Below are positions 1-64,000 of a stretch of DNA of 64,000 nucleotides, in pieces. Under the pieces are notes generated by a model, which saw nothing but the letters and a program-made list of their open reading frames with translations, was not told the origin of the DNA and ran no database searches. The position numbers and the translations under genes were made by a program. Position 1 is the stretch's first letter; each line of letters starts with the position of its first letter. This DNA is from Octopus vulgaris (taxonomy: Eukaryota): the NCBI GenBank assembly GCA_951406725.2, contig OX597814.1, positions 32,116,001 through 32,180,000 of the forward strand, in the 5' to 3' direction.

Positions 1-383
1 TTGTGCCTTGTATCATTTTTGCTTCATCTCTCGTTCAACATATTCTTATCTTGTTCATCGAAGTCATTCACACCTTCCACAAAATATCACTCTCAGCCAT
101 TTCCTCTATACTCTGCATTAATGGCCTACTTTCCACCGTTCTCTTCCAAAATACTCTTTATCATTTGCTCTTACCTTCATTCTCATCTCTCTCTCTCTCT
201 TTCTTTCTCTCACTCGCTCTCTCTTCCTCTCAAGTTCTTTCGGCACTGAACACTCATGAACATGTGAAAGAACATGCATGCACGTCGTAAATACAGACAC
301 ACATATACACGATGTGTGTACAAAAATTGACACACACTCTCTCACATACAAACACAAATATATATAAACAAAGGCACATAAAC

Positions 384-430
<47 letters not shown>

Positions 431-543
431 TACACATATATATATAGATATGCATAATTACATGTATACATATATATAGATGTAATATATACATATGCAT
501 CTATATATGTATATAAATGTGTGTGTACATCTGTATATACATA

Positions 544-589
<46 letters not shown>

Positions 590-639
590 GCATATAATAT
601 ATATAATATGGATGCAAAACCAGGGGCTACGTACCGGTA

Positions 640-683
<44 letters not shown>

Positions 684-824
684 CATATATGCACATATAT
701 ATATATATGTATGCGCAAAAGCTGTATAAATCAATATGACTCTTGTCCGATATACATATATTCGGGTGTATAGGTACACGGCGACCACTAGCTAATACAC
801 TTATGCATATGTGTTTGTATGCAA

Positions 825-861
<37 letters not shown>

Positions 862-1837
862 CGTGTGTGTGTGTGTGTGTTTGTGTGTGTGTGTATGTAT
901 ACGTAAATAATTAATAATTAATAGCCTCAGAAGCAGCGTTAATACCAAATTATAATATTTATCTACCACTTAATACAAGTATTGTATTACAACACTAGAG
1001 GACCTCACACATTATGCATAAAAGCTCGCTAATCGATATAAACCCGAATACTTTTATATACTGCGAATCCGCATGAGATCTGCTCCCACGGTAATCGATG
1101 CAATATTCTGCGTTCTGACACAACACTCGGATCTTTTCAGTTTGTCTGTTATTTTTCAATTTATTCAATTTGTTGTCCAATTTATTTCATATTTAGTCTT
1201 TTATGCTAATGACTGAGATAAATTCAATAAAAACAAAGTTAATAAATTTTAACGTTTGCAAATTTTGAGAAATTTTAGCCAATCGTAAGCCACAGACACA
1301 TTCATATGCCTATTTTCATAGTAACAAACCAAGCTGTCACCTAGCTGCTTACCCACGCAGTCATATTTCGCTTACGGTGCTTGTGAGATATGCTAAAAAC
1401 GATAGCTAAATAGACCTTAAATTACGTATCAAAAGTGTTTCTTAGTAGCTTTCTGCAAAATTGGATAAATTCCCATGTGCAGAATACAAATTCGCAAAAA
1501 TTTTCTGAAAATTCAAAAAAAAAAAAAGAAAAAGAAAAAATAGAAAAATCATATGGCGTCCGAAAAGCAGAATTCTCCCAATATCTCATTTGTTTAGAGT
1601 AGGCAGAACGTGGTGTCACGCGCAAAATGACAAATTCCAAATCCTGCTTTCTGACTTGTCAAAAAGTTTTTTTCTGGAAAAATAAAATATTCCTGGAGAT
1701 TCAGCGTCGAAAATTACTTCAACTGAACAAATTTTAAAATTTTCACTTAACTTTGAAATTTCCGTAGGAGCAGCTAAACAGAAAAGATCCCAACACCCGC
1801 ATTAAGCGGGATATAAACATTACCTTTATATGTGTGC

Positions 1838-1896
<59 letters not shown>

Positions 1897-1919
1897 TGTC
1901 TGTGTATGTTTGTGTGTAT

Positions 1920-2073
1920 AGGCGCAGGAATTGTAGTGTGGAAAGTAGGTTGTTTACCAGCCACATGGTTCTGGTCCCACTGCGTGGCATCTTGGGCAGG
2001 TATATTGTACCATAGCCTCGGCCGATCAAAGCCTTGTCAGCAGATTCAGTAGATAGAAATTGAAAGAAGCCGT

Positions 2074-2074
<1 letters not shown>
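1920..2074 (+). mobile_element. SINE family A, 5' part
   Basis: aggcgcagga..gtgtgg..ccacatggtt..gtcccactgcgtggcatcttgggcag; matches 35448-35610. Confidence 0.85.
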
Positions 2075-2140
<66 letters not shown>

Positions 2141-2456
2141 GTATATGTATATGTATATATATTTATATATACCAATAATAAAAGGGTAAAATCAATGAAT
2201 TATTAATTAATTTCACCAAGTAGTGTTCAGTATGTAAAAGGACCATTCAAGGTATATTCAAAATATAACGTTATATAATTAGGGCTCAGTAAAATAATTT
2301 ACTTTACCACATACTGAGACTTTTAGAAATAGCAGCCAAAAAGTTTTTAGCCATTTCTTCTACTATAAGAAATATCTCCCAGATAGTGTTTACTCAAAAA
2401 TAATTCACGTAGATATGGAGGGAAAAACAACAAAATATCACATGTACAAAGATCAT

Positions 2457-2518
2457 TTGAGAACGTTACGTTTCTGGATTAGTTGAACTTAAACTCAACA
2501 TTTCCTTCGTCAGCTCAA
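2457..2518 (-). ncRNA. Type I hammerhead ribozyme motif
   Basis: Minus strand: ttgag CTGACGA a gga aat gttga..tcaac taa tcc a GAAA cg taa cg TT ctcaa. Stems I-III and core intact, GUU cleavage triplet. Confidence 0.8.
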
Positions 2519-3047
2519 CATTTCTGAATTTGGATTTGAAAGCACTAAAAATTGAACATACCCGTCTGATATGAGTAATCTCAGACAAACCATCTCCAAA
2601 CTGCCAGTGCCAACAAATTCAAAAAGTACGAGTGAAGACTTGTATTCCTCCCGCTTCCATCCACGTGAGTTATAGAGTAAACAAATTTTGGCGGTGAGAA
2701 CCGTAGTAAAAAGCAGGGAGGGATGCATTTGGATTATCAATAATAAAAGGGTAAAATCAATTAATTATTAATTAATTTCACCAAGTAGTGTTCAGTATGT
2801 AAAAGGACCATTCAAGGTATATTCAAAATATTACGTTATATAATTTGGGCTCAGTAAAATAATTTACGGTTCTCACCGCCAAAATTTGTTTACTCTATAA
2901 CTCACGTGGATGGAAGCGGGAGGAATACAAGTTCTCACTCGTACTTTTTGAATTTGTTGGCACTGGCAGTTTGGAGATGGTTTGTCTGAGATTACTCCAG
3001 ACGGGTATTTTCAATTTTTAGTGTTTTCAAATCCAAATTAAGAAATG

Positions 3048-3109
3048 TTGAGCTGACGAAAGAAATGTCGAGTTTTAATTCGACTAATCCAGAAACGTAA
3101 CGTTCTCAA
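3048..3109 (+). ncRNA. Type I hammerhead ribozyme motif
   Basis: ttgag CTGACGA ..gtcga..tcgac.. GAAA cg taa cg TT ctcaa; inverted copy of 2457-2518. Confidence 0.8.
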
Positions 3110-3387
3110 ATGATCTTTGTACATGTGATATTTTGCTTTTTTTCCCTCCATATCTACGTGAATTATTTTTGAGTAAATACTATCTGGGAGATTTTTCTTA
3201 TAGTAGAAGAAATGGCTAAAAACACTTTTTGGCTGCTATTTCTAAAAGTTTCAGTATGTGGTAAAGTAAATTATTTTACTGAGCCCTAATTATATAACGT
3301 TATATTTATATATATATATATATGTATATGCATATATGTGTGTGTGTATGTGTATGTGTCTATATTCTTTGTTCTTTTATACTGTTT

Positions 3388-3776
3388 TTGTTTCAGTAAT
3401 TTTGACTGTGGCCAAGCTGGAGCACCGCCTTTAGTCGAACAAATCGACCAAGGAACTTATTTTTTGAAAGCCTAGTAGTTATTCTGTCGGACTCTTGCTG
3501 AACTGCTAAGTTACGGCGACCTAAGCACACTAGCATCGGTTATCAAGCGATGTTGGGGGCGGGGACAAACACAGACACGCAAACATATATACATATATAT
3601 ATATAGATAGATATACGACGGGCTACTTTAAGTTTCCGTCTACCAAATCCACTCACAAGCGTTTAGTCAGCCCGTGGCTATAGTAGAAGACACTTGCCTT
3701 AGGTGTTACGTAGTGGGACTGTACCCGCAACTGTGTTGTTGGTAAGCAAGCTACTAACCATACAGCTACGTCTCCG

Positions 3777-3780
<4 letters not shown>
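3388..3780 (-). mobile_element. SINE family A, full length, diverged
   Basis: Reverse complement of the 35448-35848 type. Confidence 0.9.
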
Positions 3781-3823
<43 letters not shown>

Positions 3824-3826
<3 letters not shown>

Positions 3827-4020
3827 TTTGTCTCCTCCCCACCATCGCTAAACAACCGACGCCGCTGTGTTTACGTCTCCGTAAATTAGTGCTCCCGAAA
3901 AAGAGACTGATAGAATAAGTACTGGACTTACAAACAATAATTCCTGGGGGCGATTTGATTGACCAAAGGCTTTGCTCTATCATGGCCGCAGCCAAGTGAC
4001 TGAAACAAATAGAAGAATAT
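3824..4020 (+). mobile_element. SINE family A, 3' half
   Basis: aacaaccgac..gatagaataagtact..catggccgcag..gactgaaacaa. Confidence 0.85.
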
Positions 4021-4458
4021 AAGAATATACTAATTCATATTCATGCTTAAAATCTCATACACAGCTGCACTATGCCTTCTAGAATACCGGGTCATAACAT
4101 CTCACACTTGAAATGCTAACATACAACAAAACCGCTTCAATATTTCAATATTTATTCCCGCATGAGTATACACCAGACTTCTGAATTAGCATACACACAC
4201 ACACAGACGCACACACACACACATCTTTTATAGTCACCTCACACATTAATTCTCATATATTTCATAGCCATTATCTTTTAGTCGAATGAATGCGCACCAG
4301 TACTTAATTTTTAAGACTGATATTTAGTCTAACTTTTCTTTTAATTTTTCCAAAATTTAATTGTTTTCCATACTTACAGTTGAAAAAGTCTCAATGACTG
4401 AAACAGGTATTGAAATGTTTTTTTATATAATTACTTTAGCATTTTCTACCTTTACTTT

Positions 4459-4489
<31 letters not shown>

Positions 4490-4494
4490 AATAA

Positions 4495-4574
<80 letters not shown>

Positions 4575-4578
<4 letters not shown>

Positions 4579-4733
4579 CGCCATGCCTACCCCCAAAAAA
4601 GTCCCCCACCACCACCCATTTAAACCTGCCTAAATGTATAAATGCCAAAACAACTCTTGTCTACTAGCTTCCTGATGATTTCTTTTGAATGAAACAGTTC
4701 TAGTCCTGTAGAAGCTCCTTCTATATAATAAAT
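4575..4733 (+). mobile_element. Solo PLE pLTR 3' fragment, same family as the ends of the giant palindrome
   Basis: Similar to ~29968-30126, ends at the same ctatataataaat, flanked by (TA)n. Confidence 0.85.
4666..4716 (+). ncRNA. Minimal type I hammerhead ribozyme
   Basis: agcttc CTGATGA t ttc tttt gaa t GAAA cag ttctagtc ctg TA gaagct; 6-bp stem I, GUA site. Confidence 0.85.
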
Positions 4734-4743
4734 AAATAAATAT

Positions 4744-4788
<45 letters not shown>

Positions 4789-4792
<4 letters not shown>

Positions 4793-4938
4793 GAGAGGCT
4801 GTTTTCAATTTCTATGTACCAAATCCACTCAATATGCTATTGTTGGTCTAACGCTAGAGTAAGAAGATACTTGCTCAAGTTGCCATACAGTGAGACTGTA
4901 CCTGGAAACGTTGGTTGGGAGGCAAACTTCTTACCGCA
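4789..4938 (-). mobile_element. SINE family A, 5' part, diverged
   Basis: taccaaatccactc..gaagatacttgctcaag..cagtgagactg. Confidence 0.75.
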
Positions 4939-6344
4939 AATTTCTTATTATAAAAATCTAGGTCAATGTGATATTATTTAGCGATGAATATACTAATTCG
5001 ACTTGCTTGAAAGACCTAAAACAAATAGAAACAAAGCAATTTCTTAAAATAGTCCATTGTATGTTATGCCTAAAAATATGCGTGATGAGAAAATTGTATG
5101 TATTGAATAGCTGCACACCGCAGGTATACAACGTTTATATACATTGCAACTGCTATATATGAAAATACACATAATACATGATGCTAGCAGGCAGTGGTCG
5201 TTGCCATAGTTGAATAGGCAAGAACTTCGTATTGCAATTATTAGTGCCACGGTGTTGGGTTAATCCACACCTTGTGATTGAAATTTAGTACATGTTACGT
5301 CTGTGGAAGTGTGTCACGGAGATTGTGCTCGTAATTCGCTGACACAACCTAGTGTCAACGCATTTGAAAAATGTCAAGAGAAAGGTTATGTTATAGATCA
5401 ATGTTGAGCAGTGGTATCCAAGATGAGATTGTCAAAGCCATCACAAACATATGCTTAAACACATCCAGACTTTTACTAATATACACAGTTCAGCTAAAGA
5501 TTTTCAACAACTGTATAAATCATTCAAGAATACATCATTTCTGATTTTCCCTTTGTGATTGCAATGGGCTACATCAATAGGCATTGTTTTGACTGAATTC
5601 AAATCAACAACCACAAAATTAAGCAGATACAAACAAGAGACTATATGTTGACTATACACTCTTTATCTCACTATTTGTCTGTCTCTCTCTCTCTTTCTCT
5701 TTCTCTCTCTTTATTTCTCTGTCTGTATCTCTTTCTCTTTCTCTCTTTCTCTCTCCCTCTCTCTGTAGATTGGATGAAATTAACTGTATTGAAACGTTTG
5801 GATGTGATGCGAAGCTAGTACAGTTGGTCTTCCCTTTTATTCTTCTGCTGAGTCAACACTGTGATTACATTTCACTGAGAAGTTAAAGATGTTTATAAAA
5901 AACAAAGCATTTTTTAACAACTTACAACTTACACTTTCACAGCATGAAGAGATACACAAAATCCCGCTTATAAAAAATACAGTTAGAAATTGCCAATGCA
6001 CGGGAAAACACTTCTATCATATGGAGGAACCATTTTCTCAAAAAACACTCCAAGCACATTGATTGTAATTAAAAGAACCCTAACACGTTTATGTAGAAAA
6101 ATTTCCGATATATCTCTTATATAGATATTTCAATCTATAAAATGTAGTACATCCATGAAGTGTCTTCTTCAGAAAATCATATACAAGTAACACTCATTCA
6201 CATATCTCAATCAAGAAGAGAGCAAATAATTCGATTCAACCAATAATACTATATGTATCTGTCTTTCAATGTAGCCAGTAAGTTCATGTTTCCCTGGGAA
6301 AAACATCTTCTGGGTATACTTATATAATATACACTCTTCAATAC

Positions 6345-6555
6345 TGGCTTCAAATTTTGGCTCAAAGCCAGCAATTTTGAGGATCGTGATAAGGCTATTG
6401 TATCAACCCCAATACAAAAATGGTGCTTATTTTATCGACCCTGAAACGTGAAACGTGAGGTCGACCTCGGTGGAATTTGAACTCAACGTAAAAACCAGAC
6501 GAAATTCCGCTAAGCATTTTCCCAGCATGCTAAAGATCCTGCCAACTCACTACCT
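6345..6555 (-). mobile_element. SINE family B, diverged (further fragments at ~21715-21830 and ~35245-35365)
   Basis: ttatcgaccc..gtcgacctcggtggaatttgaactca..gctaagcattt. Confidence 0.8.
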
Positions 6556-7397
6556 TTACACTCTTCAATACTGATAACTTGAAACTGTCTGGATAGCATT
6601 GATCCTTAGATGATACAAGACATTCGATCACAAAGATGTAATCAATTCTCACTCTAGCAAATAATTTGCTGCAGTTGTTACTTAAATCGTCGATTTAATG
6701 CAACTGCTCTTTCTAGGGGAATGTATATTGAAAATTATAACACACGCAGAAGTTGAAAAGCGATTCTATTTTTTCACATACTGCGGGTATTATGATTTCA
6801 CTATATGATACAATATTTACTATGAACATCTTCAAATTCAGATATAAGTATAACATATACAAATATAGTTTGGAAAGAAATATATAGTTTAAGGCAATAC
6901 ATCTTAAAATTAAGAGGCAGAGAAAATAAAAATTATCCCATAAATTGTCATAAGAGTACGCTTGTTCGCCAACGGTGCCAATTTGTGTAAATAATTTATC
7001 CGAAAGAAACCAATTCCGAAATAAACAACCAATGCATTTGAAGAGAGAATATTTGAAATTTGATCTGTCATTATATGATACTGTTCTTAGTTGTTTGCGT
7101 TTTTGAAATCTAAATCTCTATTATTATAGATCAGCTACACACCCACTTTTATAGATTTTCAGAATAGAAGACGGCAACCAAAATACGATTCTCTATAAGC
7201 ACCAGCAGCATTGACTAATGAAGGTATCGTTCCACCCTCGTCATTCTCGCACACCAAAAATCATTCCAGCCGTGCTTTATCAACAGCACGTATAGCTATG
7301 AAGCGTAGAAAGCTACGACTGAATGTGAGTGACAACAGAGAGACTAATCAACTACACATGCATTTGCGTGTAATAGAACATATATAACTATATATAC

Positions 7398-7467
<70 letters not shown>

Positions 7468-7469
<2 letters not shown>

Positions 7470-7679
7470 TTTATTCTTTTTATTCATTTACTTCTTTCAG
7501 TGATTTGACTGCGTTGAAGCTGGAGAACCACTCGAAAGGTCTTTTTAATCGAACACATAGACGCAGGTTTATCCTTTGTAAGCCTACTACTTTTTCTATT
7601 GGACTATTTTGCTATTTTACGTGGACATAAACACACCAACGTCGGTTATCAACCGATGAAGGGGACAAACAGACACACG

Positions 7680-7736
<57 letters not shown>

Positions 7737-7892
7737 ACGACGGGCTTCTTTCAGTTTCCGTCTACAAAATCGACTCATAGGGCTTTGGTCGAACCGAGGC
7801 GGTAGTAGAAGGTACTTGGTCAAGTACCACGCATTGGTACTGAACCTGAAACCATATGGCTGGGAGGCAAGCTTCTAACCACTCAGTCACAC
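7468..7892 (-). mobile_element. SINE family A, diverged (further 3' fragment at ~7905-8047)
   Basis: Similarity to 8447-8848. Confidence 0.85.
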
Positions 7893-8383
7893 AACTTTTA
7901 TCTCTTACTTTTTCCATTTATTAGACTACGGTCATGCTGGATCACTGCCACGTAGAGATTTAGTCAAACGAATCAATCACAGTATTTAAATTTTTAAAAC
8001 TCGGTATGTATTCAATATGTCTCTTTTACCAAACTGCTAAATTACAAACATAGATATGAGTGTGTGTGCGTATGTGTGTGTATGTGTGTCTGTGTGAAGC
8101 CTATATATATATATATATATATATGTTAAGCTGGACACACATATAATTAATATAGGAGGAATTGTGAATGATGACAAAACACGCTGTCTTAATGATTAAT
8201 TCTGATCAATTATAGCAGGAGGGAGAAATCAAATAGAATTCAATTTATACAAATTACAGCTGGGAAGAAGTGTGGTTTGAGTCTGATAGTGCTGAATTAA
8301 GGCCTTTGACACACAAATGCGAGCGTACATATATATATAAACATGTATACACACACAAAAGGACAGGCATATATATATGTACA

Positions 8384-8446
<63 letters not shown>

Positions 8447-8447
<1 letters not shown>

Positions 8448-8848
8448 TTCATTCTTTTATTCTTTTACTTGTTTCAGTCATTTGACTGCGGCCATGCTGG
8501 AGCACCGCCTTTAATCGAGCAAATCGACCCCGGGACTTATTCTTTTGTAAGCCCAGTACTTATTCTATCGGTATCTTTTGCCGAACCGCTAAGTAACGGG
8601 GACATAAACACACCAGCATCGGTTGTCAAGCAATACTAGGGGGACAAACACAGACACACAAACACACACACATATATATATATACATATATACGACGGGC
8701 TTCTTTCAGTTTCCGTCTACCAAATCCAGTCACAAGGCATTGGTCGGCCCGAGGCTATAGCAGAAGACACTTGCCCAAGATGCCATGCAGTGGGACTGAC
8801 CCCGGAACCATATGGTTGGTAAGCAAGCTACTTACCACATAGCCACTC
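8447..8848 (-). mobile_element. SINE family A, full length
   Basis: tttcagtcatttgactgcggccatgctggagcaccgcc ... cagtgggactga..accacatagccactc. Confidence 0.95.
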
Positions 8849-9400
8849 TGTGTGTGTGTGAATGTCTGAACGTGTGTGTGTGAGTGTTTGTGGATATATT
8901 TGCTTGAGGTGTTTTGTATGTTTGTGTGTATATATAGATGTGAGTGTGTGTGTCTGTATAATGTATTGTACATATACACTTTCACATTTACGTATAGATG
9001 GATGGAAGCAAATATTTGAATACCTAACGTAAATATATTTCTGTATTTGACATTTTTCTGTGGTTTATGTGGCTGATAATCTTCAGGTGTAAGATTATCA
9101 TAAGATATATGCCTATGCCTAAATGTATATACATGTGTGTGCGTGTATGTCTGAATATGTGTATATGTGTGTGTTTAAAAAGAGAGAGGGGTGAAAGATA
9201 GATAGACATATTTATATAAAAAGAGGATATGCAAAAGAGAAAGAGAAATAGAGAGAGATAGAAAGAGAAACTGATAGATGCATATATATATATTTCAGTA
9301 ATTATATACATATAGTCAGGCAAACATATATTTATATCTTAAGGTGTACATACACACACACTACACACACTCAGAGATATACATACATACACATATATAT

Positions 9401-9467
<67 letters not shown>

Positions 9468-10039
9468 CATACATACATACATATATATATATATATAAAT
9501 GTACGTATGTATATGTACTCGAACACATAGAAACATACAGATTTGTTTCCTGAGGCAATACTAGTTTCTGTTTGAAATATTACAAACTCATTGCAGTGTT
9601 TGAAGATGTTGTGATACATCACGTAGTGCTTGCGTATTAATATTAAGATGTTGCACGCAGAATAGTCGAGACAAAATCACAGCCTCTGGTCGTCAATCTG
9701 TGTATATCCAATATAGTGAAAGGTGAGAGATGATTTGTTATATATTTGCAGCTCTCCACATCACTCAACACGAATGTCTAAAACAAGAAATGTGTTGGAC
9801 AGTAGACAGCTGCACTTAATATGGCACTGAGGCAGAGAACTCTTGTTGTTGCTGCTCCTGTTTTTGTTACTCTCCTTGTAGTTTTTGTTGTTGTTGTTGC
9901 TGTAAACATCTGCAAACCTAGGAAATGTAGGGAAATGAAAACAGAGCGGGAGAAGCGATGGAAGTATAGCGAAAAGAAGCTATTGATCAAGGAAGGTGAA
10001 AACTGCGAAATTGATAATGGTAAGGTTGACGATGGCGGT

Positions 10040-10310
10040 GACAATGACGATAGTGATGATGACGACAACGATGATGAGGATGATGATGATGATGATGATG
10101 ATGATAATGATGATGATGATGATGATGATGATGATGGCAATGATGATGACACAGGATATTGATATTGTTGTTGTTGTTGTTGGTGTTAATGCTACTACTA
10201 CTACTACTACTACAACTACTACTACTACTACTACTACTACTAATAATAATAATAATAATAATAACAATAATAATAATAATAATAATAACAATAATAACAA
10301 CAACAACAAC

Positions 10311-10351
<41 letters not shown>

Positions 10352-10439
10352 GAAGAAGAAGGAGAAGAAGAAGAAGGAGAAGAAGAAGAAGAAGAAGAAG
10401 AAGAAGAAGAAGAAGAAGAAGAAGAAGAAGAAGAAGAAG
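10040..10439. repeat. Compound trinucleotide array (GAT)n-(GTT)n-(CTA)n-(TAA)n-(GAA)n
   Basis: Read directly; explains the homopolymer ORFs at 9778-10707. Confidence 0.97.
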
Positions 10440-11160
10440 CGCAACATGTCGTGTATGTCAACAACAAAATGAAACCATTGATCATGTCTCCAAGTGCAGT
10501 CTTCTTGCGTCTACAGAGTATCTCAACAGGTATGGTAGAGCTGCACAATATATTCAATTTGCAAAAGCCTGGACTTGCCCAAGGATAAAAACTGGTGGGA
10601 ACACAAACCACCTCCAGTGCTTGAAAAAGATCACATCTCACTCCTCTGGAACTTCACCCAGACATCATGTTGAAAGACTTCAAACAAAAATCATACCTCC
10701 TCATTGATATGACTGTCCCAATTGATATAAACTTATCTGTCAAGACCTACCAAACACTGAGCAAGTATAAAGATCTTGAAATAGAAATTGGCAAAATGTG
10801 GAACCTGAAGACTAAAACAGTAACTGTTGTCATAGGTGTCCTAGGAATGATAGCAAAAAGGGATGATTGCTACCTAGCTCAGATACCAGGAAACCCCTTA
10901 AGGGCAGAAATTCAAAAGATAGTGCTCATGGGGACTGCCCATATCCTACGCAAAATACTTTCTATGTAATCTCAAGTTTTGAAATAAACATAATTTTCTT
11001 ATGGTTTCTTAAACACTCTCTAGAACAACACTATGTACAAAACTAAATATATGGCACCCTAGGCATAACACCAACATGAACTTCCAACTTGTTGTCTCTT
11101 GAGGTCTCTGGGTGAGACTTGGAATCAACTTCTGCAAATGTAAAGCAAAAGTCAAACATA
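10440..11160 (+). mobile_element. R4/Dong-clade non-LTR retrotransposon 3' end (zinc knuckle, restriction-like endonuclease, 3' UTR), frameshifted
   Basis: CRVCQQQNETIDHVSKC; PD..LLIDMTVPID..KYKDLEIEI..W..VVIGVLG..IQKIVLMGTAHILRKIL; followed by a (TAA/TGA)n tail. Confidence 0.9.
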
Positions 11161-11226
11161 AAATAATAATGATAATGATGATAATGATAATGATAATGAT
11201 GATGATGATGATGTTAATGATGATGA

Positions 11227-11520
11227 ATGGCAGACGCGATAGAGCTCCAAACAAAAGAGGGACTCGCGCAAACCAAAGCCATCCCCACTAGGAGAGGAAT
11301 ATTCCAGGGAGACACGCGTTCTCCACTCCTTTTCTGCTTGGCACTGACACCTCTATCTGATATGCTAAATAGAATTGGATGCGGATGCAAATGTTACAGC
11401 AGAACAATCAGCCACCTTTTATATATAGATGACATAAAACTATACGCTACAAATGATAAAAAGTTGGAAACACTACTACAGACGATACATGGGTTTATCA
11501 AAGAAATAAAAATCAAATTT
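11227..11520 (+). pseudogene. R4/Dong-like reverse transcriptase fragment
   Basis: RRGIFQGDTRSPLLFCLALTPLS..ISHLLYIDDIKLYA (RT motifs QGDxxSP and YxDD). Confidence 0.9.
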
Positions 11521-11599
11521 TCTAGGGTTGCTTACCCCTTAGAAGTCTGATATTCATCCCACCAAATAATTTCCCTCGGCATTTAATTTAATTTAATTT

Positions 11600-11919
11600 A
11601 ATAAAATCAAATGCAAATTTAATAAAATCAAGACACGTACCGCCAACAAGATGGCGGTACGTGTCTTGAAAAAGAGTTGGAAAAATACAAAACCACCCCT
11701 CCCACAAATATGGCAACGGTTGAAGATTTCCCTCCCATTCCCTCAATTACTAGCAGCAACAGAAAGAAAAGGGAGGAGGAGGAGGAGGAGGAGGAGGAGG
11801 AGGAGGAAAACAAAAGTTTCACGATACAAACTCCACCTAAGAGTAACAACAGTAGTAGCAGAAACAGCAACAGCGGTAGCAACAAGAACAGCAGCAGCCG
11901 CAACAGTGACGACAGCCGC

Positions 11920-11950
<31 letters not shown>

Positions 11951-13790
11951 ACATCAACAACAACCACGAAAAAGAGAGTAGCTGCAGCAGCAGTAGCGAT
12001 AGCAACAACAACAACAACAACAGCGTGAGCAATCGGGACAACAGCAGCAACAGCCGTTCAAGAATTTGGACCTGGAGATCTCCATTTCCAGCGACTTCGA
12101 GGACCACCTCCCAGTGGTGTCGGGCGTCAACGAAGAGCCCTCGACTACAACAAGACGGTCAAAGTTTTTTTTTTTTCCAAGGTCTGGGGTCTCCCGTCCC
12201 TAAGCCCTAGACCACCACCTAATCACCCTTACCCGTCTTGTTGCTTAACAACAACAACAACAACAGCAGCAACAGCAGCAACAACAAAGCCAATACCAAC
12301 AACATCGACAAGAACAATGACAACAACAACAGCGGCAGCAACAGCAGTAGCAACAATAACAACAACAACGACAGCAGAACCAATGACAAACGTTAGTTCG
12401 CAACAGCAGCAGCGAAGAGCAAACAGCGCATTACCCTGGATCTCAGAAATAGGGACCAGATGCTAACATAAGGATGGAAATTAAGAGAACAACAGAAAAC
12501 TTGAGCTAATCTAGTTGTTACGTTAGAGGCAAATGAAGCAGTGGAAAGAAGAACAGTGCTTTTCATAAATATCTCAACGGACACGAAAAGAGCGGCTTTA
12601 AAAGCCCAAGTGGATATTGAGGCCAAGCTGAGGTGCATCAGAAATGACATTGAATACATAGCGAGAGGCAAATACTGCGGCACCATTTCGGTGCTGCTTA
12701 AGTCAGAAGCCCTCACTATGAAACATACATTCAATGACCCCTTGCAAAACAAGAAAGGTCATTACGTACCCCTCCCACATGAGGAAACGTTCAACTCGTG
12801 TATATATTCCTAGAATCCAAACCAGAACTAGACTTTGGTGGATTCTGGGATGTGTAATCGTGGAGGAGATGGATATTGTCCCGATAGAGGCGACAAGAAA
12901 TGCCAGGGAGAAATGGTCCAGGGATTGATATGGAGATACTTCGCCAGATCAGACCCGAAAACAAAAAGAATTCCACACAACATCCGTCTCCAAAACGGGA
13001 TGGGGATACACATCATAACTGACGGTAAAAGGCCGCATTGTTTCGAGCTTACTACTACCAGCTGGTACAAAGTGCAAGGGGTCAAAGGTTTCTACTACTG
13101 CCTACGCCGGGATCGGAACCACAGAAAATACCAGCACCGGCAAAACCACCAGCAAGAACACCAAAGACATTAACCATCCTAGGGGGAAATAAGGAAAGCT
13201 CTCCTGCCTCTCTCACATCAAACAAAAATACATATATAAAGAGGATTATAAACATACACTCCACACAGACACAGACACACAGCAACAGACGCTTCATCTT
13301 CCAATAGTGAAGATGAAGGAAAACCAAAAGGTCCAAGAAAAAATTTTTAAAGCTGAAAGCAGAAACGAACAACTCCACAAAGCATAACAATACTCAGAAT
13401 AAAAAATACAAACACTAGTCACGCAAACATCTCCCCCAAAACACCAACACCCAACAAAACCACCACTATCTCACTATCACCAGAATCCACCGAACGCAAA
13501 CAACCTAAATAAAGAAGAACAAAAAATTCACACTAATATCTAAAACTTTCACCACATTCACAGCATACTCAGACACAACAGAAGCAAAAACAAGACTATC
13601 GTGATCACAGTCAAGCAAACAAATTAAACAAGACCAAAGCACAAAACAAAAACCAACCAACTTCGTACTCATCAGAAGGAACAACAAGGAACTGATGGCC
13701 CTCGTAACGCAAAACACGGAATTTAAGAACAACAGAAAGAGGGACCACATGTTCTTGGTTGTCAAGATGATATTCGAACAGTGTTGCTCC
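11600..13790 (+). mobile_element. Decayed L1/Tx1-like ORF1 region with microsatellite expansions
   Basis: Broken frames: IEYIARGKYCGTISVLLKSE; RKRSTRVYIPRI; IPHNIRLQNGMGIHIITDGKRPHCF resembles the lead-in to a Tx1 ORF1 zinc knuckle. A-rich sense strand. Boundaries approximate. Confidence 0.5.
11628..11669. repeat. Perfect 18-bp hairpin with 6-nt loop
   Basis: tcaagacacgtaccgcca acaaga tggcggtacgtgtcttga. Confidence 0.97.
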
Positions 13791-14266
13791 TTATTAGGTA
13801 CAGGTACTGCACAAGAATAGTTGATTCAGTGATTTATTCGTGTACTTAAAATTTACGCATAATTTCCATCGAATTTTTCGCCCACGTTTTCTTCCTCACC
13901 GGATCTTATGTAAACCACAAAACTATTGTATAGTGTCTTTATAATAGCCACTTCATCCGATAAAAATACAGAAAAAAAAATTGCGGTTAAGAAGGTGATG
14001 ATGATGACAAACGATGACGACGGTGGTTCTGGTGGTCTAGGTTTTGGTGGTCTCGATTGTGGAGGTGGTGGTGGAGGATGAGGTATTAGTGGAGGTGCAG
14101 GTGGCGTTCGAAATGCCGGAAATGCTGTCGTTAAACCCTCGTTATATACACAAGGCGTTATCTCCCTAAAGGTTATTACTAAAGACAAGCAGCTAAACCA
14201 TAGTTATACATGCATTATAGCAAAACAGTCTGATCCCCGACTAATGATAATGATGAAATATGAAAC

Positions 14267-14322
<56 letters not shown>

Positions 14323-14415
14323 ATGTATGTATATAAGTATATATATTTATATGTGTATGTACGTATGTATGTGTGTATGCATGTATGTATGTATGCGTTT
14401 GTGTGTATGTATATA

Positions 14416-14468
<53 letters not shown>

Positions 14469-14976
14469 TAGTAATATGTACTTGCTATATGAGTAATCTT
14501 ATGCACACCAACACTGGCGCACATGCACTGGCACACACACAAACACACGAGCACTCACAAACATACACATTTAAGCATACACATACATACACATATGTGG
14601 ATGTGTGCGTATGTGCCTGTGTGTGTGTGTGTGTGTGTGTGTGTATAAATGTTTAAGTATATTTGTCTGTATGTACCTTGCTATTCACTTTAAAAGTCAA
14701 ATTATAATCTCATAAATAATCTTCTGAATAATTCTCACAGAGTCCTTACACTTTCCGCTCTTTCCTCTTTAGCAGTTCTTCAAGGTAACGAGTTATTTAT
14801 TGTTTTGATTTTTAGCTTCAATAATACTTTTACGTCTGTTGCTAAGCCTTTCCTTCCCTTCTTGTCAAAACGTCTTCAGAATATATATGGGAAAATATTA
14901 AACGCATTTGGGTCATATTTATCTACACATATGACCCAAATATATATTAAACCTCGCTAAGATAAATATTTCAATT

Positions 14977-15047
14977 AACCTGAAGATTGACTGTAACCAT
15001 AACTCGAATTATTACGAATTTTACAGCCATGAAACGATCGTAGTGTT
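14977..15047 (+). ncRNA. Type I hammerhead ribozyme motif with palindromic stem III
   Basis: aac CTGAAGA t tgactgtaa...ttacagcca t GAAA cgatcg TA gtgtt. Stem II pairs 8/9 bp; stem I is weak. Confidence 0.7.
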
Positions 15048-15197
15048 TTACTCTTTATCTTTTATTAAACTTTTAATACTTTTGATATATATTTAAAATA
15101 ATATAAATTAATTAATTTTATGTATTGGCTTATGTTTTTCATTGTTTGATTTGCCTAATAGTGGTTTTATCTCTAATTTAATATAATATATATATAT

Positions 15198-15840
15198 TAG
15201 AGGGTTTGGTATCCAGGAGGCCAAAAATGCAGTTAAGGCTGAGTAAGTGCTACAAAAGAACCGCTGTTAGACTCCCGGTTCGATAATAGTGTGAGTGATG
15301 AGTCTAACGCAAATGTCGTGTGCGAGCGTGTATATGTTAAATGCAATGAGAAAGGCAAAACCAAGGAAGTGTGAAATTTCTATGACATTTATAAAAAGAA
15401 AGCTAGTCTTACAGCTGTTTCAGTGATATAAAAGATATCCCATCATCACAGATGATATGAGAGAGTTAAATAGAAGCAAATAGTAGAGTTAAATATAAGA
15501 TGTTATTTTGGAAAGGTAGAGATATAGGAAGTGTAAAGTGGAATATGAGAATAAAGATAAAAATATATGCGGGATGCTACAGTTGCAGTTCCATTATCCA
15601 AAGAAAGTGTTTTGTAGAATGGATAGAGGCTTCTTTCCATAGTGTGCAATTCCGATGGGATTTAATAGCACTCCTAAGAAGTGATTAATAAGTATATATT
15701 GTCCATGATGAGGCTTCTGGTTCCACTGCTCCTAAATTGATAAGTCACTTCCAAGAAGAACAGCTGAAGAGAAAAGGGCAGAAAGTATAAAAATTGTTTA
15801 GAAGATTATTTATTAGATTATAATTTGAATTTTAAATTGG
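15198..15840 (-). mobile_element. Probable PLE pLTR/3' remnant inserted next to (TA)n
   Basis: Contains the HHR-like motif at 15407-15452 and starts at a (TA)n tract. Boundaries approximate. Confidence 0.45.
15407..15452 (-). ncRNA. Degenerate hammerhead ribozyme motif (C3->G)
   Basis: Minus strand: tct gTGATGA tgg gatat ctttt atatc act GAAA cagctg TA aga. Confidence 0.55.
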
Positions 15841-15901
15841 ATAGAAAGGCACATGCAGACAAATATACTTAAACATTTACTCACACGCATACACACACAC
15901 A

Positions 15902-15942
<41 letters not shown>

Positions 15943-16100
15943 ACACATATGGAATTAATATCTGCACACTCTCCATTTCTAATAACAAAATATGAACTCC
16001 TATCGGAATTTACATATCATGGACATGAAATCACTTTACACATTCTACATACCACATTCCTTGGATAATGGTACTGCAACTGTAACATCGCACATATATA

Positions 16101-16500
16101 TTCTTTACTATTTTACTTGTTTCAGTCATTTGACTGCGGCCATGCTGGAGCACCGCCTTTTAATCGAGCAAATCGACCCCGGGACTTATTCTTTTGTAAG
16201 CCCAGTACTTATTCTATCGGTCTATTTTGCCGAACCGCTAAGTAACGGGGACATAAACACACCAGCATCGGTTGTCAAGCAATGCTAGGGGGACAAACAC
16301 AGACACACAAACACACGCACGCATATATATATGTACATATATACGACGGGCTTCTTTCAGTTTCCGTCTATCAAATCCACTCACAAGGCTTTGGTCGGCC
16401 CGAGGCTATAGTAGAAGACACTTGCCCAAGGTGCCACGCAGTGGGACTGAACCCGGAACCATGTGGTTGGTAAACAAGCTACTTACCACACAGCCACTCC
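16101..16500 (-). mobile_element. SINE family A, full length
   Basis: Near-identical to 8447-8848. Confidence 0.95.
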
Positions 16501-17579
16501 TTTATTCTAATATTTCCCTTTATACTTCCTATATCTCTATCTTTCTAAAATAACGTGCCAGTCTGAGACGAGGGAGCAGTGGAATGCCTTGCGGTTTAAG
16601 TTTCGGCTCTGTCCTAAAGAATATAAATCGTGCCTCGTGCCACCAAAAAGAGCGGGTCAATCAAATCCTCCAAGCGGAAGCAGAGTTAAACTTCGTATGT
16701 TTTTAAGCAAGTACGTAGATATATATCAGCTGATCACTCTTAATTGAAGCATACCAACCCAAGGGAGAGAATGTAACGACAGTTCAAGTCTTGAGCACTC
16801 ACCGTCAAGAATAACAACATTCATATAAAAATATGTCTTAAATTACATGTGCACAGTATGTGTGTGAGTATGTGCATCTCCATATCTGTGCTGGCTAAAA
16901 TCGCTTATTTTTTAAGAGTTCTTGATTCGTATCACGTAACCTGATAGATAGTCAAATAACATCAATATTTTCATCGATTTCGTACTGAAGTTGATATGAT
17001 CCCTGAAATCCTAATGGGTGGTGAGGCAGCAAGGCAGATGACCTATATACAAAAAAATATATATATATAATGCATATGGAAGACAAAATTACAAATAGAA
17101 TAGTTCCATTCCTGGAGATATCGTGTTCATTCCTCTCTACCCATATATATGCTCACTACCTCTCACAGCTCAAGCAACAAAAGACAAAAGTACATACAGA
17201 CATACATGCATACAATCATGTGTATATAGTTACATACATATACACATAAATAATACATACACATACGCCTAATTTTATATATATGTATATATGTGTGGTT
17301 TTTGCGTACATAAATATGCATACACACACATATGTATATATGTGTGTATGTGTATGTATGTGTGTATGTATGTGTGCGTGTGTGTGCGTGTATGTGTATA
17401 TTTATATACATATAAACATCTATATAAACATTCATATAACTAGTTACATGAATATGTATATATATATATAATATAAATTAATATATATATATAAATGTAT
17501 ACATAAAATATGCTTATGCGTGTACATAGATATATGTATGTATGCATATATACATACACATATACTGCATATTTCCGTG

Positions 17580-17615
<36 letters not shown>

Positions 17616-17802
17616 GCGTATATATATATATATATATATATAGAGTGATGTACAATCAATCACATAATGTACTCTGCTGTAATAGAGTAGAGAGAAGAAA
17701 ATAATACGTGGGTGATTGATTAAAAGATGAATATTTAATAACAGTTTATCGTAAAGTATAATTTTAGTTATATATATATGCGTGTGTGTATGTGTATACA
17801 TA

Positions 17803-17858
<56 letters not shown>

Positions 17859-18825
17859 CATATTTTATGACATTTTTATGCATATGTATATATATATATA
17901 TATAATACTATATTTACAAATATATAATTATACATGTATAGTTATCATCCTTGTACCACATGAGATATATATATATATAGACGCATACATGAACATATAT
18001 TCATACATATAAATCTTCATATTAATGCGTGTGTCAGTGCGTTTAAATTAAATTAGAACCCTACACATTGCACGTTTTATGCATTTTATATCATTGAGCA
18101 CACATAATTGATTGTATACCTTTTGCAACAGATATTTCGTTACGTATCAATTTGCCATTTTCAAGGCTCAAATTATTAATATATCCCAATAGGCATTTTT
18201 ATATCGAAATAGGACTTTAAAAACTGTACACAATTTAACATGGAAGACGAGTGATATATATTTTGAAAGATTCTACGACGTACCTTCTTGTATTATTTTA
18301 TGTTGTTTTTCAAATATGAAATTCTGTTTAGTGAGGTGAGTGTAAATTTGAAGCACATAACTACGGGTACCAAAGCTAGATGAAATTGTCACTCTAATGA
18401 AAAAAGTGTCGCTGGCCAAAGCATAGTTATCGAATCTCTAGTTGAGGGTATGTCATGAGTAATTTACCCAGTGAGCTTATGAAGTACATCTAATTTTGCC
18501 TAAAGATTATTAGTGTTTTGTTTTTCTTTCAAATTTTGCGATGTGTATTGTTATGGAGAATTAAAAGGTGTTAGCTGCATACAATATGATAGTGGTTAGT
18601 AAACATAAAAGTTTACAAATAAGTTGACTATACGTTCTAGTAACTTCAAGTATATACAAATTATTTTGCGTATATGATTAAAGATCCAGCAAGAAATTTG
18701 ACTAACACAAACATTCCAGTTTCATCCCATTAGGAAAAAGATTATTGAGTTACTTTTTTCACGACCTTTCTATTCGTTCTGATACCTTATGCAGAGCATC
18801 CTTATTTACAAATACAAATACATAC

Positions 18826-19214
18826 TCTTACTCTTTACTCCTTTACTTGTTTCAGTCATTTGACTGCGGCCATGCTGGAGCACTGCCTTTAGTCGAGCAA
18901 CTCGACCCCGGTACTTATTCTTTTTGTAAGCCCAGTACTTATTATATCGTTCTCTTTTTGCCGAACCGCTAAGTGACGGGGACGTCAACACACCAGCATC
19001 GGTTGTCAAGCAATGCTAGGGGAACAAACACAGACACACAAACACACACAAATACACACACACATATATATATCTACCAAATCCACTCACAAGGCATTGG
19101 TCGGCCCGGGGCTATAGCAGAAGACACTTGCCCAAGATGCCACGCAGTGGGACTGAACCCGGAACGATGTGGTTGGTTAGCAAGCTGCTTACCACACAGC
19201 CACTCCTGCGCCTA
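18826..19214 (-). mobile_element. SINE family A, full length
   Basis: Same body; (tactctt)n tail. Confidence 0.95.
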
Positions 19215-19539
19215 TATGATATATTTCCGACATCTTTCTTTTATCTATCTTCTTCCCATGCCTTTACAGCTGTACTTTCTAAATCATGAACGTTCGTATA
19301 ATTCTTAGTTTAATAATTTTAGTTAACCCACTAAATCTAAGTTTTCCTTAATATGTTAAGTTTAAGTTTTCCTTAACATCTTAAGCAACCATATTAAGTT
19401 TTCCTTAACATGGTTGCTTCTGTTTGCACATCTACTCAAAAGCGTTTTGGCTTTTACATCACCTCAGCTCACTTACTTCATTCAGAAACTACCATAATCT
19501 TTTTTCCACTACTATGTTTATTTGTTTCTTTCACCGTTT

Positions 19540-19965
19540 ATCTTTTATTTGTTTCAGATACTGGAATGCGATCATGCTGTGGAACCGCATAGAAGAAGTG
19601 AAGAACATTACTCAAACATATCGACCCCGGTACTCCTTCATTTTTGTATGATACTTATTCTCCCAGTTTCTTTTCACGGTCTTAAACACTCCATCTTAAA
19701 CATTCCATCTCCATCTCACGGTCATAAACACTCCATCTCCGGTTGTCTAGGGGTGATGGAGGTCACACATACATACATACACACGATCACACAAACACTG
19801 ACACTCTCTCACACATATATATATAGGGGCTGGTAGACTACACAGGAAGGGCTTCTTGGTCCACCCTAGTCTGTATAAAAAGGCAATGGCACTAGTTGGC
19901 ACGCAGAAGGCCTCAATCCAGAATCATATTGTTGGGAAGCAAACTTCTTACTATACAGCCACGTT
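19540..19965 (-). mobile_element. SINE family A, old and degenerate
   Basis: tgtttcag..catgct..tcgaccccggtact..gttgggaagcaaacttcttactatacagcc. Confidence 0.6.
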
Positions 19966-20284
19966 TGTTCCTTTCTTCCCAACGTATATTATCATTTTTT
20001 ATTATTACTATTACTTACTGCTCATGTAATACGTTACAATTTTGATATGAACTGAATGAAAACTATCATATCAGGAACATCTCTATTTCTACTATTTATT
20101 TCTGACACGCCTTGCAAAATATTCTTTCGGCGCAGCTTATATCTTCAACTAACCTACTGAAGTATATTTTCAACTCGTTCTATTTCAAATTCCTGTACAA
20201 AAATGTGCACTGTGAGCTGGCAAATGGTATGAGTAACTTCTGACAAGATACGTACAAATGTGCGTGTTTATTTATACATACATA

Positions 20285-20376
<92 letters not shown>

Positions 20377-20553
20377 GTATATACATATATATGTATGCAT
20401 GTACGTATATGTGTGTGCATGTATGTATACATACTTGTGTGTACCTAGGTATCTTTCTACAAATCTATCTATCAATGTATCTACTTATATCTCTCTTTAT
20501 CTCTCTTTCCATCTCTCTCTCTTTATATATATATATGTATATATGTATATGTA

Positions 20554-20615
<62 letters not shown>

Positions 20616-20722
20616 CCTATGTAGTTGCACACATGTGCAGACATATTCAAGCGCATGGTAAGCAAACGCTAAATGGTGATAACGATGATGCGCATATAAT
20701 AAATTTAATTCATTATATACAC

Positions 20723-20772
<50 letters not shown>

Positions 20773-21004
20773 GAATGGTTATATGTATGATTGTGGGCAT
20801 GTGTGCGTTATATATACGCAAAATTTAATACCCATATGTGAAGGTAAACATATACAACAAGACCCTGCATTGAATCTGGCAGTTGAAGTTAATAGAAGAA
20901 AGTAAATAAGATAGAATGATTGATTAAGTGATTAATATTTAATAATGATTCATCGTAAAGTATCACCCTACGTATGTATTATCTATGTATAGAAGTTTAT
21001 ATAC

Positions 21005-21041
<37 letters not shown>

Positions 21042-21382
21042 TATACCACACAGTTATGCACACGCGTGTGTGTTTGTAAGTGTGGTTAGGAATAATGAAT
21101 TTCTTGCAGGCAAATGATATTAGATTTATTGCAATACTGACTTCATTCGCCCAGACAGGCACGCGTACACACGTTTACATGTGTGAGCATATGTGTCTGT
21201 GAATGAATAAATAAATAGATTAGTAAGTAAATTAAGAAAAAAAAATAGAATTGTGTCCATTGCTTTGTATAGAAAAATAGTTACTTACATAGTTCAGGAG
21301 TAAAGATGCTCTCTAAATGAAGAAAACTCAGGGTGACAGCATAACACAAGAAACTGAATGAATAATTTGACCTTCCTTACAA

Positions 21383-21459
<77 letters not shown>

Positions 21460-21519
21460 GGGATAGATAGACAGATACACAGACAGACAGACAGACAGAC
21501 AGAAAGACAGACACCAGAA

Positions 21520-21602
<83 letters not shown>

Positions 21603-21628
21603 CAGATAGATAGATAGATAGATAGAGA
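21383..21628. repeat. (GATA)n/(GACA)n tetranucleotide array
   Basis: Read directly. Confidence 0.97.
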
Positions 21629-23162
21629 TAGGTGAGTATGTCGCTGTATGAGTGCGTGTATACGTGTGTGCGTGTGTGTTACATGGACACTCACCTGCAC
21701 ATATGAATATATACAGTGGTTTCAAATTTTGGCATATGGCGACCAATTTCGAGGGCAGGATTAAGTCGATTGCATCAACCCCAGTGCTCAATTTTATCAA
21801 CTTCGAAAGGATGAAAGGCACATATGATCTCAGTGGGACCCCATACACATGCTGGCTTCCGGTATGCGGAGTTCCCGACTGGTAGCACTTGCATGTGAAA
21901 GTTGATGCAAGACATCTAGTTCACAGCCTTTAATTGCCATTCATTGCCATTCGAAATATAACATTTTACTTAAATTATCATTCATTGCAATTCGAAATAT
22001 AATATTTTACTGAAAATTTTTTATATAAGTATTCCATATATATCATTTTTATCGCAATAACGGCAGTTACTAAACTCAAGTTCACCTTCGAATGCCAAAA
22101 TATTCATTCCGTTTCCTGTGTTATGCTCTCACTCTGAGTTTTCTTCATTTAGCGATTATTTTTACTACTGAACTACGTAAGTAGCTATTTCTTATATAAA
22201 GCAATGAACACGATTCTTTTTTTTTTTATTATTTACTTAGTAATCTGTATTTAATCATTCATTCATTTATTTAGAATTTAAACTGCATGATTAGTTGTAA
22301 ATCTATAGTTCACACTTATACTGTCAAATTTTTTGAAATATGGATTTAGTCTCACACTTTCTCCATCGATCAAACCTATATTATAAATTCGGTGGTAGGT
22401 TTTCCACATTAATTCTGGAGAAATATCAAACGACTGAAACAAAATCATTGTGCCAATATATGTACCGATGTGGATGCGCCTGCAAATATGTGTTTTGTTT
22501 ATGTAAAATCAAACGTAAAAATAATCAAATACTAACTGCAGGAGCAGTAAACAAATTGCACTATTGCATTAATTTTCCGAAGGAAGATATTAAACATTAA
22601 CTCCGAAAATTCTATGGTTCTTGACTTTATCAGGCTGTGAAATCTCGTCTAGGATACCGTGTGGGTAGAATATGAACAAGGCTATGGTGTCGTTGCTTGC
22701 AAAGCAATGGTATATGCAGCAAAGTAACCTTAAATTAGAAGATGTAAATTATTGGAACTAGAATTACAAAAACATTAAGTTAATAATGGCCAGGAAAGTA
22801 TTTACTTCAAATTATATATGTTCGATAAATGAAAATAATTCATGAAAGGTCCTCGATGTTTAGCGCACGTATAGGTTAATGTTCTTGAAGGGGTCCGAAT
22901 ATTTGTAGATTTACAGAACGTAAAGCTTCAGTTCTGGTACTTCAAATGTTCAGAGAAAAGAAATACAATTCAAGTTCACCGTTTTCACGGGTAATTAAAA
23001 TCTCAGTTTGGCTGAAGCAGATGTAAACCAATTCTTATGCACTGTGGCATTCGTGCAGCTGCAAATATTACAGAAGTAGCTGTTTCAATTGAATTTTCGA
23101 TTCAGAGATATTGCAAGTTTGATAGTTACCACTTCGTTAAAATCTAGCGTTCCGAGACATTA

Positions 23163-23303
23163 TCTATATATATAAAACTGAGAATGTCTGTGTGTCTGTC
23201 TGGCTGTGAGTCGGTATTTGTGCAACACTAAAACTCGAAAACTACCCAACCGATTTCATTCAAATTTTACACATGCCTTACTTAGGGTCCATGCGGTGGA
23301 CCA
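23163..23303 (+). mobile_element. Helitron-like 5' fragment
   Basis: A|TCtatatatataaaa..tgtctgtgtgtctgtc..aaccgattt..aaattttacaca resembles the 5' half of 50949-51317. Confidence 0.55.
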
Positions 23304-23411
23304 ACATATATATATATATATATATGTAGGTCCCGGGTTGATTCGGGGTTAACCACAGTAAGTAAGGTACTCAATACATAGCAGAGTAAAATTAATTTAT
23401 TATATAGAAGG

Positions 23412-23462
23412 AGCTTCTACAGGACTAGTACTGTTTCATTCAAGAGAAATCTTCAGGAAGCT
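23412..23462 (-). ncRNA. Minimal type I hammerhead ribozyme
   Basis: Reverse complement of 30059-30109. Confidence 0.85.
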
Positions 23463-23839
23463 ATTTAACAAGAATTGTATTAGCATTTATACATTTAGGC
23501 AGGTTTAAAGGAGTGGTGGTGGGGGACTTTTTGGGGGTAGGCATAGCGCAAAATATCATACTTGGGGGAGTGGTCAAGGAGTCAGTGGTAAGTTAGATGA
23601 AAGAATAGATAAATAAAAAATAAAAAAAAAAATAATAAAAAAAAAAAAAAAAAAAAAAATAAAAATATATATAAAAAAAATATATATAAAAATATATATA
23701 TAAAAATATATATATATATAAAAAAGGGGGGATAGAGTTATAGGTAAATAAGGAGATTCTCACTTATACCTATACACACATGTATACGTATCTACACACA
23801 CATACATACATACACATATATATACACACACATATACAT

Positions 23840-23884
<45 letters not shown>

Positions 23885-25298
23885 CACACATACATACATA
23901 TCTACATACACACATACATACACCCGCCCACATATACAAATTTATACACATGCACATGCCTATACCTGTCTACACATACACACACGTATATATGCATACA
24001 CTCACTCCCATGCATGCACGCATACACACATGTATATATATATATATACCCACGACCACACATACATATATACACATAAAAATATATATTCATACGCACA
24101 TACACTCATGCACACACAACACACCTAGTTCCCTATATACACATATTTACACCTATATATACATACACCCACATACACCTATGTACACATATATATATAT
24201 AAACATATACACGCATACATATATATACATGTGTGCACATACATACATACACACATATATACATACACATACACATACACATGTGTACCTATACATACCT
24301 ACACATACACACATACATACATACAAATATACATATACATATATATATATACAATCCAATACAGGCCCATTCCCTAATTTTAATTTTATTATCTTCATTT
24401 ATTACTTTTGTTATCTTTGATCGCTAGAGCTAAGAATCCTGGCAATGGCTGCATGTCCATTTGTCTGTCTACTAGAAGGCAAGTACTCATTCCCGCACGC
24501 ACACTCATTAGCACGTACATTCACCCATTCGTACACTCATACACATACATGTACGCACGCGTTATATTCATACATACAAACATCTACATACGTTCACGTA
24601 TATACACATACGTACTCGTACCTACAGATTCGTGTCTACACTTTAGGAGGCTAGTCTATACATATACACCAATAAATATACATATATATATATATACCCG
24701 CATATACATACACACACACACATATATACTCCTACATACAGATACATACCTATATATATATATATACACACACATATATATATACATATATATATATATA
24801 CATACACATACATACACATACACACATACATATACACACACATACATACACATATATATACATACACAAACATATATACACACATATATATACATACACA
24901 CATACACACATACATACGTATACATACATACATACATCCATACATCCATACTTACATGCATTTATACGCATACACACACCCATCTATATATATGTATATA
25001 TATATATATATATATACACACTCACACATACATATACAAATCTACGCACACACATACATACATACACGTATACGCATACACGCACATACACATATACATG
25101 CGTACCCATACACGTGCACACACGCACGCGCATCCATATATATACACACACACACATATATATACACGTGTGCAAGCATACATACATACTCATACGCGCA
25201 CACATACTTACATATACATATATGCACACACTTACACACATATATATACATACACATATACATGCATACATACATATATGCATACATACACACACGCA

Positions 25299-25352
<54 letters not shown>

Positions 25353-25387
25353 TATACATATATACACATACATATACATACACACAT

Positions 25388-25436
<49 letters not shown>

Positions 25437-25642
25437 TACATATATACACATATACATACATATACATACACACACACATACATATATACATATACACTGA
25501 TACACATACCCATACATACACATGCATATACTTATATCACTATTATACTCACATATATAAACATATATACATATACACACATACATATATACATGTACAT
25601 ACACATACGTATGCATATATATATATATACATATATATACAC

Positions 25643-25681
<39 letters not shown>

Positions 25682-25935
25682 TACATATACACAAATACAT
25701 GTATACATACGCAAAAATGATACACATATATATACACATACACACACACAGACAGATGCATATACATACATATATATATATAAACTACATATCTATATAA
25801 ATACATACATAATACACATATACACACACATATATATACATTCATGCATATACATATACAAGTATACATACACATACATACACACACACACGCACACACA
25901 TACATATACACACACACATATACAAATACATACAT

Positions 25936-25966
<31 letters not shown>

Positions 25967-26000
25967 CATACATGTACACATATACATATGTATATATATA

Positions 26001-26222
26001 TCAACAAGGGAGGGTAAAGTTAATTAGTTATTAATCAATTTCATCAAGTGTTCAGTATGTAAAGGGACCATTATTATTTTGAGTAAACAATGTTAGAGGG
26101 AAAAAAATTCTCTAAGTAGTGGAAGAGGCTAAAAAACTTTATTGGCTGCTATTTCTAGAAAGTTTAGTATGTGGCAAAGTAATTTATTTTATTTTCTAAG
26201 CCCTAATTATATAATATTTTAT
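26001..26222. mobile_element. Mini element of the 2173-3307 family nested in the left palindrome arm (mirror at ~27293-27516)
   Basis: agggtaaa..caagtgttcagtatgtaaagggaccatt joined to ttttgagtaaa..ttggctgctatttcta..ccctaattatataa. Confidence 0.75.
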
Positions 26223-26334
26223 ACATACATACACATACATAAGCACATACATTTACACATACATATGCATATACATATATACACATATACATACAAACAC
26301 ATATACACATATACACACACACACACATACAAGC

Positions 26335-26381
<47 letters not shown>

Positions 26382-26610
26382 AATATATATACATATATAT
26401 TTTTACATGCATACATACACACACACACACATAATACATGCGTATATTCCTACTGTACCCATGCATTTCTATACATATATACATACATACGATACACATA
26501 TACAAGCGTGCACATATAATATGTGAAAGGTCTTAGGAGAAAAGGTAATCGGGGGTGCTAGGGGAACAGTGGGGTTGGGGGGGGTTGTAGGGGGGTTGTG
26601 GGGGTTGTCA

Positions 26611-26766
26611 TCAATCAGGTTGCCGGGTAGGTCTATAGTTCTTGTAGTTCGCATACTTCTTATGCATGCAATTTGGGGAGTGTTCTGAAAATTTGTTAAG
26701 GAGAGGGCCTTTGGCGAACAAGATCTCTAGGCTCTCTGATATGCATAGGTCACAGCAGGTATGTCC
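26611..26766 (-). pseudogene. C-terminal fragment of a PLE GIY-YIG endonuclease (Naiad-like)
   Basis: Hand translation GHTCCDLCISESLEILFAKGPLLNKFSEHSPNCMHKKYANYKNYRPTRQPD* fits the GxxxCxLCxxE..I..LLNKxSE...CxH pattern I recall from Naiad-type PLE C-termini. Not in the ORF track. Confidence 0.7.
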
Positions 26767-27136
26767 TATGCATATCAGAGAGCCTAGAGATCTTGTTCGC
26801 CAAAGGCCCTCTCCTTAACAAATTTTCAGAACACTCCCCAAATTGCATGCATAAGAAGTATGCGAACTACAAGAACTATAGACCTACCCGGCAACCTGAT
26901 TGATGACAACCCCCCTACAACCCCCCTACAACCCCCCCAACCCCACTGTTCCCCTAGCACCCCCGATTACCTTTTCTCCTAACACCTTTCACATATTATA
27001 TGTGCACGCTTGTATATGTGTATCGTATGTATGTATATATGTATAGAAATGCATGGGTACAGTAGGAATATACGCATGTATTATGTGTGTGTGTGTGTGT
27101 ATGCATGCATGTAAAAAATATATATGTATATATATT

Positions 27137-27181
<45 letters not shown>

Positions 27182-27550
27182 GCTTGTATGTGTGTGTGTG
27201 TGTATATGTGTATATGTGTTTGTATGTATATGTGTATATATGTATATGCATATGTATGTGTAAATGTATGTGCTTATGTATGTGTATGTATGTATAAAAT
27301 ATTATATAATTAGGGCTTAGGAAAATAAAATAAATTACTTTGCCACATACTAAACTTTCTAGAAATAGCAGCCAATAAAGTTTTTTAGCCTCTTCCACTA
27401 CTTAGAGAATTTTTTTCCCTCTAACATTGTTTACTCAAAATAACAATGGTCCCTTTACATACTGAACACTTGATGAAATTGATTAATAACTAATTAACTT
27501 TACCCTCCCTTGTTGATATATATATACATATGTATATGTGTACATGTATG

Positions 27551-27581
<31 letters not shown>

Positions 27582-28184
27582 ATGTGTGTATGTATGTATT
27601 TGTATATGTGTGTGTGTATATGTATGTGTGCGCGTGTGTGTGTGTATGTATGTGTATGTATACTTGTATATGTATATGCATGAATGTATATATATGTGTG
27701 TGTATATGTGTATTATGTATGTATTTATATAGATATGTAGTTTATATATATATATGTATGTATATGCATCTGTCTGTGTGTGTGTATGTGTATATATATG
27801 TGTATCATTTTTGCGTATGTATACATGTATTTGTGTATAGGTATGTGTGTGTGTGTGTGTTATATATATATATATATATGTGTATATATATGTATATATA
27901 TATATATGCATACGTATGTGTATGTACATGTATATATGTATGTGTGTATATGTATATATGTTTATATATGTGAGTATGTAGTGATATAAGTATATGCATG
28001 TGTATGTATGGGTATGTGTATCAGTGTATATGTATATATGTATGTGTGTGTGTATGTATATGTATGTATATGTGTATATATGTATGTGTATATGTGTATA
28101 TATATATATATATGTATATGTGTGTATATGTGTGTATGTATGTGTATGTGTATGTATGTGTATATATGTATATATATGTATATA

Positions 28185-28224
<40 letters not shown>

Positions 28225-28716
28225 TGCGTGTGTGTATGTATGCATATATGTATGTATGCATGTATATGTGTATGTATATATATGTGTGTAAGTGTGTGCA
28301 TATATGTATATGTAAGTATGTGTGCGCGTATGAGTATGTATGTATGCTTGCACACGTGTATATATATGTGTGTGTGTGTATATATATGGATGCGCGTGCG
28401 TGTGTGCACGTGTATGGGTACGCATGTATATGTGTATGTGCGTGTATGCGTATACGTGTATGTATGTATGTGTGTGCGTAGATTTGTATATGTATGTGTG
28501 AGTGTGTATATATATATATATATATATACATATATATAGATGGGTGTGTGTATGCGTATAAATGCATGTAAGTATGGATGTATGGATGTATGTATGTATG
28601 TATACGTATGTATGTGTGTATGTGTGTATGTATATATATATGTGTGTATATATGTTTGTGTATGTATATATATGTGTATGTATGTGTGTGTATATGTATG
28701 TGTGTATGTGTATGTG

Positions 28717-28774
<58 letters not shown>

Positions 28775-29642
28775 TATGTATCTGTATGTAGGAGTATATA
28801 TGTGTGTGTGTGTATGTATATGCGGGTATATATATATATATATGTATATTTATTGGTGTATATGTATAGACTAGCCTCCTAAAGTGTAGACACGAATCTG
28901 TAGGTACGAGTACGTATGTGTATATACGTGAACGTATGTAGATGTTTGTATGTATGAATATAACGCGTGCGTACATGTATGTGTATGAGTGTACGAATGG
29001 GTGAATGTACGTGCTAATGAGTGTGCGTGCGGGAATGAGTACTTGCCTTCTAGTAGACAGACAAATGGACATGCAGCCATTGCCAGGATTCTTAGCTCTA
29101 GCGATCAAAGATAACAAAAGTAATAAATGAAGATAATAAAATTAAAATTAGGGAATGGGCCTGTATTGGATTGTATATATATATATGTATATGTATATTT
29201 GTATGTATGTATGTGTGTATGTGTAGGTATGTATAGGTACACATGTGTATGTGTATGTGTATGTATATATGTGTGTATGTATGTATGTGCACACATGTAT
29301 ATATATGTATGCGTGTATATGTTTATATATATATATGTGTACATAGGTGTATGTGGGTGTATGTATATATAGGTGTAAATATGTGTATATAGGGAACTAG
29401 GTGTGTTGTGTGTGCATGAGTGTATGTGCGTATGAATATATATTTTTATGTGTATATATGTATGTGTGGTCGTGGGTATATATATATATATATACATGTG
29501 TGTATGCGTGCATGCATGGGAGTGAGTGTATGCATATATACGTGTGTGTATGTGTAGACAGGTATAGGCATGTGCATGTGTATAAATTTGTATATGTGGG
29601 CGGGTGTATGTATGTGTGTATGTAGATATGTATGTATGTGTG

Positions 29643-29684
<42 letters not shown>

Positions 29685-30058
29685 TATGTATATGTGTGTG
29701 TATATATATGTGTATGTATGTATGTGTGTGTAGATACGTATACATGTGTGTATAGGTATAAGTGAGAATCTCCTTATTTACCTATAACTCTATCCCCCTT
29801 TTTTTATATATATATATATTTTTTTATATATATATTTTTATATATATTTTTTTATATATATTTTTTATTTTTTTATTTTTTTATTTTTTTATTTTTTTAT
29901 TTTTTTATTTATCTATTCTTTCATCTAACTTACCACTGACTCCTTGACCACTCCCCCAAGTATGATATTTTGCGCTATGCCTACCCCCAAAAAGTCCCCC
30001 ACCACCACTCCTTTAAACCTGCCTAAATGTATAAATGCTAATACAATTCTTGTTAAAT

Positions 30059-30109
30059 AGCTTCCTGAAGATTTCTCTTGAATGAAACAGTACTAGTCCT
30101 GTAGAAGCT
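30059..30109 (+). ncRNA. Minimal type I hammerhead ribozyme
   Basis: agcttc CTGAAGA t ttc tctt gaa t GAAA cag tactagtc ctg TA gaagct. Confidence 0.85.
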
Positions 30110-30180
30110 CCTTCTATATAATAAATATATATATATATATATATATATTGGCCTGCTAGCTTAGCCAGGTTTGGCATAGT

Positions 30181-31115
30181 GTGAATGAAGGATTTGGGTT
30201 TTATTATTCATACTATGCCAAACCTATGGCCTCAAAATACTTGATCCATCGGAACTCAGCCATTGCGGACAATGCCAAATTCAATATTTTGATGGCGGAC
30301 CTCGTCAGAATAATGAGAAATGTGTCACGCATGTGCGAGCCCAAAGAGTTAAAGAGACACATACAATATTTCATTCACCGCATGCAGTTCTCTGGTTACA
30401 GCCATAAAGAAAGGATCAGAGTATACAAAGGAGCCATGAAGAAATTTGATAATATATTATGTAATGATAGGAATGGCATTTGCCCACTCTATAGGAACAA
30501 GTCATGGAACACTATAGAAAGGACAAAAAGAAAATAGGGAAGGCCAACTCTTGGTATGATAGCCATAAATACCAGAGTGTCATGTTCGTTGACACCACCC
30601 CTGGTGGTGAACTGGCGTACCGCTTTAGAAGGACCCTAGACAAACTTAAGCTAAGAATTAAGGTTGTTGAAAAGCCAGGCAACCCTATCAAATCTATAAT
30701 CGGTAGAACCTATCCTTTTAGTAGAACCCCCTGTACGGATAAGTACTGTACTGTATGTAGATTTAGCCCACAAACAAACTGTAAAGCCAGAAATGTAGTC
30801 TATAGTATAAGATGTATAGAGGGACGATGCAGTAACAAGACAACGACATACGTAGGGGAGACGGCAAGAAGCATAGGAGAGCGGGTAAATGTACATTGGA
30901 GACAACTCAAGGAAGGTAAAAGCTCATCGATTCTGTACCAACACGCTGAACAGGAACACAGGGGATCAATCAACAATATAGAAATTAAAATATTGTCCAC
31001 ACATAGAACAGATGCAACAATCAGACAAATTACAGAAGCTACACACATAATAGGAAATAAACCTAGCCTGAATAGAAAACTAGAATGGAACACTAGCACA
31101 CACCACTACATATGA
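30181..31115 (+). pseudogene. Penelope-like element ORF fragment: RT thumb, Cys-rich linker and GIY-YIG endonuclease (Neptune/Nematis-like), frameshift near 30530
   Basis: YAKPMAS..HRNSA..LVRIMRN..RMQFSGY..PLYR; CTDKYCTVC..NC; VVYSIRC..C..YVGETARSIGER..H..LYQHAEQEH..RQITEA..LNRKLEW. Confidence 0.9.
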
Positions 31116-31685
31116 CGATAGAGGATCCCGAACACATAATAAATACACAGATAAATAAACAAATAGAAATAAATAACTATATATATATATTTTTCGATTC
31201 GATTTATTGTTATAATTATTACTAGTATTGTTGTTATACATACATACATACAAGCATATGTAATGATAATAATAAGTGGATGTAAACACATTAACAAAAT
31301 AAGAATAAACAAAAACAACAACAAAAACAAAATACAAATTACATGAACGTATATAAACAGAAGATACAAATATTACAGGCATCCCCCACATACACACACT
31401 AAATAAACATAGACGCACATAGAGATATAAGCATGCACAAATGAAGACATACAATAGAAATACAAAATGGCTGACGGTTAGTAAGGAGAGACACAAATAA
31501 GAAAGAAGAAAACAAAGGACCAATGATGCGGTCACAGGAGTGTGACGAAAGAACTCTGGCCGAAATAAGATTAAGATTAATGTAAAAAATAAATAACACT
31601 GAAGCAAAATAACACCAAATATATAGTGCATGTGTTTTTATTGGCTAAACTGGCAAAATGACCATTCCGAAATATAACAACGAAT
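31116..31685 (+). mobile_element. 3' UTR/pLTR of the 30181-31115 PLE
   Basis: Follows the EN stop codon, ends in (TA)n, contains an HHR-like motif; homologous copy at ~50530-50710 on the minus strand. Confidence 0.65.
31517..31561 (+). ncRNA. Variant or degenerate minimal hammerhead-like motif
   Basis: ggacca aTGATGc g gtcaca ggag tgtgac GAAA g aa c TC tggcc. Perfect 6-bp stem II, but C3->A and A9->C. Confidence 0.45.
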
Positions 31686-31694
31686 ATATATAAG

Positions 31695-31727
<33 letters not shown>

Positions 31728-31920
31728 GTACATATACATATGTATGTATATGTGTGTGTATGTATGCACGTATGTTTATGAATACATATACGTAAATAAA
31801 TGTATCTACATGCATATACATACTCACACAGACGAACATAGATTCTTATCTCTCTCTCATATATGTGTGTGTATGTGTGTAGGTACATATGTAAATGTGC
31901 ATATATACATATATACCTTC

Positions 31921-31976
<56 letters not shown>

Positions 31977-32718
31977 ACACTGACATATATGTGTGTGTGT
32001 ATGTGTGTATGTATGTGTGTGTTTATAAACTTATGTAAACTGCATATGTGTATAACATCTATGTAAACAGCTAAATGAAATGCGCGTAATTTAGATGCTT
32101 TCGTACGACACTTTCAATATAGTTATCGCCGATTCTTATTTCGTAATCTTCGGTGCATATTCTTTCGTAAGCATGATCTCTATCAGCTTTTGGCGGAAAA
32201 GAGTTAACAAGATATTATCTATTGTGTGAGATAGAACAATGAAAGAAATTATGCAAAGAATACACCCGATATACCTGTGTTGCGGTATCTTCTGAAAGAA
32301 ATGAAAGGAAATAAAAGAAAAAAAGCATTCCGAGACATTTGTGAAAGTGATACGATTGTTTTACAAGCACAAAGCATCTTCACGTGGCTCGGCTACAGAA
32401 GGAAATCTGGTCTTTCACGTATGTACTTTAGCTCTGATAAGGCATTTGAATACGATATGACTATATATATATATATATATATATATTGATATGTATGAAC
32501 ATGTAACCCTGCATGCATGTGTATATAAGACTGTGTTTGTAAGAGTACGAGCACGTGAGCAAGCCTGCGTGTGCGTTTACATATATACACGCACACACAC
32601 ACAGGCATTCGGTGCTACATATGTACGTATAATTATAACCGTATAAATATATTTTGTACAGAAGGTATTTCGATCTTTCTCTTGTCCTGCTCTCTCTTTC
32701 TCTCTCTTTCTCTCTCTT

Positions 32719-32780
<62 letters not shown>

Positions 32781-33542
32781 AATACTTGTGTGTATATATG
32801 CATATAAATATGCGCATATGCTTATATGTTTGTGTGTATGTATGTATATATATGTATATATATGCATGCATATGTATACATGCATATGTATATATACTTA
32901 TATCCATAATTATAAATATATGTATATATATATATATATTATAAGTATTCGATATATAATTAGATGTACAGGCTTGCCTGCATGAATGCATACATATATA
33001 TGTATACCTACATTTTTTCGCACATAAGCACTGGCTTACAGGGAGCCATATTCTGTAATATGGACGCTTTTGATTTCCCTTATGACATTGACAAGAAATT
33101 ACACGGGAGTTGATGGTATTTTTTGTAGGGAATTTTGGCATATTATTATTTTTGCGGTATCCCGAAGGAAGTTCGGAATCTACTTCTTACTTAATTTACT
33201 GGTGGTCAGTATAATAAGCCTTGACGTCTTGTTAACAATAGATAAAGATAACTATGAAGAATGCCAAGAAACAACGCAAATTACAATTTAAAAAACAAGA
33301 ATCAGAGATGCACACACAGACTAACATAATTTCGCGTGCTTATAAACGAACGCAATATTATCAATGCTTCACGCAGTTTACTATGTGTGAATGTATGTAT
33401 GTATGTATGTATGTATGTATGTATGTATGTATGTATGAATGTATGAATGTATGTATGTATATATGTATTTATGTATATAAGTATGCATACACATATATAT
33501 GCATACATGTACAAATATACATATATATATTTACATATATAC

Positions 33543-33573
<31 letters not shown>

Positions 33574-33772
33574 CATATATATATAGACACATACATACGC
33601 CACATACACACACTCACATACATATATATATATGTATATATATACGCATATTGATTGATTCTAGTTTCAGCTTACGAGCTGTGGCCATGCTGGGGCACCG
33701 CCATTTTGCTGGGGCACATACATATATATATATGTATATATATATATGTATATATATATATGTATATATATC

Positions 33773-33809
<37 letters not shown>

Positions 33810-34049
33810 CAGAGACAGATAGAGAGGGAGGGAGACGCTAATAATGATGCTAAAGATCTCAGTGCTCAAAAAGAAGTAAAACTGTTTCAGTTAGATATAC
33901 AAAAATACATACATATATACATGTAAATAGCGAGAAAGCAAAGACTTAAAATTATCAATGGGTGAATATTCAAGTATAAATATGTTGATGCTTATATATA
34001 AACCTAACAAACTTACACAGGCATAGAAGCTTAAAGGGGAGACGATATG

Positions 34050-34410
34050 GTTCTACAAGGTTTTAATCTCTCGACCCTGAAGACAGAGGCCGGATGTACA
34101 CGATGGATATTTACTTCCCTTACTGATTGCATATTTTTGGAAACTATATCTGAAAACATCATAATGTAACTCCGAGACCGCAGAAACAGCAGTCACCAAT
34201 GCGTACCATTCTCTCCAATCCAAGGCGTAGATGTTATCCAAAAGAAAGGCAAAAGCCGTAACTCATTTCTACAGATGAGTGAATTGGGGCAACGTGAAAT
34301 AAAGAATTTTGCTAAAGGAGACAACACATAGCTCCGTCTAGGAATCGAAATCTCTAACCCATGATTGTTAGCCAGATGCTCAAACCATAACCACGCAGTC
34401 GTGCGCCTCT
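34050..34410 (-). mobile_element. SINE family C-related, degenerate (similar fragment at ~49530-49715)
   Basis: gcaacgtgaaataaag..tgctaaagga.acaac..ggaatcgaa. Confidence 0.6.
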
Positions 34411-34529
34411 GTTAATTTGTAATTATACATATATATATATAGAGAGAGAGATTTACGGAGATGTACTTGCATAGGAGGTGACCTGATCTGAGATCGTGTG
34501 CAGGAACGAAAACAATTGCAGCGTGGAAG

Positions 34530-34569
<40 letters not shown>

Positions 34570-34572
<3 letters not shown>

Positions 34573-34780
34573 TAATAGAAGGGTGAAATGTATTAATCGA
34601 ATTAATTAATCAATTAATCAATTAATTAATAATTTTACCAAGTAGATCGGTACCTTAAAATATCCTTTCGTAGGTAAAATTATCCACATAATTATAATTC
34701 GATTTAGAAAAGGAATTTTTAACTCCTTTTTCTAATTTCGGTATGTGGTGAAGCACTTAGCTGAAACCCAATTATAATTA
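34570..34780. mobile_element. Diverged mini element related to 2173-3307 and 26001-26222
   Basis: aataatagaagggtgaaa..ttaccaagtag at the left, ggtatgtggtgaag..cccaattataa at the right; flanked by (TA)n. Confidence 0.55.
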
Positions 34781-35447
34781 TATATATATATATATATACA
34801 CATATATATAGTTAATCCAAACAAGAAAGCACAAAAAAAAACACAACAATGCGAGGACGTGGAACAAATATATATATATATATATATATGATGTTTATGT
34901 GTACACAGTCAGGACAGAAGTAAATAGACACCCCATAAAACAGCGTCTTTTATGTTTCAGGTTCTATATGTGGCTGTTTTGCCACTAATGTCCGGTTACA
35001 CCCAGTAGTTTGCTATTATGGAAACTCGGATATATTTAACAATTTAAATTACACTTTCTCTTTATACCAAATCCCACTTCTCGGTGTTTTAGCTGAGACC
35101 AAAGTATAGTTTCCAATTTAGAAAACTGTAATCACGACAGCCAGAAAGACAGACAACCAGCCAGACAGCCAGACAGACAGATAGACAGATCGATAGATTG
35201 AATGTTTGATTGATTGATTGATTGCTGTCAAACTTCTAAAACTGATGGTTTCAAATTTCGGCACAAGGTCCACACATTTTAGACGAGTGTATGCTTTGAT
35301 TGCCTCGTGCCAGTTATAAATTGATAGTTATTTTTCGACCTCGAAACGGTGAAATATGTGGTCGCAGCGTTTTTCATATATATCTCTATGTATATTTTCA
35401 ACATATATTTACATCACTTATTTATTTTAAATATGCATATTTAAAAT

Positions 35448-35848
35448 AGGCGCAGGAGTGGCTGTGTGGTAAGAAGCTTGCTAACCAACCACATGGTTCC
35501 GGGTTCAGTCCCACTGCGTGGCATCTTGGGCAAGTGTCTTCTGCTATAGACCGGGGCTGACCAATGCCTTGTGAGTGGATTTGGTAGACGGAAACTGAAA
35601 GAATCCTGTCGTATATATGTATATATATATATATATATATAAGTGTGTGTGTATATGTTTGTGTGTCTGTGTTTGTCCCCCTAGCATTGCTTTACAACCG
35701 ATGCTGGTGTGTTTACGTCCCCGTCACTTAGCGGTTCGGCAAAAGAGACCGATAGAATTTACAAAGAATAAGTCCCGGGGTCGATTTGCTCGACTAAAGG
35801 CGGTGCTCCAGCATGGCCGCAGTCAAATGACTGAAACAAGTAAAAAAG
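35448..35848 (+). mobile_element. SINE family A, full length (tRNA-derived head, internal TA/TG microsatellite)
   Basis: A-box-like tggctgtgtggt, B-box-like ggttcagtcc, A-rich tail. Confidence 0.95.
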
Positions 35849-36138
35849 GGAAAAAGGTATATAATTTATTAGCTACACTTCCAACATTTCATGGATATTT
35901 TGTTGATTTTATTCGTAAGCACCGACGAATAGAACTGGTGTATCAAGTGACTTCAGCAAAAGGCGCCCAAGCACCAACAGATCAAAAATCTATTAAAGTT
36001 TTAAACTATATTATCTTGACGTATTGGCGTTTACTGAAGTCTACAGCACTTTTAACAACAAATCCATGTTAAACTGGATGCTCAAATTGATATTCGTTAC
36101 AAAGGCAGCTTCCCTGCGTAATAGTTAAATTATACATA

Positions 36139-36537
36139 TCTTTATATATAAAAGAGAAGTTGTGTGTCTGTCTCCTACGATTTAGATTCCTAACTACTCC
36201 CACATTTTGCGGTGCAGTTTAACCAAAACCAGGTATCTTATAGTCGTGATTCATATCGAGCCCTTCTGGGTATTAGCGCGCGTCTACGATGAGTCTACGA
36301 TTTAAAAAAAAATTACCATCATTTTTTTCCATTTCAATCCATTTTTTTCGCTATTATATAAGGGAAGTAACTCTCTAAAAATGTCTACGATGAGTCAACG
36401 ATTTAAAAAAAAATTTACCATCATTTTTTTTTCCATTTTTAATGCATTTTATTGCTATTTTTTGGCTATAACTCTCTAAAAATGCTTATATAGTTATTTC
36501 CCTTACAAACCCGAGCAACGCCGGGCGATACTGCTAG
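36139..36537 (+). mobile_element. Non-autonomous Helitron
   Basis: A|TC 5' end, subterminal hairpin cccg agcaacgc cggg, CTAG|T 3' end. Confidence 0.85.
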
Positions 36538-36773
36538 TATTCCAATAAAACTGAAATGTTCGCATGTTTTTCACGTTACTTTATAAAGAGTAGGTAGCAA
36601 ACAAATCTTCTGAGCCTCCAATTTCACAACCACTTTTCGTTTTAATGATGTTAGCAATAATCAGTTACCTCTAAAATCATGACTGGCTTATGATTTGGAA
36701 TTATTTCCAAATAATTCTGTGTGACCAGCATTGAAATGAGCCCTGAGTGTAAAAACAGCTACCTGAAGAACCT

Positions 36774-36791
36774 CTACTACTACTACTACTG

Positions 36792-36857
<66 letters not shown>

Positions 36858-36936
36858 ATACTACTACTACAACTACTACTGCTGCTGCTGTTGCTACTAC
36901 TACTACTACTACTACTACCACTACTACTACTACTAC
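36774..36936. repeat. (CTA)n array
   Basis: Read directly. Confidence 0.97.
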
Positions 36937-37321
36937 TTCCTGCATATAAACACTCATATAATGATTAAAGCTTTGTGACAATTTGGAATAGAAGTAACAT
37001 TCTCATCATTTAGTGTAGATGACTAAACTGAAGAGCATTAGTTAACTGAATGGTAGTGTTCTAATGCAAACGTAAACAGTGGTTGATTTTAATTAGTAGA
37101 TTGATTCGAATATCACTACATTATAGTGTCCCTAATCGATACCGCAAACAAAATATAAATAAAAAGAAGTCACTCAAACAGCTTCCTTGGATTATCCCCC
37201 ATCAAGAAATTCAGAATTATTCAGATGCCTCATATTGGATTGCGCTGAATATAAATGTGACGAACCCTCAGATGACGGAAGAAAAACATAATAATTTATA
37301 ATTTACAGTAATATATATATA

Positions 37322-37588
37322 TCCGTTGCCAGCCTCGCCTGGCCTCCGTGCCAGTGGCACGTAAAAAGCACCATCCGATCGTAGCCGTTTGCCAGCCTCG
37401 TCTGGCACCTGCGCCGATGGCACGTAAAAAGCACCCACTACACTCATGGAGTGGTTGGCGTTAGGAAGGGCATCCAGCAGTAGAAACATTGTCAGATCAG
37501 ACTGGGCCTGGTGCAGCCTTCTGGCTTCCCAGACCCCAGTTGAACCGTCCAACCCATGCCAGCATGGAAAGTGGACGCTAAGCGATTA
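37322..37588 (+). mobile_element. RTE-type LINE 3' UTR or SINE tail fragment
   Basis: ttggcgttaggaagggcatccagc..ccaacccatgccagcatggaaa..ggacgctaa; internal repeat ggcacgtaaaaagcacc. Family assigned from recall. Confidence 0.55.
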
Positions 37589-37603
37589 TATATATATATA
37601 TTT

Positions 37604-38095
<492 letters not shown>

Positions 38096-40609
38096 GGATA
38101 TAGATATAGATATCGATATATAGAAAAATCGGCGGATCCATGATCAGAATTTCTACACCACAAGTATTATGAAATACATTTCAGTCGCCTTTTCTTTCAA
38201 ACTCATTGAAACTATGAATCTAAGTGTTTACATTATTGGACGATTGTGAAATGTGATTTGAGGAAAGATTTGGTTGCTATTTCTAGAATGTAGTGTCAAG
38301 CTGAAAAATTGTAGTTAATGTGTATGTGTTCGCACAGATTCAAGACTTCGTAAAACTTCAGAATGCATTAGTAGAGGGAATAAACTCACGTACGCACACG
38401 TATATACTCACACGCTTATATATCTGTATATAAATATACACATGTGTGTGTACTATACATACACACATACATACATGCATATGTATATATATATATATAT
38501 ATATATTTACTCCATATTTAATAACACACACATATATATATACAACTATATACATACATATATATATAGAGAGAGAGAGCGATAAATAGATAGGGAGATA
38601 AAGAGATAGGTAGATAGATAGATATCTGGATAGATAGATAGATATCTGGATAGATAGATAGATATCTGGATAGATAGATAGATATCTGGATAGATAGATA
38701 GATAAATAGATATATAATTTGTGTGTGTGCATGTGTGTGTGCGCGTGCGTGCGTGTGTGTGTTACTATAACTAAGGAATGCATTTTCTTTCTCCAGCCAA
38801 CATTAATCTACGATGTTCAACCTGTCTTTTTGTATACCTTCTATAAATTAAGTACGACAAAAAGAATGAAATAAAACCAAAACAATGAAATAAACCTGGA
38901 TAGAATTTTGGCTTTCAGAAGACATCCTTTTGCATTTGTTCTTCGTCACATGTTTACGCCATAGCCATGCATATATATTTTACGATCTCTATTGAATCTT
39001 GCCTTTCAGTGATCTTCTGTCGTTCTTACAAATTAATCAAATAAGATTATGAGAAACCTTTCATTCTATATATTGGCAAGAATGCAGACCAGATTATTTG
39101 TTAGTGAAAAGATTAAAAATTATACTATAGTATGTAAGAAATTTTCTACTTATTTCCCACTGCTTTGATTTACAAGTCTCAGTTAATACGACTTGTATAA
39201 GATTTTAAAGATATAAAGTATTCATTCTATAAGGAAATTAATTATGAAATTAAGAAGACTAATTAAAAACATATCTCAATTTCTCGTCATGCAGATTTTC
39301 AAGATTTTTATTGGTTAATGCTGACATATGAAAAAAAAAAAACAGTTTTCAGCATGAGTGTTCGAAGTTGCTGTTTTGTTTTTTGCCTATTTTCTTTTCT
39401 GGTCAAATATATAGTCTTCTGTAAACGACGGATGGAAATCTATGTTTTAAAGCACATCAAATGCTAAACTTTCCTATAAAAAGAAAGAATAATTATTGGT
39501 TTTACTTAAATTATGAGAGATAAATCTCTACGTCATTCCGATATTACTTTAAGCAATAGGCTGAGGTTTGTTTTTTTTTTTTCTATGTGTGATATATCAC
39601 AATGAAAGTTTAACTTAATCACCATGAGTATTGTTAGATCTAATACTTATGTCAGTGCTTTATCAGAAGGGGTTCATTATCGGCCTTGTCATATTGTTGA
39701 AGTTCAATACAAAACCTGCGACTTTATCTTCAAAATCCCAGCCTATACATCAGACAGCTGTACAAATGTGTACTTTTTATAATGTTAAACGTTGTTAGTG
39801 AGGACTTTGAAATGCATCTAGTCAGACAATACCAGTGATTAAACTCTGCAGGCATCATATATGTAATGTAACAACAATTACAGACATCTTTCTTTGCGCT
39901 GACCTAACTAAAGTCCAAACTATTGTTAAAGCATTGGGTACGTTAATGTCCTTGAGAAACACGACTTTTTGAGGTTTATACTTGAGAAAACATATTTCTG
40001 AACTTGTTTACTATATTAACCGTGAGCGAGAACTAACTTTGGAAACATTTGCTGAAGTAATTCATACGAAAGAATTCATTTTTGTTGACAACATATGACA
40101 AAAGAATAATATACTGACACTCCTAGAGGTATGAAACATGGAAACAAAGATTTCTATGTTACATTATTCTGCACAAAAATGTAACAACAAAAACTAAACA
40201 TGCATTACGGACATGTATACATACAAACACAAAATGACACTCACTTACACACACATTCACACACACACGCACACATACACATACACGTATGTAAGTATGT
40301 TTATATGTATGTATTTATGTACGCATGTATGTATACATAAAGGCAGTATCATAGGATCATTTATAATTCAGCTTTACGATCTTCTATATGAAGTGGTTAT
40401 TCAAGAGAAGAAATCTAAAGGATTATCTATTCTATTATATATCCAAAATTAAAAGAACAACGCGACACATGACACGAAGTATTATTCCTAACCTACGATG
40501 TTTTTACTAAATGACAACACAGCCTTTTCTTCAAGAGATAGAAACGTAGCTAGATACGGCTGTTTCAAAAATCACGTAACACATTAAATTTCTCCTTCAA
40601 TATATATTT

Positions 40610-40659
<50 letters not shown>

Positions 40660-40727
40660 GCATACATATATACATACATAAATATAAATATACGGATGCA
40701 CATATTTACATGTATCTATGCATCTAT

Positions 40728-40758
<31 letters not shown>

Positions 40759-40760
<2 letters not shown>

Positions 40761-41348
40761 GGGTAAATGTTTTTGTAATTTTCCTTTAATTTCTGAATTA
40801 CTACTATTTAGCGGTTTGAGTCTTGGCTGCTCTTTCTAGTGGGTCGAATGGCCTATCGGGGCCGTTCCTCAATGTTGTTGAAATTATATACATAGTCTGT
40901 GACTATTTTCTCTTTCTCACTAGACCGCTGGTGGCAAAAAATTTCTATTGAATTTTTTACTACCCTTATATTGATTAATTACTGATTTTCTGACTAATTC
41001 TGAAATTGAACCAGCGGTTTATATTTGCTGCTGATAAGTTGGCGCGATTACGGTGGTTTTGAAAATTTAGGGTATATATTCCCGAGGCACAAATGCTGCT
41101 GCCTCGTATATATCTATTCCTCCTGGCTTTTTTCCGATGATTGGTAGATTGACTTGATTAAATTTAATTTAATTTAATTAGGCTGGTTTGCCATAAAGAA
41201 CGTCGAAACAATGCATTCTCTAAAGATAAATAGGGTAAATGTTTTTTAATTTTCCTTTAATTTCTGAATTACTACTATTTAGCGGTTTGAGTCTTGGCTG
41301 CTCTTTCTAGTGGGTCGAATGGCCTATCGGGGCCGTTCCTCAATGTTG

Positions 41349-41353
<5 letters not shown>
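40759..41353 (+). mobile_element. Partial-tandem (472-bp period) non-coding element with degenerate HHR, PLE-pLTR or retrozyme-like
   Basis: Near-identical ~124-bp direct repeats at 40759-40882 and 41231-41353; both ends in (TA)n. Confidence 0.7.
41127..41226 (+). ncRNA. Degenerate hammerhead-like motif
   Basis: cCGATGA, long G-U-rich hairpin (tggtagatt..ggtttgcca), GAAA c aatgcatt c TC. U4->C change and one broken stem III pair. Confidence 0.35.
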
Positions 41354-41383
<30 letters not shown>

Positions 41384-41799
41384 TATATATATATATTTAT
41401 ATATATATATATGCATATAAATATGTACAGTTTGATTTCAGGTATGCATTACTACTTTTTTCACAGAAGGTTTAGAGTAACATCTGATATCTGGAATATG
41501 ATGATACTAACAGTACATTACGTATTATGCGGGCCTGAATCACTTCATTTGAAGCCGAGAATATAATGACAAGAGTCGCAAATAACACATTTAGAAACAA
41601 CATGGCATGAAACAACCTGCAAGAAAGAAATATTTAAAACTTGAACCGGAAAAAAATATTAATCTAAAGTTCTCGTGTACCCGAAATGCATTAGTAGAAA
41701 TACACCCAGTGCCATATTAATGAAACACACAGATGAGCCGCTGAAAACGTAGTCCTTAATCAGGGTAGAAACATAGTGGAAAACATATTCCAATTTCTA

Positions 41800-42019
41800 T
41801 ATGCGCTCCGTGAAAGCAGTCACCTAAAAGTTTTTGTGAATCTTGAAGTTGACATAAATTCCTTGTTTTTCCTGATGAGAAAGCGGCATAATGTACTCCT
41901 TATTCCTTCACAATTAGGAATATGCAGCCTTCGAAACATATGTCGAAAATAAAGGAAATTTGTTAATTTGTCGTTCAACTCCATTCTTTCATTTATTCAT
42001 AAATTTTATTTAAAAAAAA

Positions 42020-42080
<61 letters not shown>

Positions 42081-43621
42081 TGAGAGAGAGAGAGAGAGAG
42101 AGAGAGTTCCTTTTTGGTAACTCGAAACGGATAAAACTATAAATAACGGGTAAATATTAGGTAAGCGAACTCTATAGAGAGGAAAAGTCAATGCATTAAC
42201 TTATATCTGTCCCTGTTTATACCAACAAAGAAAATGTAGTCATTGCTTAAATCAATAACAAAATTTAGGTCATTATTTTAATTGAAATTGAATGCACTCT
42301 ATGAATTCTTTACTATTCACAGAGACCCGTTAAAAAAAGGTACCGATCTAATTGATACGCCCATAGGTTTATATTATAAGATTGGGTAATGTGAGCTTAT
42401 GGAATTATATGTTTCAGGTTCTATCCGAAGGACATTCAACCACACAGACGTCAGTGTACATAGAGATGGCGGCCTCAAAATTTTTCACTATGTGACCAGT
42501 CAACCTTTAGACATGCTCAGAGAATTTTTCAATAATGTTCTGAACGAATTCACTTTTAGTATTACAATAACAATCAAACTCAATGTGTTCAATAGATACA
42601 TGCTTTCCACTTTTTAATAATTTTTACAGCTACATCTCTGTACAGTATACCACTCAATACCATCTACCAATAGCAAAAATGAGACGGAAGTGTACTATTA
42701 TCAGTTTGTAACAACAACTTTATCCTATAGTTAACTTCCTCTCTCTCAACCTTTTTTAAAAAAAACTTATGCAGAATGTTATAAATTCTAAATGTTAGCT
42801 GCAGCAATATTATCAGTAACAGGAAGTATATTTTTAGTATCTACAAAAGAAATAAGAATAATTATTGTAACAGTATTCCATCAATAATCATCCCAGTGCT
42901 ATTGCCCCATAAGTAGCATTATTAATTACTGAAGGGCAAGGGCCATTACACTTGCAGATTCTGTGAGGCCAGTTATGTTGATATTGGTAAAATTTCGTTT
43001 ATGCATTTGCGGGTAAATATTCAAGCGGTCAACATCCTACAGGGAAATGACGGGGAATAATGGCTGCTGCAATGCCAGGGTATATTCGATGCAACAACAG
43101 CGATGAGAAGTAAAGAGGTGAGTGTATAGTGAGAGCCTACGTGGTGGAAGTATGCGATCATCTAGCTTGGAGAATCATGAGCTACTAGTGTGGACATACA
43201 GAAGGCAGAGAGAGGTGACAGCATGACAATGGTAAGTGGCTAACGTGTATCATTCAGTGACTGAATGCCAAGTAGTCGAGCGGCTTTCTACCAAATACGG
43301 TGTAGAATGCCAAGTAGTCGAGCGGCTTTCTACCGAATACGGTGTAGAATGCCTGTGTTTGCTGTAACAACGCCATGTCATATTTTGGTGCCATACTCCA
43401 ATTTGGATTTAAATTGAAACATTTAGTTTACCAGGAACTGTGAAGAGTGCAAAGAACCTACGTTGCTGAAACACCTCGTGCTTTTGGAGTGACTGTTAGG
43501 GTTCTTCCTGAGTGGTGTGCTGCGCTGATGTTTTCTTGATATTAGTAATTCTTGATCGTTTCCTGTTAAAAAAGGAGTCCAAGACGACACTGAGGAATCT
43601 TCTGAATTGTATTTATAAGCA
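41800..43621 (+). repeat. Local duplication, inserted copy of 51346-53243
   Basis: Near-identical sequence (identical ORFs 42399+ and 51923+), lacks 53006-53102, flanked by 42-bp direct repeats. Confidence 0.95.
43263..43353. repeat. 42-bp tandem repeat, ~2.2 copies (also at ~52788-52878)
   Basis: gaatgccaagtagtcgagcggctttctacc(a/g)aatacggtgta twice. Confidence 0.95.
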
Positions 43622-43909
43622 GGGTAGAACCATAGTGGAAAACATATTCCAATTTCTATATTTGTGCTGCTAAGGGCTTGTCATTCACTAACACAATATT
43701 TTTTTTTATGTTTAATATATCATAAATCAACAGAGCTAAGATAAAGGAAAATACTATAGACCGCCAGTTTGGATTGAAATATAAGTACTGAAATATAAGT
43801 AACATATAATCTTTCAGTGAAACTATTTCTGAGTTTTTAGCTCCTCATAAGAGGAGGGAATACGAATTTGGCTTCCTTCTCCACTTCATAGCATATGTTT
43901 TTTGTTTTT

Positions 43910-44298
43910 TTTTACTTGTTTCAGTCATTTTGACTGCGGCCATACTGGAGCACCGCTTTTAATCGAGCAACTCGACCCCGGGACTTATTCTTTGTAAGCC
44001 CAGTACTTATTCTATCGGGCTCTTTTGCCGAACCGCTAAGTGATGAGGACATAAACACACCAGCATCGGTTGTCAAGCAATGCTAGGGGGACACACACAA
44101 ACATACACGCACATACATATATATACATATATACGACGGGCTTCTTTCAGTTTCCGTCTACCAAATCCACTCACAAGGCTTTGGTCGGCCCGAGGCTATA
44201 GTAGAAGACACTTGCCCAAGATGCCACGCAGTGGGACTGAACCCGGGACCATGTGGTTGGTAAACAAGCTACTTACCACACAGCCACTCCTGCGCCTA
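43910..44298 (-). mobile_element. SINE family A, full length
   Basis: Same consensus. Confidence 0.95.
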
Positions 44299-44745
44299 TA
44301 TGCAATAATTTGTCATTTACTAAGCTTGAACTGTGAGGGAGAATATAATTTTTATATTTCTGCATTTGAATCCATATTATTAGCTAAATTCTTGACTGCT
44401 TTTATAAGTAGTAGCTATGGGTTATTGATCGTAGAAATAATCCCAGTAGGACCTTTCTCACCTTTACCCGCACAGGAGAGGTAGTCAACGTATGTGATTT
44501 CATTTCTAATCAAACCAATGTGATGTTTTCTTATATTTACATTGCTTCATTTCTGATTTCCGCTGTATAGTGAACAAACTGACACACGTACGCACGCACA
44601 CGCGCAAACACGATCGTGTACGCACACACAGAGAAGCACACATTCACGCACATTCCTCTGTATATGTGGTGTGCATGCGACTGTTTGAGAGTATGGATAC
44701 ATATTTATATATAAGTTAATATGTTTATGTATATTTTCATATCTA

Positions 44746-44800
<55 letters not shown>

Positions 44801-44919
44801 ATATATATGTGTGTGTATAGATATATAATCATATATATATATAATGATATATATACCGCTTATGTGTGTATAGGTATATAATCATATATATATATAATGA
44901 TATATAAATACCGATTTTG

Positions 44920-44970
<51 letters not shown>

Positions 44971-46067
44971 ATGTATATATATATATATATGTATATATAT
45001 GAACAAGTATATTCAAATATACTTTTACATATACATACATACACACACAAACACATATATATATGTATGTATTATATATTTTATGTATATAGCTATATTG
45101 AGGAATACTTGTAAATGTATGTGTATATATATTTATATATATAAACATAAACACATTACCAATAGATATACGTACACGTACACACACATAAATAAGACAC
45201 ATTTTTAGCATTCCATTGTATATGAATTAGAAAGTATAATGACCACCAATAATCAATTATTGAATATGCTGCCTCGATTATAATATTTTAGTTCGGCATA
45301 CGCAGAAATTGCAGCCGGAGAAAATGTTTACGCTGCCAATAGTAATTTGATCAAATATGTTTTTCCATATTTATCAGTTATGCTGTTTTCCTTTCTTTCA
45401 GTAAAATACACACGCTCAATATAAAACGAATTTCAAATACCCATCATTTTTGCTTAAATCTTGACACCAATTCGTTTAATATACGGATATTTTACCAAAT
45501 ATCCTAAGGTAGTGTATTTTCTTTCGTTTTCTTTCAAATATTATGATGTACAATAATATAATTTCTTGCAGTTCAACAATAACAAAATAGGATGTTAGAG
45601 AAATTGTACATTTTTGGGAGAAAATTATTCCTACTGAAATATTTTTTGTAGTCTGCAGAAGCACAGGACGCCGTGTACATAGATAACAGTAATAATACAA
45701 AAGACACATAAAAAGCATGACCAAATACACTCATACACACACATGTACGCGCGTGTAAACACTCATACACATACACAAATCTTTATTGACGCATATACAC
45801 ATATTGTGTCCATAATATAATGGACGGAAGCCGGAGTTTTAAAACATCGGTAACACCACTTATAGAAAGCACACACATGTATAAATTTTCACAAGCAGTT
45901 CAGCAACTCAGACTAAACTATCGTACCCAAACAGATATATTCTCAAAACAAAATCACACATACTAACAAGCGTGGCGCGGTATGTATGTATGACTGTATG
46001 AATATATACACACCTAATATATATACATACACACGCACATATACATATATATACTTATATATATGTA

Positions 46068-46112
<45 letters not shown>

Positions 46113-46203
46113 TTACACACGTTATATATATATACACATATATACATGCACATATCATATATATGTATGTATATCTATATATATATGTATATTTATATAT
46201 ATG

Positions 46204-46270
<67 letters not shown>

Positions 46271-46406
46271 ATGTATGTATATGAGGAATTGCTTCTATGA
46301 ATAACTGTTATTAAACATTGAGATCGCTTCTCTTTCCGTGCAAATTATTCAAATGTTCAGTGGAAAATAATGTTTCCTACATTTTGGAAGAAGAAAATTT
46401 GTTTCC

Positions 46407-46444
<38 letters not shown>

Positions 46445-46959
46445 CACAACACCCACACGCACAGATGCACAAACACACACGCGAAGAAAGAACAACAACA
46501 GACATGCGAATAATATATGTACGAAGTTGCATTTTGTTTTTATAATTCTAATAACTAGTGTTCCGATACTGGAATATTAAACGAAGGTGAATTTTTTGAC
46601 GCTGTTGTTTCTTGCTCACTTCAGTATTGTTTAAGGTATTCGAGACAGATATTTATTATTTTATTTTAGTTGTTCCATTCCGAAGCTGCTGTTAAAGTTT
46701 CACTTTGCTCTGTGTAGCTGTTCCTTTCCAGTAACATTATTAAATAATTTGTATTCAGTGCTATTTCCTGTTTTCAGTGACAATACCTGGTATCAGAAAA
46801 ACCTATTGAATTCACTTCTTTATTCGTAACTGATTTACTTCCATACTTAGGTTAGTTTTTTTTTTCTTTACTTACACGAGTACACAAATGCACACACGCA
46901 CGCCCACCCACACATTTACACTCATCAACAGACGGATGTACATGTAACATGTAACATGT

Positions 46960-47095
46960 AAGTTTGGCTATGGTTAAGAAGTTCGATTCCTGAACATGTG
47001 GTTTCGAGTTTAATCCTACTGTGCAAGTTTGGAAAGTATCGCGTCTTTCGCTTTAAAGTCGGGTCAACTAAAAAGCTTGATGTGTAGACAGAGAT
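46960..47095 (+). mobile_element. SINE family A-like head, degenerate
   Basis: ttggctatggttaagaagttc..catgtggtttcgagtttaatcctactgtg. Confidence 0.5.
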
Positions 47096-47637
47096 TCGTA
47101 ACGATTTTGTCGTAAGCATCGTGTTTCAGCTGAACACGCTTCGAAATCAACCCAGGAAGTGTACTGACGGTTGCTTCTGTTCAGGTACGTGATGTTGATA
47201 AGCCACAAAATGGTGTAATATCAGCATCAATCTCTCTTGTGTGGGACTGGAGGTGAGTTTTCTTGTCTGTCTATGACTTTCAGGTATTTTAACACCCAGT
47301 ACTATGAAGCGGTCGTTCTCAAAGCGCTATGGCGCAGTGAAGCGCCCGAAAAAACCAAAACACATACATCAAGTATGTGCGCTCATAATGTTTACAAAAT
47401 CTAGCGCTGTTTTTCATACGTAATTGAAATTATTCTTATGTACATACTGTAGTGGCATATCAGAGTATGCTTCTCACACTGTTTACATACCGATCCTGTT
47501 CATCTTGGGTTCGCTTCATGTACGTGATGTTGCTAAGACACAAAAATGGCGAAACAGCAGTCCTCCACAAAGCCCCACAGCACAGAGAGACGACGAACAA
47601 GCAAAATACATACACTGAGAATGTGAATTCGATAATA

Positions 47638-47778
47638 TTAGGTTGTCCCAAAAGTTCGTAAACACTTGCGAAAATTGAATTTTTACTTGCCAAGTACTAA
47701 CAAAAACAACAAAAATTATTCCTCAAAATAAAGACCATTATTTTCCAAGACTTTCTACGAACTTTTGGGACAACTTTA
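47638..47778. mobile_element. Tc1/mariner-type MITE
   Basis: TA|ttaggttgtcccaaaagttcgta ... tacgaacttttgggacaacttta|TA; TIRs match 21/23. Confidence 0.85.
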
Positions 47779-47840
47779 TATATGCGTGTGTTTATGGACG
47801 TATGTATATGTTTATGCATATGCATGTATATTTATATAAG

Positions 47841-47904
<64 letters not shown>

Positions 47905-48691
47905 TCTTCTACATATGTGGGAAATGCTGTCTCTAGGCGTGTTTGTCGATTTTGATGAAACCTGAAACGTGAGTAGAATCGTGTCTGGAAACCTCTTGGC
48001 ATACTCAGATTGTTGAAAAAAATGGATAATAGGGCCCCTAGAAGGGATCTTTAAATATAGCCAAGGGAAATAACACATTCATTTCCTAAATTATTTGGTA
48101 AAAATGAAATTGAGTATGCTTATTTCTTAGTATTTGAACTGTTAGAGTTTTTGTCGCAAAAACAAGTAAATAGTATTTTCCTAAACAATGGAGGCATTTA
48201 TTTCGGTTAATGACTTATTCCCAAATATACCAATACTAGCAGATTTACAGGTAATGTTCTCTTGTAATGCAGAAACGCGCTTTTCAGACTTATTTACTTA
48301 AAATTGTTATTACCTCATATCTGATTAGCCTGTTTTTACGTAACATGCTTCACGAGTTTATAACACATACCTGATTAGTATTTCCTCTTAGGTTCTATAC
48401 ACTCTGAGAACGCATTAAAGCTCTTTTCGGGGCTACTTTATTTGAATTCTTACTATAGGGGAAGTAATTTCACGTTATTACATAACTGTCTTCAAAATTT
48501 GGGTATTCATAACTAATTGTGAATTCCAGAATACATGATTCTGTGTAAGACAATTCGGTAGTGTCTGTAAATGCAGAAAACCCGTTTTAAGGACTACAAG
48601 CTTTATATTGTTGTTATTGAATTCACGAAACAATTATGAGAAGGAAAACAAGGGATAAGCCGCGCTTCCCCGGGAATTATCGGGTACGTCA

Positions 48692-48748
<57 letters not shown>

Positions 48749-48801
48749 ATGTATATGTGTATATATGTATATATATGTATATATGTGTATATATGTATGT
48801 A

Positions 48802-48878
<77 letters not shown>

Positions 48879-48933
48879 TATGGACAGCACATACAGGATG
48901 TATATATGCATACATATGTACATACATATATAC

Positions 48934-48996
<63 letters not shown>

Positions 48997-49021
48997 CATA
49001 CAAATATAAATGTATATATAT

Positions 49022-49240
49022 TCTTCATTCTTTTATTCTTTTGTTTCAGTCATCTGACGGCAGCAATGCTGGAGCACCGAGCTTAGTCGAACAAATCGTC
49101 CCCAGGACTTCTTTGTAAGCCTAGCACTTATTCTATCTGTCTCTTTTGCCGAACCGTTAAGCTATGGGGACATACGCACACACATTGCCACCAGCCCTCA
49201 TTGTTTTCAAGCGACTGTGGTTGGACAAACACAGGCACAG
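49022..49240 (-). mobile_element. SINE family A, 3' half
   Basis: tgtttcagtcat..gctggagcacc..ttttgccgaaccg. Confidence 0.85.
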
Positions 49241-49244
49241 AAAC

Positions 49245-49305
<61 letters not shown>

Positions 49306-49343
49306 CGTATATATATATATACACTTATATATATGTTTGTGTG

Positions 49344-49395
<52 letters not shown>

Positions 49396-50004
49396 AATAA
49401 TTAGTGTAAGTCTGAGTGTAAACCAGAGTACAAGCATATTTCCACATTGCTCTGCTTCCACTATTGTTATAAAAAATACTCATTTTAGCGAAGAATAGAA
49501 CAAAAATGTGGCCGCTATGTCCTATATATTCCATCACCCACCTCTACGAGATACTTGTCCATCACAGGATTATTCATTATTGACAATTGAGCGGACTGTA
49601 ACAACGCGAAATTGTTTTGCTCGTGTATAAAACTCATCGTTAGATCAAGGAATCAAAAAACACGACCTCACGTACAAGAGTGCAACAATCTAATCACTAA
49701 TCCCCATGTTGCCACGATATCTGAAGTGCTTGATGTGAAAATGGAATAGTAAATCTTTAAACAGCCAAGATGTAATGTTATGATACATCGGATGGCTTGT
49801 CACTTATGAATATAGAATACTTTACTAATGAGATCGAGTGTTAATTAACTTTCAGTTAGGATGAATTTCAATAAATATATGGATAAATTACATTGGAATT
49901 AAGTAATGACTTTCTTTACATAAATCTTTATACACACACACACATTCACAAACATATAAACTCATAAATACATAAACACACACATATGCCTATGTAAATA
50001 TATA

Positions 50005-50070
<66 letters not shown>

Positions 50071-50096
50071 TACATACATATATATATATGCATAAT

Positions 50097-50439
50097 GGAA
50101 GAGCAATGGCCCAGTGATTAGTGGACTTGCGATCGTAGGATCGCGTTTTCGATTCCGTGGGTGGGCATTGTAAGTGTTTATTGAATGGAAACACCTGAAC
50201 ATTCACGAGATTTGGCAGGAGGTAGTGGTGAACTCTGTATTCTTTGATCACAACTTTCTTTCTTTCTTCTTCTGTCTGTCGTACCTGTATTTCAAAGGGC
50301 CAGCCTTGTCACACTGTGTGTGACGCTGAATCTCCACGAGCACTCCAAACTGTAGAATGCTCAGCCCCTTCCACATTAATTTCACGAGCAAGCTGTTCCT
50401 TTGATCGGATCAACTGGAACTCACGTCGTCGTAACCGAC
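50097..50439 (+). mobile_element. SINE family C-related
   Basis: tRNA-like head; 3' part ttcaaaggg..cagccttgtcac..ttaatttcacgagcaagctgttcc..cgtcgtcgtaaccg shared with the 57045 copy. Confidence 0.8.
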
Positions 50440-50529
50440 ACAATACCACGATATGCATGTAAATTTTATATATATTTGCGTGTATGTATATATGAAACAT
50501 TTATCAATTGAGTAGCAAGATTATGTGTT

Positions 50530-50710
50530 TAAACAGATATTGTTGTATTTCATGATGGTTATTTATTTATTTTTTGTTTCTTTTTGTTTTTTGCCAAATA
50601 AACTCACGCACCATATATTTGTTCTTCACTCGTTTATTACTGTTCTTATATTAATTCTTGTCCATTGTGTCCGGAAATCTTTCATCACACATCTATAACC
50701 TCTTTTCATT
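50530..50710 (-). mobile_element. Diverged solo pLTR fragment related to 31500-31685
   Basis: tgttgtatttc..atggttattt..gccaaataaactcacgcaccatatattt..tctttcatcacac aligns by eye to the reverse complement of 31540-31680. Confidence 0.55.
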
Positions 50711-50948
50711 TTTCACATCATGGAAGATCAGAATGGAGTAATTGGAGCAAGAGCATGCACAAAAGTGAAAGTGTAACTGAAGAGGTCATAGATGTATGAC
50801 GCAAAAATTCCGTACAATGGACATGAGTTGAAATAAGAACAGTAATAAAGGAGTGGAGAACAAATATGCAGTGCATGTGTTTATTTTGTACGAAAAAAAT
50901 GACCCTCCCAAAATGCAACAATATATATGAAACAATTATGTATGTAAA

Positions 50949-51317
50949 TCTCTCTATATATAAACGGCAGTTTGTCTGTGCGTGTTTCTGTGTGTCTGTT
51001 TGCTTGTACCCTCACCCTGACCACGGCTTTCAACCGATTCTGATGAAACTTGACACACACATAGCCCAATGTCATAATTCAAAACTAACGCAGCCAAACT
51101 TTTTAAAAGTTCCCCCAGTTCTGAAATAAATCGATAAATTCGACATGGGGTCGAGAATCAGAAACACGAACCACAAACTGTCTAGGGGACGCAACTCCAT
51201 CCTTTTTTAACTCTCAAAAAAAATTACCATCATTTTTTTCAATTTTTTTGCTATTTTTTGGCTATAACTCTCTAAAAATGCTTTACAAACCTGAGCAACG
51301 CCGGGCGATACTGCTAG
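50949..51317 (+). mobile_element. Non-autonomous Helitron
   Basis: A|TC start; same 3' end (gagcaacgccgggcgatactgCTAG|T) as 36139-36537. Confidence 0.85.
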
Positions 51318-51345
51318 TTATATATATATATATATACATTATCGC

Positions 51346-51564
51346 TATGCGCTCCGTGAAAGCAGTCACCTAAAAGTTTTTGTGAATCTTGAAGTTGACA
51401 TAAATTCCTTGTTTTTCCTGATGAGAAAGCGGCATAATGTACTCCTTATTCCTTCACAATTAGGAATATGCAGCCTTCGAAACACATGTCGAAAATAAAG
51501 GAAATTTGTTAATTTGTCGTTCAACTCCATTCTTTCATTTATTCATAAATTTTATTAAAAAAAA

Positions 51565-51607
<43 letters not shown>

Positions 51608-53243
51608 TAGAGAGAGAGAGAGAGAGAGAGTTCCTTTTTGGTAACTCGAAACGGATAAAACTATAAATAACGGGTAAATATTAGGTAAGCGAACTCTATA
51701 GAGAGGAAAAGTCAATGCATTAACTTATATCTGTCCCTGTTTATACCAACAAAGAAAATGTAGTCATTGCTTAAATCAATAACAAAATTTAGGTCATTAT
51801 TTTAATTGAAATTGAATGCACTCTATGAATTCTTTACTATTCACAGAGACCCGTTAAAAAAAGGTACCGATCTAATTGATACGCCCATAGGCTTATATTA
51901 TAGGATTGGGTAATGTGAGCTTATGGAATTATATGTTTCAGGTTCTATCCGAAGGACATTCAACCACACAGACGTCAGTGTACATAGAGATGGCGGCCTC
52001 AAAATTTTTCACTATGTGACCAGTCAACCTTTAGACATGCTCAGAGAATTTTTCAATAATGTTCTGAACGAATTCACTTTTAGTATTACAATAACAATCA
52101 AACTCAATGTGTTCAATAGATACATGCTTTCCACTTTTTAATAATTTTTACAGCTACATCTCTGTACAGTATACCACTCAATACCATCTACCAATAGCAA
52201 AAATGAGACGGAAGTGTACTATTATCAGTTTGTAACAACAACTTTATCCTATAGTTAACTTCCTCTCTCTCAACCTTTTTTTAAAAAAAACTTATGCAGA
52301 ATGTTATAAATTCTAAATGTTAGCTGCAGCAATATTATCAGTAACAGGAAGTATATTTTTAGTATCTACAAAAGAAATAAGAATAATTATTGTAACAGTA
52401 TTCCATCAATAATCATCCCAGTGCTATTGCCCCATAAGTAGCATTATTAATTACTGAAGGGCAAGGGCCATTACACTTGCAGATTCTGTGAGGCCAGTTA
52501 TGTTGATATTGGTAAAATTTCGTTTATGCATTTGCGGGTAAATATTCAAGCGGTCAACATCCTACAGGGAAATGACGGGGAATAATGGCTGCTGCAATGC
52601 CAGGGTATATTCGATGCAACAACAGCGATGAGAAGTAAAGAGGTGAGTGTATAGTGAGAGCCTACGTGGTGGAAGTATGCGATCATCTAGCTTGGAGAAT
52701 CATGAGCTACTAGTGTGGACATACAGAAGGCAGAGAGAGGTGACAGCATGACAATGGTAAGTGGCTAACGTGTATCATTCAGTGACTGAATGCCAAGTAG
52801 TCGAGCGGCTTTCTACCAAATACGGTGTAGAATGCCAAGTAGTCGAGCGGCTTTCTACCGAATACGGTGTAGAATGCCTGTGTTTGCTGTAACAACGCCA
52901 TGTCATATTTTGGTGCCATACTCCAATTTGGATCTAAATTGAAACATTTAGTTTACCAGGAACTGTGAAGAGTGCAAAGAACCTACGTTGCTGAAACACC
53001 TCGTGGCTTTAAACAGGAGTTATCTTTGGGGAAGCAGTTCCATTTCAGCTAAAAATGTGGTTTCACCTGCAGACAGAAACTATGAGTAATACTGAAACCA
53101 AGCTTTTGGAGTGACTGTTAGGGTTCTTCCTGAGTGGTGTGCTGCGCTGATGTTTTCTTGATATTAGTAATTCTTGATCGTTTCCTGTTAAAAAAGGAGT
53201 CCAAGACGACACTGAGGAATCTTCTGAATTGTATTTATAAGCA
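51346..53243 (+). repeat. Local duplication, probable donor copy
   Basis: Continuous with its flanks and retains the 97 bp missing from the other copy. Confidence 0.9.
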
Positions 53244-53866
53244 CACATTCATATTTGGTGTGTGGTATATAGGTGGCGTATAGAGGGTGCACGGTCAACA
53301 AAGATTAGGAAGGTTTGATCGTTATTTGATTCTGCGAAAAGTAGGTACTTGATGTCTAGAATAAAGAGAGTGTGGGCAAAAACTAAACCCTGATAAACAC
53401 CAGAATTGACTGATATTGATGAAGAAGGGATTCAATCAACACACACCGAAATTAGCATTGTTTGACAGACAACACCCCAGCAAAGTGACTTGGTATATTG
53501 TAGAAGAAAGAAAAGTTGGCAGAGAAGAACCAATGAACTAAGTTTGGCTTAACTAAAAGCACCATCAGGAGCAGATATACACAAATCGTATGCTTTCTCA
53601 CGCTCACCAACTGGAAAGACCCTATCACCTTCTCGCAACAAGTTTAGCATCTAAAAGTAGTTGGCATGTTGAATGTTGGAATGGTAGATTTCAACATATT
53701 CTGAGATTCCTTCAATCTGATATATGTGATCAATGATTCAAAAACTTTTATTCTGGTATCTTCTGCTAACTAGTTGAATCGAAGGGATGAACCGGTCGGT
53801 AAATATATACTGACCAAGAATTACTTCACTGACATGAGCAATATCCGTTAAAAAAATGTGGGTTAT

Positions 53867-54271
53867 ACTCTTTACTCTTTTACTCTTTTACTTGTTTCAG
53901 TCATTTGACTGCGGCCATGCTGGAGCACCGCCTTTAGTCGAGCAACTCGACCCCGGGACTTATTCTTTTTGTAAGCCCAGTACTTATTCTATCGTCCTCT
54001 TTTTGCCGAACCGCTAGGTGACGGGGACGTAAACACACCAGCATCGGTTGTCATGCAATGCTAGGGGAACAAACACAGACACACAAACACACACACACAT
54101 ATATATACAACAGGCTTCTTTCAGTTTCCGTCCACCAAATCCACTCACAAGGCATTGGTCGGCCCGGAGCTATAGCAGAAGACACTTGCCCAAGATGCCA
54201 CGCAGTGGGACTGAACCCGGAACCATGTGATTGGTTAGCAAGCTACTTAACACACAGCCACTCCTGCGCCT
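53867..54271 (-). mobile_element. SINE family A, full length
   Basis: Same consensus. Confidence 0.95.
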
Positions 54272-55942
54272 ATTTATCCACTTTTGCATTATTTTCGGTA
54301 TAACCTTCTGTGCATGTGGGAATATGCGTGTGTGTAGTTGTAGTAGTAGTAGTGGTTATGTGTGTACATGTATATGATTTTATTCCAAGCTTCAGTTTTT
54401 GCTCATTTATTTCCTTTTTATGTATCATATCCTTTCCTTTTTAGTAATCTATCGTTATGAATATTACTTCAATCTTGCAATTGTCATATTTACCGTGAAC
54501 ATTTTGCTTGAACGAGTCAAAAGCCTATTTATAGTATTTGCCTTTATGACACTAATTTGAAAAGCAAAAAATGCAGTACATGATCCAATATGAAGTTAAA
54601 TAATAATTGTCAAATTTCCTTTATAGCTTTAAAAGGAATTTACTGAGCCAAATTAATTTACATGATTTTGAAATTGTCATAATTATTCCTCATTCAACTT
54701 TAAATTTTAGAAATTTCATGTTATGATTTTGTTTCTACTATTTTTAGATTTTTCACCATTTTAGATTCAGTATGATTAGGATACAAAATTGGGGTAAAAT
54801 AAAATATTGTTGAACAAATTAATAAATTTTATTGAAAATATTCTAAATTAAAGCATTAACATTAATAATATTCTACTTGCATATTTTGGACTCAATATAT
54901 TATCTCACATAATTCTCTCTTTCACGGAATCTCATTGATTAAAAATGCATGGAATAATCGTTTGCTTTTTTGCGTTTTGTTTTTCATTTCTTCTCTTTTG
55001 GTAATTTCAAAAATAATTATTTAAAAATAGAAGCAATAAAATGAAAAACGCAAAACATTTGGCATTAAGCTGAATGTGTTGTTTGCCACTTTGGATTCTA
55101 ATAATATTTTTATTAGGAAATTGGCCACCGTTATGATAATTTGCAGATTAATGCTGATAATTAGAATGGTAAGAGGCTTCAGTTTGAACCACAAGTCTAA
55201 AATTATAAATAACAAAATTTAATTTTGTCCAAACTATCAGTGTCGAATTTGTTTTGTCAAGTTTTTAAAGAAGGGGTGGAGAAACATCTCGACGGCATCA
55301 ATATGAAAGAAATATGAGAAAATTGTTAATAAAAATTAACAATAGGCATGAAATAAAAATTTGATATTGAAAAAACAAATAAAATCTAAGAAATAATTAT
55401 AGAGAAATTTAAAATTGAGAGGAAAACATATTTGAATAATTTTAGAAGGAATAGAAAAATAAAATATTTTTATGGAAATTTAAGATATTATCTAAGAAAT
55501 TTTTCGTCTTACTTTAAAACTGATAGATATCTCATTTAAATTTGATGGTGACAAGTTCTAACGGAATTTTTTTAAATATTTTTATACATGTATATACAGA
55601 ATCAGTTAAATATCTTAAGTGCTCGTGTGTACTTGGGTAGTTGAGTATATTAACACAAATGTGTGCATATCGACATATACACAAATACAATAACGCATAA
55701 TCACATATTTTAAATGGGCTATATTATATGTGGACATAATTCATACACACATGCACACGCATATATTTATAATATATGTATGACTGTATGTATATTATAA
55801 ATATGTATGTACACATATATATATATATATGTAAATATATATATATTTATAGAAATAAGGTATATATTATATGTATTAAATACCTACCAACCTACACACA
55901 CACATATATATATATAGGTGTATGTGTATATATATATATATA

Positions 55943-55986
<44 letters not shown>

Positions 55987-57044
55987 GGTATATATATATT
56001 CAACTGTGTGATGCATATGTGTCTACGTCCATGTGTAACTGCTGAATACATCTAACTTCCATTGATATTTTTTTTTTAATTATAAGATCTGTAGAGCATT
56101 ATAGAGAAGACTTAACATACTGTGATTAATACACATAAACGCGCATAAATGCCCATAAAAGGCTGAGAAACATCCTTGAAAGTTGTATTCTAGTCAATTT
56201 TCTAAGGTATAATGTAATATAAAAACAGATTGTTTTAGATTTTGTGCAATAGTTATAGTGTTACGTACCGATAAAGCAGAAGAATACTATGATTGATAAC
56301 ATACACACCTAATCACATGTACGCAAGAACTTTGTACGCATGTGTGTGCGAGCGTGTGCCTGACTGTGATTATGTATGTACCCGAGTATTCGTTTGATTT
56401 GTGTGTTTCCTAGCATTTACGTTATTTACAACATGATGATTTACTTAAGAAATGCTGTTCGTTTACTTTAGTTATGCAATGGAAATAATAAATTACTTGA
56501 AAATTATGATAACGGGTGGTGTATTTTGTTTTCAAGGAATTTCTGGTTCTATTATGGTAGTATAATTTTCATCACAAACTGTATTTTCAAAGTACTATAT
56601 AGGTTCGTATATATCAGTCTACTTTAGGAATTGTTATTGATGAAGCAAATTCAATATGGTTTTGGAAGACACTTTTACGAGAGGGAAACATCGATAGAAA
56701 CTAGCTTTTAGGATTGTATATAGGGAACTAAGACTATGAATATATTAATTTATTCTGTATTACAAGTCATCCATATTATTTAATGTTTAACATTCTTACT
56801 ATAAAAGAAATATGAATGTATATAGATGTGAGGCTCTGAGGAATATATAAGAGTATATATATTCTCGTGAGACCCTATTGAAGCTAGAATATTTCACATT
56901 GTCAATCACCTTCCGGAAAATTCCATATCAGGTAAACCTATATAAGCAAATACATGTGATTACTTAATTGATGTTTTTATGCTTTTTTAATAAATTATAA
57001 CTATATTATATGTGTGTGTGTGTATATATACTCATATAAAAAAG

Positions 57045-57362
57045 ACTCCGCCGGTTACGACGACGAGGGTCCCAGCTGATACGATCAACGGAACAGCTTG
57101 CTCGTGAAATTAACGTGCAAATGGCTGAGCATTCCACAGACACGTGTACCCTTAACGTAGTTCTCGGGGATAATCAGCGTGACACAGAGAGTGACAAGGC
57201 TGACCCTTTGAAATACAAGTACAACTCATTTTTGCCAGCTGAGTGGACTGGAGCAACGTGAAATAAAGTGTCTTGCTCAAGGACACAACGAGTCGCCGGG
57301 AATCGAACTCACAACCTTACGATCATGAGCCGAATGCCCTAACCACTAAGCCACGCGCCCTC
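57045..57362 (-). mobile_element. SINE family C, tRNA-derived head
   Basis: Minus strand: gagggcgcgtggcttagtggttagggc..gtgagttcgattccc..tgtgtccttgagcaagacacttt; body continues well past the tRNA-like head. Confidence 0.9.
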
Positions 57363-58567
57363 ATACACATATAATGTATAAGCATACACACACTCACACA
57401 CATGCATATACACACACTTTCTCTCTTACACACACACATACACAAAGTTTGACTCAGCTCCATATTACTTTCAGGAGTGCATAGAACATATATATAAGCA
57501 TATATATGTATTTGTATATATATTACATATCGTCAGATATTAGGGGAAATTTTCATGTTTGAGACAAGTTCAAAACGGCTTCTAGAGTTTCGGTCTTTAT
57601 TGGTCAGCTCAGAGCACGTGATTTTAATGCTGTGAAAATGACAGCTGCTGTTATTTTCTAGATTATGACGCCCACAGGCTCAAACAAGATGTTGGGAGAA
57701 TGCTGCAATTACTTTTACGACAGGTTGCACCATAGGGTATTCAGTAACATCAGTACGTTGTATTGGGCTCTGCACATGGTACAGTGAACCATTTGAGAGT
57801 CAGTGGCTCATTGTTCGTTCATTTAGTAGGAATTGCCTTTACAATGGAGTAACCAAATTTGTTGGTGTTTGGTAACAATTGACTAACTCATTTGGTAGGA
57901 CAACCTGGCTTAGGTGGTATCTCTGTGTTTTCATCTGAATTGTCTTTAACTTTTGAGAATGACAATAAGGTAGTACATACTCCTGTTGATAGCTACTGCA
58001 GGTTAGTGGAGCATCTGTAGTGTCTCGCAGGGACAGAATTGGCGGAATTGCAAGTTATAAGTGAGAAAAGGGCTGCTGTCATCGATATTCCATTTGATGT
58101 TGTATAAGTCGTTACGATGGCCGCGAAATTCTCCACATGAATCCAGATAGCTGCATATAGAGTCTCGTAAAACTATTGGTTCTCATACCTGTTTAGTATC
58201 ATGTGATACCATTGGCTGGTCTAAGGTTGGCTCTTTAGAGCGTAGCTTTGAGAGGCCGGATCCTCCCAGACAGCACGTTGTAGAATTTTGGCAGTTACTA
58301 GTTGGGGTGTGGATTGTAATCTGCGTAGATATATGTTTGCGTCTGTTGCCAAACGCGCATCTATTACTCAAGCGATCGTTCCAAAACAGTTTCGTTTCGT
58401 CTGCTCCTGAAGTGCATTGTGTTTTAACGCACTACATGTAGAAAATTACCTTTTGCAATCAAACACGGCAACCTCAGACTTTTCAATGCTATACATCATG
58501 CCGATAAAGATGCTTACTTTATTCATTACTTCTATACGAGAGGGAGCTGAAAGTGTATGCATGCCGC

Positions 58568-58599
<32 letters not shown>

Positions 58600-58703
58600 T
58601 ATATTCTCATATTCAATACGAATTGATTTGAACGCACTTGATTTCTTTTCTTCTTTCTCTATCATAACTTTATTTTTAAGAAGTAGTATATATATACATG
58701 CAT

Positions 58704-58745
<42 letters not shown>

Positions 58746-59199
58746 GCGTGTGTGTGTGTGTGTTTTACTACATTACTCCTTTGTACGGCTGTTATTAAGT
58801 TAGAATTTTAGGCTATTTTCGAAGTCAAATCATTTACTCACATGAATATCTCAATTATATTTTTGTACTTTTATCCCTGCAACTTTCGACAAATTATTTT
58901 TTTTCTTGTCGCCTGAACATACATCATTGAATTATTTCATATATTTCCAGAATCATATCTCTGAGCATTATTAATCAAACATTAGTGTCTACATCTTCCT
59001 AACGGCATATTGCATTCGCGTTTGTACCAAAACAAGCAGTGCAAAATATTGCTTATACGCATACATAAGCTGAAATATTTACAATTAGAACCATATATAT
59101 GCACCTTTTTTTGTATTTTTTGCATACACGGGAATATATATGTGTACATGTTTATATTCAAGCATAACTGCATACATACACACAAACACTAGAATCTAT

Positions 59200-59247
<48 letters not shown>

Positions 59248-59319
59248 CATATATAAGCATATATATGTATTTGTATATATATTACATATATATGCGTGTG
59301 TATGCGTGTCGATGTACAC

Positions 59320-59366
<47 letters not shown>

Positions 59367-59416
59367 ATATGTGTAAATATATATATATACATATATATAC
59401 ATATATATACACACAC

Positions 59417-59457
<41 letters not shown>

Positions 59458-60390
59458 CGTGGGTGACACTGTGAGGCATATACAAGTGTGAGTTGCGCGC
59501 GCCTATATATGTGTATGTATATACATAAATTTACATAAGCGTGTTTGTGTGTAAGCGGAAGAAAGCTAGAGAGGGAACGATGGAAAGAAAAGAGAGGAGG
59601 ATCTTTTCTAGAATACTAAACTGATAAGAGTGTTGTCGGCGATGACAAGTACAACATAACAAACCGCCACTACCACCACAACCATCAACAACAGCAACAA
59701 CAGCAATAACAACACTAACAACAACAAGTATATGGACCGGAACTGCCAAGCCTATCAACATTACTGTGCTATAGAGTAAAGAATGAAGTGGCATTGCCAT
59801 GGGTCATAATAGCTAATATGGTAACGAAAAGAAGCCAGTAGGATAGAGGTTAATAAGAAGCAAGAGAAAACGGGAGAAACAAGTGGAGAGAATAAGAGAA
59901 AAAAAACACGTAGGGTAGTTCAACTATGTTGTGTATTGTTTAGTAACAAACAAATTTTGGAAGCTTTGAGCAGATTTGAATCCATAGTAGTGTGCGCACT
60001 TATATATTCAGAACACTTACACTTACATAGCCGCACAATCGTAAGTAAAACTGTATGGGAACACACACACACAAACATACATGCACACATACACACTCGA
60101 ACACAGACACACACACACACGCACATGCAAACACACAAACACACACACAAACATACATGCACGCATACACACACACACACACGCACATGCAAACACACAA
60201 ACACACACATATAAATTTGGATATATTTGTATGTGCATATGTATGTATTTATGTATATATTCATGCATATACATATACAAATACTTAAATACATTTTTAT
60301 ACGTTTGTTCGCTTCTATATGACATACGTAAGTATATATTAAACATATATCAGTACTTAGATGCGAGCTATATATATATATATATACACT

Positions 60391-60536
<146 letters not shown>

Positions 60537-61504
60537 TGTGTATATGTATATATATATGCATATTTATATATAAATATATATACACATATATATATGTATA
60601 CATATTTATATATATATACACATATGTATATATATTTCTGGTACATATATCAATACACAGTGTAAGCATATGTACGTGTAAGCATGCGTACGTGTGAATG
60701 AATCTGCGAGTATCTGAGAGCTTTTGCATATCTACATTTTAGCTATGTAACTGCCTCCAGTATATATGACGTGTTACAGTTTACTGAGAAATATTTTACA
60801 TATGTAAGTATCTGTACTTATATGTATTTCTGTGTGCGTGTAATGTGAATGCATGTGTAAGTGTGTGCCTAGTAATTCATAGATAGATACAAAAGAAAGA
60901 TATATACAGGTATTTAGTAAAAAGAAACAACTACAAAATGGACAAACAACACGCACAATGCTACAGACTTTGTTATCTTGAAACAGAGCGGGACGCCAGT
61001 GCAGGATTAATGTTTTGCATAGAAACTCATACACACATATACCCACAAAGCCCCATACTTATATCTATACGTAATGTGTGTGTGTATGTGTGTGAGTGTG
61101 TGCCTGTGCCCATAGATCGATAATTAAATTTCTGTTGTCGAACGTCGTTTGCATTAAGATAATTGTACCGACATTGTGGTTTTAGTAACATGTTGTTGCT
61201 TTCACTGAAGCAGTCTCACATTATCTGACTTCATGAACTATATTTACATTTGCATGCAGCTGATTTTCCGAATAAGAGACCTACAAACAAATGTTTGGTA
61301 GTCTTAGAATGAACTTATAATTGAACCAATTATAGAAACAAATTCTATGATTAGTTTACATCTATGAATTTGTAACTACATTTGATTTCTCATTGAATAT
61401 ATATAAAGAACATCGCTTATATCATTACAATAACGCTTAAATGAAGAACTTTTTACCTCTCGAAAGACAAAAGCAGCGACCTGCTAAAATACATAACATA
61501 ATAT

Positions 61505-61720
61505 TCTTTTCTACTCTAGGCACAACCGCGAAATTTTGAGGGAAGGAGCCCAATCGATCAGATCGACTCCAGTACGTTACTGGTACTTATTTTATCAACC
61601 CCGAATGGATGAAAGGCAAAGTCGACCTCGGAAGAATTTGAACTCAGAACGTAAAGACAAACGAAGTACCGCTAAACATTTCACCCGGTGTGCTAACGTG
61701 TCTACCAGCTCGCTGCCGCA
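61505..61720 (-). mobile_element. SINE family B
   Basis: Similar to 63013-63240. Confidence 0.85.
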
Positions 61721-62114
61721 AGACATTATATGACTATACTGGATTTGGAACTAAACGGCAATAGCATAGGCAAATAGACGGACGTATCGATGGAGAGAAG
61801 CATTTATATTCTCTTCCGTTTTCAATTATTTTAATTGTTCTTCTGAGAAGGGAGCTGGTCTCTAATAGAGAAAGCAAAGCTCCGTCATTGAAATGTAGAT
61901 AGCAAAAAGGACATCACGTCTTAAATTTGAGAAAAGTCTTATATTCTTATATTCTCATGTTCTTCATGTTCACTTTACAGATTGGATTTGAAATGTGCGA
62001 GTTCGCTGGTTGATTTCCTTATCTGAAAACCTTAGCTTATCTAGATAGTCACTCAGGCATTTATTCCGAAAAACCCTGTGTGCATGTATATATATATATA
62101 TATATATACATTTT

Positions 62115-62145
<31 letters not shown>

Positions 62146-62157
62146 ATACCTACATAC

Positions 62158-62212
<55 letters not shown>

Positions 62213-62345
62213 CATGTAGATGTAGGTACGTACATATATGTTTGTATGTACGCATATATTTTTAATTATCACATTATTGTCTGACAGCGCCCCGCGTCAG
62301 GTTCGTTTCGATTTGTCGGTTCGTTCCACTTCTTGTCTCCATCCA

Positions 62346-62392
<47 letters not shown>

Positions 62393-63012
62393 TATATTAT
62401 ATATATGTGTGTATATGCATATGTATGTGTGTATATGCTTCTGTGACTATTTTTGATTTTTTGCTTTAAAAGCCAAAGCAATGCCGGCAGTTATGAATAT
62501 ATAACTGGTTGATGTTATCATCAGATATTTTCTTAAATCTGGCTAAGGTCCACTGTCACAAAAATAAAACAAAAACAAAACAAAACAAAAACATCTATGG
62601 TCAAAAGCTAATTGCTAGATAGATTTCCAGAAGTTGTCTTGACTCTGAAATAGTGAAGCCTCTGGTAATACTCTAAACTAGAATTATTTTCATGTCTTGG
62701 ATTTTAAAAATATATAATCAAAAAAACATTTATGAAAATGAGAGACAATACTTCATGGTACACGTGCACTCACACACACAAACACACACGCACACACGCA
62801 TATATGTATGTATGTTTGTGCGCGCGCGCGCGCGTGTTTGTGTCTATCAGTTTGTGTCTATCATTGAGTAGTTGAAGATGATCACGTGGTGAGTTAAGGG
62901 AAAGTATAGTCAGTTTTCTGTAACATACATGTATTAAGGTCATGTGGTAGTCACACGGGAAGGCTACACTGGGTACAGTTTCAAGGTTCGCAGAGAATAT
63001 GAATTGAAGATA

Positions 63013-63240
63013 CCTATTTCTTTATTACCCACAAGGGGCTAAACACAGAGGGGACAAACAAGGACAGACATAGGTATTAAGTCGATTACATCGACCCAAG
63101 TGCGTAACTGGCACTTAATTTATCGACCCCGAAAGGATGAAAGGCAAAGTCGACCTCGGCGGAATTTGAACTCACAACGTAACGCAGACGAAATACCGCT
63201 AGGCATTTCGCCCGGCGTGCTAACGTTTCTGCCAGCTCGC
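63013..63240 (-). mobile_element. SINE family B
   Basis: Minus strand: gagctggcagaaacgttagca..gagttcaaattcc (B box)..gtcgactttgcctttcatcctttcggggtcgataa. Confidence 0.9.
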
Positions 63241-63407
63241 ATTCACTTGAGAAAATAATATCCGTATATATGTATATAAATATATTTATTAGCAGACGAG
63301 CCGAAATATGCTCAGGTACTGCGATATACACCCATAAAACAATCCCTGGCAATATTTCAGCTGTTTTCAGGGATAGACAACATGATTCATAAATGCACAT
63401 ATATGTT

Positions 63408-63439
<32 letters not shown>

Positions 63440-63515
63440 AGTGTGTGTGTGTGTATAAAATGATAATTGATCAAGTAACCAGAAAATTGATTTGGTATTA
63501 ATCTTTATCTTGTAC

Positions 63516-63920
63516 AAGGAGTGGCTGTGTGGTAAGTAGCTTGCTTACCAACCACATGGTTCCGGGTTCAGTCCCACTGCGTGGCATCTTGGGCAAGTGT
63601 CTTCTGCTATAGCCTCGGGCCGACCAATGCCTTGTGAGTGGATTTGGTAGACGGAAACTGAAAGAAGCCTGTCGGATATATGTATATATATATGTATGTG
63701 TGTGTATGTTTGTGTGTCTGTGTTTGTCCCCTTAGCATTGCTTGACAACCGATGCTGGTGTGTTTATGTCCCCGTCACTTAGCGGTTCGGCAAAAAGAGA
63801 CCGATAGAATAAGTACTGGGCTTACAAAAAGAATAAGTCCCGGAGTAGAGCTGCTCGATTAAAGGCGGTGCTCCAGCATGGCCGCAGTCAAATGACTGAA
63901 ACATGTAAAAAAAAAAAAAA
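63516..63920 (+). mobile_element. SINE family A, full length
   Basis: Same consensus with poly(A) tail. Confidence 0.95.
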
Positions 63921-64000
63921 AGGTCGTTTCGATCCCTCCTGCTACTGTCCATTACGGGTGGGACTCCGTTCAACATGTGTTGTATCTATTTTTCAGTCTG

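What the first reader, a model, noticed from the sequence alone, without database searches (positions are those of the whole stretch)
26611..26903. Endonuclease motif reads through the palindrome spacer on one strand only, giving polarity and priming site
Seen: the minus strand gives GHTCCDLCISESLEILFAKGPLLNKFSEHSPNCMHKKY, keeping GxxxCxLC, while the plus strand gives HSRYVLCISE.. and loses the first Cys. The spacer is itself a quasi-hairpin (tagg tcaca gcagg tatgt ccta). Inference: the left arm is the original 5'-truncated cDNA and the right arm arose by fold-back self-priming at this imperfect hairpin. The peptide resembles Naiad-clade PLE C-termini from memory; I ran no search.
Basis: partly seen in the sequence, partly recalled or inferred. 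Interest (0 to 1): 0.7.

Follow-up and report, generated by a model that had tools for sequence, protein, structure and literature searches.

The report
Head-to-head Hydra-clade Penelope insertion
A 6.8-kb mirror-image repeat in an animal genome is two cut-down copies of a Penelope-like jumping gene joined head to head; the left copy runs on through the joint, and the two arms were likely made as two separate DNA copies, each predicted to start beside one of a pair of small RNA hairpins that related elements conserve.

Summary
Observation and polarity hold. The minus strand keeps the conserved CxLC, and in 4 of 4 public runs family contigs follow the left arm through the spacer to 26767, then leave the window in frame. 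The natural stem is 3 bp, not 4, and folds at about 0 kcal/mol. The peptide matches Hydra-clade, not Naiad, endonuclease ends. The unit is a 6.8-kb head-to-head insertion in (TA)n with hammerhead motifs and a one-sided 69-nt tail: published Penelope-like architecture. Fold-back is possible but less likely than two separately primed cDNAs. The right arm ends where a solo copy ends, 8 nt before a bulged hairpin. That hairpin is in 54 of 90 related loci, covaries, often comes as a pair 54-83 nt apart, and 12 of 15 copy ends lie 2-6 nt before one. In 2 of 5 related head-to-head pairs each arm holds sequence the other lacks, which fold-back cannot make. No contig crossed this junction. Ordinary insertion; the twin hairpins are the new lead.

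The parts
23395..26767 (-). Left arm: 5'-truncated Hydra-clade Penelope-like copy, colinear with the family through the spacer
26765..30126 (+). Right arm: inverted copy, about 18 nt shorter at the junction and without the tail
26611..26766 (-). Last 51 codons and stop of the GIY-YIG endonuclease (CxLCxxE...LNK..E....CxH)
26768..26903 (+). Mirror of the ORF end, lacking the first Cys of CxLC
26750..26764 (-). Spacer: natural element sequence present once; 4 of 7 positions self-complementary
26747..26767 (.). Junction with 3-bp microhomology (26747-49 with 26765-67); 7 of 10 outer positions pair
23326..23394 (-). 69-nt tail, on the left arm only
23367..23386 (-). Bulged hairpin (CTC-stem-loop-stem-2 nt-GAGYAC) starting 9 nt into the tail, 70 nt after the hammerhead core; the only hit in the window
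23412..23462 (-). Type I hammerhead motif, left arm (activity untested)
   Evidence: mirror of the right-arm motif folded
30059..30109 (+). Type I hammerhead motif, right arm (activity untested)
   Evidence: no Rfam hit at gathering score
23463..26610 (-). 3.1-kb 3' UTR swollen by microsatellites; includes a nested piece (about 26000-26210) of a second element; mirrored in the right arm
23306..23325 (.). (TA)n at the tail end; target site
30127..30148 (.). (TA)n at the tailless end; target site
4571..4737 (+). Solo short copy of the family's 3' end (91% identity), ending at the same base as the right arm, between (TA)n runs

Best explanation
This is a head-to-head pair of 5'-truncated Hydra-clade Penelope-like copies in a (TA)n tract, whose arms were likely made as two separately primed cDNAs, one predicted to start before each of two tandem hairpins in the RNA, and likely joined at a 3-bp microhomology. 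Shown: element identity, polarity, tail on one arm, 3-bp overlap, hairpin conservation and end positions in relatives. Inferred: the protein nicks both strands of (TA)n; one reverse transcription starts about 8 nt before hairpin 1 (right arm, tailless) and one just before hairpin 2 (left arm, with the 69-nt tail); both stop near the same point of one donor RNA, 18-21 nt apart; their 3' ends pair through AGG/CCT, helped by the quasi-palindrome, and are extended on each other.
For: Right arm and the solo copy at 4571-4737 end at the same base, 8 nt before the hairpin, so that point can be a primary end. In relatives 12 of 15 de-duplicated copy ends lie 2-6 nt before a hairpin, mostly followed by TA-type repeats; tandem hairpins are 54-83 nt apart in 21 pairs, and the window's tail ends 61 nt after hairpin 1 starts. 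Of 5 related head-to-head pairs with one tail, the tail arm is longer at the joint in 3 (L036, L087, L082 6097-6313) and the tailless arm in 2 (L082 6786-7131, L088 8854-9540), where neither arm can be a copy of the other. PMC11167929: a Poseidon protein nicks and extends both target strands, starts at two internal sites whose interval is the tail, and is predicted to be a dimer. The proposed fold-back hairpin is not stable (-0.1 to +1.1 kcal/mol).
Against: In this copy the tail arm is the longer one and the offset is tiny, exactly what fold-back predicts; only 1 of the 5 related pairs has so small an offset (those loci were picked for long ORFs, which favours large offsets). Hairpin 2 is not in the window and was not seen for this family. 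The window's tailless end is 8 nt before the hairpin, slightly outside the 2-6 nt cluster (four related pairs give 6-7 nt). The window's hairpin is a variant (A before CTC, T in GAGTAC). The two decisive relatives are single assembled contigs in repeat-dense loci. No biochemistry exists for a Hydra protein in the papers I saw. No contig crossed this junction.
Confidence: 0.6

Rival explanations
1. Fold-back (snap-back): one cDNA started at the tail, stopped at 26767, paired its CCT end with AGG 21 nt back, and was extended along itself until it left the template 69 nt early and joined (TA)n.
For: Tail arm is the colinear, longer arm; offset only 18-21 nt; 3-bp terminal stems occur at 93 of 5995 junction pairs (1.6%) and 3 bp plus 7 of 10 paired at 13 of 4598; arms differ at only 4 of 1192 non-repeat columns. 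Snap-back of cDNA is reported for R2 (PMC11371274, passages); self-priming was proposed for Penelope palindromes (PMC3846280).
Against: Needs the copy to stop exactly where solo copies end. Cannot make 2 of 5 related pairs. Hairpin near 0 kcal/mol, and a competing stem with AGG 26757-59 is slightly better (-0.5 to -0.7). The microhomology serves both models equally.
Confidence: 0.3
2. Self-priming on an antisense RNA, or an extrachromosomal hairpin intermediate whose two ends are then trimmed by the endonuclease.
For: Proposed in PMC3846280; PMC8557442 ascribes the tail to endonuclease resolution. Trimming of either strand could also give the 2 reversed pairs.
Against: PMC11167929 maps both tail ends to reverse-transcription starts on sense RNA primed by target DNA; no antisense RNA evidence here.
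Confidence: 0.06
3. Assembly or library chimera, or a later DNA-repair duplication unrelated to transposition.
For: No contig in 4 runs crossed the junction; depth 0 at 26775-26800. No genome was held to check.
Against: The palindrome ends exactly at element ends with unrelated flanks, only one arm has the tail, arms differ by 18 substitutions, and the same layout recurs in relatives. Contigs drop rare variants, and the insertion may be absent from those individuals.
Confidence: 0.04

Closest known systems
Hydra clade of Penelope-like elements (Craig et al. 2021, PMC8557442)
   Same: C-terminal endonuclease end with CxxC and CxH around the conserved E and N, canonical-type hammerhead, (TA)n targets; Penelope-13_HM is listed with a 5'-truncated inverted copy.
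   Different: A family not matching the listed Hydra-1_Obim hammerhead or 3' end by eye; 3.1-kb 3' UTR against the usual under-3-kb whole element; twin tail hairpins are not mentioned in the parts of the paper I read.
Inverted pseudo-LTR insertions with a one-sided tail (Penelope, Pen2a_Av; PMC3846280, PMC8557442)
   Same: Adjacent inverted 5'-truncated copy, tail on one end only, short overlap at the joint.
   Different: Tail is 69 nt here (about 62-75 nt in related pairs, read) against 30-40 nt; no target duplication can be read in (TA)n.
Poseidon PAc of Anolis: two internal reverse-transcription starts (Frangieh et al. 2024, PMC11167929)
   Same: Two end positions separated by the tail, downstream of the hammerhead, near RNA stem-loop structure; A/T-rich targets.
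   Different: [quoted passage not shown] That paper does not explain inverted pairs in the text I read.
R2 cDNA snap-back (PMC11371274) and L1 twin priming / DSB self-annealing (10.1101/2024.12.14.628481)
   Same: Short-homology priming that yields inverted sequence at a retroelement 5' junction.
   Different: Here the whole 3.36-kb arm is duplicated and ends at an element-defined site.
Naiad clade
   Same: (TA)n targets, inverted copies, tails.
   Different: Naiad endonuclease is N-terminal and canonical hammerheads are lacking; both differ here.

Membership tests
Hydra-clade PLE | [quoted passage not shown] | tested here: met
   Peptide ends at a stop and aligns to the last 50 residues of relatives; 20 of 21 longer hits carry an upstream YRDD RT motif
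Hydra-clade PLE | [quoted passage not shown] | tested here: met
   C5, C8, E11, C33, H35 invariant in alignment A1; same pattern in Fig. S7 text
Hydra-clade PLE | Canonical hammerhead near the 3' end | tested here: met
   Core and three stems by pattern and fold; no Rfam gathering hit, fold z-score 0; cleavage untested
Hydra-clade PLE | Insertion into (TA)n | tested here: met
   Both ends in (TA)n
Hydra-clade PLE | RWK, DKT, CxCX5C linker, no CCHH, RT phylogeny | not testable with these tools
   The copy holds only 51 codons and no genome is held; relatives show CxCx5-9C in 19 of 21 and RW[KRH] in 7 of 21, many being partial
Hydra-clade PLE | Generally under 3 kb (descriptive, not defining) | tested here: inconclusive
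   This donor's 3' UTR alone is 3.1 kb, mostly microsatellite plus a nested piece; the family's usual length is unknown
Naiad-clade PLE | N-terminal endonuclease | tested here: not met
   Endonuclease end is followed by the stop, 3' UTR and hammerhead
Naiad-clade PLE | No canonical hammerhead | tested here: not met
   Motif present in both arms and the solo copy
PLE inverted insertion unit | Adjacent inverted 5'-truncated copy with tail on one end | tested here: met
PLE inverted insertion unit | Target-site duplication around the unit | tested here: inconclusive
   Only (TA)n on both sides; empty site unknown
Fold-back inverted duplication | Second arm wholly a copy of the first, primed at a terminal hairpin | tested here: inconclusive
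   Compatible in the window; hairpin near 0 kcal/mol; impossible in 2 of 5 related pairs

The most novel reading that the evidence does not exclude
Hydra-clade elements carry two tandem copies of one bulged RNA hairpin that each position a reverse transcriptase start a few bases upstream; a dimer primes both target strands, one per hairpin, and the clade's tails and head-to-head insertions are the direct product of joining those two cDNAs.
Probability: 0.5. Interest if true: 0.62.

Novelty: new member of a known kind. Interest (0 to 1): 0.42.

Why it matters
The insertion itself is ordinary debris of a known clade. It matters as a pointer: how Penelope-like elements form inverted, one-tailed insertions is called undefined in PMC8557442, and PMC11167929 found two internal start sites in one other clade. 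A short, covarying, twice-repeated hairpin with copy ends fixed 2-9 nt upstream gives a ready mutational test of that step, and pairs in which each arm has unique sequence argue from genomes that both ends are primed. It also warns that a palindromic junction with microhomology does not by itself show fold-back.

Tried and rejected
Own genome: none held, so no copy census or family consensus. Pfam: 0 families for the peptide; 1 of 4 short relatives gave a sub-threshold GIY-YIG hit. Word-index search with the single peptide: 0 hits among 19 candidates. phmmer gave 6 hits; 2 (P0002, the top hit, and P0005) are internally repeated proteins without the motif and were dropped. Rfam: 0 hits in the window; 3 sub-threshold hits in 4 loci, none on the hairpin. 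Exact 28-nt pattern: 0 matches in metagenome and genome contigs. Alignment A2 was too diverse for locus search; viral contigs were not searched again. No RNA holder was on record among 24 runs listed; X1 is only guessed to be RNA, so nothing is claimed on expression. No cover of 26775-26800 in 4 runs: not proof of absence. Contig depth was not used as copy number. Pair counts on A5 (100% paired) are circular because rows were chosen for pairing; the sequence-only test is the one relied on. C at 25 of 25 is by selection. Hammerhead and tail folds are not better than shuffles. The neighbour ORF at 30495-31112 is not the missing part of this element (E 0.71 to a Hydra protein). Earlier-finding look-ups by place, sequence and two word sets gave nothing.

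Full report
Observation. The given stretch is the centre of a palindrome centred on 26757. 26600-26749 pairs without mismatch with 26765-26914; in the spacer 26750-26764 three of seven pairs fail. The arms run 23395-26749 and 26765-30126; a local alignment gives 3338 identical columns, 19 substitutions and 24 gaps, one of them a 69-nt stretch (23326-23394) on the left arm only. A global alignment puts 4 substitutions in 1192 non-repeat columns and 14 in 2140 simple-repeat columns. Both ends lie in (TA)n with unrelated sequence beyond.

What the peptide is. phmmer returned 6 proteins at E up to 0.001; 4 are endonuclease C-termini with CxLCxxE...LNK..E....CxH (best E 1e-5) and 2 are unrelated repeat proteins that I dropped. 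Their profile found 21 proteins of 388-737 aa; 20 of 21 have a YRDD RT motif and 19 of 21 a CxCx5-9C linker upstream. PMC8557442 (main text parts 1-6 of 10; supplement parts 1, 2, 52, 53, 58 of 59 and one search) defines Hydra by a C-terminal endonuclease with CxxC and CxH around E and N, hammerheads and (TA)n targets, and Naiad by an N-terminal endonuclease without canonical hammerheads. A hammerhead core with three stems sits in both arms and in a solo copy at 4571-4737, though Rfam does not score it. So this is Hydra, not Naiad; RT-based features cannot be tested on 51 codons.

Polarity. Twenty of 24 listed runs hold part of the stretch. I laid 4 of them on 26500-26800. In all 4, contigs follow the left arm through the spacer to 26767 and go on with sequence not in the window (1, 3, 1, 10 contigs). 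Those letters translate in the peptide's frame to LLQKARSYT, matching the relatives' I-L-x-K/R-A-x-x-Y pattern at the right distance. The natural overlap is AGG/CCT, 3 bp. No contig crossed the window's junction (depth 0 at 26775-26800, no joints).

The proposed priming hairpin. Yet the joint is more complementary than chance: 93 of 5995 position pairs have a 3-bp terminal stem, 13 of 4598 also pair 7 of 10, and 68 of 1746 closing pairs fold as well; 99 of 298 positions have some 3-bp stem within 40 nt. So homology guided the joint, but two identical cDNAs annealing end to end use the same bases as one cDNA folding back (inference), so the junction cannot choose between them.

The outer ends. 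I fetched 78 loci from metagenome contigs (best 80 of 426 relatives kept) and 12 from genome contigs (the latter are probably animal DNA inside bacterial bins, inference); they form 72 clusters at 90%. A hammerhead pattern is in 64 of 90 (shuffles 0-4). A bulged hairpin CTC-stem-loop-stem-2 nt-GAGYAC is on the sense strand in 54 of 90 loci (42 of 72 clusters), on the other strand in 3, and in 0-1 per shuffle round; the window has exactly one, 9 nt into the tail. Chosen by sequence alone, 90 distinct instances in 60 loci pair at the two free stem positions in 71 and 63 of 90 against shuffled means of 41 and 36 (0 of 2000 shuffles; relatedness not removed). Hairpins come in tandem 54-83 nt apart in 21 pairs. 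One search gave 30 rows; 11 ended at a contig end and were dropped; the other 19 reduce to 15 events (L018, L059 and L068 counted once each), of which 12 end 2-6 nt before a hairpin and 3 do not (-9, +3, +24). In the window the right arm and the solo copy end 8 nt before hairpin 1, and the tail ends 61 nt after its start, where a second hairpin is expected but cannot be seen.

Related head-to-head pairs. Of 13 loci with inverted repeats plus two more inspected, five pairs had both ends and one tail readable. The tail arm is longer at the joint in L036 (1850 nt), L087 (771) and L082 6097-6313 (about 5-7); the tailless arm is longer in L082 6786-7131 (about 57) and L088 8854-9540 (about 520). 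In the last two each arm has sequence the other lacks, so neither was copied from the other. The remaining loci were cut by contig ends or too nested to score.

Mechanism. PMC11167929 (main text parts 1-3 of 4; five terms had 0 hits in its 3 text supplements) shows a Poseidon protein nicking and extending both target strands, with two internal starts that bound the tail. Together with the above, two primed cDNAs joined by microhomology is my best reading for this copy (0.6). Fold-back stays at 0.3 because the tail arm is longer and the offset only 18-21 nt; R2 snap-back (PMC11371274, passages) and Penelope self-priming (PMC3846280, passages and Discussion) are precedents; L1-associated inverted duplications with 2-bp homology are described in 10.1101/2024.12.14.628481 (passages). 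Near-identical arms across 3.1 kb of microsatellite point to one donor, probably one RNA (inference).

Novelty. The architecture is published and the element is a new family of a known clade. I did not find the twin hairpins in print: searches (listings only, apart from the papers named) showed no description; 'hairpin' has 0 occurrences in the main text of PMC8557442. Subscription papers and picture-only figures were not seen. 10.64898/2026.07.22.740005 (part 1 of 5) was background only. The host is an unidentified animal genome.

Noticed in passing
window 30149-31180 (+): A second, different Penelope-like remnant (RT thumb, linker cysteines, GIY-YIG; two frames; weak Pfam GIY-YIG E 0.0056) starts directly after the right arm's (TA)n. 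'Neptune-like' is my recalled label. It has a short inverted repeat near its 5' end (about 30167-30186 with 30206-30224), perhaps a small inversion.
   Followed up: partly
window 2170-3307: Another inverted unit of a second family: arms 2261-2705 and 2865-3307 (95%), hammerhead-like cores at 2471-2513 and 3053-3095, an extra stretch on the left arm only that recurs at about 2735-2867; no ORF seen.
   Followed up: partly
window 26000-26210 and mirror 27306-27517: A piece of that second family's end, itself partly inverted, is nested in the 3' UTR and was carried into both arms.
   Followed up: partly
window 26539 and 26685 (run X7): Loose ends suggest other inverted joints in family copies: after 26539 one contig continues with sequence identical to 29040-29065, with a 3-base overlap; after 26685 two contigs continue with a diverged mirror of 26645-26668.
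   Followed up: partly
window 26518: Long contigs of all four runs begin or end at 26518, hinting that many family copies have a different, perhaps shorter, 3' UTR beyond it.
   Followed up: no
window 41800-43484 and 51346-53010 (also 43480-43621 with 53102-53243): A 1.7-kb direct duplication at 98% identity about 9.5 kb apart.
   Followed up: no
window 8451-8848, 16100-16499, 18822-19215, 35454-35855, 43899-44291, 53878-54265, 63519-63921 and older copies: A dispersed repeat of about 400 bp with many copies at 70-95% identity, SINE-like by size.
   Followed up: no
window 10625-10966 and 11626-13170: Short coding remnants that look like pieces of other retroelements; identity not tested.
   Followed up: no
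Hydra consensi in File S7 of PMC8557442: By eye the same bulged hairpin is in Hydra-2_Amil and Hydra-2_Ajap after the hammerhead and at the 5' start of Hydra-1_Ajap.
   Followed up: partly
L079-L090: Twelve Hydra-type loci lie in contigs filed as bacterial metagenome-assembled genomes, probably animal DNA in the bins.
   Followed up: no
L012:711-762: A 52-nt inverted copy made almost only of tail sequence, ending 5 nt before the second hairpin in (TA)n, abuts a full-length element.
   Followed up: partly
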